Source: Candidatus Jorgensenbacteria bacterium | GTDB lineage: Bacteria > Patescibacteriota > Minisyncoccia > UBA6257 > GWB1-50-10 | Direction: 5' to 3' | Assembly (NCBI GenBank): GCA_030648515.1 | Contig: JAUSHK010000005.1 | Span: 228,895 to 278,130 of the forward strand | DNA: 49,236 nucleotides | Part shown: positions 1 through 49,236 of the stretch, one piece after another | Layout of the letters: each line of letters opens with the position of its first letter | How positions within the stretch are numbered: the stretch's first letter is position 1 | Position numbers and translations under genes: made by a program | The notes under the pieces: generated by a model | Databases searched by the model: none | Told to the model about the DNA's origin: nothing | What the model saw: only the letters and a program-made list of their open reading frames with translations

Positions 1-1258
1 GCGTGGCCGGAGAAAGTATCACATCTACTCCGCCAGATTGCGGGTTAAATGCTTTTTTAAAATCTTCCGTGATAAGCTTGCGGACTTTCTGCGCTTTCGC
101 ATAGTAAGCATCGTAATAGCCGGCCGAGAGAACGAATGTTCCTAAAAGAATTCTCCGCTTTACTTCTTCGCCGAATCCTTCTCCCCTTGTTTTGAAATAT
201 AGATCGCGAAGCGTTTCTGCGTCTTTCTTTACTTCAGGAATCCCGCCGTAGCGCTTGCGGTGAGCTACGCCGAACCGAATACCGTCATATCGCGCCATGT
301 TCGCCGAAACTTCCGCGGGCATTACAATGTAATACGTTGAAAGCGCGTACTTCGTGTGCGGAAGCGAGATTTCTTTTATTTTGAATCCGCCATCCTTTAG
401 TTTCTGAATCGCTTTTTCTATTTCTTTTTTAACTTCTGCGTCCATTCCCTCCACGAAATACTCTTTCGGAATGCCAATGGTCAGTTTTTTTACTCCGTCA
501 AAATCAGGATTGAGTAAATTTTCGTCATACTCGGCGTCAACACTCGTGGCGTCATATTCATCTTTGCCGCGAATAGCATTAAAAAGAATCGCCGCGTCTT
601 CAACGGTCTTCGTAATCGGGCCAATCTGGTCTAGGCTCGACGCCATCGCCATAAGCCCGAACCGCGAAACCGCGCCGTAGGTTGGTTTTAAGCCGACTAC
701 CCCGCAGAATGCCGCCGGCTGGCGTATAGAGCCGCCAGTGTCGGAACCGAGCGCCGCGAGCGCAAGTCCGCCTGAAACTGCCGCAGCTGAACCGCCAGAC
801 GAACCGCCAGGCACGCGTTCCAAATCATGTGGGTTTTTTGTAATCTGGAACCCTGAGTTTTCAGTTGACGAACCCATCGCGAACTCATCGAGATTTGTTT
901 TTCCTAAAAATACCGCGCGCGCGCCTTTTAACTTTTTTATAACCGTCGCGTCATATGATGCTTTGTACGTTTTTAAAATTTTTGATGCCGCCGTCGCGCG
1001 CGCGCCTTCAATTACTATACTGTCTTTTATCGCCAGCGGTACGCCTGTAAGCGCTCCGGCGTCGCCTGACGCAATGGCCTCGTCCGCGATTTCTGCTTCT
1101 TTAATTGCTTCATGCTCAAAAACCGTAAGATACGCGCCAAATTTTTCATCTTTGTCTTTTATAGCGCGCAGAAACGCATCCGTCGCTTCTCGCGCAGAGA
1201 ATTCCTTTTTACGCAAACTTTTCGAGAACGAAGAAATGGTGAGTGAATCCAAATTCAT
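1..1258 (-). CDS. gatA: Asp/Glu-tRNA amidotransferase subunit A (runs off the left edge of the window)
   Basis: Manual minus-strand translation from ATG 1258 gives the amidase signature motifs GKTNLDEFAMGSSTENS, VPGGSSGGSAAA and GSDTGGSIRQPA. It lies directly downstream of gatC and is absent from the ORF track because its stop is outside the window. Confidence 0.95.
   Translation of the reverse strand, partial: MNLDSLTISSFSKSLRKKEFSAREATDAFLRAIKDKDEKFGAYLTVFEHEAIKEAEIADEAIASGDAGALTGVPLAIKDSIVIEGARATAASKILKTYKASYDATVIKKLKGARAVFLGKTNLDEFAMGSSTENSGFQITKNPHDLERVPGGSSGGSAAAVSGGLALAALGSDTGGSIRQPAAFCGVVGLKPTYGAVSRFGLMAMASSLDQIGPITKTVEDAAILFNAIRGKDEYDATSVDAEYDENLLNPDFDGVKKLTIGIPKEYFVEGMDAEVKKEIEKAIQKLKDGGFKIKEISLPHTKYALSTYYIVMPAEVSANMARYDGIRFGVAHRKRYGGIPEVKKDAETLRDLYFKTRGEGFGEEVKRRILLGTFVLSAGYYDAYYAKAQKVRKLITEDFKKAFNPQSGGVDVILSPAT
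253..276. repeat. 24-nt in-frame inserted element, copy 1 (in gatA)
   Basis: gcttgcggtgagctacgccgaacc; removing it restores the conserved GatA motif RYDGIRYG. Confidence 0.85.
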
Positions 1259-1260
1259 GT

Positions 1261-1572
1261 TTATTCAAAAACCGGCGGGATTTTCAAAAATCCGCCTTCT
1301 TTTTCAGGGAAAGCTTCGGTGGACTTTTCAGTTTTAAAATCCGAATGTTTTAACTCGTCATCGCGAAATCCGTTTCTATTCTGTGTTCCGCTTGTGGTGA
1401 GCTGGGCCGAACTACCGGTCATAGGCTCAACCGAGTTCGTAGTAACCTCACTGAGTTCCTTAACGTGCGCAAGAATTTCCTCAAGATCACGCGCGAGTTT
1501 CTTTTTTTGCTCGGGGGAAACTTCAATTCTCGCGAGTTCCGCAAGATGTTCTATTTCATTCTCGGATATCAT
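1261..1572 (-). CDS. gatC: Asp/Glu-tRNA amidotransferase subunit C
   Basis: IEHLAELARI...EILAHVKELSEV...FRDDE...GFLKIPPVF; adjacent to gatA. Confidence 0.95.
   Translation of the reverse strand: MISENEIEHLAELARIEVSPEQKKKLARDLEEILAHVKELSEVTTNSVEPMTGSSAQLTTSGTQNRNGFRDDELKHSDFKTEKSTEAFPEKEGGFLKIPPVFE
1390..1413. repeat. 24-nt in-frame inserted element, copy 2 (in gatC)
   Basis: gcttgtggtgagctgggccgaact encodes SSAQLTTS; removing it gives EPMTGGTQ. Confidence 0.8.
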
Positions 1573-1592
1573 ATTGAACCAGTGTAACTGCT

Positions 1593-3665
1593 CTACTTCA
1601 AGAGTTCAAGAAACTCCCTTTCAGTTATGATTTTCACCCCGAGCTCTTTTGCTTTATCAAACTTCGAACCTGGGTTTTCGCCTGCAACTACATAGCTTGT
1701 TTTAGATGAGACGGATTCCGAAACATCTCCTCCGTACGAGCGGATTTTTTGTTTCGCCTCGTCGCGTGACATAACCGACAAAGTTCCGGTTACGACAAAG
1801 GTTTTTCCTTTCAGCTTTTTATTGGTGATAATCTCGCGCTCGGACTCCAGCTTTATGTCCACATCGCCAAATTTGCATAACAATTTTATATTTCTGTCTT
1901 CCTTAAACCAGTTAACAATGCTTTCCGCGACTTTAGGGCCTATTCCTGAAACTTTCTGGACTTCTTCTGCTGATAGATTCTCAAATTTCTTTTTGAAGTC
2001 CGCCACGGAAAACGTTTTTGCGTGCGACGGAGGGAATTCCCGCGCGAGAAGAATTGCCGTTTCTTCCCCCACGTGCTGGATTCCCAAACTAAAAATAAAT
2101 CGCTCAAGTTTTATAGTTTTTTTCGTTTCAATTTCGCGCGTTATGTTTTCGGCTGATTTTTCCCCGAATCTCTCTAAAACTGAGATATCTCCTTTCTCTA
2201 ATTTAAAAATGTCGGCCGCGTCCGCAATCAACCCCTCGTCCAGAAAACGATCAATTATTTCTTCCCCGAGTCCGCGAATATCAAACGCGTGCCGCGAGAC
2301 AAAGTGCGACAAGGATTCCTTGACCCGCGCGCCGCATTTCGGATTTGAACAGCGATACAGCGCTCCTTCATGGATAACCCTTGAGCCGTCCACCGGGCAC
2401 TTTTCCGGCACGGTGAATTTCTTCTCCTTCCCCGTACGAAGATCAACTAGTACTTTCGTTATCTGAGGAATCACGTCTCCCGCGCGGCTCACAACGACCG
2501 TATCCCCGATTTTTATACCAAGCCTGCCTATTTCATCAAAATTATGAAGGGTTGCGTGGCTTATACGGACTCCCCCGACTTCCACCGGCTCAAGAACTGC
2601 GACAGGCGTAAGAACGCCGGTTCTCCCAACCTGGATTTTTATGTCTTTCACTATTGTTGTTTTTTCTTTCGGCGCGAACTTGTATGCTATTGCTCCTCGC
2701 GGAGCTTTTCCGACAACGCCCGCCGCCGCGGCTAAACGATTCTCGTTTATAATAATAACCGTCCCGTCAATTTCATATGGCAATTTTTTCCTATTCTTTT
2801 CCCAGTGATCCCTGAACGTGAATATGCCGTCCAATGAGTTAACTTTTTTGTTATGAGGATTTGTTTTGAAACCAAACGCCCTAAGAATCAAATGCTCTTC
2901 TTCGTGGGTTTTCTGCCCGACGTCGGTTACTAAATCATATTGGTATGAATCAAGCTTTCTTGACGCGGCGATTTTCGGGTCAAGCTGGCGTATGGAGCCG
3001 GCCGCGATGTTCCGCGGATTGGCATACAATTTTTCTTCTTTCTTCCCCTGTTCCCTGTTTATCCGCTCAAATTCTTTTGTCGTCAAAAAAACTTCGCCGC
3101 GCACGACGAGTTTTTTAGGAATTGCGAGCGAGGACGCGCGCAATCCAAGAGCTTTCATATTTTTTTCTACTTCATCTTTATCAAACAGTGTAAGCGGAAT
3201 TGCTTCCACGGTTTTGAGATTTTGCGTCACGTTTTCCCCTATTATTCCGTTTCCGCGCGTTGACCCTTCCACAAATACGCCGTTTTCATATGTCAGCTCA
3301 ATTGAGAAACCATCAAGCTTAAGCTCGCAATAAAATTCTTTTACTTTTTCGCCCATGAATTTCTCTGTCCGTTTAAGCCAATCTTTAACGTCTTCTCTTG
3401 AAAACGTGTCGTTCAGTGATATCATCGGCTCTTCGTGCCGGACTTTTTTAAACGCTTTGAGCGGCTCGCCGCCCACGCGCCGAGTCGGCGAATCCGGCGT
3501 TATCAAATCAGGGAACTTTAGTTCAAGATCAAAGAGTTCTTTTTTAAGCGAATCGAGAGCCTCGTCGGAAATTAATTGCTTATCGAGCACGTGGTATGCG
3601 TACCGATATTTGTTGATTTCCTTCCGAAGCTTTTCGATTCGTGTTTTTGCTTCGTTATTATCCAT
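1593..3665 (-). CDS. ligA: NAD-dependent DNA ligase
   Basis: ELKLDG adenylation motif, RGEVF, ANPRNIAAGS, Zn finger (CPVD...C...C) and a C-terminal BRCT domain (FVVTGTL...GSKFDKAKELGV). Confidence 0.98.
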   Translation of the reverse strand: MDNNEAKTRIEKLRKEINKYRYAYHVLDKQLISDEALDSLKKELFDLELKFPDLITPDSPTRRVGGEPLKAFKKVRHEEPMISLNDTFSREDVKDWLKRTEKFMGEKVKEFYCELKLDGFSIELTYENGVFVEGSTRGNGIIGENVTQNLKTVEAIPLTLFDKDEVEKNMKALGLRASSLAIPKKLVVRGEVFLTTKEFERINREQGKKEEKLYANPRNIAAGSIRQLDPKIAASRKLDSYQYDLVTDVGQKTHEEEHLILRAFGFKTNPHNKKVNSLDGIFTFRDHWEKNRKKLPYEIDGTVIIINENRLAAAAGVVGKAPRGAIAYKFAPKEKTTIVKDIKIQVGRTGVLTPVAVLEPVEVGGVRISHATLHNFDEIGRLGIKIGDTVVVSRAGDVIPQITKVLVDLRTGKEKKFTVPEKCPVDGSRVIHEGALYRCSNPKCGARVKESLSHFVSRHAFDIRGLGEEIIDRFLDEGLIADAADIFKLEKGDISVLERFGEKSAENITREIETKKTIKLERFIFSLGIQHVGEETAILLAREFPPSHAKTFSVADFKKKFENLSAEEVQKVSGIGPKVAESIVNWFKEDRNIKLLCKFGDVDIKLESEREIITNKKLKGKTFVVTGTLSVMSRDEAKQKIRSYGGDVSESVSSKTSYVVAGENPGSKFDKAKELGVKIITEREFLELLK

Positions 3666-3683
3666 GATGTTTAACAGTTATCT

Positions 3684-4160
3684 TTAGAATTTTGTTGTGA
3701 CGCGCGTTTCAAGTTCCCGCTGCGCCTTTCCGGAGTCGCCGTACGAACGCACAGTAAATCCGACTGGCAATTGCCCTTGTGTAGGGTTTTGAGAATCAAA
3801 ACGAAAAGTGAGTGAGCTTGAATAACTTGTAGAACCCGCGATAATTCCATTTGCGCCATAATATTCTCGACTTGGGACAATTTCACTTGGAAGAATCGGC
3901 GGTTGGTTAAAGTAATTATAGAGCGCTTGTTCTATGCCGGCGTCTGCGGCGAAAAAGGCCTTCATTGATTCAACTGTATCGTTTGCCTGGCGGATTTGAT
4001 AGGCGGTGAGAAGCCCAGCGACGACGCTGGCGCTCATAAGTGCTCCGCTCAATATAATGACGCTCACAAGTATCACTTGTCCTGAGCGTTGTCGAAGTAC
4101 TTGCCCTCCGATCCGATGTCTTTTTTTTGCTATTTTTGTGTTCATTAAATTAAAATTCAT
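3684..4160 (-). CDS. minor pilin, PilX-like
   Basis: Basic N-terminus, G|QV followed by a hydrophobic segment, then AFFAADAGIEQAL; last gene of the minor-pilin run. Confidence 0.75.
   Translation of the reverse strand: MNFNLMNTKIAKKRHRIGGQVLRQRSGQVILVSVIILSGALMSASVVAGLLTAYQIRQANDTVESMKAFFAADAGIEQALYNYFNQPPILPSEIVPSREYYGANGIIAGSTSYSSSLTFRFDSQNPTQGQLPVGFTVRSYGDSGKAQRELETRVTTKF
4075..4098. repeat. 24-nt in-frame inserted element, copy 3 (in the PilX-like gene)
   Basis: acttgtcctgagcgttgtcgaagt encodes LRQRSGQV; removing it gives GGQVILV. Confidence 0.8.
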
Positions 4161-4702
4161 TAGTGAATGTCTCTTGGGAGCGTGCGCGGGCTCACGGTTG
4201 TTTCTATATTCATAGATTTTCCAGCAAGACGCGGGTCAGTTGACCCGATTTTCATAAGTATCGTGACTCTCCACGGAAGTTCGGCGTTGGTCTGGTTTAC
4301 TTTAAAACAGATGGATTCTATGCGGATGTTTGATGAATTGAGCGTCGATGGGCTTGCATTGTTTACGCTTCGCTTAATAGAATTTCCCTCTAATCTGTAT
4401 CTCACCTGATCTACACTGCCCGTTGTGGCCGGGAAGCGATTAAAAGTTAGGTCGTTGCTGCATACGCCTCCTGCGGGAGAAAATTCGTAACCTACCCTGA
4501 TTTCGCGCATCATTTGCTCAATCATAAGCCCCGCATTGCTGTTTCGCTGTATTAATGAGTTCAACAGTTTCTGCGAACTCAGTGCCTGGCCGAAAACGCC
4601 GACTATTATTGAAATTGCAAATGCAAAAAGCCCCGCCGCTATAATGAGCTCAACAAGCGTGAAGCCGCCTATGCGTCGTGAGTTTGTTTTATTTATCTCC
4701 AT
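4160..4702 (-). CDS. minor pilin, PilW-like (start moved to ATG 4702)
   Basis: Class III signal peptide G|FTLVELIIA. Confidence 0.8.
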   Translation of the reverse strand: MEINKTNSRRIGGFTLVELIIAAGLFAFAISIIVGVFGQALSSQKLLNSLIQRNSNAGLMIEQMMREIRVGYEFSPAGGVCSNDLTFNRFPATTGSVDQVRYRLEGNSIKRSVNNASPSTLNSSNIRIESICFKVNQTNAELPWRVTILMKIGSTDPRLAGKSMNIETTVSPRTLPRDIH

Positions 4703-5172
4703 CTTTTGAATATATCCCGCACTTCGACGGACTGGTCTTTTGCGCGAGCATTCCATGAAACTTTGGCAATTACAGTTACACTATCAGTGTCATTTATAAT
4801 CTGAATTGTCCGCGTATAAGGCGTGGGATTACCATTATCATATTGGTACTCGCCGCCATCCGGCGGTAATTTCAATTTAGTCCCCGTCGTTTGCCGCAAA
4901 ATTGGGTCCGCAGCGCTTGTTTTATACAATCCATCATTAACATCCGTATTCCATATAGCGCCATTCGCAACATTTGTATCAATAATATTTTTTACAATCT
5001 CAATTCCCTCTGCGGCAAGGTATGTAGCGACAAATTTTTGGCTCGCGTCGTTTGTAAATGCGAGCGACGCCGAAACAAGTGCGAGGACGCCGAGGAGCCC
5101 GACAAGCGCGATTGATATTGCAACCATTGCCTCAACAATTGTCTGCCCACTGACATTTTTATACATAATCAC
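4693..5172 (-). CDS. minor pilin, PilV-like
   Basis: G|QTIVEAMVAI prepilin motif and YLAAEGIE. Confidence 0.8.
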   Translation of the reverse strand: MIMYKNVSGQTIVEAMVAISIALVGLLGVLALVSASLAFTNDASQKFVATYLAAEGIEIVKNIIDTNVANGAIWNTDVNDGLYKTSAADPILRQTTGTKLKLPPDGGEYQYDNGNPTPYTRTIQIINDTDSVTVIAKVSWNARAKDQSVEVRDIFKRWR

Positions 5173-5702
5173 TCGGTATTAATTTGCCCGCCTTGCGTAA
5201 TAGTGACTTTTGCTATTCGAGAATTGTCCGCGTTCTGGATTGTTATTATAAACGGCAGCGACGATCCCTCAAGTCTTAAATCCGGCGGCACAAAAATTAT
5301 ATCTTGGCCAATGCCTGACGTGAATGAAAGTCGCTTATCAAGTGAAAAACTTTCAAGCTCCTCACTGAGATCATATTGGTAGTTTGACGCTGGTTGTCCA
5401 TTATCATTAATACACGGGAGATTTGCGGAGCTCTTTTTGTCGGCAAAAATAAAGAAATCTCTCTCGCTATTAATACGCACCCCAAATGCGCAGGCATTTA
5501 GGGCTTTATTATTAGCATCAACACTAAGTTTCTGCTGCGCAAGCGCTTTCGCGCGGTTTATTGCCCCAACAAGCAGTGCCTGGTCCTTAAACAGCGCAAC
5601 TTGCTCGTCCGCGGTTCTGTTGTACCCAACGAAAAGCCCCGAGAGCAGCATCATTATGCCAATAACGACTATCGTCTCCACGAGCGTGAAACCTTTTTCC
5701 AT
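5169..5702 (-). CDS. minor pilin, FimT/FimU-like
   Basis: KG|FTLVETIVVI prepilin motif. Confidence 0.8.
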   Translation of the reverse strand: MEKGFTLVETIVVIGIMMLLSGLFVGYNRTADEQVALFKDQALLVGAINRAKALAQQKLSVDANNKALNACAFGVRINSERDFFIFADKKSSANLPCINDNGQPASNYQYDLSEELESFSLDKRLSFTSGIGQDIIFVPPDLRLEGSSLPFIITIQNADNSRIAKVTITQGGQINTE

Positions 5703-5796
5703 AGTATTCGCTTTATTATACCTCCTGCGCCGTCGAGTGGCTAATAAATAATCTACGCCAACAGGATTATCGGTAGAGGCAAACTAACCAAATTTT

Positions 5797-6711
5797 TTAT
5801 AAGCCGAATAATGTAAAATACCCCTTCAAAATCGCTTCGCCGAAGAAAAATACCAAAGCAATACCAATAACAAAAAAGGGAGCAAAGGGAACCCTATCCT
5901 TCATACTGAGTCGTCCGGAAATAAGTAGATATGCGCCAAAAATTCCTCCAAGAATAAATGCAATAACAACCGCAAGCGCCATATCCGGCCACCCTAGAAG
6001 AAAGCCCGAGGCGAGCGCGAGCTTTACGTCTCCAAACCCCATACCCTGCCCGCGGCTCGCGAAAGAAAGGAGCGCAAAAAACACCGCGGCCGTAAACGCG
6101 CCTATCACGTGGCTTAAAAGCAGATTTCCGGTTGGCGCGAGAAAAAGCGAGTATTGTTTCAAAAATGATGTAGAAAAAAGCGGGAGTTCGTTTTTGTACT
6201 TCCACATGATTCCAACCACGATAATTCCTAAAACTCCCAAAATGACATTTAATTCGTTCGGCACTACATAATGTTTAAGATCAATAAGTAGCACGAGAAG
6301 CAAAATGATAAAAACAAGAATCCACGCGCCAAGAAGCGCGTAGTGCCACCACGGAGCCGCGAGCGAAGCGAATACGAAATCAGGCACGCTGTATATTGAG
6401 TTTAGGTAATACGCAACTGCAACCGCGATAAGCCCTCCTAAAAATTCAATGATTGGGTACTGTATAGAAAGCGGCGCGCCGCACGATCTGCACTTTCCAC
6501 GCAGGACGGCAAAACTTACAAGAGGAAAAAGCTCAAACCATGTGAGCTTTTTCTTGCATTTCATGCAATGCGATCTTCCACCAATGCTTTTTTCCGCAAA
6601 AACGCTTCTCTCCGGAGCATACCGCATTGAGAGAACGTTTAAAAAACTCCCGAGCGCGGAGCCGATTATAAACAGCGCTCCGTACGCGATAATCTCAACT
6701 GTTATAGGCAT
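5797..6711 (-). CDS. pilD: prepilin peptidase/N-methyltransferase (A24)
   Basis: GSFLNV, RSHCxxC...RGKCxxC, IDLKH, GMGFGDVKL and PFAPF. Confidence 0.95.
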   Translation of the reverse strand: MPITVEIIAYGALFIIGSALGSFLNVLSMRYAPERSVFAEKSIGGRSHCMKCKKKLTWFELFPLVSFAVLRGKCRSCGAPLSIQYPIIEFLGGLIAVAVAYYLNSIYSVPDFVFASLAAPWWHYALLGAWILVFIILLLVLLIDLKHYVVPNELNVILGVLGIIVVGIMWKYKNELPLFSTSFLKQYSLFLAPTGNLLLSHVIGAFTAAVFFALLSFASRGQGMGFGDVKLALASGFLLGWPDMALAVVIAFILGGIFGAYLLISGRLSMKDRVPFAPFFVIGIALVFFFGEAILKGYFTLFGL

Positions 6712-6768
6712 TACAAATGGGTTGTTACTGCCTCACTAGCCCCGCGATATTGATTGTAGGAATGATTT

Positions 6769-7200
6769 TTATGGGCAGGTGGTCGCCGAATTTCCAGGTT
6801 CAGTAGTTTCTGTTTTTGTCGTGCCAGCGCTATCTACGCAATAGTATTTACTACTATCACTCGCAAGTTTCGAATACGCCGCGTATGCCGTTGTAGGATT
6901 TAAAGTTATGACCAACGCGCCGCCCTGGTTAGTAATATCAGTTGAAATCTTAGAAATATTCGTTTCGGTTGTCTTTACATTAGAATACGGGCTTGAACTC
7001 CCCGGATCATAGAGCGTTTCCGCGATTGCGCGCACTTGGTTAACATCTGAAACTATCCTCGCGTCTTTCGCTTTGTTTCTCGCTGGACCAAGCGCCGAGA
7101 GCACGGTTGCCGAGAGAATGCCGATAATCGCGACCACGACGAGCATTTCAATGAGCGTGAATCCTGAGCTTTCCGAATGAACGTTATTTTTGAAAAACAT
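6769..7200 (-). CDS. type IV pilin, probable major pilin (start moved to ATG 7200)
   Basis: G|FTLIEMLVVVAIIGIL...ARNKAKDARI and a C-terminal YYCVDS...C. Confidence 0.88.
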   Translation of the reverse strand: MFFKNNVHSESSGFTLIEMLVVVAIIGILSATVLSALGPARNKAKDARIVSDVNQVRAIAETLYDPGSSSPYSNVKTTETNISKISTDITNQGGALVITLNPTTAYAAYSKLASDSSKYYCVDSAGTTKTETTEPGNSATTCP

Positions 7201-7265
7201 ATGAATTAGAACTTTTTTTCGACTTTGTTCTTTGTAGTAGTATAGCACACCGATTTTAATAGTGT

Positions 7266-8471
7266 CTAAAATGTCTGTGTGAGCGAGTAGAGCGGCAAAA
7301 GTATTGCGGCAAAGAGAAGCGCCACGAGTCCGCCGATTATTACGAGAAGCGCCGGCTGGATAAGCTCAACAAGGTTCCCTACTTTATCCTCCACCTGCCT
7401 GCGATAATAGTCGCTGATTTTTGAAAGCAGCATTTCGAGCCGGCCAGTTGATTCTCCGATTGCAATAAGCTGGGAAACGAGCGGAGGGAAGTACTGGGCG
7501 TTCTTTAATGCCTGCGAGAGCAATTCTCCTTTCCGGATGCTCTGCGCGGCCTCGCGCAGGGTGTCCCGAAAAACAACGTTTCCGACCGTGTGCGATGAAA
7601 TTTCAATTGCTTGCGGGATGGTAAGGCCTCCTTGTATTAAAACGCGGGCGGATTCCGCAAATCGCGAAAGGTAGAGATATTGGAAGAGCGTTCCAAAAAG
7701 CGGAATGCGCAAACTTATCTCGTTAAAAATCACTTTGCCTTCTTTTGTCTGCGCGTAATCAATAACGAGAAAAACGCCGACAACAAGCGCGATTAAAACC
7801 GCGAACCACCAATGCGAAATGAAAGTTCCCACGGAAATAAGCACCGATGTCGCGAGCGGAAGCGCTATTTTTGACTCAAGGAAAATCGGCGTGATTTGCG
7901 GCAGTACCACGGTGACCATTATGACGACAACAATGAAAAACAAAACGATGACGAAAACTGGATAGATGAGCGCGTTTTTTACTTTTCCCGTCAGGATTGA
8001 CTGGTTTTCAAGATAATCCGCTAAAAATTCCAAAACTTGGCCGAGACGTCCGGTTACTTCCGCCGACCGTACCATGTTCGTGTAAAATTCCGAAAACACG
8101 TTCGGGTGGCGCGAGAGCGCCTGCGACAGAGTGAGGCCGGCATCAACGTCGCCCGCGACATCCGCAATCACCAGTTTTAAGACAGGCTTTGTGGTTTGCT
8201 GGTAAAGCGAGCGAAGGCTGTCGCCCAACGGTACCTGCGAAGCGAGCAGTGTTGAAAACTGCCGCGTGAAAATCATGAGGTCGGACGTGGACGTGCGCTC
8301 AAAGAAATCCGAGATGCGCCGATACCATGCGTCGGTCTTCACCTCCTCAATACTTAAAACAAACAACGCGTGATTTAAAAGCACGTTTGTCGCCGCCTCC
8401 CGCGATGCCGCGTCAACTGTGCCAACCTGAAGTTCTCCTTCTTTAGTTCTTGCTTTATAACTAAACTTCAT
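7266..8471 (-). CDS. pilC: type IV pilus platform protein (T2SS F family)
   Basis: FTRQFSTLL, ALIYP, GESTGRL and LIQP...ILLPLY. Confidence 0.93.
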   Translation of the reverse strand: MKFSYKARTKEGELQVGTVDAASREAATNVLLNHALFVLSIEEVKTDAWYRRISDFFERTSTSDLMIFTRQFSTLLASQVPLGDSLRSLYQQTTKPVLKLVIADVAGDVDAGLTLSQALSRHPNVFSEFYTNMVRSAEVTGRLGQVLEFLADYLENQSILTGKVKNALIYPVFVIVLFFIVVVIMVTVVLPQITPIFLESKIALPLATSVLISVGTFISHWWFAVLIALVVGVFLVIDYAQTKEGKVIFNEISLRIPLFGTLFQYLYLSRFAESARVLIQGGLTIPQAIEISSHTVGNVVFRDTLREAAQSIRKGELLSQALKNAQYFPPLVSQLIAIGESTGRLEMLLSKISDYYRRQVEDKVGNLVELIQPALLVIIGGLVALLFAAILLPLYSLTQTF

Positions 8472-8530
8472 CCCGTTTATTATACCAGTTATCCATTTCC
8501 ACGGCTTGCAAACTAACGCCTAGTTTTCTT

Positions 8531-9601
8531 TTATGATCTCTCTATCAATAAGCGCAACTCTGCGGGGTTCAATGAATGCAGCTCGCCTTCCTCAAGCGAG
8601 ATCTCTTTCCGTTTTATAAGTCCGACGAGTGAGCGGTTCAACGATATCATTCCCTCCTGTACGCTCGTTTCTATCACGAGATCAATTTGATAAATCTTGC
8701 GCTCGCGGATGAGGTTTCTGATGGCGGGATTCGTAAGCATGATTTCAACCGCCGGAATTCTTCCTCCGCCGAGCCGCGGCACAAGGCGTTGGGAAATTAT
8801 CCCGACGAGCGTCGAGGCAAGCTGGGATATAATCTGCCCCTGCTGCTCAGGAGAAAAACTATCAATGATGCGGTCAATTGTTTGCGCAGCCGAATTTGTG
8901 TGAAGCGTTGAAAATACAATGTGGCCGGTTTCCGCCGCCGTCATCGCGGTCGCAATCGTTTCCGGGTCGCGCATCTCGCCAATCATTAGTACGTCCGGAT
9001 CCTGCCGAAGAACAGCGCGGAGCGCGTCATGAAACGATGTTGTGTCTTGCCCGACTTCGCGCTGAGAAATAATGCAGCGGTCCTGCGCAAATTGGTATTC
9101 AATCGGGTCCTCAATCGTGATGATGTGGTCGTTGCGCGCGTGGTTCACTTCATCAAGAACAGCGGCAAGCGTAGTAGATTTCCCCTGCCCCGCGGGTCCC
9201 ACGACAAGCACGAAACCCTGCTGGAGCCGCGCGAAGTCGTGGAGTATCGTCGGCAAACCCAATTCATCAATCGTCCTTATCTGCGCCGGAATGAGACGCA
9301 GCGCCGCCGCCATAAATCCGCGCTGTAAAAATACGTTCACTCGGAAGCGCGCCTTATCTTCAAAGTTGTATGAAAAATCCAGCTGTTTCAGCTGCGAGAA
9401 ACGGAGCTTTTGCTCGTCCGAAAGCATCGCGAGCACTAATCCTTCCGTATCTTCTTTTGTAAGCACCGACTCTTTCGTGAGCGGAATGAGCACGCTGTCA
9501 ATCCTAATCGTTGGATATTTCCCCACGGCGATGTGGAGGTCAGAGGCGCTTTCTCGCGCTGTTATAAGCAATAATTCATTCAGTTTTTGTTTGTAGTCCA
9601 T
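8531..9601 (-). CDS. pilT: type IV pilus retraction ATPase (start moved to ATG 9601)
   Basis: ASDLHI, GPAGQGKSTT, EDPIE, LRQDPDV-GEMRD and AIRNLIRE. Confidence 0.95.
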   Translation of the reverse strand: MDYKQKLNELLLITARESASDLHIAVGKYPTIRIDSVLIPLTKESVLTKEDTEGLVLAMLSDEQKLRFSQLKQLDFSYNFEDKARFRVNVFLQRGFMAAALRLIPAQIRTIDELGLPTILHDFARLQQGFVLVVGPAGQGKSTTLAAVLDEVNHARNDHIITIEDPIEYQFAQDRCIISQREVGQDTTSFHDALRAVLRQDPDVLMIGEMRDPETIATAMTAAETGHIVFSTLHTNSAAQTIDRIIDSFSPEQQGQIISQLASTLVGIISQRLVPRLGGGRIPAVEIMLTNPAIRNLIRERKIYQIDLVIETSVQEGMISLNRSLVGLIKRKEISLEEGELHSLNPAELRLLIERS

Positions 9602-9615
9602 TTTTAAATTAAATA

Positions 9616-11343
9616 TTATGTCGACTCCTGTATTACTTGTTCCAAAGAAACTTCGCCGAGGAGCGCTTTTATAACTCCGTCTTGACGCAATGTCATCATA
9701 CCTTGCCGCTTTGCTTCCGCCCATAGCTTTCCTTCCGTAAATCCGCTGCTTATAAGGTCGCCCAGTTCTGGCGTCATTTTGAAAATCTCAACGATTGCGA
9801 CGCGCCCTGACACTCCTTTCCCTTTGCATGTTTTGCAATCCGGCTTATTCCCTGTTTTGTACAGCGTGAACGGCGCCGAGGTTTGTTTTATGCCGACACG
9901 CGCTTCTTTAGGAAGTTCTTTGAGCGTTTCTTCAATAATTTCTTCCATTTCTTTTGCCGCCGTGAATTTTTCTTTGCATTCCGGACACAAGCGAAGCACA
10001 AGGCGCTGAGCAATCATAATATTGAGCGCCGAGGAAAGTAGGAACGGCGGGACGCCCAAATCAACGAGCCGCGGCGGTACGCCGATTGAATTATTCGTGT
10101 GGATTGTCGAGAGCACGACGTGGCCAGTCAAGGCCGCGTTCACCGCGAGGTTTGCCGTTTCAGAGTCGCGGATTTCGCCGACCATAATCACATCGGGGTC
10201 CTGCCGGAGAATTTGGCGGAGGCCCGACGCGAACGTGTATCCGATTTCCGGCTTCACCTGCGACTGGTTGATGCCCTCCATAAAATATTCAACCGGGTCC
10301 TCCAAGCTCACAACGTTTACCGTATCCTTATTGAGCTGCTGCATAATCGCGTAGAGCGTCGTCGTCTTACCGGATCCCGTAGGACCGCTTATTAAAATCA
10401 TGCCGTACGGGCGGCTCGTTCCTTCGCTGATGATTTTAAGATTGTAGTCGGAAAGCCCTAAACTGCTCAGTCCGCGGAGGCCCGTCTTCGGGTCAAGAAC
10501 GCGAATCGCGACTTTCTCGCCGGCTGGCGTCGGAAACGTGGCAACGCGGTAATCAATGTCGCGTCCGAATAAAAACGTACGGAAACGGCCGTCCTGCGGA
10601 ATTCTGTTTTCATCAAGCTTAAGTTTTGCAAGCACTTTAACGCGGGAAACAACCGGCTGAACAAGGCTCGACGGAAGCGATGCAACTTCTTTAAGGTCGC
10701 CGTCAGTGCGGAATCTAACGCGGAGGCGCGTGCGTTGCGGTTCTATATGAATGTCGGATGCTCCGGTTTCAACCGCCTGCCGCAACGTTGACGCAACGAT
10801 TTTAATAATAGGCGCGTCTTCCTGGCTTCCTCCCTCTTCGAGTTCCACCCCCTTGTCTTCTTTTGCATCTTTACCTATTTCGCTAACCGCCGCGGCAATC
10901 TCGTCTTTATATGGAGCGTACCGCCTCCACACCGCGTTTAAATCAGAGAGTGTTATGAGGTAGACGCCGAGACTCAGTCCGCTTTGCTTTGCGATGAATC
11001 TAAGCGCTTCCTGTGCCCGCTCGTCGTCCGGACGAAACATTCCGACAACAAGCATCCCTTGCCGCTTTTCAAGCGGCGCCACTTTGTATGTCGTTGACGT
11101 TTCCTGCGGGATAAGTTTCAGGACGTCATCAGGAATCGCCGCCGCGTTTACTTTTTTGTATGGCGCGCCGGTTAGTTCCGCTTTTACTTTCGCGATTTCA
11201 ACTTCGTCCCCCGCGTGCTCATCGTATAACAAATCTTCTGGCGGGCGGTTTGAATACTGAGCCGTTGAAAAAATTCGCGAAGCAACTGATTGCTCCACGA
11301 TTCCGCGTTCAACAAGCGCTTTGAATAGCTCTTGGTCTGTCAT
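9616..11343 (-). CDS. pilB: type IV pilus assembly ATPase (GspE/PilB)
   Basis: ASDIHIEP, PQDGR, GPTGSGKTTT, LRQDPD and a Zn-binding CxxC pair. Confidence 0.95.
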   Translation of the reverse strand: MTDQELFKALVERGIVEQSVASRIFSTAQYSNRPPEDLLYDEHAGDEVEIAKVKAELTGAPYKKVNAAAIPDDVLKLIPQETSTTYKVAPLEKRQGMLVVGMFRPDDERAQEALRFIAKQSGLSLGVYLITLSDLNAVWRRYAPYKDEIAAAVSEIGKDAKEDKGVELEEGGSQEDAPIIKIVASTLRQAVETGASDIHIEPQRTRLRVRFRTDGDLKEVASLPSSLVQPVVSRVKVLAKLKLDENRIPQDGRFRTFLFGRDIDYRVATFPTPAGEKVAIRVLDPKTGLRGLSSLGLSDYNLKIISEGTSRPYGMILISGPTGSGKTTTLYAIMQQLNKDTVNVVSLEDPVEYFMEGINQSQVKPEIGYTFASGLRQILRQDPDVIMVGEIRDSETANLAVNAALTGHVVLSTIHTNNSIGVPPRLVDLGVPPFLLSSALNIMIAQRLVLRLCPECKEKFTAAKEMEEIIEETLKELPKEARVGIKQTSAPFTLYKTGNKPDCKTCKGKGVSGRVAIVEIFKMTPELGDLISSGFTEGKLWAEAKRQGMMTLRQDGVIKALLGEVSLEQVIQEST

Positions 11344-11347
11344 GATG

Positions 11348-11635
11348 TTACGGGCGAAATGGATTGCTTCGTCCAGCGGGCGGGAGAGAAGAAGGCGTGC
11401 TGTAATCTTGAAGCAATTTGAATGTTGGAAGGTTTAATATGCTCGTCGGGTCTATGCTCGTATTTGAGAGCTGGCTCACATTTTGAAGAGTCGCAGGAGC
11501 AACTTGGTCAATAACGCCTGGGTTGCTGAAAAACACGTAGTATCCTCCGGCGAAAAGGAGAGCGACTATAATGACGCCCGCTGTGATGCCTATCCAGTTT
11601 ACCGGCCGTTTTTCTTCTTCAAGTAATATAGCCAT
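11348..11635 (-). CDS. small single-TM protein of the pilus operon (PilP position)
   Basis: One TM helix and a C-terminal GRSNPF; lies between pilO and pilB. Confidence 0.7.
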   Translation of the reverse strand: MAILLEEEKRPVNWIGITAGVIIVALLFAGGYYVFFSNPGVIDQVAPATLQNVSQLSNTSIDPTSILNLPTFKLLQDYSTPSSLPPAGRSNPFRP

Positions 11636-11644
11636 AGTGTTTAG

Positions 11645-11672
11645 TTAGTAGTTTGTAGTGGGTAGTTGGTAG
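11645..11672. repeat. intergenic heptamer tandem repeat, 4 units (CTACNMA on the minus strand)
   Basis: ttagtag tttgtag tgggtag ttggtag. Confidence 0.6.
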
Positions 11673-11686
11673 GTTCCGGTTATTAG

Positions 11687-12265
11687 TTACTCCTGATAGT
11701 ACATCTCAACTTTTATATCCATTTGTTCCGGCCCTCCGGCGCGCTGCTGACCGTTTCCCTGCCCGAGCGCTGATTGGTATTTGAATTCCTGTACGTTTAC
11801 TATCCGCGCGTTTGTTTCAAAAAGCTGAAGAAATTGCCTCAGTGCTTCATAACTTCCCGCGGCGCCGAGCGTCACTTCAAGCACGCCGATTTTTTTGAAA
11901 AACGTGCTTGGTGCTGGACGCGACGCCGCCTCTTTAAATCCGAGCGACGTTAATGTCACGCCAGTCCGATTTGAAATCGCTTCAATTTGGCGAAGCGCAC
12001 TGATGGTGTCAACGCCGCTCGGTATCGCAAGCTCAACTTTCTTTTTCACGTCCTGCGCGTTCTGAAATTGCGAGAAAGCGCTTTGAACCTGGCCAATTGC
12101 GTCATTTTGATTTTTAAACAATGCCTCCTTCGTGCCCAGTTCCGCGCGCTTCTCGTTAACTGTTTGCATTTCGCCCTGAATAAACCACGAGTACGTTAGA
12201 AACGCCCCGAGAAAAAACACGCCCGCGAGCCCGATGCTTAAAATTCTTTTTGTTGATGCGCGCAT
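11687..12265 (-). CDS. pilO: type IV pilus alignment protein, PilO-like
   Basis: N-terminal TM and coiled coil, then GSYEALRQFLQLFETNARIVNV. Confidence 0.8.
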   Translation of the reverse strand: MRASTKRILSIGLAGVFFLGAFLTYSWFIQGEMQTVNEKRAELGTKEALFKNQNDAIGQVQSAFSQFQNAQDVKKKVELAIPSGVDTISALRQIEAISNRTGVTLTSLGFKEAASRPAPSTFFKKIGVLEVTLGAAGSYEALRQFLQLFETNARIVNVQEFKYQSALGQGNGQQRAGGPEQMDIKVEMYYQE

Positions 12266-12282
12266 AATGTGTAGTTTAAAAA

Positions 12283-12852
12283 TTACGGGGTAAGCGGCCG
12301 CTTAAAGAAATCGGGCGTAAATGTAATCGTAAACGAAAACCCGACGCCGCCTCCTTGGAGATTTACTTCATTGAGTACGACATCCTTCACGTTTTTCTGA
12401 TCCGCTTCAATAACCGCGATTTGCCGACTTAAGTCGCCCAATGTCGGCGCAAAACCCTTGAGCGCGACTTCTTGTCTTGGGGTGCTTATATCTGCTTCCG
12501 TGAAATACACCGGCGCGATAACGTTACGCTCAAGAAACGTGAATACGTTCGCAGTAAAGCTCCGCTTCTCAAGTACCGATTTTAAATTCACTACCTGCGA
12601 ATAGAAAGTAACAAACTCCTGTTGTTTTTGCGCGACGCTTGCCGCAAGCGTTTGGATTTGGCTGTCGGCGGCCGCAATCTTTCCATTAAGGTATCCTTCA
12701 TATCCGAACGCAAGGCCAAGTTCAATAAATATCGCGAGCGCGAAAATAATAAATGAAATGATAAGTACGCGCCACGGCGTTCCAATGGAAACCTGAGCAT
12801 CCGCAAACTGTTCGCGCATGCCTCCCTGTTGTGGAATAAATTGATCAGTCAT
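12283..12852 (-). CDS. pilN: PilN-like protein (start moved to ATG 12852)
   Basis: TM, coiled coil and a ferredoxin-like C-terminus; lies between pilM and pilO. Confidence 0.65.
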   Translation of the reverse strand: MTDQFIPQQGGMREQFADAQVSIGTPWRVLIISFIIFALAIFIELGLAFGYEGYLNGKIAAADSQIQTLAASVAQKQQEFVTFYSQVVNLKSVLEKRSFTANVFTFLERNVIAPVYFTEADISTPRQEVALKGFAPTLGDLSRQIAVIEADQKNVKDVVLNEVNLQGGGVGFSFTITFTPDFFKRPLTP

Positions 12853-12856
12853 TGTA

Positions 12857-13954
12857 TTACTGTGCGAAGAAACGCAGAGCAAGACCCGCGGCTACCGCAA
12901 GCTCCCTGTTTAAATACTGGAGCACCGGCTCAAGCTCCGGGCTGTACGCAAAGCGGTTCAGGATGGCGGGGACTATTGTGGTGAGGTTCAGCTGATTTTT
13001 TATATATTCCTCAATGCCCACGAGATTTGCCCCGCCCCCTACGATTGAAAGCGACTGAATTTTCATACCGCTCTTCTTTTCGTAGGTATCCCTCACGTGC
13101 TGTGCTTCTTGTATTATAACATCCAAAAATGGGTAGAGCGATGTTGATAACTCGTATTCGTTTCCCGATTTCGAAAGACCGCGCCGGCATTTCAAATCTT
13201 CCGCGCGCACCGTGCTTATTCCAAGGCTCCGGCTGATTGCCTGCGTAAGCGTCAGTCCGCCGTGGTCTGTTTGTCCAAGCTCATGCGGAATGCCTTTATG
13301 CACGACGGTTGCCGCGGATGATTCCCCGCCGATGTCAATGATAAGCTTCGGCGTTGCTATATCTCTTTCAAATGCACGCGCTAGCGAGCTTGTTTCAATT
13401 TCGAGCGCGACGAGTTTTAACCCAGCGGCGTGGAAGATGGATCGGTATCGCGCGATTAAATTATTTGGAATGCCGGTTATGAGTATGCGCTGGACCGGCT
13501 CGTGCTGGTCGTTTTCAAACTCTCCGATTTTCACCCAGTCAACCGTCACGTTCCCCGGCTCAAGCGGAATGTACTGCCTCGCTTGGAAAGAAACTGCTTT
13601 TGCAGTGTCCTCTGAGGACATAATCGGCATATCAATCGGCGCGAAAAATGCGCCGAAGGATGGAAGTGAAGCGACGACGCGATTCGTCTTTACGCCGGAT
13701 TCGCGGACAATTGTTTTTAAGAGCGGCACGATATCGCGTTCCGAGATTTTGAGCGAGCCCGTTTGAAGCGCCGCGTTTGCTCTCCGCAGATAATCTTTTG
13801 TTTCAAGGATGCCATATGAACTCACGGCAAGCGCGCCGCGTGTCCGCGACACTTCAATGAGTTTCACGGAAACCGTCCCGATATCAATGCCGAGCACGCG
13901 GTTCGATGAGAACGCGTTTTTGATATCATTTATAAAATCACTGAATACGCTCAT
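12857..13954 (-). CDS. pilM: type IV pilus assembly protein PilM (start moved to ATG 13954)
   Basis: Actin-like fold motifs LGIDIG, ARQYIP, IIDIGG, VGGGANL and AAGLALR. Confidence 0.92.
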   Translation of the reverse strand: MSVFSDFINDIKNAFSSNRVLGIDIGTVSVKLIEVSRTRGALAVSSYGILETKDYLRRANAALQTGSLKISERDIVPLLKTIVRESGVKTNRVVASLPSFGAFFAPIDMPIMSSEDTAKAVSFQARQYIPLEPGNVTVDWVKIGEFENDQHEPVQRILITGIPNNLIARYRSIFHAAGLKLVALEIETSSLARAFERDIATPKLIIDIGGESSAATVVHKGIPHELGQTDHGGLTLTQAISRSLGISTVRAEDLKCRRGLSKSGNEYELSTSLYPFLDVIIQEAQHVRDTYEKKSGMKIQSLSIVGGGANLVGIEEYIKNQLNLTTIVPAILNRFAYSPELEPVLQYLNRELAVAAGLALRFFAQ

Positions 13955-13974
13955 TAGTATTAATAATACCACGA

Positions 13975-14718
13975 ATGAAGTGCTTTAAATTAAAAATTCG
14001 CGCAGTCGCGCATAGCATTCTTGATATTCTCTTCCCTCCTCAGTGCGCTGCGTGCGGAGTGAAACTTGCGAGCAGTTCCGCTACGGCAATATGCGAAACA
14101 TGTTTTTCAAAAATTCCCGCGCGGAGCGGCTTTATCTGTCCCGCGTGCGGACGCCGGCTTCCCGACATTCAAAATCTGTGCCATCGCGACGCCGGTTTTA
14201 TTCTCGCCGCCGCGACTGATTACGGAAATGCCGAGGCGCGCGAGCTTCTTCACGCGCTCAAATATAATCACATCCGTTCCGCGGCGCACCCGATTGCTGA
14301 AATCCTCGCGTATTACGTTACCGAACTCGTGCTTCATCACGGGCTCATTACCGCTGGCGCGCTTCTTGTACCGATACCGCTTCATCCGCGGAGAGAGCGC
14401 CTCCGCGGATACAACCAGGCGATGCTCGTGGCGCAAATATTCGCGTCAAAAATTTCTCCCGCCGATTTGCCTGTTGTCACGGACGCTCTCGCGCGCGTGA
14501 AACACACGCATTCGCAAACCGAGTGCGCGGATTATGCTGAGCGCGCGAAAAATATCGCGGGAAGTTTTGTGGTAAAAAATCCTGATACCGTTTTTGGAAA
14601 AACCGTCATTATATTTGATGATGTCTATACGTCCGGCGCGACTATGCGCGAGGCCGCGCGGGTGCTAAAACTCGCCGGCGCGAAAAAAGTTGTGGGCTTC
14701 GTGTTTGCGAAAGCGTAA
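13975..14718 (+). CDS. comF: competence protein ComF (Zn ribbon plus PRTase)
   Basis: FPPQCAAC...C, LKY, PIPLH...RGYNQA and DDVYTSGAT. Confidence 0.93.
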   Translation: MKCFKLKIRAVAHSILDILFPPQCAACGVKLASSSATAICETCFSKIPARSGFICPACGRRLPDIQNLCHRDAGFILAAATDYGNAEARELLHALKYNHIRSAAHPIAEILAYYVTELVLHHGLITAGALLVPIPLHPRRERLRGYNQAMLVAQIFASKISPADLPVVTDALARVKHTHSQTECADYAERAKNIAGSFVVKNPDTVFGKTVIIFDDVYTSGATMREAARVLKLAGAKKVVGFVFAKA

Positions 14719-14727
14719 CGGAATGAA

Positions 14728-17277
14728 TTATTGAGTCGGCTTGCCTACATTCACGCAATCGGCGTTTGTAAGGCACTGCCGTTCGGACTTCTCGCCTAAA
14801 GCGTTCGGGCCCCATTGCTTGATTGATGTGTTGCAAAAATTATTTCCGGCGCAGATCGGGCGCGGCGTTTGGTCTGCGTCTTTCGGAAGCGGCGAGGCGA
14901 GTGTTTTTGTTGCGGCTACGTTTGACCAGCCCGAACATCCTCCACTTGTTCCTCTCGGGCACAACCGCACGCGATATATGTACACCGTGTCGGAGTGGCC
15001 TATGTCCTGAAATGACGACCCGGGAGCCATCTGCGGCATATCAACAAAATATATTTCGTATTGCGAAAGCAATGTTTCCCCGTGCGCGACGAATGAATTT
15101 TTTATAAGTTCAATGGTGCTTCTAAGCTTTTCTAATGCCGCGCCGTACCAGTTTTGCAAAATATCCACTATTGTTTGCGCCTGTTTTTTAATAACGTCGT
15201 AGACCGACGCGGTGTATCCGCTTTTCATCGCAAGCGTTGCGAACTTGCTTACCGCGATTCTCGCTGACGCGATTTTTTGCGCGTCGCTCGTTACTTGCGA
15301 AACAAACTCGGAAATGCGCGGCAGCGGCAAAGAAATTTGTTCCAGTAGCGCCGCGGTTGCTACTTTTTTATTAAACACCGCTGTTACGCTGGCATTCCCC
15401 CAAAGTAATACATCGCAATATGCGCTCCCGCCGCTGCACGTTCCGCCCGACCAGTTCGTAAAAGAATATCCGGCCGCGTACATGGGAGTGAGCCGCACCT
15501 GCGTGCCACTGTCATAGCTCGTTTCGCACGGCGCGTTCATGTCTTTGCATGTTGCTTCAGCTCCGAGCCCAGGGCCGTTCAATATCGTTGCCGGCGCCGC
15601 GATAACTTTTTCCTGTACTTGGTTGCCGTACGCGCCGAGCGGCTCAAATGACGTGGTAATATTGCTTCGGAACGGGGCGAACCGCGCGGTTACCGTGGCA
15701 TTCCTTATAATTTGAAACGCGCATATTTTACTTAATGTGTTAGTGCACACGTCCTGATTCCAATCGCGGAACACGAAGAGCGCTTCCGGATTTGCGGTAA
15801 GCGTTACCGTGCTCCCGCGTATGAAAGCGGCTGAAGCGGTGGAGGAACCCACCGTGCACGTTGTTCCGCATACAATGGTATTGCCGTCGGTTATCGTTCC
15901 GCCGGCTTGCGGATCTTTCATCACCCTTACGGTGTAATATTTTTTAGCGAACGTCGCCGTTATCACCGCATTGCCGGAAACGCTGCACGTTCCAGTTCCG
16001 GAACATATTCCAGCCGGATCAGACCAGCCGACAAACACGAAATTTTTTGTCGCGTCGTCTGGATATAGGGAATCAGTAACTGGCGTTGCGGTGAGTTGTA
16101 CCGTCGTCCCCGCTTTGAATGTCACATTCTCCATCCGTGTGCATGAATTTGCTCCGCACGTTACGGCAATACTGCTAGTTGAGTCGCCTGCCGTCCCCCT
16201 GCCGTCTCCGCTTCCGATAAGCGTCACGAGAAAATCCGTTGCCTGTGACATTTCACTGGACATTGAGTATGTGTATCCGCCGCCCAGGATGTCGTAGTAT
16301 GCGCGGACTACATATTTGTACGTAGTGTTTGTCTTGAGCCCCGTGTCAGAATATTTCATCACGCCGGTTAGTGCTCCTTTTGTCGCGTAGTTGTCAAATT
16401 TTTTAATTAACAATCCATCGCGGTAAAGTTCGTATCGCGTATCTTTTTTGGAATTATCCGTCCACTGCACGTCTATGCTTGTAGTCGCAACGCTTACTGC
16501 GGCGAGTTGTGTCGGAGCGTTCGGCTGCGTTGTTATTCCCACGCTCGCGGTATACGGCCCGCACGGCGTGTTCGGTTTTGCATTCAAATCAGCATTTATA
16601 TCACCCGCACCTTTAACTGTGTAAAAACTTGCAACATCAATCGTTGAACAAACAGTCGCGCGGTAGTAGTACGTCGTTGCTTCGCCAAGTCCGGAATCTA
16701 AAAACGCGAACCGGCCGGCGTTGGGAACAAGCACGCTGTTTTTTAGCGGCGGACTATATGTTTCACCGCGGTCGTAAAGAATTTTATTCGTAGCGTCGAA
16801 TGTTGTGAACCGTTGCGCCGAGTTCGCGTTTGAACTTCGCATAAATCTCCCGAAATACGGCGTTTTCGTCGTGCTGTTTTGCCATATGAGTTTTACGGAA
16901 TTGGGGCCGGTTGAGGTCGCCGAGAGATTTTCGCTTTGCGCCATTTCAAGCGCGATGCGCTGGATTTGAAACTGGTACGGGGTCGCCCGCGTCGCGTTAT
17001 CTCTCCAGTTTATATAAATAAGCGACGTATTATTCACGAACGCTTTTAAATCGGATGGCGCTTCGCTTCCGGTAGCTGAAATGCTTCTAACTGCAGCGGG
17101 CGCGGAAACGGCCGGAGCTTGCGCTACAGAAACAGCGGGCGCCGGCGGCGCTGGTTCGGCAAGTTTTACGTTCGCCTGCTGAGCCGGCTGTGTTTGAGCC
17201 GGCGGAAGCGTGCGCACGATAAAAATCACTTCTATTACAATTATGAGCGAAACAACAAAAAACAAAACTATCCGCAT
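14728..17277 (-). CDS. large secreted/anchored FN3 and B-repeat surface protein (start moved to ATG 17277)
   Basis: N-terminal hydrophobic anchor, Pro/Ala linker, FN3 motifs (WTDNS...YELYRDG...YKYVVRAY), B-repeat-like units (VTLTA.P...F..W...C) and a Cys-rich C-terminus. TATAAT sits 7 nt before ATG 17277. Confidence 0.85.
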   Translation of the reverse strand: MRIVLFFVVSLIIVIEVIFIVRTLPPAQTQPAQQANVKLAEPAPPAPAVSVAQAPAVSAPAAVRSISATGSEAPSDLKAFVNNTSLIYINWRDNATRATPYQFQIQRIALEMAQSENLSATSTGPNSVKLIWQNSTTKTPYFGRFMRSSNANSAQRFTTFDATNKILYDRGETYSPPLKNSVLVPNAGRFAFLDSGLGEATTYYYRATVCSTIDVASFYTVKGAGDINADLNAKPNTPCGPYTASVGITTQPNAPTQLAAVSVATTSIDVQWTDNSKKDTRYELYRDGLLIKKFDNYATKGALTGVMKYSDTGLKTNTTYKYVVRAYYDILGGGYTYSMSSEMSQATDFLVTLIGSGDGRGTAGDSTSSIAVTCGANSCTRMENVTFKAGTTVQLTATPVTDSLYPDDATKNFVFVGWSDPAGICSGTGTCSVSGNAVITATFAKKYYTVRVMKDPQAGGTITDGNTIVCGTTCTVGSSTASAAFIRGSTVTLTANPEALFVFRDWNQDVCTNTLSKICAFQIIRNATVTARFAPFRSNITTSFEPLGAYGNQVQEKVIAAPATILNGPGLGAEATCKDMNAPCETSYDSGTQVRLTPMYAAGYSFTNWSGGTCSGGSAYCDVLLWGNASVTAVFNKKVATAALLEQISLPLPRISEFVSQVTSDAQKIASARIAVSKFATLAMKSGYTASVYDVIKKQAQTIVDILQNWYGAALEKLRSTIELIKNSFVAHGETLLSQYEIYFVDMPQMAPGSSFQDIGHSDTVYIYRVRLCPRGTSGGCSGWSNVAATKTLASPLPKDADQTPRPICAGNNFCNTSIKQWGPNALGEKSERQCLTNADCVNVGKPTQ

Positions 17278-17299
17278 TAGGTTTATTATATCACCAATA

Positions 17300-17331
17300 A
17301 AATCCGCTCCGACTTTTTGCCGGAGCGGATT
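17300..17331. other. intergenic stem-loop
   Basis: aatccgctccg-9 nt-cggagcggatt, a perfect 11-bp stem between the two surface-protein genes. Confidence 0.55.
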
Positions 17332-17347
17332 CCGCTTCAAATTTTTT

Positions 17348-17368
17348 CTACTCACTACCAACTACTCA
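17348..17368. repeat. heptamer tandem repeat, 3 units (CTACNMA on the plus strand)
   Basis: ctactca ctaccaa ctactca; same family as 11645-11672 in the opposite orientation. Confidence 0.5.
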
Positions 17369-17381
17369 CTTCCGTTACTAC

Positions 17382-20300
17382 CTACCTCTCCCTGAACGTC
17401 TGGTCCGCGCGGCCGACATCGCGGCAATCGGCGTTTATCTGACATTGTTGTTCCGATTTTTCATTGGCGCCGTTGTAAGATTGCGTGATTGAGAAGTCAC
17501 AGAAGCTTGGCTTACATATCGGCCTGGCGGTGCTATTTGAAATAATTCCTGCGCTATCAAGCGTCTTTGTTGCCACCATATTTGACCACGGGGTGCACGT
17601 ACCACCCGAGCATAATCTCACGCGGTAGACGTACACTGCGTTTGCGGTAAGTCCCATGTCATTATAGAAAGAGTCTGCTAAGCCACTCTTAATTGAAGTG
17701 AAGTAACTTTCTTGTATAGACGATTGTCCGTGAGCGGTAAACAGGTTCATCATGAATTCGGATGCGCCGTTTAGCGCGTCTGATATTGTGCTATACACAT
17801 TGAGCGGCGCGATTATTTTTTGCGAAGAGCTATTAAACGCCGCGTTGTATGCCGAGGCAAAGTTTGTATTTCTCTCCGGCACGCTGATTCTGATACCCTC
17901 CGAGATTTGTGAGAAAAACGCGCCTACACTCGGAAGTGAGAATGAAACCTGATTTGAATTGAGCGCGCTTGCCGTTGTTTTAGTAAACACTGCGGTTGCC
18001 TGTCTTGAGCCGACAATCTGAGCAGTGTCGCATACTGGCGATGTACTGCCAAAACATTCTCCTGTCCCCCAATGCGTGAAAGAGTATCCGGTAACTGGCT
18101 GAGCGCTCAACCGCATTATTGTATCGGTTGTTAAACTTATTGCGCACGGAGACATGGAATCCACGCAGTTTATTGAGCCGCTCCCGCCGCCGGTAGCTGT
18201 TCCAGTAACCCGGTTTCCATTTGAACCCGCCGGCTGAATTGTCACTGTGAGCGTACTTACGGATGAGGCGAAGTTGGCGGTTGTATCTGCGTCCCGTGTT
18301 ACCTGGAAGCTACAAGTTAGATTACTTATGCCATTGCACGGCGATGGAGCAATTTGGCCTGAGGGATCTGTTGATATCCAAGAAGAGAGAATGTAATTAA
18401 CATTGGGGCTCGCGGTAAATTGAACGGTTTGTCCGCGTTCTATTATTCCCGAACAAACTCCGCTTGCGCACGAAAGGTCATTTGAAGCGATTAATCCTTT
18501 ACCGCCATCATATCGGGCGTACACCCTATAATATTTGAGCGCGAAGTTTGCAGTTATATCTGCATTGCCAGAAAGCGTGCATTTTTCGCCTTTTGCGCCG
18601 CTTATGTTTTGGCAACTACCGCCCCATCCGGCAAACACATAATCTCCTTGTGCTTGTGTCGCAGTGAGTGTGACGGTTTGGTCATTTTTGAACACAATAC
18701 CAGTGCATGTGGTTTCCCCTGGGTTGGGCCCGCAATTAATTTTATCTCCACTGACGCCTGGAATATCACTCGTCACGGTTCCCTGCCCGTCACCGCCTCT
18801 TGTAACCGACACGATATAGTCAGTTTTCTGATTTACCGCTATCTGGTTTGAGTATAGTTTGCTCTGCCCTCCTGGAATATTGTAATAGGCGCGCACTGTG
18901 TAGGCGTATGTAGTACCCGCATTAAGCCCGGCATCCGTATACTCTATGGTATTTCCAACGGTGCCTTTTATAGTTGCGCTGGATTCAAGCGTCTTAATTA
19001 CCGCGCCGTCGCGCACAACTTCGTACCCAGTTTCTTTTTTGGAATTATCAGTCCATGAGAGCTTAATACTTTTATCCGTAACTTGGACCGCTTGCACGCC
19101 TGACGGCGCGTTCGGCCACGTTGTCGTTTTAACAGACGTTGTATACGGCCCACATGGAGGATTAGGTTTCCCCGCGCTCAAATCCATATGCGCGTCCGTT
19201 GCCCCTTTCTTTGTGTATATATCCGGAATCGGAAGCGATGAACACGCGCGCGCCTTGTACCAATACGTCGTAACTTCATCAAGACCATTCCCTTGGTCCA
19301 ACGAGTATGTCGGCGACGCCATGGGCCCGTTTTGTTGCGTGTTGTCTTCCACTGTCTTCACTGTTGAGAAATTCTGGTCAGTGCTTCTCGCAAACTGCCC
19401 CGTGAACGGCTTTGTTGTGCTATTTTGCCACACAAGTTTTGTGGAATTGGACCCAGTTGATGTCGCGGTAAGGCCGGTGCTTTGCGCCATATCCAAACCG
19501 AAGCGTTGAATTTCAAACGTGTATGAGCCAGCTGGACGCGTGGAATTATCTTTCCAGTTCAGATAGACAACCTTGTCGCTGTTTGCAAACGCTTTGAGGT
19601 TTGACGGCGTTTCATTTGTTGTTTGCGCCGTTCTGCATGGCTGCGTGTTTTCTATTTCCTTTGTAAATTGCGGCGCCGGGCTTGAGTATGCCGCGTCCAA
19701 CTTATAGTAGTAATCCACGCCTGATTTCAGGCCGACATGAGTATATAAACCGCTGCTTGGTGACGGTGAATTTATTTTTGTCCACACGCCGGAAGCGCCT
19801 TCTTTATATAAGAGAGCGAGTGTATGCGGAGCATAGGTTGTGTAAGACATGTCTGTGTAACGCTTGGTCCAATTTACATCAATCGTGTTCTGATTCTTCG
19901 GCACGCACGTTGGCGGATAGTACGGGTCCAGTGCGGAAAATGTAAACGAATCGCTTACTTTTGAATTGTCCTTTTTCATTGCCTTCACTGTTATATTATT
20001 TTGGTTTACCTGCGGCGCGGTATATGTCGCCTCCCCGTAGGTGTCGGTGCTCTCGGGAGTTATTGAACCGCACGTTCCACCTGGTGGACAGGTTATGGAC
20101 CAATCAGCCCCCAACCCCGAACTCACCTTTGTTTTAAATTGTTCAAGGATTGCGAGGTCTCCATACGGCTCTGTTATGCTAAATTCTCCAGGCGGCGTTG
20201 TGAACGCCACATATTGGCCGTAACCCGTGCCCCCCGCGAAGTTTGTCGCGAATGCACGGACGTGATATGTGACGCCAGGGGTAAGTCCCGTTAGCGAGCC

Positions 20301-22835
20301 GACAAATGCCCCAATTCCGAAGGCGCCGTTTTCTACTGGCGTCGTCCACATGTCGGTTTCTGTCGTACCATACTTAAACCCGCGGACCGACGCATTCTCT
20401 CCGCCTGTCGCGGTAATGGTTCCGTTTGCCGTTGCTCCCCCTCCCGTTATTCCCGTTGGTGCCTGCGTCGTTACAGTCGGCGCGACTGTCTGCGAAATAC
20501 CCGAATGATTATCCTGTGGCAACGGCGATTGTGTTGTGAATTGTTGATCAAAACCATAACCTGTTCCGCCTGTCTGACCCGTTTGATTTGTAGCAAAAGC
20601 GCGAACGTGGTATATCGTTCCGGGCGAGAGGCCTGTTAACGGCTTATTAAACGCTCCTGTTCCAAATGAGCCAGGTTCGCTTACCGTGTTTCCATACATT
20701 GCCGTAAGTCCGTACTCAAATCCGCGGACTGTTGCGTTTTCCCCGCCGGTTCCCGTGATTGTTCCATTCGCCGTCGCGATTGTTTCTCCTATATTAGTAG
20801 CGCCTCCCGTTGTTACCGCCGGAGCGGTGATGGTTGGAATAAATGTGGTTCCGCCGCAGTTCGCCCTGCATACGTTATCGGAACAGCGCGTGGTACCCGT
20901 AGGGCAAGAAGTGTCTACAATGATATTCGGCGTAGTGCATAACTTTGAGACATCCATCGCAAAATTGTCGCCATATTTCGTTTCAAGCTTGAACGTATAA
21001 TCCGCGTCTGAATAAAGTCCGGTTAAAGTTTGTGAGTTGCTTCCAACCGAGGGAATTGCGGCGGCTGTCGCCCATGGACCGCCACTGCTATAGAAAAGCG
21101 TAAGCGCGTGCTGGGCGTAGTTCGCCTCCGTGTATTGCTTCGCCCAGCTGACATTAATTGAGCTTGCATTAATAGTGTTGCATGACAGGGCGTACGGCGT
21201 TATAACAGCAACCGTTTTGGAATCCGTTTTTTTACTAACTTCCGTAGTATTTTCTATCGCGGTAATTACCACGGACTGCGTGGTGTCAGGCGCGGTATAT
21301 GTCGTTGACTGGTTTGTATTCGTTGAAGCTTTTGAAAAAATGCCGGCGGTCGCGCTCCAGTCCGTTTTATAATCGCTAACGTTCAAATCTACTTTCTCTC
21401 TAATCGCAAGTGGCGTCCTGCTTCCGGTTATTGAGAATGGCAGTAGGGGCGGAATGTCCTTTGATTTTGATATTGTAAAGCTTTGCCAAATTGGGATTTC
21501 GGGACCGGTCTTTTCTATTATTAGTGGGAGGGCGCTTGGATCGGTGTCTGATAATAAATTTGTGGCAAATGCGTAATATTTATAATCCCCCGCGGCAAGA
21601 TTTTTAAGCACTACGCTGAATGAGTTTGATGTCTGGAGAGCCAATACGGTTTGTATGGTGCCGTCTATAGTGCCATCTGTTTTGAGTTTGTAATAATTAA
21701 AACCTCTGTACTTAATCGTCGTCCAGTCCGCATCTCCGCCGATATCGCTAACGTTGCCGGTTAATGTAACCGAATTTTGCGCCGAGTTTTGCGCCAACAC
21801 TGTATTTATCAAACTGGCAAAATTCGGCGTTTTAGCAGAACTCACCACCGCGGATTTTGTTACCACCGTTGGCGGATTTGCTTGTGTTATAGCTTTCGCA
21901 TCAAATGTGCTGTAATTCCTAATAGGAACACCATAGACATCTTTTGCTTTATCATTTTCAGCAAAAGCCCTTACTGAATATTTGGATCCTAATAAAACAT
22001 GTGGACCTTCTGTTGATAGTGAGAAGTTATGTATTAAGAGTGGGTTATTTTGCTTTGTAAGTGCTGTAATTCCATTTTTATCTGTGTACGAAAAACCAAC
22101 TACTGTAATCTTCGTATTTGTCCCTCCAACACCTCCGATACTTGAAACATCGCCGGTTGCGGTTATTGATCTTGTTGCGGTACTTACCGCGCTTCTTGTC
22201 GCAACAGTCGGCCCGACTGGCTGAGCTGGCGGTTGTGGCGGAGTAACTGCCACCGTGTCCGCTGTTATGCCGTCAATAGGCAGTGTGTCTGAAAAATTTA
22301 TTCCGCCAACGCCTCCGCGTTCCGCGTTTTGAGTTGTGCCGGAAAACCTGATGCGGTTACTACCGCCAGTAATTATATTGAACGTAACACCGCTCAAATT
22401 TATAAATCCTCCGGTATTTTCGGAATATGCATATCCGCTTAGGCTTTGGTTTGTCGTGTCGAATTTTGCTTCATTGCATTGAGCGCCTCCGCAGTGATTC
22501 GCGAAATTTTTACCGAATACAAGCGACCCAATGGACTCGAAAGTGTTGTCAAAGCGCATATCCGCTGACCCGGAAAGATTACCAAAATCGTCCGAGGACA
22601 CATTTGACGTTATGGTTCTACCCAACCCATTAATTGTTTCATTATTTACATTGAATACTACCCATATTAATTGCCCTTCGCCTATATTCGCAGTTTTCGC
22701 GGCGCCATACATCTTTGTAATTTTGTACCCCATGTACGGCTGTGCCTGCGCCTGCGTAAACTGCGCGGACATTGTTAACGCAACCCCGACCGCGATTACA
22801 ACTGCAAGCCCGCCGAAAAGTAAAATCTTTTTCAT
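17382..22835 (-). CDS. 1817-aa secreted multi-FN3/Ig-like surface protein
   Basis: Signal peptide, repeated PxVxT...GGENAxVRGF.YG...YHVRAFATN modules, FN3 and B-repeat units; the C-terminal half is paralogous to 14728-17277. Confidence 0.9.
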   Translation of the reverse strand: MKKILLFGGLAVVIAVGVALTMSAQFTQAQAQPYMGYKITKMYGAAKTANIGEGQLIWVVFNVNNETINGLGRTITSNVSSDDFGNLSGSADMRFDNTFESIGSLVFGKNFANHCGGAQCNEAKFDTTNQSLSGYAYSENTGGFINLSGVTFNIITGGSNRIRFSGTTQNAERGGVGGINFSDTLPIDGITADTVAVTPPQPPAQPVGPTVATRSAVSTATRSITATGDVSSIGGVGGTNTKITVVGFSYTDKNGITALTKQNNPLLIHNFSLSTEGPHVLLGSKYSVRAFAENDKAKDVYGVPIRNYSTFDAKAITQANPPTVVTKSAVVSSAKTPNFASLINTVLAQNSAQNSVTLTGNVSDIGGDADWTTIKYRGFNYYKLKTDGTIDGTIQTVLALQTSNSFSVVLKNLAAGDYKYYAFATNLLSDTDPSALPLIIEKTGPEIPIWQSFTISKSKDIPPLLPFSITGSRTPLAIREKVDLNVSDYKTDWSATAGIFSKASTNTNQSTTYTAPDTTQSVVITAIENTTEVSKKTDSKTVAVITPYALSCNTINASSINVSWAKQYTEANYAQHALTLFYSSGGPWATAAAIPSVGSNSQTLTGLYSDADYTFKLETKYGDNFAMDVSKLCTTPNIIVDTSCPTGTTRCSDNVCRANCGGTTFIPTITAPAVTTGGATNIGETIATANGTITGTGGENATVRGFEYGLTAMYGNTVSEPGSFGTGAFNKPLTGLSPGTIYHVRAFATNQTGQTGGTGYGFDQQFTTQSPLPQDNHSGISQTVAPTVTTQAPTGITGGGATANGTITATGGENASVRGFKYGTTETDMWTTPVENGAFGIGAFVGSLTGLTPGVTYHVRAFATNFAGGTGYGQYVAFTTPPGEFSITEPYGDLAILEQFKTKVSSGLGADWSITCPPGGTCGSITPESTDTYGEATYTAPQVNQNNITVKAMKKDNSKVSDSFTFSALDPYYPPTCVPKNQNTIDVNWTKRYTDMSYTTYAPHTLALLYKEGASGVWTKINSPSPSSGLYTHVGLKSGVDYYYKLDAAYSSPAPQFTKEIENTQPCRTAQTTNETPSNLKAFANSDKVVYLNWKDNSTRPAGSYTFEIQRFGLDMAQSTGLTATSTGSNSTKLVWQNSTTKPFTGQFARSTDQNFSTVKTVEDNTQQNGPMASPTYSLDQGNGLDEVTTYWYKARACSSLPIPDIYTKKGATDAHMDLSAGKPNPPCGPYTTSVKTTTWPNAPSGVQAVQVTDKSIKLSWTDNSKKETGYEVVRDGAVIKTLESSATIKGTVGNTIEYTDAGLNAGTTYAYTVRAYYNIPGGQSKLYSNQIAVNQKTDYIVSVTRGGDGQGTVTSDIPGVSGDKINCGPNPGETTCTGIVFKNDQTVTLTATQAQGDYVFAGWGGSCQNISGAKGEKCTLSGNADITANFALKYYRVYARYDGGKGLIASNDLSCASGVCSGIIERGQTVQFTASPNVNYILSSWISTDPSGQIAPSPCNGISNLTCSFQVTRDADTTANFASSVSTLTVTIQPAGSNGNRVTGTATGGGSGSINCVDSMSPCAISLTTDTIMRLSAQPVTGYSFTHWGTGECFGSTSPVCDTAQIVGSRQATAVFTKTTASALNSNQVSFSLPSVGAFFSQISEGIRISVPERNTNFASAYNAAFNSSSQKIIAPLNVYSTISDALNGASEFMMNLFTAHGQSSIQESYFTSIKSGLADSFYNDMGLTANAVYVYRVRLCSGGTCTPWSNMVATKTLDSAGIISNSTARPICKPSFCDFSITQSYNGANEKSEQQCQINADCRDVGRADQTFRER

Positions 22836-22869
22836 TAGCTCTATTATAGCAAATACTGATTTCTTATAA

Positions 22870-22930
22870 AAAATGAATGAACTCCTTTCCGCACTTCAGT
22901 GCGGGGGGTGCTCCTGAGAAAGCAACAACC
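22870..22930. repeat. hairpin-containing degenerate direct repeat, copy A (resembles an IS200/IS605 end)
   Basis: aaaatga...ctcct..cgcac-ttca-gtgcgggg...ctg..aaag.aa.aacc aligns by eye with 26312-26365. Confidence 0.5.
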
Positions 22931-22939
22931 CCAAAGTGT

Positions 22940-24187
22940 TTAAATACTTTGGGGTTTAGGGAATACGTCTTGCTTTAAAAGATGTTCATTAAACGCCGTA
23001 ATGCTATAAGGGTCAGGCGTCGTCGTATCTTTATGAAATATAAACGAGCGAGCTTGACACCCGCCTAGTCCATCCAACCTAAATTGTTTGAATATCTCAT
23101 GGTTTTTCCACGTTTCAATAAATTTTTTATCAAACAATGGTAAGTCCTCGGGTCGGTAATAGCCAGCGTAAACAAGTGACGGACAGGGAAGCATTTGCCC
23201 CGTAGTATTGATTACCAAGCCAGATTGGGCAGCCCGACATTCGTTGTAGACGCGGCCATTGAGTAATTTACCAACAATCGCGGCATTTGAAATGCCGACC
23301 TCGTACACTCCAGCCTGTCTGAGTCGAAAGAGATCAATAACAATGTCAAAAAACGTTTCAGGTCTAAGCGTCAAACTTTCGTGCGCCGACTTGAAAGGCT
23401 TGAATAGGTTGAAATTACAAATCACGCCAATAGTTTTGCAATAATCAAGTATTTCACGATAAGTCGGAGCATTTATTGCGTTCAAGGTAGAAATAACCTC
23501 GACTTCAATGCCATGTTGTTGAAGTCGCTGAATCGCTGCTTCAACTCTCCGGAACGTACCCTTGCCACGGATGCGATCGTGCTCTGATTCTATCCCATCC
23601 AAGCTCACAAAAATCGAGAGGCGTTCTACAGACGCGAGCCAGTCCGCTGTTGTTTCATCAATTAGAAGACCATTCGTTACGGTGTCGATGGCAAATTCGT
23701 GTTTTTGACAATGTTTGAGAATTTCCTGGATATCGGGATGGAGAAAGGGTTCGCCACCGATGACACTCACCTCAAAAATCCCTGCATGGGCGAGGATATC
23801 AAGGATCTCAAATACTTTCCCTTTCGGCATAAACACCTCAGAATAGTTATCCTGAAAACAATGCAAGCAGCGCAAATTACAGCCGGTTGTCACTTCAAGT
23901 TCAACACCCAAAGGAATGTCGGTTTGCGTCTGCGTGATCAGGCTGAACCTTTTAGGACTCAGTTCTTCCTCAACTTTATTGATGAAATCTGTGACATCCA
24001 CTTGAGCTTCGGCTAACTGTACTCCGTACTCAATTGCAATGGCGTGCGTTATTTCGTCAACGCTGTTTTGCTGGTTGAATAAAGAATTAAGAATTTTCGC
24101 TCCCAGCTCGTTTACTCCCACGATTCTACGAGAATCTATGAAGTAGGCGAAAATTTGGTCACCATCACTTCTGATTTTGACTAACAT
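22940..24187 (-). CDS. radical SAM peptide-modifying enzyme with an N-terminal PqqD/RRE-like domain and a reduced SPASM/twitch C-terminus
   Basis: CNLRCLHC, GGEP, TNG and SLDG; the N-terminus has the RRE pattern (VNELGAKIL...SVDEI...EYGV...DVTDFI); C-terminal CRAA...GQMLPC...GGCQAR. Confidence 0.9.
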   Translation of the reverse strand: MLVKIRSDGDQIFAYFIDSRRIVGVNELGAKILNSLFNQQNSVDEITHAIAIEYGVQLAEAQVDVTDFINKVEEELSPKRFSLITQTQTDIPLGVELEVTTGCNLRCLHCFQDNYSEVFMPKGKVFEILDILAHAGIFEVSVIGGEPFLHPDIQEILKHCQKHEFAIDTVTNGLLIDETTADWLASVERLSIFVSLDGIESEHDRIRGKGTFRRVEAAIQRLQQHGIEVEVISTLNAINAPTYREILDYCKTIGVICNFNLFKPFKSAHESLTLRPETFFDIVIDLFRLRQAGVYEVGISNAAIVGKLLNGRVYNECRAAQSGLVINTTGQMLPCPSLVYAGYYRPEDLPLFDKKFIETWKNHEIFKQFRLDGLGGCQARSFIFHKDTTTPDPYSITAFNEHLLKQDVFPKPQSI

Positions 24188-24214
24188 ATGACTCCCTTCT
24201 TTATGTTTTAGTAG

Positions 24215-24248
24215 AAAAAAAGGGGCCTGATTTTATACTTGGCCCCTT
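24215..24248 (-). terminator. intrinsic terminator between the precursor ORF and the radical SAM gene
   Basis: The minus strand reads aaggggcc-13 nt-ggcccc followed by a T run. Confidence 0.75.
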
Positions 24249-24278
24249 AAACTCCTACTCGGTGGTTGGTTACTCCAC

Positions 24279-24449
24279 TTATTGGTATTTTTTTGCTTGT
24301 CCAATAATCAAGGCGGCTCTCGCGTTACCTCTCTTGCCTACCTGCATTGGACCCGGAACTCCTCCGCAACTACGGAGACAACAGCCTGATTCCACCGGTT
24401 CTGGACTTGATCCCTTGATGGTTACCGCTGGTTTTTCGTAGGTTTTCAT
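24279..24449 (-). CDS. putative RiPP precursor peptide, 56 aa (not in the ORF track)
   Basis: MKTYEKPAVTIKGSSPEPVESGCCLRSCGGVPGPMQVGKRGNARAALIIGQAKKYQ; SD AAGGAGGTG upstream, YxxP leader motif and CCxxxC. Confidence 0.8.
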   Translation of the reverse strand: MKTYEKPAVTIKGSSPEPVESGCCLRSCGGVPGPMQVGKRGNARAALIIGQAKKYQ

Positions 24450-24633
24450 GGTTCTCACCTCCTTACCTACCGTTATGGTTTCTATATTGTTTTGAAGTAT
24501 CTGGCCTAAATACTAACAGAACCGTGGGATTTGTAAAGAACGCGTTCTTCTGTAAGAACTTGCGTTTTTCCTTCTCGTATTGCAGAATATTGACAGTAAA
24601 TTGCAAAAGGAATCTAATTAAGAGGAAACGCAT

Positions 24634-26229
24634 ATGATTCAAATTCGTAATGTCAGTAAAAGCTACGGGCCTCGGACTCTCTTTGAGCGACTCACGGTCT
24701 CAATTGATCGCGGGCAAAAGTTTGCATTAGTGGGTCCGAACGGCTCTGGTAAATCAACTCTCTTAAAAATTCTCTCTGGTACGGAAGTGCCGGACGAGGG
24801 TCAAGTAACGTACGGGGACAGTGACTGTGTAGGCTACCTCCCTCAAGAAATTGCCATTGAGTCAAATCAGTCAATTCTCAACTACGTGTCGGAATACGTT
24901 GAACATCGAAAAGGGCCAGGCACTTTTTTGCCGGTAAAGCATCGCATGCTTGCGATGATGGATACCTGCAAATTAAGCGCACTTTCAACGGATCGTTCTG
25001 TCACGTCGTTGAGCGGCGGAGAAAAAACAAAGATTGCTCTCATTGCCGTCCTATTAGCCGAACCAAACTTCCTTGTGCTTGATGAACCGACTAATAACAT
25101 CGATCTCCCGACGCTTCTGTGGATTGAGGCATATTTGCGGCAAACCGATGCTGGGGCAATAGTGGTATCTCACGACCGGAGATTTCTTGAGCGCGTGACA
25201 AATCGTGTGATGGAAATTGACCCGCACACCACGTCTGTAACGATACGTCGTGGAACTTTTACCGACTATCTCCATGACCGAGAAAAAGAACGGGTGCGTC
25301 TTCTGCAGATGTATGAGGAGCAACGAGTGGAGGTCAAGCGACTTACTGAACAAGCGGTCCGTCTGCGCGCCGCGGGGGAACAAGGATCTCAATGGGTTGG
25401 CAGTGACAACGACAAGTTTCTTCGGGGATTCAAACGAGATCGTGCCTCAAAGTCGGGGAAAAAAGCGAAAGTGATTGAAAAGCGTATTGAGCAGATGGAA
25501 CACATTGAACGTCCATTGGAAAACAAGGAACTGCAGTTCCGGCTCCGCCCAGACATTACCAAAGGATCCGGAGATATCACACTTGAACATGCGATTACTA
25601 AGTATCCCTCTGGATTTTCGTGTGGGCCGATATCATTTTCCATTCCCTACGGGTCTCGAATTGTGCTTATGGGCGCGAACGGTGCGGGAAAAAGTACGCT
25701 TCTTAAAATGATTTCTGGAGAGATTCAGCCAGCGTCAGGCATTATATACCGCGGACAGGGAATACGTTTCGGCAATTTCTCACAGGGGCACAAAACGCTT
25801 AATTTGAAACAAACCCCGCTTCAGTTGATTCAGGAAAAAGCCACGGTGCGCGAGCAAGACGCCTATGCTGTTTTGTCTTTGTACGGAATCAAAGCAGAGA
25901 AGACGGATCAACTAATTGGTTTACTAAGCCCCGGGGAGCGAGCACGAATACTTCTTGCGCTGTTCTCTGCGCTTTCGGCAAATGTTCTTTTACTTGACGA
26001 ACCAACTAATCATCTTGACATCGAAGCGCAGGAGGCGCTTGAAACGGCGTTGAGGAATTTTACAGGGACACTTGCGTTGGTTTCCCACGATCGGCTTTTC
26101 ATTGACCGGATTGGCGTAGCCGATATATATGTGATGGAAAATGGCAAACTAGGAAGGAAAGAAAATCTCCATGCATATATGTCTCAAGTTGAACGGATTT
26201 CACAAAAAATGTTACGAGTACTTGTATGA
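24634..26229 (+). CDS. ABC-F family ribosome-associated ATPase
   Basis: Two ABC domains (GPNGSGKST/LSGGE/LDEPTN and GANGAGKST/LSPGE/LDEPTNHLD), a helical linker and no TM segments. Confidence 0.92.
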   Translation: MIQIRNVSKSYGPRTLFERLTVSIDRGQKFALVGPNGSGKSTLLKILSGTEVPDEGQVTYGDSDCVGYLPQEIAIESNQSILNYVSEYVEHRKGPGTFLPVKHRMLAMMDTCKLSALSTDRSVTSLSGGEKTKIALIAVLLAEPNFLVLDEPTNNIDLPTLLWIEAYLRQTDAGAIVVSHDRRFLERVTNRVMEIDPHTTSVTIRRGTFTDYLHDREKERVRLLQMYEEQRVEVKRLTEQAVRLRAAGEQGSQWVGSDNDKFLRGFKRDRASKSGKKAKVIEKRIEQMEHIERPLENKELQFRLRPDITKGSGDITLEHAITKYPSGFSCGPISFSIPYGSRIVLMGANGAGKSTLLKMISGEIQPASGIIYRGQGIRFGNFSQGHKTLNLKQTPLQLIQEKATVREQDAYAVLSLYGIKAEKTDQLIGLLSPGERARILLALFSALSANVLLLDEPTNHLDIEAQEALETALRNFTGTLALVSHDRLFIDRIGVADIYVMENGKLGRKENLHAYMSQVERISQKMLRVLV

Positions 26230-26231
26230 TT

Positions 26232-26263
26232 ACGACTGGCCCTTTCTAAAGCCAGTCGTTTTT
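26232..26263 (+). terminator. intrinsic terminator after ABC-F
   Basis: acgactggc-10 nt-gccagtcgt followed by a T run. Confidence 0.75.
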
Positions 26264-26311
26264 ATAATAAAAATATTAACCGACAGTATTTCCTACAAAA
26301 TCTAGATTTCT

Positions 26312-26365
26312 AAAATGATCTCCTCCTTGCACTCGCGTGCGGGGTTTTCTGGTAAAGTAAAAACC
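26312..26365. repeat. hairpin-containing degenerate direct repeat, copy B
   Basis: aaaatgatctcctccttgcac-tcgc-gtgcggggttttctggtaaagtaaaaacc; similar to 22870-22930. Confidence 0.5.
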
Positions 26366-26425
26366 AATAAAAATGGTTTAGTAGTCTAACATCATCCCAG
26401 TAAGCGGGTGGATTAACGTTTAAGT

Positions 26426-26515
26426 AGCGTCTCGGAAAGCCGATTATTGTATGTGATATCAGCTAGTTTTTTTACCTATTTACACGGCTAGTGCTTCACA
26501 AATCCCCATAAAACC
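26426..26515 (+). repeat. left arm of a ~90-bp imperfect inverted repeat
   Basis: Reverse-complementary to 27995-28084, including a perfect 19-mer cacaaatccccataaaacc at 26497-26515. Confidence 0.85.
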
Positions 26516-26533
26516 CTCATTCCCCCCCCTTAT

Positions 26534-26550
26534 GATGAGCTTGTCGAATG
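26534..26550. repeat. partial intergenic copy of the 24-nt element core
   Basis: gatgagcttgtcgaatg shares the TGAGC-n-GTCGAA core. Confidence 0.5.
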
Positions 26551-26688
26551 GCCTACCACAACAGCAGTATTGCCACGTTCTAACAGCGATTTTTGGACTT
26601 GCTTTTTTCGGAGAAGTATGGTAGAATGGCTTTAGATTAATTAAGAATTAAATAAATTCAGAACTTACATAGAAAAGGAAGGTTAGAA

Positions 26689-27933
26689 ATGAGAAAATCC
26701 TTAGCACTTTTGATTGTTGTAGCGTTGCTTGGATTTGCGGCGCCTTCCAAGGCGCAGATCCAAACCGATCCAGTCAATGGATGGTATCCGGATTCAGTAT
26801 CGTCTGGCGTAACCAAGTTTTACCAAAGGTTCGTCAAGAACGATAACCCATTCTCAAATGATTTAGGAAAGGGTTCCCAGCTTTTTGGGGTAGCGATGAA
26901 AGCGGGAAAGAAAATTTTGATGAAAAAGGATTTAGAGAGAGAACAAGATTTACCGGCAAAGGGATTAACACTAAAGCTTGACTTTAATTACGTTACACTT
27001 AAACCGGACAGTACACCCTTTGGATTTAATTTCTTTTTTTCTCATGGTGATACTGTAATCTATTCTTTTGGACACGAGGTCGAGCAACGTGTGGCAAGTG
27101 AGTGGGGTCGTATTACTTCTTCCGTAACCTATCTAAATGACTATGGCTACGGTATCCAAAAAATCGATGCAATTGGATTTGAATTTTACGCGCGCGGTAA
27201 AGATATTGAGTTAGCGGAAATCATGCTCGATAATCTGATTCTCATCCAGGACAGCTCCGTAGTTGTCTTGGACAACTTCGACGGCGACGCGGGTATTGCG
27301 AAAGCATCATTCTCAATGCCCGAAGGAACATACGATTTCGGTGTTGTGAAATTCGGAGAAAAAAAGACAGTAATTCTACGCGCCAGAAATGACACAACGG
27401 ATAGGGCCGGAGGAACCGCCTATGTTACTGGAACCCAAAGCAGGGATCCGCGGATTACAGTAACTCCTGACACAGCAATCATTAGTCCTGGAAATTATAA
27501 GGACTTCAGAGTTACCTACGCTCCTATAGCTGGGATGGGACCAGGGCCTTGGTACATCGTTTTCAATCTTGAAAATTGCGTCACATCAGCTGAGTCAGTG
27601 TCAGTCACCGCCGATATCTCAACGGGCATTGACGACGAAACTGGCGATACCCCAGGAGTTTACTCATTGGGCAAGAACTATCCGAACCCTTTCAACCCAA
27701 CGACAAACATGAAGTTCACTATTCCCAAAGCTGGGATGGTGGAGTTCACAATCTACAGCATCCTTGGACAAAAGGTTAGGACACTTATCAGAGAACCGAT
27801 GAGTGTCGGTGTTCATGAAATCGCATTTGATGGACGCAACGACTCAGGCGAGAAACTTGCCTCCGGCGTTTATATCTATCAAATCGAGTCAGAAAATTTT
27901 ATCAAAGCCAGAAAAATGGCCATGATGAAATAG
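26689..27933 (+). CDS. secreted protein with an Ig-like domain and a T9SS/FlgD-like C-terminal sorting domain
   Basis: Signal peptide ending SKA|Q; C-terminal LGKNYPNPFNPTT...IYSILGQKVRTL...ASGVYIYQI...KMAMMK. Confidence 0.88.
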   Translation: MRKSLALLIVVALLGFAAPSKAQIQTDPVNGWYPDSVSSGVTKFYQRFVKNDNPFSNDLGKGSQLFGVAMKAGKKILMKKDLEREQDLPAKGLTLKLDFNYVTLKPDSTPFGFNFFFSHGDTVIYSFGHEVEQRVASEWGRITSSVTYLNDYGYGIQKIDAIGFEFYARGKDIELAEIMLDNLILIQDSSVVVLDNFDGDAGIAKASFSMPEGTYDFGVVKFGEKKTVILRARNDTTDRAGGTAYVTGTQSRDPRITVTPDTAIISPGNYKDFRVTYAPIAGMGPGPWYIVFNLENCVTSAESVSVTADISTGIDDETGDTPGVYSLGKNYPNPFNPTTNMKFTIPKAGMVEFTIYSILGQKVRTLIREPMSVGVHEIAFDGRNDSGEKLASGVYIYQIESENFIKARKMAMMK

Positions 27934-27949
27934 TTCTTTTAATAATCAA

Positions 27950-27974
27950 AAGCCCTATGCTATGCATAGGGCTT
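27950..27974 (+). terminator. stem-loop/terminator after the T9SS-tail gene
   Basis: aagccctatgc-tat-gcatagggctt. Confidence 0.65.
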
Positions 27975-27994
27975 GATTATTTTCAAAAAACGCC

Positions 27995-28084
27995 GGTTTT
28001 ATGGGGATTTGTGCTGTGTTAGCCTGCAAAATAGACAAAAAAGACTAGCCAATATACGTACCGTATATTGGCTTTTGAGACACT
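27995..28084 (-). repeat. right arm of the ~90-bp imperfect inverted repeat
   Basis: ggttttatggggatttgtg...ttttgagacact, with an internal hairpin agccaatatacg-tac-cgtatattggct. Confidence 0.85.
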
Positions 28085-28138
28085 GTTCAAAAATAAGGGG
28101 GGCTATTAAATAACAGCCCCCTGAGTTAAATTAGTGTT

Positions 28139-28603
28139 TTACTCGAGATTTCTGATGATATAAGTACGTCCATTAATTGAGACTTCCTCATTTTCTTTTT
28201 TGCCAACGCAGGCACGAGCGAGAGGAGCAGCTGCGGTAATTGTTGTAACCGAAGAATCTCCAACTTGCACAGTTTCTCCGCCGCCTTTCGGAATGACAAA
28301 ATATAAGGTCCTTTTAGATGAGCTTTTCTCTTCGAGCTCTACGAGTGATCCGACTTGCACAGCTGAACTTTGACACACAGGCGTGTTACGGATGGAAACC
28401 AATGCTTCGTTTGCCTCCCGTGTCTGTTTTTCAAGTGAGAGCGCAAGTTCACTGAGTTGGAATTTTGACGTATCCGAATGGCTAATGTTACTTCCCGGAG
28501 CACCGCAGGCACTGTCTCTGGTTTCCTCAAGTGTTTTTGTTAGATTTTTTTCCTTTTCTAAAAAAAGTTTCTCAAGGACTGAAACTATTTCTTCTTTTTT
28601 CAC
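28139..28603 (-). CDS. GreA/GreB-family protein (divergent)
   Basis: N-terminal coiled coil and a C-terminal VQVGSLVEL...ITAAAPLARACVGKKENEEV; GTG start with a GGAGG SD. Confidence 0.75.
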   Translation of the reverse strand: MKKEEIVSVLEKLFLEKEKNLTKTLEETRDSACGAPGSNISHSDTSKFQLSELALSLEKQTREANEALVSIRNTPVCQSSAVQVGSLVELEEKSSSKRTLYFVIPKGGGETVQVGDSSVTTITAAAPLARACVGKKENEEVSINGRTYIIRNLE

Positions 28604-28817
28604 AACAAACCTCCTTATTTAACTAAGGCGACTGTTATTGGCTAATGAAAATTAATATCTTACTACTACTAGTAAAACACAGTATTGGTAAGAAAGCAAC
28701 CGCTTATCTGTATTTGCACTATTGACAAATTATTAAAATTGTCCGATTATTCTACGAGCACAGGTGTGCCCATTAGATTGGGATACTTTAACATTTTAAC
28801 TATATAAGGGAGGTAAA

Positions 28818-29957
28818 ATGGAACAGACGGCTAAAAGAATTCTGAATAGGTCCTCCTTGAGTATCCCTTGCCACTGGGATAAGGAAGTGATGGATCGGAT
28901 TGTAAACATCAAGGCAGTAAATGGCATTAAGGTGATGGAGGTTTACGGCGTTCTTGCTGAGGGTGGGCCAGTTGGTCATGGCAGATCCAGAAACTCAGTT
29001 GTAAATATTGAAATGGATGACGCCTTAAAATTCAGAGCTTACTTGAAAAACCTGGGGTTAAGGTTTGTTTATCTCTTAAATGCTCCGTTTAAATTCGATG
29101 GAAGTGCGGAACAAAAAAAGCAACTCAATAGTTACCTTGAGTGGATCTTGGGAAGTCTTCGCCCTGACGCATTAACACTTACCTCGCATGAATTAATGAG
29201 ATATGTTAGGGTGCTGGACAAAAAAATTCCGCTCTATATCTCGACTATAGCCGGGATTAAATCTTGGAAAGATTTGGAGGAATTCCTTGATATCTCCCCG
29301 AGTAGGGTTATTCCTCATCATGACGTTGGGAAAGACTGGAAAGTTTTTATGAAACTTAGCAAATTTTGTAAAAAGGAGGGTGTAGAGATTGAACTAATGG
29401 CCACTGAGAGTTGTCTCTTTAGATGTTCTAGAAGGGATGCCCACTACAAGTATTTATCACAGGGTAGCAGGGATGTATCATTCCACGTAGTTTGCAATAG
29501 TAGAAAATTAATTCATCCAAGGGAATTTCTTTTAGCTGGTGGGGTAATCAGACCTGAGGATGTCTGCATCTACGAGGATGCTGGTGTGACATGCTTTAAA
29601 ATAACGGGTCGTTCAAAACCGTCTAACTGGCTTCCTGAGGTGGTTAATGCTTATCAGAACAGAGGGTATAACGGTAACCTTATACGACTGCTCGGAATTG
29701 ATCCATCTCTTTGTGCTGAGAATTGGATATATATTAGCAATGCCGCGCTCAACGGATTTCTTGGTGGGTTTATTAATAAAAAAACACGCCGCGAGATGAT
29801 CCGTTACTCCGAAACATGGATTGCTATGTTATACAACAATGGGCAATTTAAATTGTTCGATGGATCTCAGTATAAGCAAAGAAATGGATCGCTTGTTTTG
29901 TCTGACGATGGCGGAAAACAGGCAAAATTAATCATTTCCCGCGAATCGGAAAAATAA
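28818..29957 (+). CDS. U32-family protein (probable Fe-S hydroxylase rather than a protease)
   Basis: YLLNA, ISTIA, ELMATESCLFRC...H...C, IRPED and FKITGRS; GGGAGGT SD. Confidence 0.8.
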   Translation: MEQTAKRILNRSSLSIPCHWDKEVMDRIVNIKAVNGIKVMEVYGVLAEGGPVGHGRSRNSVVNIEMDDALKFRAYLKNLGLRFVYLLNAPFKFDGSAEQKKQLNSYLEWILGSLRPDALTLTSHELMRYVRVLDKKIPLYISTIAGIKSWKDLEEFLDISPSRVIPHHDVGKDWKVFMKLSKFCKKEGVEIELMATESCLFRCSRRDAHYKYLSQGSRDVSFHVVCNSRKLIHPREFLLAGGVIRPEDVCIYEDAGVTCFKITGRSKPSNWLPEVVNAYQNRGYNGNLIRLLGIDPSLCAENWIYISNAALNGFLGGFINKKTRREMIRYSETWIAMLYNNGQFKLFDGSQYKQRNGSLVLSDDGGKQAKLIISRESEK

Positions 29958-29986
29958 AAATTGATGTTTTTATCTTTTTAAAATCT

Positions 29987-30020
29987 AAGCTCTGGACATT
30001 GTTTCAGAGCTTTATTTTTT
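29987..30020 (+). terminator. intrinsic terminator after U32
   Basis: aagctctg...cagagctt followed by a T-rich tail. Confidence 0.6.
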
Positions 30021-30060
30021 AGACTTGTACTGAAAAATAAAATCTACTATGATATTTCGT

Positions 30061-30606
30061 ATGACAATCTATTTAGTTACTAAAAACCCCTTCAAATTAA
30101 GCGCGGCGAAATCTGTTTTTGATAAATACAATATTGAAATTGAGCCGCTCGGAAAGGAATATCCCGAGATACAATCGGATTCCAGTTTGGAAATTGCCCG
30201 ATCTGTGGCGCTTCAAGTAGCAAAGGATACTGGCAAGCCGGTTATTAGAGAAGATCATAGTTTCTTTATTAACTACTTAGGCATACCGGGTCCGTATATG
30301 TCTTATATTGATAAGAGAATATCGCCGGAGCGGCTCATAGAGCTACTTGATGGGATTGTTGATAGAAGCGCTTATTTTGAAGTTTCTACTGTATACGCTA
30401 ATCCTGACGGAACTACTATTGAGCACACGTTCAAGGTGCCTGCTGAAATTACTGATAAGGTAGTGGTTAAGGATGCTGGATGGGATGGATTAATAAGACT
30501 GTCACATGAAAAACGTGTTTTAGCCGAGGGCGCGGAAGAGGAAAGATATGAAATTTTTGGAGAGGGTTATAGAAAAATAGCGGAAACTCTTATAAAAAAT
30601 AAATAG
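30061..30606 (+). CDS. HAM1/RdgB-family non-canonical NTP pyrophosphatase (divergent)
   Basis: YLVTKNPFK, PEIQ, EDHSFFI...PGPY and DRSAYF; the C-terminal SHR is absent. Confidence 0.85.
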   Translation: MTIYLVTKNPFKLSAAKSVFDKYNIEIEPLGKEYPEIQSDSSLEIARSVALQVAKDTGKPVIREDHSFFINYLGIPGPYMSYIDKRISPERLIELLDGIVDRSAYFEVSTVYANPDGTTIEHTFKVPAEITDKVVVKDAGWDGLIRLSHEKRVLAEGAEEERYEIFGEGYRKIAETLIKNK

Positions 30607-30625
30607 CGAGTAGGCAAAACTAGTT

Positions 30626-31207
30626 TTACTGAGTAGGTAAGGCCAAAACAGCCAGTCCTTGTTGCAAAAGATCATCAATGGTTGTTTCTTCATTATTGTT
30701 TATTATGTAGTCCGCCGCGATTTTAAGTTTTTCGATACCAAGCGACCGATCTACAATAAGTAACTGACTAAATTCATTTTGACTAAGATTTTTATTTTCT
30801 TTATGGTTGTATCTTTTCCTTAGGATTTCGCGTGATTTAACATTAAGCCAAATTATAATGTGCTCCCATTCCGGGGCAATTTTTTTTAGATCATTAATGT
30901 TTTTTAAACTCCTCATGCCAATAACAAACACAAAGATTGGTTTCCCCACTTCTGTGATCGCTTTTGATATGCGGTTTTTTAGCAAACGCGTGAAATACAT
31001 TGGGTCTTCGTCTTCCTTTTTTCTAACATAGTCTGCGATATCTAGATTATTAAACGAAAAATCTCTATTAGTATAGTCAGCTCTTACCATTGCACCAGTT
31101 TCGACTATCGGCGCTTTAATCGCACGTAACAATTGATTCCCCAGCTCAGTTTTTCCACAGGCATGGTATCCCGTTAGATAGACTAATTTTAACTTTCCTG
31201 CGCTCAT
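30626..31207 (-). CDS. P-loop kinase, NMP/dephospho-CoA kinase-like (start moved to ATG 31207)
   Basis: LTGYHACGKT, GMRS and ADYIINN; the ATG overlaps the upstream TGA. Confidence 0.75.
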   Translation of the reverse strand: MSAGKLKLVYLTGYHACGKTELGNQLLRAIKAPIVETGAMVRADYTNRDFSFNNLDIADYVRKKEDEDPMYFTRLLKNRISKAITEVGKPIFVFVIGMRSLKNINDLKKIAPEWEHIIIWLNVKSREILRKRYNHKENKNLSQNEFSQLLIVDRSLGIEKLKIAADYIINNNEETTIDDLLQQGLAVLALPTQ

Positions 31208-32085
31208 TTTTTTGATAAAACAGTATACCACGTGGCCTTATTAATTTGAAGTGTTTTTGACGTGTCATTAAGTGCTGTTTTAAGTTGGTACGATGTAAGG
31301 AGTGATTGGCTTGACATAAGGCATCGGCAGGGCTTATCGAGAATGAAACCGGCCTTTTGGCATAAATTAAGAAAGTCGGAAAATTTTTGGCCGTAGCCCT
31401 TACATTCCTCTGGTCCTCTTTGTCCGGCGTTAGTGATCTTAGCACCACCTTCTTCACTTAAGAAAAAATCCGTGATTATAAATTCCCCTCCTCGTCTAAG
31501 CGATTTGAATATCGATTTTAAAACATTTGCTTTATTTTCAAATTTAATATGATGCATAGCCATGCAACTTACGGCGTAATTAAAAATGTTCGGCTGGAAT
31601 GGCCACATTAGAGAATTAAAGTCGTATTGGACATTAATGACATTACCTGGACTTGGAACTATCTTAGTTCTCTCGGCGCCAATCTCCATAGAGGATCTGT
31701 TCTTGTTATTCCACGGACCAGATATATCACAATTAATGAAGTGTGCTATTAACCTGCTATTTTCGGCTGGAATTTGTCTGTAAATATTTAAAGTTCCGGC
31801 ACCAATATCAATGATTGTTTTATTTTTTAGTCCTAGATTATTCAGATTGGCCACTATTCTTTTTCGACCATATTCCTCTGGGGTACCCATTATTGGAAAA
31901 TCCGTAGTTGGATCTTTAAACAAAAATTTCCCTTTATAAAATTTGTTATCGAAATCATACGTTCTAACTATAAAAGGGCTTTGGGTGTCAATTGGGAACG
32001 TGGCTAAAACAAAAAGGTGCCCGTGTTTTAAAACCCTCGGTGCGTTTGGATTAATAAGGACTGTTTTTAAAATATCTTTATTCAT
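31204..32085 (-). CDS. class I SAM-dependent methyltransferase
   Basis: IIDIGAGT, CDIS, AMHHI and LRRGGEFIITD. Confidence 0.85.
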   Translation of the reverse strand: MNKDILKTVLINPNAPRVLKHGHLFVLATFPIDTQSPFIVRTYDFDNKFYKGKFLFKDPTTDFPIMGTPEEYGRKRIVANLNNLGLKNKTIIDIGAGTLNIYRQIPAENSRLIAHFINCDISGPWNNKNRSSMEIGAERTKIVPSPGNVINVQYDFNSLMWPFQPNIFNYAVSCMAMHHIKFENKANVLKSIFKSLRRGGEFIITDFFLSEEGGAKITNAGQRGPEECKGYGQKFSDFLNLCQKAGFILDKPCRCLMSSQSLLTSYQLKTALNDTSKTLQINKATWYTVLSKK

Positions 32086-32128
32086 AGAGTGTTTGAAATA
32101 ATCTTAGGTGTAGAATTAATTTCGCAGA

Positions 32129-32794
32129 CTAAAACTTTTTAAAAACCCCACGGAAAACCGACCTCAAACCAGTGCTGACTTTTCTATTGTAAGTTGTTAT
32201 TTTTTCAAATGGCAGAAACCTTGAGTTTTTAAGCAGTGAGAGAATTTTTCTTTTTGGAAGAAGAATTAAGCACAACCCTTCCTTTGTAATAAATGTGTTT
32301 GTATCAGGCCCCGTTTTCTTTAACTCCGACGCTATAATTCCCTTGTAAAAAACATTTAAGCACAAGAAACCGTCCTTTTTTAAAACCCTACTTGTTTCCT
32401 TCACTGCATTGGTAAAATGTTTCAATGAATCCGCGTTGTGATAGACCCCGTTTGCAATAATAATGTCAAAGCTGTTTGCCCTAAATGGTAATTTAAGCAT
32501 TGTTGCTTTTACTATTCTTTTTCTCATGTCTTTGTTACTTATGAGACCCCTCAATCTTTCTCTTGTTGCTTTAACCATTGAGCTGTGCAAATCACATGCC
32601 CAGGTGTCAAAGCCTGTTTTTGCTATAAACTCTGTATTTCTTCCTCCGCCACATCCTAAGTCAAGAATGTGATAATGATATGGTTTTTCAAGACTACTTA
32701 AAAATTTTTTCCAGTATGGGGATGTCTTAGCTTTAAAAAATTCTTCAACAACTTTCGGATCGTTCCAAAATTTTTGCTCTGGTGTTTTAACCAT
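32129..32794 (-). CDS. class I SAM-dependent methyltransferase
   Basis: ILDLGCGGGRN, LPFRANSFDIII and RVLKKDG. Confidence 0.9.
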   Translation of the reverse strand: MVKTPEQKFWNDPKVVEEFFKAKTSPYWKKFLSSLEKPYHYHILDLGCGGGRNTEFIAKTGFDTWACDLHSSMVKATRERLRGLISNKDMRKRIVKATMLKLPFRANSFDIIIANGVYHNADSLKHFTNAVKETSRVLKKDGFLCLNVFYKGIIASELKKTGPDTNTFITKEGLCLILLPKRKILSLLKNSRFLPFEKITTYNRKVSTGLRSVFRGVFKKF

Positions 32795-33899
32795 TTTTCA
32801 TTCTCCTAACAATCTTATAGCCATCGTTATTGACTGCCCACGAATATATCTTGAGCCTTTCTGAACGGAATGCTCGCTCGCATAATTTTGGCTGTTTCGT
32901 AATTACAAATATTCCTGGACCTACCGAAGAAATTGAGAGTATTTCTGCTATGCCGTCATTTTTCAAATATTCTAATCGTTTACACAGTTTAGGAAGGTTT
33001 TTGTAAGTAAACGAACAATTTTTTATACTTCCCATCTTAAAACGATATTCGTAAATAACATCCCCAATTGCTTTTAAATCGCGCATAACCATAGCTGGAA
33101 GCATTCGATGTAAAATATTATAGGCAATTATTTTCCCGTATTTCCTCCCGGTAGCAACAAATTTATACAAGTTTTTCTTTTCTTTTCCCATTAGAATGCG
33201 CGAATCAGCATCGCGGATATCTTTCGGGATGCCAACAATGATACTATAGGTTTTGGGGACGCGCATTGTTGCTATTGGTACGCTTTCTCCCGATAATATG
33301 ATCATCCCTGCCTTGCACAGTCCCGCTGCAGCTGATCCTCCAATGCATTGGACTGGATTAAGGTGAAAATTGTCTCCGTCGATTTCTTCCCCATGGTTTT
33401 GCGCTAGATATGCAATAAGAGTTTTTTTATCTACTGGATTTCCATACACTTCATTAATCGCGCAGGCAACGGACGCCAGCAATCCACTACTGGAGCCTAA
33501 ACCACAATGTCGTAACTCTTCTGAATTCTCGACGTCCACGTTCAAACCGTCTTTAAAATGTAGGGCGCTTTTCATTAGTAATACTGCGTGCATAATTAGA
33601 GCATGCCGTTTTGATGATTTAGAAATAACTATTTCTTGATCATGCCGCACAGAGATCGAGACTCTTTTAAAGAACGGTACAGAAAATATCACTTCGCCGG
33701 GCGTGTAACGAAAATCTTTACTCATTACTATCTTACTTGGATCTATCGCCATTGCATTGAGTCTACTAGGATAGTCTAGAACCACGTATTTATATTTTAA
33801 GTAGCATCGATTTAGCTTTGTTCTAACCGGATTAAAAACACTTCCTACTTTAAATAAGGTTAGGACTTTGCTCCTTGGTGATTTATTGATTGTGTTCAT
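32787..33899 (-). CDS. GHMP kinase superfamily protein (beta-RFAP-synthase-like features)
   Basis: PSRLN, HCGLGSSS GHMP loop and SSVGP. Confidence 0.75.
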   Translation of the reverse strand: MNTINKSPRSKVLTLFKVGSVFNPVRTKLNRCYLKYKYVVLDYPSRLNAMAIDPSKIVMSKDFRYTPGEVIFSVPFFKRVSISVRHDQEIVISKSSKRHALIMHAVLLMKSALHFKDGLNVDVENSEELRHCGLGSSSGLLASVACAINEVYGNPVDKKTLIAYLAQNHGEEIDGDNFHLNPVQCIGGSAAAGLCKAGMIILSGESVPIATMRVPKTYSIIVGIPKDIRDADSRILMGKEKKNLYKFVATGRKYGKIIAYNILHRMLPAMVMRDLKAIGDVIYEYRFKMGSIKNCSFTYKNLPKLCKRLEYLKNDGIAEILSISSVGPGIFVITKQPKLCERAFRSERLKIYSWAVNNDGYKIVRRMKNG

Positions 33900-33919
33900 A
33901 ACGAAATTTCTAAAAACTC

Positions 33920-34612
33920 CTAGTTTTTAAGAATTTCTCGGGTCGTAGCATCTGCGAGTATCTCCATTGTGTCGTAGATTTTTAGTCCTGGGCACTTTAG
34001 TTTTAGTAATTGTAAATCCGTGCAAGCCAAAATAATACTGTTCACACCCTTGTTTTTAAAATCATTTATTATCTTAATTAATTTTTCCCTGTCTTTGTTA
34101 TTATATCTATTACAAACCAAGTTGTGAGTAATTTTACCTATCTTAGCTTGTTGAGAACTCTCTGGTGTAATCTGTATAATTCTATTGACTGCGAATGAAT
34201 TTTTATATAACTTTCTATTGAGTGTCATATAAGTGGAAATAATTCCTACTTTAGAAACTCTCTTTTTCTTTAAAAACTCAGTGGTTTCTTCAATAATACT
34301 AAGCACTGGAATTTTTACCGAGTTCCTAATTTTGTTAACGAAGATATGTAGAGAGTTACAAGGCATGACTAAAAAATCGGCACCAGCCTTTTCTAATCTT
34401 TTCGCTCCATCAATGAGAAAAGGGAGGCACTTTTCTTCTCCTTTACCATTAATAATTGCCTTTCTCTCAATATCATACGGGAGAGGGATGCTATAAATTA
34501 AAATTGGCGGCCTATTGAGTTTATTAAACTTTTGACACGAGAAAATCAGCTTCAGATAAAAATTTGAGGTTGTTTCCGGACCTAGGCCGCCTATTATTCC
34601 GACTGTTTTCAT
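33920..34612 (-). CDS. Asp/Glu racemase family protein
   Basis: GIIGGLGPET plus the catalytic cysteine motifs PCNS and ACTD. Confidence 0.92.
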   Translation of the reverse strand: MKTVGIIGGLGPETTSNFYLKLIFSCQKFNKLNRPPILIYSIPLPYDIERKAIINGKGEEKCLPFLIDGAKRLEKAGADFLVMPCNSLHIFVNKIRNSVKIPVLSIIEETTEFLKKKRVSKVGIISTYMTLNRKLYKNSFAVNRIIQITPESSQQAKIGKITHNLVCNRYNNKDREKLIKIINDFKNKGVNSIILACTDLQLLKLKCPGLKIYDTMEILADATTREILKN

Positions 34613-34627
34613 GTTTTGACTTCGCTT

Positions 34628-34657
34628 TATTCTAAATCTAAATTAATCTTGAGTCAA
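34628..34657 (-). promoter_or_regulatory. sigma70-like promoter for the racemase-to-kinase operon
   Basis: Minus strand TTGACT-N17-TAGAAT. Confidence 0.6.
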
Positions 34658-34684
34658 GTCTTTATTTTTCGAAATATGCCTCTC

Positions 34685-34714
34685 TTGACTATCGCTGCAT
34701 GTATGGAATATAAT
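34685..34714 (+). promoter_or_regulatory. sigma70-like promoter
   Basis: TTGACT-N18-TATAAT. Confidence 0.6.
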
Positions 34715-34723
34715 GGATTTATC

Positions 34724-34834
34724 ATGGTTATTGTAGTGAAAAAGCTTGCATGGTGGGCGTACAGAAATCCCTTACAATCGTAGGGCCTGGTTCTCGCGCG
34801 CTGATGCTAACCCCCACCCTACGGCGGGGTTTTT
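34724..34834 (+). promoter_or_regulatory. putative Trp-Trp leader peptide (34724-34783) with attenuator hairpin
   Basis: MVIVVKKLAWWAYRNPLQS*, followed by a GC hairpin and T run at 34809-34834. Confidence 0.55.
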
Positions 34835-34950
34835 AGTTTCCGTGCCGGCGTTTCCGCATGAAAACGTGCCGAGCCGCCAGCACAGAAATTAGCTCATTTA
34901 CAATCACGTAGTTCGTGGTGCTGGAACTACATTACTAATAAGGAGGTTTT

Positions 34951-35727
34951 ATGGAAGAACTGCAAAATTTTCTTACGCGGTTTAAGTTCTGTCCTGAGGG
35001 AGAAATGTTAGTCGGCATTGAGCGTGAAGCGTTTCTCGTTCGGAGCGGCTCTATTGTGCCTATCGCTCGGGAAGTACTCGAAATGCTCGGAATGAATGGC
35101 CGATATGGCTACGAACTCTCAGCGTGCCAGTTGGAAGATCGCGTGGGACCAATTGATATCGCGCATCTTCTTGAAAAACTTTGCGCTAACGAAGTAGAGA
35201 TTGCACGCGCTGAACAATCGCTTAAGTTTCAACGGTTTGTTTGTGAAGTAGCTCCTGATGATATGCCTTTGGATGTTTACCCTGATCCGACAGGGAGGTA
35301 TCAGGAAATCACTAAAACTATGCCGCGCGAGATATTACTTGCAGCGTGCCAAGTGATCGGCACCCATGTTCATATTGGCATGCCTGATACCATCACGGCA
35401 TTGTTGGTCTACAACAATGTAATCAGCCATTGGGAAGAATTGTGTCGAATGGGAGATGGTTCGTGTGGACGTCGCCTTGAAATTTATAAGAAAATGGCGC
35501 CGGATTTTGTGCCTCCACATTATCCCAGTTGGGAACATTTCTATCGCGAGGCAGTGGAAAAGGGCTTTGAGACAGATCCGCGTAAGTGCTGGCATCTCAT
35601 CCGTTTGTCGGTTCATGGCACTATTGAGTTCCGTATGTTTGGGACTACCTGCGAACTTGAGCGTATCGTTACGTGGGCAAAACGATGTCATGAATTGTGC
35701 CGTGTTGCGCGCGAAACCACGCGCTAG
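34951..35727 (+). CDS. glutamate-cysteine ligase family 2 / YbdK-like carboxylate-amine ligase (short form)
   Basis: GIERE, ELSACQLE, GTHVHIG and GTIEFR; AAGGAGG SD. Confidence 0.8.
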   Translation: MEELQNFLTRFKFCPEGEMLVGIEREAFLVRSGSIVPIAREVLEMLGMNGRYGYELSACQLEDRVGPIDIAHLLEKLCANEVEIARAEQSLKFQRFVCEVAPDDMPLDVYPDPTGRYQEITKTMPREILLAACQVIGTHVHIGMPDTITALLVYNNVISHWEELCRMGDGSCGRRLEIYKKMAPDFVPPHYPSWEHFYREAVEKGFETDPRKCWHLIRLSVHGTIEFRMFGTTCELERIVTWAKRCHELCRVARETTR

Positions 35728-35734
35728 TTATCAC

Positions 35735-35777
35735 ATCATGCAGAGAACAGGCATTTATCGCCTGTTCTCTGCATGAT
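35735..35777. terminator. perfect 18-bp stem-loop
   Basis: atcatgcagagaacaggc-7 nt-gcctgttctctgcatgat. Confidence 0.6.
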
Positions 35778-35788
35778 ATATTTTTATT

Positions 35789-36565
35789 ATGAAAACAAAT
35801 CGCTCAAGCGTCGCTATTGTCGCCTGCGTTCACGGAGACGAGATAGCGGGAAAGCTGGTTATTAGAGAACTTAATAAAAATTCTTTTATCCGAGGTCGTG
35901 TCGGCTTTTTTGTTGCGCACCCGAAAGCTGTTGCTAGAAAAAAACGTTTTTTTACACAAGACCTCAATCGTAGTTTTCCTGGACGCTTACACGGATTATT
36001 AGAAGAACGACTTGCGTATGTGTTACGGGAAAAACTAAATGCCTACGATATAGTACTTGATCTTCATGCAACAAATTCTAATATTCATCGGCTTGCTATC
36101 GTAACCGGGCTTTCCACGCGCGTGCGTCGCGTACTTTGCGCGATCCCGATACAAAAAGTTGCCTTAATGCCAAAGCGGGTTTTTGGCGGTAAAGAGCTCG
36201 TGCGTTACCACCGCGCGGGAGTATCACTTGAATACGGCCCAGACAAATCAGGAAAAAATTATCGGACAATATTAAAAGACGTATATGTAATATTGAGAAA
36301 TCTTGGAGTAATTCCGGGTCCAAGAAAATGTTTTCCAAAAAAGGATTTGTATCGTGTTTTTGAAACATACGAGGTGGGTAAAGACATAACTCCCGTGCCA
36401 TCACTCCGCGACTTTCACTTAATAAAGAAGGGGCAGATTATTGGGCGACACAAAAATGGTACTACTGTGGCTTCCCGCGCCACCTTTTACCCACTTTTTG
36501 TAGGTAAGGGACGCTATCCTAAAACCCTCGCACTCATGTCTTTCAAAAAGAAATTAGTTCTTTGA
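35789..36565 (+). CDS. succinylglutamate desuccinylase/aspartoacylase (M14-like) family
   Basis: HGDE, DLNRSFPG, LDLH and LEYG. Confidence 0.88.
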   Translation: MKTNRSSVAIVACVHGDEIAGKLVIRELNKNSFIRGRVGFFVAHPKAVARKKRFFTQDLNRSFPGRLHGLLEERLAYVLREKLNAYDIVLDLHATNSNIHRLAIVTGLSTRVRRVLCAIPIQKVALMPKRVFGGKELVRYHRAGVSLEYGPDKSGKNYRTILKDVYVILRNLGVIPGPRKCFPKKDLYRVFETYEVGKDITPVPSLRDFHLIKKGQIIGRHKNGTTVASRATFYPLFVGKGRYPKTLALMSFKKKLVL

Positions 36566-36687
36566 AATGGCGTGTGTGGTGGTTGCTATACGTAAATTTG
36601 TTACCCTTGATAAATTGTGCGCTTCATTTAATATAATGGAAGTTTTTATCAACTTAACATAATAAAATAAAGAAAGAGAGGAATGTT

Positions 36688-37590
36688 ATGTCACCTACTA
36701 TTGATGAAGTTTTTGGTTTTCTTTCTGGTGTCCACCGGATAGTTTGCGGAGAGAGATTGACCTTAGGTAATATTGTGGATACTGTTTTCCACGCAACAGA
36801 TGGAGAAAAAGCGTTAGTGGTAAAAATTGGACTTTCCGAACGCGCGGCCGAGGAAGTGCGATTAAATCAAAAAGGTTACGATGCGCTCAGAGGCATAGGG
36901 GCAACGCGCCTCCTCCCTGATCCGCTCTTCAGTATAGAGTATGCTGGCGTGCCTATTGTGGTTATGGAGGATTGCGGACTTGATTTTTATCACGCGGTTC
37001 AGATAGCACGTGATCCAGTGATTCTCTACTCACAATTAGTTGAAACTATGAATTCGATTTACCACGAGACTCGTTGTGTCTCTTCTGAAAACTTATATCT
37101 TAATTCTCTCCGTCTACGATTAGAGAAAGAGTATGATGTCCGTTTTCGGGATAGAGTTGATCGTGCTTTGGTTCACAAACTTCATGACTATGATTTTCGG
37201 AGATTCAAACTTCCCTTTATCTGCTTTTCCAGTTTTGATTTTACCCCAGAAGATGTGTTCGTAAGTGCGCAACGCGTAAGATATGTTGACCCACTACCTG
37301 AAGTGCTTGGTATACCGGCTGTCGACTTAGCTTGTTTTGCAGGAGTCGCACTAGATGCTTATGGTTTACCGGGAGCAAAGGAGGGTTATAAATTACTAGC
37401 CGATTTTGCCGTTCGCGAGTTACCTAAAATTCTTAGTATGAACGAGGAAGAATCTTGTCGTCTTTTTTGTCTCGGGCGTGCACTTCAGTGCGCACTTTCG
37501 GCACGTTTTCGACTGATTTCCAATCCACAGAAGGCTGGGGATCTTATCAGAAAAAGTGTGACGTTCTTGAAAGATTTTCTACTAGTGTAA
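36688..37590 (+). CDS. APH/choline-kinase-like phosphotransferase (divergent)
   Basis: LVVKIG...E, VMED, DFTPEDVFV, YVDP and DLACF. Confidence 0.6.
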   Translation: MSPTIDEVFGFLSGVHRIVCGERLTLGNIVDTVFHATDGEKALVVKIGLSERAAEEVRLNQKGYDALRGIGATRLLPDPLFSIEYAGVPIVVMEDCGLDFYHAVQIARDPVILYSQLVETMNSIYHETRCVSSENLYLNSLRLRLEKEYDVRFRDRVDRALVHKLHDYDFRRFKLPFICFSSFDFTPEDVFVSAQRVRYVDPLPEVLGIPAVDLACFAGVALDAYGLPGAKEGYKLLADFAVRELPKILSMNEEESCRLFCLGRALQCALSARFRLISNPQKAGDLIRKSVTFLKDFLLV

Positions 37591-37638
37591 AATCACTCCA
37601 TTAACAATAAAGCTCGTGATTGCTTTATGAAAATAACA

Positions 37639-37664
37639 AGGCGCGTTTCATTGAAACGCGCCTA
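37639..37664. terminator. stem-loop between convergent genes
   Basis: aggcgcgtttca-t-tgaaacgcgcct. Confidence 0.6.
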
Positions 37665-37720
37665 AGTAGTTTTAAAAGACATTGATTACGTTTTTAGTTA
37701 ATTAAACTATCTTCCAGTAA

Positions 37721-39067
37721 TCACTTTTGTTTTCTCCATTCATGGAAGAATTTATCAATATGTTCCGTCGTAACGTGCGGCATAAGTGCAAAACGGTACG
37801 CTTTTGCCATATGTCCCCTGAAAGCGCTATTCCCGTCACGCTCCTTTCGAGAGAGAGGAATTGGGAATGTACATGGAACAATACAGTAACGTATCCGTAG
37901 ATTTTCATCCAAAAGATGTTGGAAACGCACCGTTAGAATGTTCACACGGCTTGGGTATGTAATCACGCCGGGAATCTTTTGGAACCTCTCTGTGAGATAA
38001 TTCCGCACATTCATGCATTGCGCGGCCATTGAGGCATATCCTTCATAGCCGTAATGCTGAAATGTCGCCCAGCACGCTGCTGCAATTGCGCCGGAACGGG
38101 AACCGGGCACTGTATAATCCTCGTGGCCGAAAATGTACGGCGCGGCGGTTTTTGTGTATTCCAATAGTCCCTTTCGGCAGAGAAATATACCTGCCGAATA
38201 AGGAATGCCGCCTGTTTTGTGCGCGTCAAGCGATATTGAGTTCACCAGTGAATTCTGGAATGCGAAATGGCAATTTGGTTCCACGAACGGGATTACAAAT
38301 CCGCCAAACGCCGCATCTACATGTATTGTCACCGTGATGCCGAGTTCTCGCTGAAGACGCTCGAGCACTGTGTTGATGGCGCCTATTTGATCAATACTTC
38401 CAAAGTTGATAGTGCCCGCAGTGAGAAACACAGCGAACCTGCGGTATCCTTTTTGGGAATACTGCAGAATGCATTTTTCCAAGATTTCGGGGGTAAGTTC
38501 TCCTTGTTCGTTTGTAGGAAGTCTTTTGACAACACCTCGGCGCTCGTCTGTTGGTTCATCTGCGTCTCCGAGAAGTTGTCCAAATGCTTTTTCTGAGCTG
38601 TAGTGGAATAAAAAAGAATGAAGAACAACAATCCCTTTTCGTTCGGATTTTGAAACCTTCCGCTCCCGCCACAGCATATTGCGGGCAAGCCAAAGGCCGT
38701 GGTGGTTCCCATCTGTCCCACCCCCTTAGATATAGCCGTCAATATTCTTCTCCGGATCGCAAACGCCAAGCATTTCGGCAATTCCATAAATAAAATCTCT
38801 CTCCAAAATTTGAGTTCCTTCAAATCCGATTTCGGATGGAATTTCTTTTGTGTGATAACCAAGATTGTTTGGTTGTCGCTCTGCAAACTTTACATGCGCC
38901 TCAAGCGCAATTTTAGCCGGGGTGGTCCCAGGAAAACCTAGTACAGGGTGCTTGCCACCCCCGTACTGAATACAAGTTTCAAGAGCGTGTTCAAGTCTTG
39001 AGTTAATTTCTGAATGAGAGATGCCGTTTTTCGGCATCCATCGCCAGTGCCAGTTGTCATCTTTCAT
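37721..39067 (-). pseudogene. group II PLP-dependent decarboxylase (MfnA/Tyr/Asp decarboxylase-like) interrupted by one in-frame TAA
   Basis: ORFs 38726-39067 and 37721-38677 are in the same frame and read DGYI*GGGTDGNHHGLWLARN. HVDAAFGG, SLDAHK (PLP Lys) and GSRSGA are intact. Confidence 0.85.
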
Positions 39068-39332
39068 GGTATTCTCCTTGTAACTAGTGAGGTGCTTGTG
39101 TTTACAATGTGTACGACGCCAGTCCTTATTATTAGCATTGAAAAGTAACTAATTACGTTCTACGCCGATACACAGACGAAGTCAATAAGCGATACCGGTT
39201 CAATATTTAGCATCACTAAATAAAAGTATGAGAGCAAAAGGGCTGGATTTACCCGAACTGAAAAAGTTACTAAGAAAATGGCAGAAAAATCTTTTGTTGG
39301 AAGATTGGTTTTTATCAATAAAAATGAATATT

Positions 39333-39361
39333 AAAGCCCCGATGTTTAGAACGGGGCTTTT
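39333..39361. terminator. terminator after the GNAT gene
   Basis: aaagccccg-10 nt-cggggcttt. Confidence 0.65.
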
Positions 39362-39367
39362 GGATAG

Positions 39368-39946
39368 TTACCGGAGATTTGTTTTCCGGTACTTTCTCCA
39401 GAGCGGAAGCCAGTCTTTTTTGAAAACCGCTGTAAATATTTCGTCCCAGTACCGGCCGTTTTTATAGACCTGCTGTTTCCGTCTACCTTCTTCCTTGTAT
39501 CCGCATTTCAGCTGGTACGCGTGACTCCGCCCATTGAACGATAAAACGGAGGCGCAAACCTTGCGCAAGTTGAGTGAGTTGAAAGCGTAGTTTAAGAGCA
39601 GCATCTTAGCCTCGGTTCCATATCCCTTCCCCCAGTATTTTTTCTCTCCGATGAACGCGCCAGTAATCGCTGTTTTGTCTTTCCAGTTTATGCGGTGAAT
39701 GCCCATGCAACCAATCGGCTGATCGTCCGCAATTATCAAAAACACAATGTCGGTTTCTTTTGACTTTGACAGATTTTCAAACCACGCCTGCTCGTCCGCC
39801 TCCATCACTGGGAGATACATAGAAAGATACTGTCTTACATCGGGATCGTTGATCCATACAAGAAAGCGCGGGACGTCTTCCTTTACAACCGGGCGAAGCG
39901 TTACTTTCTTTCCCCTGAGAAATTGGATGCTATTATTTGTTTCCAT
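39368..39946 (-). CDS. GNAT N-acetyltransferase (RimJ/RimL-like)
   Basis: LRP, YWGKGYGTEA, LNLRKV and GYKEEGR. Confidence 0.92.
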   Translation of the reverse strand: METNNSIQFLRGKKVTLRPVVKEDVPRFLVWINDPDVRQYLSMYLPVMEADEQAWFENLSKSKETDIVFLIIADDQPIGCMGIHRINWKDKTAITGAFIGEKKYWGKGYGTEAKMLLLNYAFNSLNLRKVCASVLSFNGRSHAYQLKCGYKEEGRRKQQVYKNGRYWDEIFTAVFKKDWLPLWRKYRKTNLR

Positions 39947-39994
39947 GGCTGTTACTCCTTTTATAAAATGTTTTAAATGAACTTTTGGCTAAAC

Positions 39995-40172
39995 AAAAAT
40001 CTCGGCTTTTGTTCAGCCGAGATTTTTCTAAAATGTGTTTAAAAGTTTAGAAATGTAGATTAAAACTATCTCGGCTAAACGAAAGAACGCTGTTTGAAAA
40101 CAAAACAAAACAGCCCGGCATTGTAATAGCCATGTTGTGGTCGTTTACCGATTTGTAGTTTTTCCTTTCCAT
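39995..40172 (-). promoter_or_regulatory. putative leader-peptide attenuator upstream of the GNAT
   Basis: 41-aa uORF at 40172-40047, a 13-bp terminator stem at 39995-40027 and an alternative pairing segment at 40068-40076 inside the uORF. TTGACA lies at 40207-40202. Confidence 0.6.
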
Positions 40173-40310
40173 ACTAGATTTATACATCACTCCTAGGTAT
40201 GTGTCAATTTGCGTTTTTATCCATTGTGGGGGTTGATTGGCTAGTACGGCGGGGGCATAATGGAATTATAGGCAGGGCAGTTCATTATCAACTAAACCAC
40301 GGAGGCCGGT

Positions 40311-40730
40311 ATGAAGCGCGGCGTGAGAAACTGCTACAGAAATAATCTAACAAAAAAACAAAAGAGGCGGAGGGAACGCATTTCGCGTTTTAACAACAAG
40401 GAGCCCAGAAGTTTTAAAATCGGCAAGCAGTCAGAAGAAATTGTAGTTGTTGTACTTGAAAAGCTTAAGGATGATGGCCTTATTAAGGGTTTTAAACGGA
40501 AAAACGCGCGAGGCATTGATTTTATAATATTCCTCTGGGACGGGAGGAAAAAACCGTTTCAGGTAAAAAGCAGTTGGTACTGGGTTCAGAAACATTACGA
40601 AAAGTTTCCCAACATCCCGGTTGTTGTCGTCGGTAATCGTTATCCTGATTTAGGCAAAAGGCCTAAAAGATTCAGGTATTTAGTAAATAGTGTTTATCCA
40701 TCTGTTCGGAATTTGCTTTCTGTCGCATAG
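40311..40730 (+). CDS. small basic protein with a PD-(D/E)XK-like motif
   Basis: G..SE...GIDF...FQVKS; GGAGG SD. Confidence 0.55.
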   Translation: MKRGVRNCYRNNLTKKQKRRRERISRFNNKEPRSFKIGKQSEEIVVVVLEKLKDDGLIKGFKRKNARGIDFIIFLWDGRKKPFQVKSSWYWVQKHYEKFPNIPVVVVGNRYPDLGKRPKRFRYLVNSVYPSVRNLLSVA

Positions 40731-40755
40731 TCCTGATTTGCATTTTTACATCTAT

Positions 40756-40790
40756 CCCCCTGTGACACCGCACAGGGGGCTTTTATTTTC
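40756..40790 (+). terminator. terminator
   Basis: ccccctgtg-acaccg-cacaggggg followed by a T-rich tail. Confidence 0.65.
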
Positions 40791-40817
40791 ACCGTTTGAA
40801 TTTGCTATACTATAGAT

Positions 40818-41282
40818 ATGAATAAAACTCTTGTTGCGGTCCTTGCCGTGGTCGTTCTCGCGGTCGTCGCCTTTGGCGGATTCTACTTCGGCTCCGCGCA
40901 GGGCAAACTGGCGACTGAGAAAAAACTGGCGCCGCTTTTGAACAGCGCGTTTCCCAAACCTCCCGACGACATCCGCTTTTTGGACGGGATTGTGAAAAGC
41001 GTTTCCGGCTCGGCGATTGATCTTGAAATTGATAATATAGACGATTACATTCCGCATACTGACGGAACGCCTCGCCTTAAAGACGTGCGGCACGCCATCG
41101 TTTCGGATAAAACCACTATTACGCTGATTGATTTGGGAAAGTTCACGTCAAATGGGCAACCGACAAGGACTATTGTTAAACTCTCCGACATCAAGCCCGG
41201 CATGAATGCGACGGCGCGAAGCGGGGTAAATGTCAGAAACGTAAAAACATTTGACGCAACATCCATAGAGGTAATTCAGTAA
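40818..41282 (+). CDS. membrane-anchored hypothetical protein with a beta-rich extracellular domain
   Basis: N-terminal TM, GIVKSVSG and LSDIKPG. Confidence 0.75.
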   Translation: MNKTLVAVLAVVVLAVVAFGGFYFGSAQGKLATEKKLAPLLNSAFPKPPDDIRFLDGIVKSVSGSAIDLEIDNIDDYIPHTDGTPRLKDVRHAIVSDKTTITLIDLGKFTSNGQPTRTIVKLSDIKPGMNATARSGVNVRNVKTFDATSIEVIQ

Positions 41283-41336
41283 GCGGATTTTTACTGAAAC
41301 AACTTTTCTGCCTGCCAAAAACAAAAGCCGCCGGAA

Positions 41337-41909
41337 TCATACTGACTCCAGCGGTTTTTCGATAATTTCATCAATGAGACCGAACGCGAATGCTTTCTCC
41401 GCGCTCATTCCTTTTTCTTTTCTACATTCGGTTCTTATTTCTATTATCGCTCTACCCGTATGGCTACTTAGAATTTTGTAAATTAACTCTTGGTTTTCTT
41501 CTAAATCCTTGTATATCCTGTCCATTTTTCTCTTGTCTCTAAGCATATCCAAACTTACCTCTTTACTGTGCGATATGTGATGGATCAGAATTTCCGAGTG
41601 ACGCGCGGCCAGCCGCTTATCACACGCCTGTAGAATGATAACAGCCATTGATCTTGCAAATCCCATGACAATACCTGTCTTCTTTCCTTTGTATAGCGTC
41701 AGAGCATCATAAATACTAAGGGCTACACTAACAGAACCTCCTGCGCTTGTGATAAACACCGTGATATCGGGAGAACCTTTTTTTATAAGACGAAGCAACG
41801 CATCACGGACATATGCCCCAGTTTCACTATTAATCTCTCCCCCGATATCAATTATTCCCCGCTCTAAAAGTCCAAGCTGGAGATCGTCTAAGTGATCATA
41901 TTTCCACAT
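41337..41909 (-). CDS. divergent ClpP-family protease paralog
   Basis: ITSAGGSV, ARSMA (Ser), ILIHH (His) and GLIDEI; AGGAGG SD. Confidence 0.85.
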   Translation of the reverse strand: MWKYDHLDDLQLGLLERGIIDIGGEINSETGAYVRDALLRLIKKGSPDITVFITSAGGSVSVALSIYDALTLYKGKKTGIVMGFARSMAVIILQACDKRLAARHSEILIHHISHSKEVSLDMLRDKRKMDRIYKDLEENQELIYKILSSHTGRAIIEIRTECRKEKGMSAEKAFAFGLIDEIIEKPLESV

Positions 41910-42087
41910 CTGCGCATCCTCCTTTTATCTGTGTTTGTATTTTTATGTTTTTCTACGTTTTAATAAACTGGGCAAAGTTTAATACAGAAATTCCGCTTTG
42001 TCAATTTAAATTCTCCGCAAGGATTCTCATCTGTAACTTGCGCACCATATTTATAGAGGCAATTCAATGGACTGATTAATCCATCAG

Positions 42088-42126
42088 AAAAATAAACTGC
42101 CCTGAACACTTAGTGTGCCAGGGCAG
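42088..42126 (-). terminator. intrinsic terminator
   Basis: ctgccctg...cagggcag with a T-rich tail on the minus strand. Confidence 0.6.
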
Positions 42127-42486
42127 ATATCTTTATTTGCCGAGAAGCTCCGGCACGCAGCGCTGATAGCGCTAATGGCGCTGGCTAATGGTGGTCATAT
42201 AGACGGCCGGCCGGCGCTTGCTTTTAAAAATCTAGAATTTTTAAATTGAGTCCTACAGGAGAGATTAAACTAAGGAGCTCTTACCATTGGGCAACCTCCT
42301 TTTGTCTTTTCGCCGAAGAGATTTTCGCTTAATTTGTCCGGACAAAAAATAATTTTTCTGCCAGGTTAGTTACCTGTGGCTCCTCACAGTGTCCGAAGCA
42401 CTGCGGCCGCCAGTTCCGTTCGTTTACGAATCATTTTTTCCCTCATATAAGGTAAGGGGGTGTTCCCAGGCATTCGGGCGCGGTTT

Positions 42487-42618
42487 TTATTTCGCCCTTG
42501 CCGCGGTATTGATGATCTGGCCGGTGTTTCGTTCGCCGCCAATGGCCGGTGATAAGGTATTATTAAGGTGTTTTTCGCTTCTCTTGCCCTTGCTGGAGGG
42601 TGATCCTCGTCCCTTCAT
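42487..42618 (-). CDS. possible 43-aa small ORF
   Basis: MKGRGSPSSKGKRSEKHLNNTLSPAIGGERNTGQIINTAARAK; GGGGAG SD; upstream TTGCAT-N17-TATACT at 42709-42681. Confidence 0.3.
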   Translation of the reverse strand: MKGRGSPSSKGKRSEKHLNNTLSPAIGGERNTGQIINTAARAK

Positions 42619-42851
42619 TGTTCTGCTCCCCTTTTTGTGTTTGTAATGAACAAATGTGAACTAATCTTTACTGCTCTAGTAGTATACCACACCCCCAAAA
42701 ATAATGCAATAGGTTGCTAAAAGCGCTTAAAATGTGGGTATTTACCACTATCAAACAAAGTCCCTGCTCAGTTATGCTCACAATATGTACTGTGAAACTG
42801 AGCAGGGCTTTTTAATCTTGCCGGTTAGGTTACAACTCCACTGTGAGATCC

Positions 42852-42965
42852 TTAGGAATTGGTCCGGCCAACCGCGACGCTCATCGTATCAACACTTTCC
42901 GCCCTTTCGGCAATGCTGTTTGAACCTGCTTGAACTGCACTGGTTTGAAATAAAAGTACTCTCAT
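42852..42965 (-). CDS. possible 37-aa small ORF
   Basis: MRVLLFQTSAVQAGSNSIAERAESVDTMSVAVGRTNS; GAGGAAGGTG upstream and a 12-bp stem downstream at 42762-42807. Confidence 0.3.
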   Translation of the reverse strand: MRVLLFQTSAVQAGSNSIAERAESVDTMSVAVGRTNS

Positions 42966-43088
42966 AAACACCTTCCTCTGTACAAACGTACAAATTATTC
43001 GGTTAACTGCATTATCCCGTCTTTCTTATGTCGTAGGCAACGGGTGGTGAGCTACTTTTAGTATACCACAATCGGCTTTTTGTGTTAT

Positions 43089-43117
43089 TTGACGAGATAC
43101 GCTGTTGCCGATATAAT
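43089..43117 (+). promoter_or_regulatory. sigma70 promoter of clpP
   Basis: TTGACG-N17-TATAAT. Confidence 0.7.
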
Positions 43118-43136
43118 GTTCGTGTAAAATAACAGC

Positions 43137-43745
43137 ATGAATCCAGATGATTTTGATATGAATTTAATTCCAACCGTAATAGAAAAATCAGCGTACGGCG
43201 AACGGGCGTTTGATATTTATTCGCGCCTCCTTAAGGACCGCATTATCTTTTTGGGCGGGCCGATTGTTGACCCTGTTGCAAATAGCGTCATCGCCCAGCT
43301 TTTACTTTTAGACCATGAGGATTCAAAAAAAGACATTCAAATCTATATTAATTCCCCCGGCGGGTCCGTCACGGCAGGCCTCGCGATTTACGACACGATG
43401 CAATTCGTAAAGGCGCCGGTTTCAACCATTTGCGTCGGCATGGCAGCATCAATGGGCGCAGTGCTTCTCGCTTCTGGCGCGAAAGGAAAGCGATTTGCCC
43501 TTCCAAATTCTGAAATTCTCCTTCACCAGGTGATGGGTGGGGTTGAGGGACAGGCGATTGAAATTGAAATTACAGCAAAGCATATTTTGAAAATCAAAGA
43601 GCGTTTAAACCAAATTCTCGTAAAACACACGGGGCAAAAAACGGAAAAAATAGAAAAAGACACCGACCGCGATTTCTATCTTACCCCGCAGGAAGCAAAG
43701 GAGTACGGGCTTGTGGATGAGGTGCTGAGGAAGAATGGAAAGTAA
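43137..43745 (+). CDS. clpP: ATP-dependent Clp protease proteolytic subunit
   Basis: [31 protein letters not shown] and DRDFYL. Confidence 0.97.
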
Positions 43746-43766
43746 GGGTAGTAATTGGTAATTTCC

Positions 43767-44915
43767 TTATGATATTCGGAAGAACCGCCGCTTGCCGATT
43801 TTAAGAATTGTCCCACTTCTAAGATTCAGCACTTCTGCTGGGTCTTTTTTTGTTTCATCCCCGATGGTGACTCCGCCCTGCTCAATAAGCCGTCGCGCCT
43901 CACTTTTACTTTCAATACCCGCCTTAATCAGTAAATCAATCACGGAAATCTTTTTTGAAACCTTAAGTTCCGCTACGTCATCGGGAGTTTCTTTTTTTGA
44001 AAACACGCGAATCCATTCCTCGCGCGCGCCTTTCGCGTCTTTAGAGGAGTGATATTCTGAAATGATTGTTTCCGCGAGAAGCATTTTTGCGTCCCGCGCC
44101 CCAAGATTTTTCGGGGCATCAATATCAGTAAGCGTCGTAAAATATTTTGCGACAAGTCCGTCAGGAACCGCCATGATTTTCCCAAACATATCGTTCGGCT
44201 CATCATCAAGCGCGATGTAATTCCCATAGCTCTTGCTCATCTTGCGGACGCCGTCCGTGCCTTCAATAAGCGGGACGGTCAAAACATCCTGTTCCGGCAT
44301 CCCAAAACTCCGCTGAACCCTGCGTCCCATAAGCAGATTAAATTTTTGGTCGGTGCCACCGAGCTCCACGTCCGCCTTAACCATCACCGAATCGTACCCT
44401 TGGAAGAGCGGGTAGAGAATTTCAAGAACGGAAATATCGTTGCCGCCGCGCATCCGCTTTTCAAAATCGTCGCGTTTCAAAACTTGCTGAATGGTCGCGG
44501 AACGCGTGAGTTTTAGAAACGGCTGGATTCCTTTCTCATACCACGCGCTGTTATAAAACACCTCTGCCTTTTTTATATCAATAACTTTTCCAGCCTGCTT
44601 AAGGTATTTTTTAAAATTTCGCTCAACCTCGTCTTTTGAAAGCGCGGGGCGCGTTTCTGATTTTCCTGATGGGTCACCGATTTGCGCCGTGAAATCCCCA
44701 ATAATAAGGACGACCTTGTGGCCCAAATCCTGAAACTGGCGGAGCTTGCGGAGCACGACCGTGTGTCCAAGATGAATGTCGGGGGAAGTAGGGTCAATAC
44801 CAAGCTTCACGCGCAGTGTTTTTTCGGACGCGAGCTTCTTTTCCAAACTACTCCGATCAATAATCTCTTCCACACCGCGCGAAAGGACGGTTTCTATGAG
44901 TTTCGTTTTATCCAT
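43767..44915 (-). CDS. tyrS: tyrosine-tRNA ligase (start moved to ATG 44915)
   Basis: GIDPT...HLGH, YPLFQGYD, GGTDQ, KMSKS and a C-terminal S4 domain. Confidence 0.97.
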   Translation of the reverse strand: MDKTKLIETVLSRGVEEIIDRSSLEKKLASEKTLRVKLGIDPTSPDIHLGHTVVLRKLRQFQDLGHKVVLIIGDFTAQIGDPSGKSETRPALSKDEVERNFKKYLKQAGKVIDIKKAEVFYNSAWYEKGIQPFLKLTRSATIQQVLKRDDFEKRMRGGNDISVLEILYPLFQGYDSVMVKADVELGGTDQKFNLLMGRRVQRSFGMPEQDVLTVPLIEGTDGVRKMSKSYGNYIALDDEPNDMFGKIMAVPDGLVAKYFTTLTDIDAPKNLGARDAKMLLAETIISEYHSSKDAKGAREEWIRVFSKKETPDDVAELKVSKKISVIDLLIKAGIESKSEARRLIEQGGVTIGDETKKDPAEVLNLRSGTILKIGKRRFFRIS

Positions 44916-44991
44916 TTGAAACATTGTACCGCGCGCGTTTCCAAAATAAAAGCTCCCCGGTTTTTACCTGAGGACGTTCTAGTTACCAGTT

Positions 44992-45022
44992 ATGTCCCTT
45001 CGGGACATCTCCAGTAGGGAGA
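44992..45022. repeat. intergenic double hairpin, REP-like
   Basis: atgtccc-ttc-gggacat followed by tctcc-agtag-ggaga. Confidence 0.45.
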
Positions 45023-45036
45023 CCAATTGCCGGCTT

Positions 45037-45672
45037 TTACTGCGCAATCATTTTCCCCACCTCGCCGCGAGAGGCGTGGCCCGGAACGCTGCATTGAAAC
45101 GCGTACTCCCCCGCGGGCGGGGCAATAAATGAAACGGTGCGGATCTGGCCTGATCCAATTCCCACCGAAACATCAGCGAGCGCCGGAGATTCAAATGCGA
45201 TTAAGTGTGACTCCGAATCAAGCGACGTAACGGCGATTGTAACTCGGATTCCTGCTTTAACGCCGATTATATTCGGAATAAATCCTTGCGACGATACTCC
45301 GAGCTTTATCGCGTCCGCGGGCACGTCGCTTGCCGTTATCAGCCCGGAAATTTTTGCATTCGGCGCATAGCCGGCTGGCACGTTTACAGAACCGCCCTGC
45401 CCGCCATTACTCGTTCCAGGCGTAACTGGCGTTGGTATTTGTTGCTGTGAAAATTGACCGCTAAAAATCGCTTTCAGTTTTTCAATAACCGAGGTTTCAT
45501 TGAACTGTTCAATGTTTGTTGTGTTCCCCGCGCTTGGGGTTACAGTCCCGCCTTTTCCGACTCTCGCAATTCTTTCTGCTGGCACAATAAGAAAAACGCT
45601 AAACAGAACAATGCCGCCGACAACAAGCCCGATAAAAAAAATCGTGATGACCGCTTTTATAAATGTTTCCAT
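45037..45672 (-). CDS. membrane-anchored cupredoxin-domain protein
   Basis: N-terminal TM, then H...GEYAFQCSVPGH; the usual axial Met position appears to be E (RGEVG). Confidence 0.8.
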   Translation of the reverse strand: METFIKAVITIFFIGLVVGGIVLFSVFLIVPAERIARVGKGGTVTPSAGNTTNIEQFNETSVIEKLKAIFSGQFSQQQIPTPVTPGTSNGGQGGSVNVPAGYAPNAKISGLITASDVPADAIKLGVSSQGFIPNIIGVKAGIRVTIAVTSLDSESHLIAFESPALADVSVGIGSGQIRTVSFIAPPAGEYAFQCSVPGHASRGEVGKMIAQ

Positions 45673-45718
45673 GAGTCCTATTGTATTCTATCAAAAACGG
45701 TTATGCACTCTAATAAAA

Positions 45719-46168
45719 TTAATCTGCGATTTTCTTTGCGAGTAGTTTCAATTTCTCATCATCAGCGCGTTTGTAATCATGCGATGAAATATACCCTTCG
45801 TATTTCTCAAAGTATTTATCAACGCTTGACTTAATCGGTTTCCACTCAGCTATTTTTGTGCCGTGCATTGGGAAAAGCTTAGAATGTACATGGTCGACGC
45901 CAAAACCCTCAAAAATCATACCAGTGCGTCCGACATCGTCTAACTTTATATCAAGTAACTTCGCCGTTTGCTTTGAAGCTTTTACTAATCCAGTCAGAAT
46001 TTCTTCCGGCAGATCGAAAGCATATGATGGATAATGTTCTTTTGTAATCACAACGGAAAAACCCTCAGTATTTGGAAAGATAGAAAGAAAAGCAAGATGT
46101 TTTTCATCTTCCCAAATTTTGTGCACAGGAACCTCTCCTCTTGCGATTTTACAGAAAATACAGTCCAT
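45719..46168 (-). CDS. HIT family hydrolase
   Basis: DCIFCKI and VDHVHSKLFP. Confidence 0.9.
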   Translation of the reverse strand: MDCIFCKIARGEVPVHKIWEDEKHLAFLSIFPNTEGFSVVITKEHYPSYAFDLPEEILTGLVKASKQTAKLLDIKLDDVGRTGMIFEGFGVDHVHSKLFPMHGTKIAEWKPIKSSVDKYFEKYEGYISSHDYKRADDEKLKLLAKKIAD

Positions 46169-46176
46169 AAATTTTG

Positions 46177-46247
46177 TGCGGGTAGGGAGAATCGAACTCC
46201 CGTCTCATCCTTGGCAAGGACGTGTTCTACCACTAAACCATGCCCGC
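46177..46247 (-). tRNA. tRNA-Gly(GCC)
   Basis: Cloverleaf gcgggca...cc-ttGCCaa-gg...gttcgattc...acccgca. Confidence 0.95.
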
Positions 46248-46261
46248 TTTTATTGTCTTTC

Positions 46262-46441
46262 TTATCGTGCCGGCGGTGGTGTTACAGGGCCCTCTACGTA
46301 CGGCTGGCCCGTCGGACCTGTAAACTTGTTTCCCGCTGTCGGGGCCGAGGATTGTTTTGGCGCAAACGCCGTAAGCCCGATATAGAAAATGAGCACCAGC
46401 ACGAATATCACTATTAAAACCGCTAAAACACGCTTATGCAT
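46262..46441 (-). CDS. small single-TM protein (start ATG 46441)
   Basis: MHKRVLAVLIVIF... with a Pro-rich tail. Confidence 0.65.
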   Translation of the reverse strand: MHKRVLAVLIVIFVLVLIFYIGLTAFAPKQSSAPTAGNKFTGPTGQPYVEGPVTPPPAR

Positions 46442-46488
46442 CGTGTCTATTATTACCGAAATCCTGCAATGATTCAAGTATAAAATTG

Positions 46489-46571
46489 TGCCCGGGGTCG
46501 GAGTCGAACCGACAAGAGCTTTCGCTCACAACATTTTAAGTGTTGCGCGTATACCATTCCGCCACCCGGGC
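46489..46571 (-). tRNA. tRNA-Leu(TAA)
   Basis: gcccggg...caaca-ctTAAaa-tgttg, a long variable arm and ggttcgact. Confidence 0.95.
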
Positions 46572-46573
46572 TT

Positions 46574-47044
46574 CTACTTCTTTTCTTTACGACCTCTGTG
46601 ACCTGGAGTTAAACTATGGCAATTTGGGCATAAAACTCGTAAGTTTTCTAGTCTGTTATCATGACGGTTGCCATTAATGTGATCCAGTTCAAGTGGTAAA
46701 TAACCGCCCCGTGTTTTTTGTGCCCAGTTACATTGTTCACAATACTGCGGTTTAAGTCCTTCCGCAAATAATCTTTTCTTTAGTTTAAAACTTTGGAAGT
46801 AACTGTTCTTAGAAAGAATCTTCTCCAGTGGAATTCTAGGCTTGCCAATTCCCGACAAACCAAGATTCCAACCACGACCTTTGAAATGTTTATTGTCCAA
46901 CCCGAACTCTTTTATATATTTTTTAATTTGTTCGTAATTACCACCAGCCTCTCGCAAACCGAGTTTTACAAGAACCTGACGAAAGCTGAATGAGTTTTTA
47001 ACTGCGTCTTTTAATTGGGTTTCTGTCCAAGATCTTTTCTTCAT
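46574..47044 (-). CDS. HNH endonuclease, free-standing in a tRNA cluster
   Basis: CEQC...LELDHINGNRHDNRLENLRVLCPNCH. Confidence 0.92.
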   Translation of the reverse strand: MKKRSWTETQLKDAVKNSFSFRQVLVKLGLREAGGNYEQIKKYIKEFGLDNKHFKGRGWNLGLSGIGKPRIPLEKILSKNSYFQSFKLKKRLFAEGLKPQYCEQCNWAQKTRGGYLPLELDHINGNRHDNRLENLRVLCPNCHSLTPGHRGRKEKK

Positions 47045-47111
47045 CTAAATAATTGTATCAAATGGTAAACGCAGAAGCAATACGAAACTAGTCGTATTCC
47101 ATTAATTTATG

Positions 47112-47183
47112 AGGCGGCAGCCGGAATCGGACCGGCGCATAGCAGTTTTGCAGACTGCTGTGTTACCACTTCACCATGCCGCC
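47112..47183 (-). tRNA. tRNA-Cys(GCA)
   Basis: ggcggca...gcagt-ctGCAaa-actgc...tgccgcct. Confidence 0.93.
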
Positions 47184-47212
47184 TATTTTTTCAAACAGAG
47201 TTTTTAGAACGC

Positions 47213-47500
47213 TTACTCTTCCGCTATCCCGAAGGTGATGTGCGGTGTCGGGCGGATGTTCAGTTTCCGCGAGATTTCGTAGTTAACTTCACGCGTTCGT
47301 TTCTGAACCCTAAAAAACACTTCGGGGCCGCGTTCTTTTGGAATAATACCAAGTTTGACCGTGGCGTGCAATAAATCTTCGGAAACTATGACGTCAAGAA
47401 TCGTGACGAGCGCGCCCTCAAAATTAAATTCGCGTTCAAGGAGCCCGCCGACTTCCTGCCGTATAAGTTCCGCCATCCGCAAGTTTCTGTGCTGTCTCAT
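47213..47500 (-). CDS. rbfA: ribosome-binding factor A
   Basis: R..RMAELI...LVTI..V.VSEDL..ATV...IRPTPHITF; directly after infB. Confidence 0.88.
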   Translation of the reverse strand: MRQHRNLRMAELIRQEVGGLLEREFNFEGALVTILDVIVSEDLLHATVKLGIIPKERGPEVFFRVQKRTREVNYEISRKLNIRPTPHITFGIAEE

Positions 47501-48954
47501 TATTCAAAAATTAACGTATTGCCAACTTTTATCGGCTCGTCGCTTTCAACCGATAATCCGATTTCCTGCCCCGCGTTCGCTTCTGCAATATCTTTCCTTT
47601 CAGATTGCATATTTAAAATTCTTCCGGCGCATATTTTCCGTTTCTCGTGCCACATTTCAAACGCGCTCTGGTTCTTGACGGGCCCCACAAGCACGCGCCC
47701 GCCGATAATTTGCTGTCTGCCTTTTCGCCCGCCGAATACCGCCAAAATCAGCATTGACGGCAAAACTTTTGAAACGGCCTTGCTCGCGTACGCGACAAGC
47801 TCTTTCTCAAGCTCGTAGATGATATTTGACGAGATAATCGGAATTTTTCTCGCGTCGCTCACATTGTGTGCCGCCTTATCAATTTTCACGTGGAAGCCGA
47901 TGATGACTGCCGCGGCGTGCTCCGTGTTTTTGAGGTCGGTTTCGTGGATGTCGCCCACTGACGCGCCAACAACAACGAGTGGAAGCGCGGCCGAGAGTTT
48001 TTGAATGAGCCCTTCAAGCGCCTCAAGCGACGCCGATTCGTCCGCCTTGAGCACGAGCGGAATTATCTCTTCGCCCTCTACCTCCGTCCGCGCTTTTTGC
48101 TGCGCTTTCGTTGTTTTTATTTTGGCATTGTCTTCCGCGACGGCTTTTTCTACCGCCATGGCGTCGCTTCCCGCGAAAAACTGCTCGCCGATTTTTGGCA
48201 GTGATTCAAATCCGATTATGGCGCACGGCGCGCTCGGCTTCAATTCTTTTTCTTGTTTCCCGAGAAAATTTTCGAGCGTCCGCACTTTTCCTGATGCGCT
48301 TATTGTTCCGATAGTGTTTCCCTGCGCGAGCGTTCCCCCGCGGATGATGCCGCCCACGATAATGCCACGGCGCGGGTCAAGCCGCGCTGATGTAACAATT
48401 CCCGACGCGCATCCGTGCGGCGTTTCTTCTTTTATATCCTCCACTTCTGCGACAAGAAGAATGTGGTCAAGCAGTTCCGAAACGCCTGTTCCTTGTTTTG
48501 CAGAAATTTCCTGGAACGATATGTTTCCTCCGCGCCCTTCAAGAAACACTTCGGCCTGCGCGAGATCGTTCTTTGTTTTTTCCGTGTCCGCGTTCGGCTT
48601 ATCAATTTTATTTATCGCGACGACAAACGGAATTTTTTCGGCGCGGATGTGAATCAGCGCGTCTTTCGTCTGCGGTTTCACGCCGTCATCCGCCGCGACA
48701 ACAAGAATGGCGATGTCCGCGACTTTCGCTCCGTACGCGCGCATGTTTGAAAACGCCTCGTGCCCCGGGGTGTCAATAAACGTGATTTTGCGTCCGCCAG
48801 CCGGCGGATGCGTAATCTCGTATGCGCCGATGGATTGCGTGATGCCGCCCGCCTCGCGTTCAGCAACGGCGGTTTTCCTGATGTAATCAAGCAAGGTTGT
48901 TTTACCGTGGTCAACGTGCCCCATCACGGCGACAATGGGAGGCCTGGTATTCAT
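47500..48954 (-). CDS. infB: translation initiation factor IF-2 (short form lacking the N-terminal extension)
   Basis: [35 protein letters not shown] and NKID. Confidence 0.97.
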
Positions 48955-49013
48955 ATAACGATTGTAAAAATAGCAGAGAAATGATATAAAAACAAGGATT
49001 CAACCGATTATTT

Positions 49014-49103
49014 GGAGGCGTGGCCGAGTGGTTGAAGGCAGCATCCTGCTAAGATGTTGTGGGAGAAATCCCATCGGAGGTTCGAATCCTCCCGCCTCCG
49101 CCA
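49014..49103 (+). tRNA. tRNA-Ser(GCT), CCA encoded
   Basis: ggaggcg...gcatc-ctGCTaa-gatgt, a long variable arm and ggttcgaatcc...cgcctccgcca. Confidence 0.95.
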
Positions 49104-49236
49104 AAATTGAAAATCGGAATCGGAAGCCGAAATGGGGTCGGCACGAAGTGCCGACACAAATGTATTCCCCCCAAAAAATCCTGATTCTGAAAGGATTCGC
49201 CACGCTCCGCGTGGCTCAAAAAGTACGGTTCGAGCT

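Follow-up and report, generated by a model that had tools for sequence, protein, structure and literature searches.

Small dispersed repeats (SDRs) of Nostoc punctiforme and its relatives, designated SDR1 to SDR8, reportedly measure 21 to 27 nt. They are said to form hairpins that are backed by compensatory changes, to nest in their own copies, and to occur often within heptamer tandem repeats, and they have reportedly been proposed as the smallest mobile elements. MITEs, usually longer than 50 bp, are bounded by terminal inverted repeats and target-site duplications, and the substrates of the IS608 and RAYT enzymes are hairpins with a conserved single-stranded tail. SDRs are reported as confined to Nostocaceae (PMC5861425), and the REPIN paper names them as possible relatives (PMC3116915). 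Rickettsia palindromic elements (RPEs) are about 150 bp long (PMC10969869) and encode a conserved peptide of their own in one frame. Here, we analyze a 24-nt repeat found in a 49,236-nt stretch of DNA (the window) from a Candidatus Jorgensenbacteria genome, the host being a small groundwater bacterium.

A motif search within the window placed three 24-nt copies exactly at positions 253 to 276, 1390 to 1413, and 4075 to 4098, all on the minus strand and in three different reading phases. As these founder copies are antisense to the written strand of the window, the gene-sense form of the element is the reverse complement of the consensus given in the sequence-only reading of this DNA. The first copy (gene sense, GGTTCGGCGTAGCTCACCGCAAGC; exact match; nhmmer E = 2.8e-4) lies in gatA (positions 2 to 1258, minus strand), an amidase family gene truncated by the window edge (Pfam Amidase, E = 6.3e-127; best E against PDB GatA chains, 3.3e-124), and is translated as (R)FGVAHRK(R). 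The second (gene sense, AGTTCGGCCCAGCTCACCACAAGC; exact match; nhmmer E = 3.3e-4) is translated as SSAQLTTS in gatC (1261 to 1572, minus strand; Pfam GatC, E = 1.3e-13, with matches to PDB GatC chains as well). The third (exact match; nhmmer E = 4.6e-5) encodes LRQRSGQV at the N terminus of a PilX-like pseudopilin, a minor pilin (3684 to 4160, minus strand) that has no Pfam match and has orthologues in 39 of 41 relatives. The left flank of this copy, GGGCAAGT, is a near repeat of the element tail (8/9 bases of the flank match). Three N_methyl pseudopilin genes come after the PilX-like gene. A fourth copy on the plus strand, at 40885 to 40908 (ACTTCGGCTCCGCGCAGGGCAAAC; two mismatches to the earlier consensus; nhmmer E = 0.0033), is in sense orientation and is translated as (Y)FGSAQGK within a 154-aa open reading frame (ORF) of unknown family (40818 to 41282), for which no Pfam family was found. 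An intergenic sequence at 26534 to 26550 (minus strand) has only the 13-nt core, TGAGCTTGTCGAA, without a paired stem or the CAAG tail, and was not reported by nhmmer at E ≤ 20; at most, it represents a copy that has decayed.

The consensus was derived from these same copies, which makes shuffle tests on the window circular, and we therefore used genome-wide nulls in their place. The sequence-only reading had staked its claim of an inserted element on the motif being commoner than in shuffled sequence, and it is. The consensus had nine matches in the genome at up to two mismatches (six besides the founders) and 12 at up to three, compared with means of 0.025 and 0.475, respectively, in 40 third-order Markov genomes. 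A census with a hidden Markov model (nhmmer) returned 27 copies at E ≤ 1 in the 690.8-kb genome, compared with 0 to 3 matches in each of 10 null genomes. At E ≤ 0.1, there were 26 matches in the genome and none in the null genomes.

Sixteen of the 27 copies lie within long ORFs. Their hosts include GyrA, UvrB, UvrC, LeuRS, and GlyRS, along with GatA, GatC, Fmt, Tgt, RarA, and HolB. All 16 are in sense orientation (none antisense), leave the frame intact, and contain no stops; together they cover all three phases, with peptides of the FGxxQxK, LRxxSGQx, and SSxxLTTS types. Among the relatives, 38 genic copies are sense and 7 antisense, and copies in long ORFs also keep the frame and are stop free. 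The element is apparently tolerated in essential genes because its length is a multiple of three and it lacks stops. Intergenic copies were found in both orientations. One of them makes up the entire 26-nt spacer between adk and map and adjoins the map start codon; a single gene split by an antisense copy was considered for adk and map and rejected, as both are complete ORFs.

Deletion of the 24 nt had been described as restoring an uninterrupted sequence in all three founder genes, and a clean indel was confirmed in two of them. GatA has a clean 8-aa insertion, GIR[FGVAHRKR]YGG, present in 0 of 29 aligned relatives, and GatC has another, PMTG[SSAQLTTS]GT, present in 0 of 27. These relatives are distant (GatA identity, ≤69%), and finding the same eight residues among them would have spoken against an insertion. 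In alignments to PDB chains of GatA and GatC, the query is about 9 to 11 residues longer at the site, with gaps that are not clean. For the pilin, an 8-aa indel relative to the orthologues cannot be proven: a conserved xGQ[VA] motif precedes the hydrophobic helix in 30 of 30 orthologues, the leader varies in length, and the motif region is doubled (GGQV-LRQRSGQV) in the window pilin and in a same-genus relative. Elsewhere in the genome, the short form of UvrB is found in 15 of the 21 orthologues that cover the site, and the LeuRS insert is missing in 18 of 22. The UvrB site is common to three genera and the LeuRS site to several genomes, a distribution that could reflect old inheritance and loss instead of repeated insertion. 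In the relative G004, the orthologous UvrB copy has decayed at the DNA level and is still in frame, and variants with a 23-nt core likewise yield a net in-frame insertion. We also looked for filled and empty sites in two DNA contig runs, one a possible source of the window DNA (X1) and the other from a relative (X2). Neither contained a 24-nt skip, and one contig of the related strain (X2, record 9) runs across the gatA copy without a gap; since contigs drop rare variants, such gapless contigs are uninformative on excision.

The unit has the form xxx-TTCGRC-N2-3-GCTCA-yyy-CAAG. The GatC boundaries, together with the inner units where copies are nested, set its length at 24 nt. Partial covariation of the triplets flanking the core in three copies had been taken as a sign of an imperfect hairpin. 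The hairpin signal is real and much stronger than three copies can show: when we scanned with the stem positions left free, we obtained 126 copies from many phyla, in which three stem pairs covary. The main pair types were CG (53) and UA (47) in one pair; CG (64), AU (22), and GC (22) in another; and CG (89), GC (8), and UA (8) in the remaining one. Double-change cells numbered 110, compared with 44.2 ± 6.8 after shuffling (0 of 500 shuffles reached the observed value), and slid controls were all low. While the stem covaries, the 11-base core is invariant among very distant phyla. The ratio of A.C to G.T mismatches, which bears on the strand that folds, gave a mixed picture: it was 25:4 for the broad set but 4:4 for this genome, and the relatives had 10:6. 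Folded by minimum free energy on either strand, the four copies of the window were not unusually stable (z-scores, 0.10 to 1.68). Rfam returned no match at the element sites in window positions 1 to 5000 at E ≤ 10 and nothing at the gathering score in 18 loci totaling 142,951 nt. With three phases used in 16 genes, orthologues that lack the insert, and a covarying stem, the proposal of a very small element whose conservation lies in the nucleic acid and not in the peptide is supported.

Eight of the 126 copies from the cross-phylum set interrupt a second copy at its apical loop. Inspection by eye placed the inner unit two bases past TTCGRC in 8 of 8 cases; no nested copies were seen in the genome of the window itself. 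Relatives carry in-frame tandem direct arrays of up to four units. The flanks resemble the element at a 24-nt shift, with 108 of 270 positions matching compared with a null of 66.4 ± 7.1 (0 of 5,000), in a test that takes in two tandem cases and one misanchored copy. Of the 41 relatives, 18 carry an exact match, as do 68 of the 401 genomes from the phylum; the reversed control scored 0 of 41 and 0 of 401. The same architecture also appears in loci titled Chloroflexota, Acidobacteria, Bacteroidota, Leptospiraceae, Omnitrophica, and others. In the literature that we searched, no paper described the element in CPR genomes or reported in-frame repeats of 24 nt.

Multiple copies, three phases, clean indels, covariation, self-nesting at a fixed loop position, and a patchy spread in the phylum and outside it are what we observed. 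At a probability of roughly 0.7, we read them as a family of very small, 24-nt nonautonomous repeats of a mobile, SDR-like type that are translated through. Each unit would consist of a covarying stem of 3 to 4 bp, an invariant asymmetric core (TTCGRC ... GCTCA), an apical loop of 2 to 3 nt, and a 3' CAAG(Y) tail. Insertions would have taken place at numerous sites here and in the genomes of relatives, and the survivors within genes would be stop-free insertions of 3n length in tolerant surface loops, translated as eight extra residues that are mostly small and polar. Insertion may be a structure-directed, single-strand event (on DNA or RNA) carried out by a candidate trans-acting factor, and targets similar to the tail-head junction of the element appear to be favored. 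The sense-strand bias of genic copies would mainly reflect selection on the peptide that they encode. More tentatively, one structured 24-nt element might be common to many phyla and insert, without a dedicated transposase, into itself at a fixed apical-loop position and into junction-like targets. If so, the mover would be a conserved host activity, or the element would pass through an RNA or single-stranded DNA intermediate. No known class of mobile DNA would then be smaller or more widespread, and ultrasmall genomes would steadily gain 8-residue loops in essential enzymes through it.

In principle, the copies could resemble one another by coincidence, or because of a low-complexity or protein-level motif that they share: by simple arithmetic, one pair of 24-mers with 20/24 identity is not rare in 49 kb, and the pilin copy overlaps the family-wide xGQV motif. 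The genome-wide excess, the three phases, the covariation, and the empty reversed controls (0/41 and 0/401) already refute this account, to which we give next to no credence. It is also highly improbable that the 24 nt are skipped or removed at the RNA or translation level (by a mini-intron or ribosomal bypass), so that the host proteins would be unaltered. The element is structured, has a conserved core, and sits in highly conserved enzymes, and the translational bypass elements known from yeast mitochondria offer a possible analogy. However, the frame is kept and stop free in 16 of 16 genic copies and in the long ORFs of the relatives, which would be needless if the element were removed, and the 23-nt-core variants, the decayed G004 UvrB copy, and the arrays of up to four units are all in frame. 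The earlier suggestion of removal at the RNA level is thus not supported.

A functional cis-signal kept by selection and tolerated by coincidence in coding sequence, such as a site or structure bound by a conserved host protein or a DNA-uptake or recombination signal, is an unlikely explanation. The combination of an invariant 11-base core and a covarying stem across distant phyla points to a conserved recognition factor, searches for a dedicated transposase gave none, and the genic copies follow transcription, with one further copy filling the adk-map spacer at the map start codon. A signal of this kind fits poorly with a patchy presence (68 of 401 phylum genomes and 18 of 41 relatives), a low copy number (27), unconserved positions among orthologues, nesting and tandem arrays, and the decay of the UvrB copy in G004. 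Rather less probable is a REP/REPIN-type or IS200/IS605-derived palindrome whose Y1 (HUH) transposase is encoded elsewhere or was recently lost. The hairpin, the conserved single-stranded tail, and the lack of an obvious fixed target duplication may be likened to Y1 substrates, and SDRs are named as possible REPIN relatives in the REPIN paper (PMC3116915). Nevertheless, the genome, scored as 100% complete, had no match to PF01797 (Y1_Tnp) at E ≤ 1 (control positive in 10 of 14 genomes) and none to PF07282 (TnpB zinc ribbon), and the copies are mainly intragenic, with arrays that consist of direct tandem repeats instead of inverted doublets. The REP-like, RAYT-mobilized element first envisaged was therefore not upheld. 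DDE_Tnp_1 gave below-cutoff matches only. The genome also contains one RVT_1 ORF, and we rejected a reverse transcriptase (RT) as the mobilizer since it did not co-occur with the element across the 41 relatives (both in 6, element only in 12, RT only in 9, and neither in 14, counts in which related genomes are nonindependent samples).

If the repeats are mobile, 24-nt units would stand at the lower size limit of mobile DNA with no known enzyme to move them, and the old question of how the Nostoc SDRs moved would become testable again. The comparative set is now much wider, spanning many phyla and small genomes by the hundred, and clear sequence rules are in hand: the core does not vary, the stem covaries, and nesting occurs at a fixed site. 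In streamlined CPR-type genomes, even core replication, repair, and translation enzymes accept repeated 8-residue insertions. Spurious "low-complexity" loops are to be expected in annotations, and marker-gene alignments, phylogenies, and ideas on the origin of new protein loops are affected.

The element shares features with several described systems. RPEs are likewise selfish-looking palindromic repeats that sit in frame in unrelated housekeeping genes and are translated (PMC10969869), whereas the present element has 24 nt and is read in three frames as three different peptides. REPs and REPINs are also short, imperfect palindromes with many copies (PMC3116915), but REPs are extragenic, form inverted doublets, and are accompanied by a RAYT gene, while here 16 of 27 copies lie in genes, the units of an array point the same way, and the search for a Y1 transposase gave no match. 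Like the element, MITEs are nonautonomous, and intragenic MITE copies can yield in-frame fusions (PMC10969869); the 24-nt unit differs from them in having one internal hairpin and no fixed duplication. Elements derived from IS200/IS605 differ in that neither TnpA (PF01797) nor TnpB (PF07282) was found here. By its reported architecture, the closest known kind appears to be the Nostoc SDRs. The 24-nt unit falls in the 21- to 27-nt range and has 27 copies in the genome, its hairpin shows compensatory changes in three covarying pairs, and it nests in itself (8 of 126 copies across phyla). A heptamer context was seen at two Nostocales loci (L051 and L137) and a comparable short-repeat context in the relative G014; none was seen around the copies of this genome. 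Unlike SDRs, for which a restriction to Nostocaceae is reported (PMC5861425), the element is found in 68 of 401 CPR-like genomes and in other phyla, and here it lies mostly in frame within essential genes.

The genome that carries the window (G000), recovered from a groundwater metagenome, comprises 690.8 kb in five contigs with 45.5% G+C; the window corresponds to C3:228895-278130. The minus strand at the left end of the window holds gatA, gatC, ligA-like and pilin-like genes. We reproduced the exact positions of the three 24-mers noticed there by the sequence-only reading: in gene sense, GGTTCGGCGTAGCTCACCGCAAGC at 253-276 (gatA), AGTTCGGCCCAGCTCACCACAAGC at 1390-1413 (gatC) and ACTTCGACAACGCTCAGGACAAGT at 4075-4098 (the PilX-like pilin gene). 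The claim that their translation runs in three different phases was borne out. A consensus scan of the window found a fourth copy at 40885-40908. At 26534-26550, where a partial copy had been proposed, the 13-nt core is present; the stem and tail are absent, and the profile used below gave no match. The contig of a related strain (X2, record 13) stops at 1389, abutting the edge of the gatC element at 1390, which may be an assembly break at the repeat or a strain difference. The PilX-like gene belongs to a type IV pilus-like cluster (3684-6711), in which it is followed by three ORFs with weak N_methyl motifs and then by a 304-aa membrane ORF that resembles a prepilin peptidase by eye only.

The consensus derives from the very copies under test, which makes shuffling the window a circular control, and the scan was therefore extended to the whole genome. 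The original consensus matched 9 sites with ≤2 mismatches and 12 with ≤3, against means of 0.025 and 0.475 in 40 third-order Markov genomes. An nhmmer profile of the element (one iteration) gave 27 matches at E≤1, of which 26 also passed E≤0.1; in ten null genomes the corresponding numbers were 0 to 3 and 0. This genome-wide excess over Markov genomes upholds the claim that the motif is a genuine repeat, commoner than in random sequence.

In gene sense, the element reads xxx-TTCGRC-N2-3-GCTCA-yyy-CAAG(Y) over 24 nt, with xxx complementary to yyy, and its copies fall into two length classes one loop base apart. No Rfam family matched it in window positions 1-5000 (E≤10) or, at gathering score, in 18 loci totalling 142,951 nt. 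We scanned across phyla (one genome per species) with the pattern TTCGRC-N2-3-GCTCA-NN-RCAAG, leaving the stem positions free, and obtained at least 120 loci. Among the matches listed, the flanking dinucleotides were Watson-Crick complementary in 94 of 127, where about 8 were expected. In an alignment of 126 distinct copies, again among the matches listed, three stem pairs covary (CG 53/UA 47; CG 64/AU 22/GC 22; CG 89/GC 8/UA 8), with 110 double-change cells versus 44.2 ± 6.8 in shuffles (0/500 reached 110) and low values in all slid controls. The three inner stem pairs are uninformative, as they are fixed by the search pattern. Stem positions were Watson-Crick in 60/78 cases in G000 copies and in 156/183 in copies from relatives. 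The proposal that the bases flanking the core covary as an imperfect hairpin is thus supported by these three pairs among the matches listed. By nearest-neighbour energies the hairpin is not stable (z-scores of 0.10 to 1.68 for the four window copies), and folding would probably require a partner or noncanonical pairs. As read from the sequence, the core would give tandem G·A/A·G mismatches on the antisense strand of the genes. In the broad set, among the matches listed, there were 25 mismatches of the A·C type (G·T wobbles on the antisense strand) and 4 of the G·T type; the counts were 4:4 in G000 and 10:6 in relatives.

Sixteen of the 27 G000 copies lie within long ORFs. Pfam named nine hosts (Tgt, RarA/MgsA, UvrC, Fmt, HolB-like delta', 2-hydroxyacid dehydrogenase, M23 peptidase, GatA and GatC). 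GyrA, UvrB, LeuRS and GlyRS were recognized visually by their conserved motifs, with orthologue searches backing UvrB and LeuRS, and the remaining hosts are the pilin-like gene and two ORFs without a family. All 16 genic copies are in sense orientation and all 16 keep the frame. Since two of the three antisense frames are open, random insertion with survival of open frames only would leave about 40% of copies antisense; on that basis, 0 of 16 would arise with a probability of about 3e-4. Both directions are represented among the other 11 copies, which are located between genes or at ORF edges. One of the antisense copies, outside the window (G000:C3:95744-95771), takes up exactly the 26 nt between adk and map, right next to the start codon of map.

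Clean 8-aa indels had been proposed for all three of these genes. For GatC and GatA the insert is confined to G000: PMTG[SSAQLTTS]GT among 28 GatC orthologues taken from its family and order, and GIR[FGVAHRKR]YGG among 30 GatA orthologues. The chains of solved GatA and GatC structures likewise lack residues here, but the gaps are not clean. For the pilin-like gene an indel is unprovable: xGQ[VA] precedes the hydrophobic helix in 30/30 orthologues, leader lengths vary, and the motif region occurs twice in G000 and its same-genus relative. Three GatA orthologues (from G007, G014 and G021) carry other, longer in-frame inserts a few residues downstream, in nearly the same loop, with sequences including ...RTNAD... 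and ...RINADDTRTNAEDGQYKSVSD...; these may represent a second family of coding-region repeats. In UvrB, the short form YFP-KD-F occurs in 15 of the 21 orthologues covering the site and a form six residues longer in three others; G000 has HSAGSGQA. The copy at the same site in G004 is decayed in DNA yet in frame. In G003, the head of the copy is separated from the GCTCA half by some 30 nt of a further palindromic, GC-rich sequence, perhaps a nested insert from another family. LeuRS has inserts directly ahead of the conserved PFYNLMMFPYPS in 4 of 22 genomes, G000 included; that of G012 is a canonical copy, and in a fifth genome a peptide resembling the element lies a few residues farther upstream. 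In G030, of the same order, in-frame TGA codons (five in the LeuRS match, one in GatA and more in other aminoacyl-tRNA synthetase matches) suggest at the sequence level that TGA may be read as a residue.

Several features point to mobility. Among the matches listed, 8 of the 126 aligned copies are located inside another copy, and by eye the inner unit sits in the apical loop, two bases after TTCGRC, in 8/8. Relatives contain in-frame tandem arrays; an IF-2-like ORF, for instance, has PSTSSGQA four times in a row. The sequence beside a copy is similar to the element's far end, with 108/270 matches at a 24-nt shift versus 66.4 ± 7.1 (0/5000; two tandem cases and one mis-anchored copy included); examples are KPF...KPF (LeuRS), SFG...SFG (Tgt) and GQV...GQV (pilin). 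We infer a preference for targets like the tail-head junction. At loci L204-L209 of G014, five copies identical over 24 nt lie within a larger composite whose short direct repeats (ctacgaat / tatccgaat / ctacaaat) bring to mind the heptamers around Nostocales copies.

A REP-like element mobilized by a RAYT or other HUH enzyme had been suggested. That idea is not supported: neither Y1_Tnp (IS200/RAYT) nor the TnpB zinc ribbon was found in G000, a genome scored 100% complete, and the element is largely genic. DDE_Tnp_1 appeared below the cutoff only, and the one tyrosine recombinase is, by expectation, of the Xer type. The sole RVT_1 ORF (C1:9780-10391, minus strand; 335 aa; E=7.1e-27) was rejected as mobilizer, reverse transcriptase and element being unlinked across 41 relatives (both, 6; element only, 12; reverse transcriptase only, 9; neither, 14). 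No joint skipping the 24 nt was seen in the DNA contigs.

The exact pattern was present in 18 of 41 relatives and, in a sample spanning the phylum, in 68 of 401 genomes; the reversed pattern matched in neither set. The 39 loci around the relatives' matches gave 62 profile matches, 45 of them in ORFs of ≥150 aa (38 sense and 7 antisense, three or four of the latter at ORF edges), counts that are inflated by arrays and paralogues. Locus titles among the cross-phylum matches listed include Nostoc, Nodularia, Chloroflexota, Acidobacteria, Bacteroidota, Leptospiraceae, Omnitrophica and Saccharibacteria. Chance alone would give some 2,000 matches in this 596-Gb collection, and it is the covariation, not the match list, that indicates that most are real. 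In a Nostoc metagenome-assembled genome (L051:3940-4040), a canonical copy stands beside two variant copies that share its core and differ in the tail (…GCTCAGTCGAACG); GATTTTG heptamer repeats surround all three.

The three phases, kept frames, indels and covarying stem support the main proposal of the sequence-only reading, that the element is conserved as nucleic acid and tolerated in genes. The repeat is genuine, structured and 24 nt long, and resembles the small dispersed repeats (SDRs); in this streamlined genome, translation is predicted to run straight through it in at least 16 genes. We found no published account of it in the literature searched. SDRs of Nostoc, the subject of Elhai et al. 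in 2008, reportedly measure 21 to 27 nt and show compensatory hairpin changes, self-nesting and a heptamer context. They are the closest known kind: the element shares their length, compensatory stem changes and self-nesting, and in Nostocales loci a heptamer context was observed that was not seen around the G000 copies. It differs in its taxonomic reach, its mainly genic, in-frame location in G000 and its sense bias. REP/REPIN elements are extragenic and need a RAYT (PMC3116915), and both features fail here. Rickettsia palindromic elements share the in-frame habit within genes but are about 150 bp long and encode one peptide (PMC10969869).

Follow-up and report, generated by a model that had tools for sequence, protein, structure and literature searches.

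A conserved peptide and RRE-radical SAM gene pair flanked by an ABC-F gene: a candidate RiPP module found mainly in CPR/Patescibacteria

The window analysed here, a 49,236-nt stretch of a Candidatus Jorgensenbacteria contig, carries a 56-aa open reading frame (ORF) upstream of a radical SAM gene on the same strand. A first-pass annotation had read the two as a two-gene RiPP pathway, in which the enzyme modifies a Cys-rich core of the peptide, and had called such a pathway unexpected in a reduced, CPR-like genome. The locus raises two questions: whether the short ORF is a real gene that encodes the precursor of the adjacent enzyme, and what the product of such a pathway might act on.

The peptide gene, its signals and its relatives

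The features discussed below are as follows, in window coordinates:

24634..26229 (+): ABC-F ATPase gene, 531 aa, divergent from the peptide gene; conserved neighbour of the pair
24510..24537 (-): weak promoter-like site TTTACA-16-TAGTAT with a TG extension, 5' of the peptide gene
24456..24464 (-): Shine-Dalgarno sequence AAGGAGGTG, 6 nt 5' of the peptide ATG
24279..24449 (-): peptide gene, 56 aa; predicted precursor, from the ORF and its homologues
24215..24248 (-): G+C-rich stem-loop with a T-run between the precursor and maturase genes; predicted partial intrinsic terminator
22940..24187 (-): radical SAM gene, 415 aa; predicted maturase with RRE/PqqD, radical SAM and twitch-like C-terminal domains
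22927..22956 (-): terminator-like hairpin that overlaps the stop codon of the radical SAM gene

The ORF is a real gene, as judged from its relatives and from the turnover of synonymous codons. The Shine-Dalgarno sequence noted in the first-pass annotation is present, and AGGAGG-like sites also precede most of the homologous peptide starts. The promoter-like site further upstream belongs to a class of which four are observed in the region, compared to 3.1 expected by chance.

The peptide consists of a leader motif (K-x-Y-x-K-P-x-V...G, residues 2–13), an invariant core (E17-x-x-E20-x-G-C23-C24-L-x-S27-C28-G-G-x-P32) and a variable tail (residues 33–56). Ten positions are invariant among 27 aligned peptides, in which P7 and V9 of the leader are near-invariant. 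Homologous ORFs are 43–70 aa long with three invariant Cys, and the core across the family is described by E-x-x-E-x-G-C-C-L-[R/T]-S-C-G-G-x-P. The basic character previously assigned to the C-terminal tail does not hold for the family, since the tails vary and some are acidic. The conservation is exerted at the protein level. Comparison of the core at the DNA level, in 27 distinct versions (one row, L023, is out of register), gives 2886 synonymous versus 1031 non-synonymous pairwise codon differences, and the Gly, Cys, Leu and Ser residues that never vary are encoded by all or several of their synonymous codons.

At least 135 database sequence clusters match the peptide with E≤0.001, all of them labelled hypothetical or left without a name. 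Among the matches listed, GCC...CGG is kept in 120 of 120 relatives and the strict motif E..E.GCC..SCGG.P in 111 of them. The relatives are labelled mostly as CPR/Patescibacteria, with some labelled as Clostridia and Woesearchaeota; the peptide is therefore not out of place in a genome of this type, contrary to the earlier expectation. The suggestion that the precursor lies outside the named families is borne out by searches of Pfam and NCBIfam, neither of which contains a matching family. The ESM Atlas returned only unnamed clusters (scores 0.87–0.88, below the 0.9 lead level), and a scan of viral contigs with the peptide profile gave 16 pattern matches and no confirmed relative. The first 13 residues show a weak resemblance to Pfam DUF5972 (E = 0.13, below the cut-off).

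To the extent that a small ORF beside homologous enzymes had been set in advance as a test of the precursor assignment, the outcome is positive from both directions. A metagenome scan with the peptide motif gave 27 loci, and a radical SAM homologue (40–52% identical) lies directly downstream on the same strand in 26 of these; at the remaining locus (L025) the contig runs out some 190 nt past the peptide. Conversely, a search with the enzyme led to only two members of the family, labelled Candidatus Berkelbacteria and Candidatus Saccharibacteria, and both carry the peptide upstream. The distribution is sparse, at 0 of 95 genomes from the same family and 1 of 400 others sampled in the phylum. 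Two of the loci are decayed: in L007 the RRE and the CxxxCxxC motif are gone, and in L023 the peptide is interrupted by a stop codon; both have kept the ABC-F gene. The genome of the window has no second copy of either the peptide or the radical SAM enzyme. The GC content of the module (0.44–0.46) does not depart from that of its surroundings and, thus, gives no compositional sign of recent transfer.

The hairpin and T-run reported between the two genes are also present. The stem consists of 8 G+C-rich base pairs (24248–24241 with 24227–24220) and is followed by a run of seven T residues that ends at 24215. It is absent from the terminator-scan list because its loop of 13 nt exceeds the scan range of 3–8 nt. 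The fold of positions 24195–24285 has a dG of −25.9 kcal/mol (z = −3.42), with one of 200 shuffled sequences equally stable. A stem-loop separates precursor and enzyme in 27 of 28 loci, with sequences that differ among the loci, and is followed by a run of at least four T residues in 16 of the 28. The folds of the homologous loci place this hairpin tens of nucleotides past the peptide stop codon.

The radical SAM enzyme and its predicted leader contacts

The domain assignment of the enzyme agrees with the earlier description. Pfam Radical_SAM matches residues 98–249 (E = 1.8e-23) and Pfam PqqD matches residues 18–74 (E = 9.1e-9; 36 bits, with a cut-off of 23.4), while the Pfam SPASM match is weak (E = 0.12) and below its cut-off. 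The AF2 model (pLDDT 90.2, pTM 0.89) shows a winged helix-turn-helix RRE/PqqD domain at about residues 1–78, in which three β-strands (residues 3–8, 11–16 and 21–25) precede three α-helices (residues 27–38, 43–54 and 58–75). The β3-α3 topology, the PqqD match and the structural matches below support the view that the N-terminal domain is an RRE. The radical SAM motif C103-x3-C107-x2-C110 is invariant in 16 enzyme sequences; outside it, only C317, C335 and C377 are invariant. The C-terminal domain is twitch-like and does not have the character of a canonical SPASM domain.

Structure comparison and profile searches point to the same group of peptide maturases. The top full-length structural match is SuiB (E = 8e-20, TM 0.69 over 424 columns, identity 17%), with CteB and SkfB also among the top matches, and a PDB profile search ranks the thioether-forming SkfB first (E = 4.4e-36), followed by SuiB and CteB. 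None of the NCBIfam maturase models reaches its cut-off; the best is MftC (100 bits, cut-off 265), and AlbA (65.7, cut-off 850), SkfB (64.6, cut-off 300) and StsB (68.4, cut-off 625) are likewise below.

Co-folding of the peptide with the enzyme gave a score of 0.77, compared to 0.01 for the best of three controls. This mark is attained by 58 of 80 solved complexes, versus 2 of 110 mismatched pairs. The runs share at least 44% of their contacts, with a partner pLDDT of at least 55. Peptide residues 2–18 are predicted to lie against enzyme residues 18–29 and 64–76, which form the β3/α3 groove of the RRE, and the expected error is lowest at P7 and V9, located on RRE β3. The co-folding model, a check proposed at the outset, thus predicts that the leader lies on the N-terminal domain; the Cys residues of the core are not confidently positioned. 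Similar RRE-leader complexes have already been solved (SuiB-SuiA, 5v1t), and the co-fold score may partly reflect likeness to them.

The ABC-F and Erm neighbours

The description of the locus as a two-gene pathway has to be revised. There is a third conserved component, an ABC-F gene, located in the window on the far side of the peptide gene from the enzyme. It flanks the pair in 24 of 30 loci (22 of 28 clustered loci and both genome loci), and its presence changes the functional reading. The protein contains two ABC_tran stretches joined by an ABC_tran_Xtn linker (residues 206–301) and no membrane domain, according to Pfam. Its position varies among the loci, upstream or downstream of the pair and on either strand. 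Four of the six loci without an ABC-F gene are cut by contig ends; another (L024) lacks it despite 5 kb of sequence on each side. The pairwise identities of the radical SAM and ABC-F proteins are correlated (r = 0.87, a value reached by none of 2000 permutations), which may simply reflect shared descent. L006 retains an ABC-F at this site even though that protein is only 47% identical to its counterpart in L002, compared to 89% for the radical SAM proteins.

The window ABC-F passes the NCBIfam model NF000355, "ribosomal protection-like ABC-F" (404.8 bits, cut-off 380), as do all ten other module ABC-Fs tested; the model is broad and also passes in 8 of 14 control genomes. The same genome encodes two more ABC-Fs, a paralogue (48% identical) away from any peptide and a third protein of a widespread type that fails NF000355. 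Of 95 genomes from the same family, only four have a relative of the window ABC-F at 33% identity or more. The module ABC-Fs fall below every cut-off of the named resistance subfamilies (Msr, Vga, Lsa, Sal, CplR, OptrA and the producer type), with 277–334 bits for the producer-type model NF000171, whose cut-off is 800. In the PDB, the window ABC-F scores nearly as high against EttA (209.6 bits) as against a chain named ExpZ (226.8 bits).

A second gene with a ribosomal connection is present in one lineage. In L002, the ABC-F gene is adjacent to an Erm 23S rRNA methyltransferase, which passes NF000499 (242.6 bits, cut-off 212) and is below the KsgA model (158.7, cut-off 171); NF000499 is passed in none of 14 control genomes. 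Cluster-mates of this Erm (about 298 aa) occupy the same place in L004, L010 and L011, and the gene is restricted to this lineage. The genome of the window contains just a KsgA-level match (158.2 bits).

Other neighbours are less regular. The statement that no peptidase accompanies the pair is correct for this genome, in which PF10026 (DUF2268) has no match, but not for the family as a whole, since DUF2268 or M16 peptidases adjoin the pair in some other loci. No conserved exporter was found among the module neighbours, no conserved oxidoreductase among the recurring neighbour clusters, and no lasso cyclase or leader protease among the recurring clusters or scanned neighbours of the 28 clustered loci.

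Proposed function, related systems and alternatives

The conserved pair, the RRE fold, the predicted leader-RRE interface and the ABC-F linkage are observations made in silico. The peptide and the radical SAM enzyme very likely form a true precursor/maturase pair, and the ABC-F protein is likely to be functionally tied to them. We favour, as the probable overall explanation, a three-gene module of an undescribed RiPP family mainly found in CPR/Patescibacteria, in which leader grip, core modification and attenuation all take part. The leader (K-x-Y-x-K-P-x-V) would be gripped by the fused RRE as an additional β-strand, after which the radical SAM enzyme would modify the invariant core. Most transcripts are proposed to end at the intergenic stem-loop after the peptide gene, so that the peptide would be made in excess of the enzyme. 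Variable peptidases (DUF2268, M16) could remove the leader where they are present.

The chemistry is put forward tentatively, by analogy: the three Cys of the core and the nearest solved relatives of the enzyme suggest that one to three Cys-derived thioether cross-links may be formed. If an auxiliary Fe-S cluster has only three Cys ligands, a Cys of the substrate could become the fourth, and the invariant Glu17, Glu20 or Ser27 are candidate acceptors of the cross-link. Just as tentatively, the suspected target of the mature peptide is the large ribosomal subunit, which it may bind close to the peptidyl-transferase centre or exit tunnel, with the ABC-F (and Erm in one lineage) guarding the ribosomes of the producer.

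Several known systems share parts of this arrangement. Sactipeptide/ranthipeptide maturases such as SkfB and CteB (PapB and QhpD are further enzymes of this type) also combine an RRE, a radical SAM domain and a C-terminal auxiliary-cluster domain, with a Cys-rich precursor immediately upstream. The class is characterized by a full SPASM domain in which about seven Cys serve two auxiliary clusters, whereas only three auxiliary Cys are conserved here, and no named precursor family has a matching core motif. SkfB, too, has a reduced "twitch" domain instead of a full SPASM domain. To our knowledge, an ABC-F neighbour is not part of sactipeptide/ranthipeptide clusters. The streptide maturases SuiB and StrB have the same three-domain order and bind their leader; however, streptide contains a Lys-Trp C-C link, and the present peptide has no Trp. 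Mycofactocin biosynthesis also pairs a small peptide with a radical SAM enzyme (MftA and MftC), but its RRE is a separate protein, MftB, whereas here the RRE is fused to the enzyme and the tails do not end in Gly-Val-Tyr. In lasso-peptide leaders, a Y-x-x-P-x-L...G motif is bound by an RRE. The leader motif here has the same spacing, although the enzyme that would modify the core belongs to the radical SAM proteins.

The ABC-F resembles the producer self-resistance proteins of the TlrC/CarA/OleB/SrmB type (NF000171; LmrC and VarM are further examples) in having two domains, no membrane part and a location beside biosynthetic genes; the known producer cases protect against small-molecule antibiotics of actinomycetes, not RiPPs. 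If the ribosome is indeed the target, the product would resemble klebsazolicin, phazolicin and the thiopeptides, modified peptides that block the ribosome. These carry azole or thiopeptide chemistry from YcaO-type enzymes, and immunity to klebsazolicin is by export. None of these is known to be made by an RRE-radical SAM enzyme or to occur in CPR bacteria. Full-text searches of articles returned only generic cluster surveys or unrelated papers, with no description of the module and no report of a radical SAM-made peptide combined with a ribosome-protection ABC-F. The module would bring a new family of RiPP precursors, unusual in the rigidity of its core, and a radical SAM maturase with a reduced three-Cys auxiliary domain, and would show that CPR genomes below 1 Mb keep a dedicated natural-product module. 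The ABC-F linkage, with Erm in one lineage, leads to a testable target hypothesis, in which a peptide made by a radical SAM enzyme would target the large ribosomal subunit, and the module could further be used in resistance-guided mining of ribosome-targeting peptides in uncultured bacteria.

Other explanations have to be weighed against this module. The shortness of the ORF, below the ORF-track cut-off, might suggest an open frame that arose by chance next to an orphan radical SAM gene, an idea refuted by the database relatives, the protein-level conservation with synonymous codon turnover, the strong Shine-Dalgarno sites at most starts and the fixed synteny; its probability is negligible. 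The layout of a short ORF, a terminator-like hairpin and a downstream gene, among ribosome-protection-type neighbours (ABC-F and sometimes Erm), would also suit a regulatory leader peptide, at which drug stalling causes terminator read-through into a Cfr-like rRNA resistance enzyme. However, the enzyme carries a peptide-binding RRE domain and is structurally closest to peptide maturases, the ORF's own N-terminus is predicted to bind that RRE, and the hairpin, in the folds of the homologous loci, lies well past the ORF stop codon; an ORF of 43–70 aa with three invariant Cys is also long for an attenuation leader. This scheme is very improbable. A more serious alternative, though still an unlikely one, is a role like that of PqqA and MftA, in which the peptide would give rise to a cofactor inside the cell or to a small molecule with redox or metal-binding properties, with the ABC-F being incidental or regulatory. 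The core is almost invariant even though the enzymes are only 40–50% identical, which is typical of cofactor precursors and not of fast-evolving antimicrobials; its three Cys and two Glu could bind a metal, among NCBIfam models the enzyme scores best with the mycofactocin maturase MftC, and there is neither a conserved exporter nor, in this genome, a detected peptidase. Yet the MftC score falls far short of its cut-off, MftA ends in a Gly-Val-Tyr that the peptide does not have, a cofactor would be expected to occur much more widely, no oxidoreductase that might depend on it recurs among the neighbours, and the linkage to the ABC-F across rearrangements would be left unexplained.

The remaining alternatives retain the RiPP pair and assign another role to the ABC-F. 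The cross-linked peptide might never be exported and serve, in these ultra-small and symbiotic bacteria, as an endogenous ribosome-binding factor that parks or tunes the cell's own ribosomes until the ABC-F evicts it with ATP, a translation switch that we consider rather improbable. The ABC-F could, with a similarly small probability, be a translation factor for the precursor itself, or a signalling or regulatory protein of the cluster, as LmrC is a signal transducer, instead of an immunity protein. ABC-F proteins are ribosome-binding translation factors that help stalled ribosomes past acidic or proline-rich sequences, and the precursor is Pro- and Glu-rich (P-E-P-V-E and G-G-x-P-G). The near-equal scores for EttA and resistance proteins and the breadth of NF000355 are also compatible with such a role. 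It does not, however, account for the Erm gene beside the ABC-F in one lineage, and the genome already encodes an ABC-F of the widespread type elsewhere. The retention of the ABC-F gene at the decayed loci L007 and L023 is a better fit to protection that has been retained than to a factor dedicated to translating the precursor.

Conservation of the peptide gene and its radical SAM partner

The first-pass annotation had proposed a YxxP/CCxxxC precursor and an RRE-radical SAM enzyme as a candidate RiPP system. The features of this region of the window are:

24464-24456, minus strand: ribosome-binding site AAGGAGGTG, six bases 5' of the ATG
24449 (start) to 24279 (stop), minus strand: peptide ORF, 56 aa
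24248-24241 with 24227-24220, minus strand: 8-bp G+C-rich stem, running into seven T's
24187-22940, minus strand: radical SAM enzyme gene, 415 aa, with Pfam matches to PqqD (residues 18-74) and Radical_SAM (residues 98-249)
24634-26229, plus strand: ABC-F ATPase gene, 531 aa, divergent from the peptide gene

The earlier description is accurate, since the ORF, its Shine-Dalgarno site, the folded hairpin with its T-run and the PqqD and Radical_SAM matches were all found; the ABC-F gene had been overlooked.

A first protein search gave three relatives of the peptide, and a contig scan with degenerate patterns derived from their alignment yielded 27 metagenome loci. A profile search with an alignment of 27 peptides then retrieved 135 clusters (E≤0.001). 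Among the best 120 of these, GCC...CGG is present in all and E..E.GCC..SCGG.P in 111; every name given by the source among the listed relatives is "hypothetical protein". The peptide matches no NCBIfam model, in line with its original placement outside any named family. Six organism labels occur among the matches listed: Patescibacteria group (2), Candidatus Falkowbacteria (1), Clostridia or Clostridium (2) and Candidatus Woesearchaeota (1). The full GCC..SCGG core was seen in the relatives P0236, P0263 and P0257, labeled Clostridia, Clostridium sp. and Candidatus Woesearchaeota (an archaeon); these labels may mean that the family extends past the CPR bacteria, or may stem from mixed bins.

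The small ORF is consistently found beside homologous enzymes. In 26 of the 27 metagenome loci, tblastn detected, on the same strand, a mostly full-length homologue of the window's radical SAM protein with 40-52% identity that begins 60-140 bases 3' of the peptide; in the remaining locus (L025), the contig stops ∼190 bases past the peptide. In the reverse direction, the enzyme alignment was scanned against one genome per species, and 80 loci were kept. Among these listed loci, two contain true members of the enzyme family, from Candidatus Berkelbacteria (49%) and Candidatus Saccharibacteria (40%) according to their record titles, and both have the peptide directly upstream. The others, with at most 32% identity over >170 matched residues (up to 39% in short radical SAM core segments), are by their sequences generic radical SAM proteins.

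A chance ORF is excluded as a reading of the small gene. The peptide is conserved at the protein level: when 27 different core DNA sequences are compared, invariant Gly, Cys, Leu and Ser residues are encoded by all or several of their synonymous codons, and pairwise codon differences are 2886 synonymous versus 1031 non-synonymous (one row, from locus L023, is out of register). An AGGAGG-type site precedes most starts of the homologous peptides. In the peptide alignment, the leader reads K-x-Y-x-K-P-x-V, with P7 and V9 almost invariant, followed mostly by Gly at position 13. The core has invariant E17, E20, G22, C23, C24, S27, C28, G29, G30 and P32, and an almost invariant L25. The tail after P32 varies in length, sequence and charge; the basic C-terminal tail noted at first is limited to the window's copy.

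The stem and its seven T's lie within the 91 bases between the peptide stop and the enzyme gene. As RNA, this spacer segment has a folding energy of −25.9 kcal/mol (z −3.42; one of 200 shuffles folds equally well). A G+C-rich stem-loop is present in the spacer of 27 of 28 loci (z −1.8 to −5.6), the exception being L040 with its 9-nt spacer; stem sequences differ among lineages, and a run of at least four T's follows the stem in 16 of the 28. Such a stem-loop fits a putative partial terminator that would hold the peptide mRNA above the enzyme mRNA.

The enzyme and its predicted contact with the leader

A search of 1.84 billion representatives placed the enzyme in a distinct family, some two dozen clusters scoring 170-497 bits, that stands out from the generic radical SAM background. 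It reaches the cut-off of no NCBIfam model, the top match being the mycofactocin maturase (100 bits versus 265), and its Pfam SPASM match is under threshold. The only invariant cysteines in 16 aligned members are C103, C107 and C110 of the SAM cluster and C317, C335 and C377. Since only these last three are invariant in the C-terminal domain, it is a reduced, twitch-like domain with room for one auxiliary cluster with three Cys ligands, and no seven-Cys SPASM domain.

The AlphaFold model of the enzyme is confident (pLDDT 90.2, pTM 0.89) and opens with three strands and three helices, the topology of an RRE; together with the Pfam PqqD match, this bears out the suggested N-terminal RRE. The top Foldseek match is SuiB (E 8e-20, TM 0.69 over 424 columns), followed in order by CteB, SkfB, anSME, TigE, ChlB, MoaA and PqqE. 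When PDB sequences were searched with a profile, the top hit was SkfB, a thioether-forming enzyme (E 4.4e-36), ahead of SuiB and CteB.

The whole enzyme was co-folded with the peptide, two 4Fe-4S clusters and SAM, using the enzyme alignment and that of the 27 peptides. The leader is placed on the N-terminal domain, with a score of 0.77 versus 0.01 for the best of three controls. Among solved complexes, 58 of 80 attain this mark, as do 2 of 110 mismatched pairs; the counts are only approximate here because custom alignments and riding ligands were used. Runs share at least 44% of contacts, with partner pLDDT of at least 55. Confident contacts are predicted between peptide residues 2-18 and enzyme residues 18-29 (strand β3) and 64-76 (helix α3), with P7 to I11 of the peptide pairing with residues 23-29. 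The predicted contact is the usual mode by which an RRE holds its leader. Since comparable complexes have been solved (e.g. SuiB-SuiA, 5v1t), the pass indicates likeness, not proof; the core cysteines are placed without confidence.

An ABC-F gene adjoining the pair

When all ORFs from the window and the 27 metagenome loci were clustered, an ABC-F gene emerged as a neighbor of the peptide-enzyme pair in 22 of the 28. It also adjoins the pair in the two genome loci, and its position varies (upstream or downstream, on either strand). Contig ends cut four of the six loci lacking it (L008, L009, L021 and L025), and L022 has just 1.8 kb of sequence past the enzyme; L024 truly has no ABC-F within 5 kb on either side. 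In L022 and L024, a DUF2268 predicted zinc protease lies directly 3' of the enzyme in its stead.

The window's ABC-F and all ten others tested pass the NCBIfam "ribosomal protection-like ABC-F" model (394-452 bits versus 380), and all of them fail the models for EttA, Uup and the named resistance subfamilies. Because this model is broad, passing in 8 of 14 control genomes, and because the best PDB match, a chain named ExpZ (226.8 bits), scores barely above EttA (209.6 bits), we assign the protein to the ribosome-binding kind of ABC-F and regard a resistance role as putative.

The window's genome (690.8 kb in 5 contigs, 100% complete) has three ABC-Fs. The third is 29% identical to the window's, fails the model (320.5 bits) and is of a type present in many relatives. 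The second is:

G000:C5:22009-23637 (L030:1498-3270), minus strand, another contig of this genome: ABC-F sharing 48% identity with that of the window; passes the ribosomal protection-like model NF000355 (425 bits)

Its flanks, named by eye from translations, are a helicase/restriction-enzyme-like ORF on one side and a recombinase-like ORF on the other. Neither a peptide nor a radical SAM gene is close by, and the gene is possibly an orphan that provides protection and is carried by a mobile element. Within the same family, 4 of 95 genomes have a relative of the window's ABC-F at ≥33% identity and none has the enzyme, which occurs once among 400 other sampled genomes of the phylum. Both are thus accessory genes that are rare and move together. 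Across 16 loci with both genes full length, the pairwise identities of the two proteins correlate (r 0.87, reached by 0 of 2000 permutations), although these loci represent about nine lineages and common descent by itself could yield the correlation. Comparison of loci L006 and L002 says more: their enzymes are 89% identical and their ABC-Fs just 47%, yet an ABC-F is still at the site.

The lineage of L002 has a further gene beside the ABC-F:

L002:3514-4410, L004:3710-4606, L010:8263-9162 and L011:7207-8106, minus strand: gene of ∼298 aa

Only the L002 copy was scanned; it scores above the cut-off of NF000499, the model for Erm 23S rRNA methyltransferases (242.6 bits versus 212), which no protein of the 14 control genomes passes, and fails the KsgA model. 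Two loci look decayed from their sequences: in L007 (872-1100), the peptide tail runs into enzyme residue ∼112 through a deletion, with loss of both the RRE and the CxxxCxxC motif, and in L023 (5043-5045), an in-frame TAG replaces the codon of the invariant E17. Both retain the neighboring ABC-F.

Functional implications and other neighbors

The peptide is very probably a RiPP precursor, with the enzyme as its RRE-dependent radical SAM maturase. Sactipeptide, ranthipeptide and streptide systems likewise combine an RRE-radical SAM enzyme with an upstream Cys-rich precursor, and the leader resembles the Y-x-x-P-x-L leader of lasso peptides; the module belongs to none of the curated Pfam and NCBIfam families tested. 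Among rival readings, a drug-sensing leader peptide before a resistance enzyme is very unlikely, given the RRE domain and its predicted contact with the ORF product, and a precursor of an intracellular cofactor is unlikely. No exporter recurs among the neighbors of the loci examined.

For the RiPP reading, Cys-derived thioether cross-linking is tentatively the likeliest chemistry, since the solved enzymes closest in sequence form thioethers, the peptide has three invariant cysteines, and a three-Cys auxiliary cluster could bind a substrate Cys as fourth ligand, as that of CteB reportedly does. PapB and QhpD make Cys-Glu and Cys-Asp links; by analogy, Glu17, Glu20 and Ser27 are candidate acceptors.

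The ABC-F is likely tied functionally to the pair. ABC-F genes serve as producer self-resistance for small-molecule antibiotics, a type represented among NCBIfam models by NF000171. The simplest reading is ribosome self-protection, which would make the large ribosomal subunit a possible target of the peptide; the Erm neighbor and the ABC-F kept in decayed loci point in the same direction. Less probably, the ABC-F may help translate the Pro/Glu-rich precursor or regulate the cluster. Full-text literature searches, supplements aside, yielded no report tying ABC-F self-resistance to a radical SAM RiPP and no paper with the core motif. On the self-protection reading, the conserved ABC-F supplies a target hypothesis, open to testing, for an otherwise orphan RiPP of uncultured bacteria with reduced genomes.

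Peptidases among the neighbors include DUF2268 proteases in 6 loci (with no DUF2268 match in the window's genome), an M16 peptidase in L005 and one small cluster with weak MA-type signals. An integrase is found in L026 and recombinase-like genes in L028. In the Berkelbacteria locus, the gene directly upstream of the peptide (L039:5300-5700, plus strand) ends in an ABC transporter ATPase signature, read by eye, and is the only candidate exporter seen beside the module. Three loci share a conserved protein directly upstream of the peptide gene, with no Pfam or NCBIfam match:

L006:3-842, L010:3892-4725 and L011:2836-3669, plus strand: protein of 277-279 aa

In the window, ORFs of 1817 and 877 aa (17382-22835 and 14728-17361, minus strand) lie directly downstream of the radical SAM gene; they cluster with each other, are Ser/Thr/Gly-rich and look like surface proteins, the 877-aa ORF having no NCBIfam match. 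A 414-aa protein (26689-27933, plus strand) has at its C-terminus a match to TIGR04183, the sorting domain of type IX secretion (36 bits versus a cut-off of 23), which is unexpected in a 0.69-Mb, CPR-size genome. The segment 28501-34500 has a GC content of 0.35-0.39, versus 0.43-0.53 elsewhere in the window, and is possibly a foreign island, lying a few kb away from the module.
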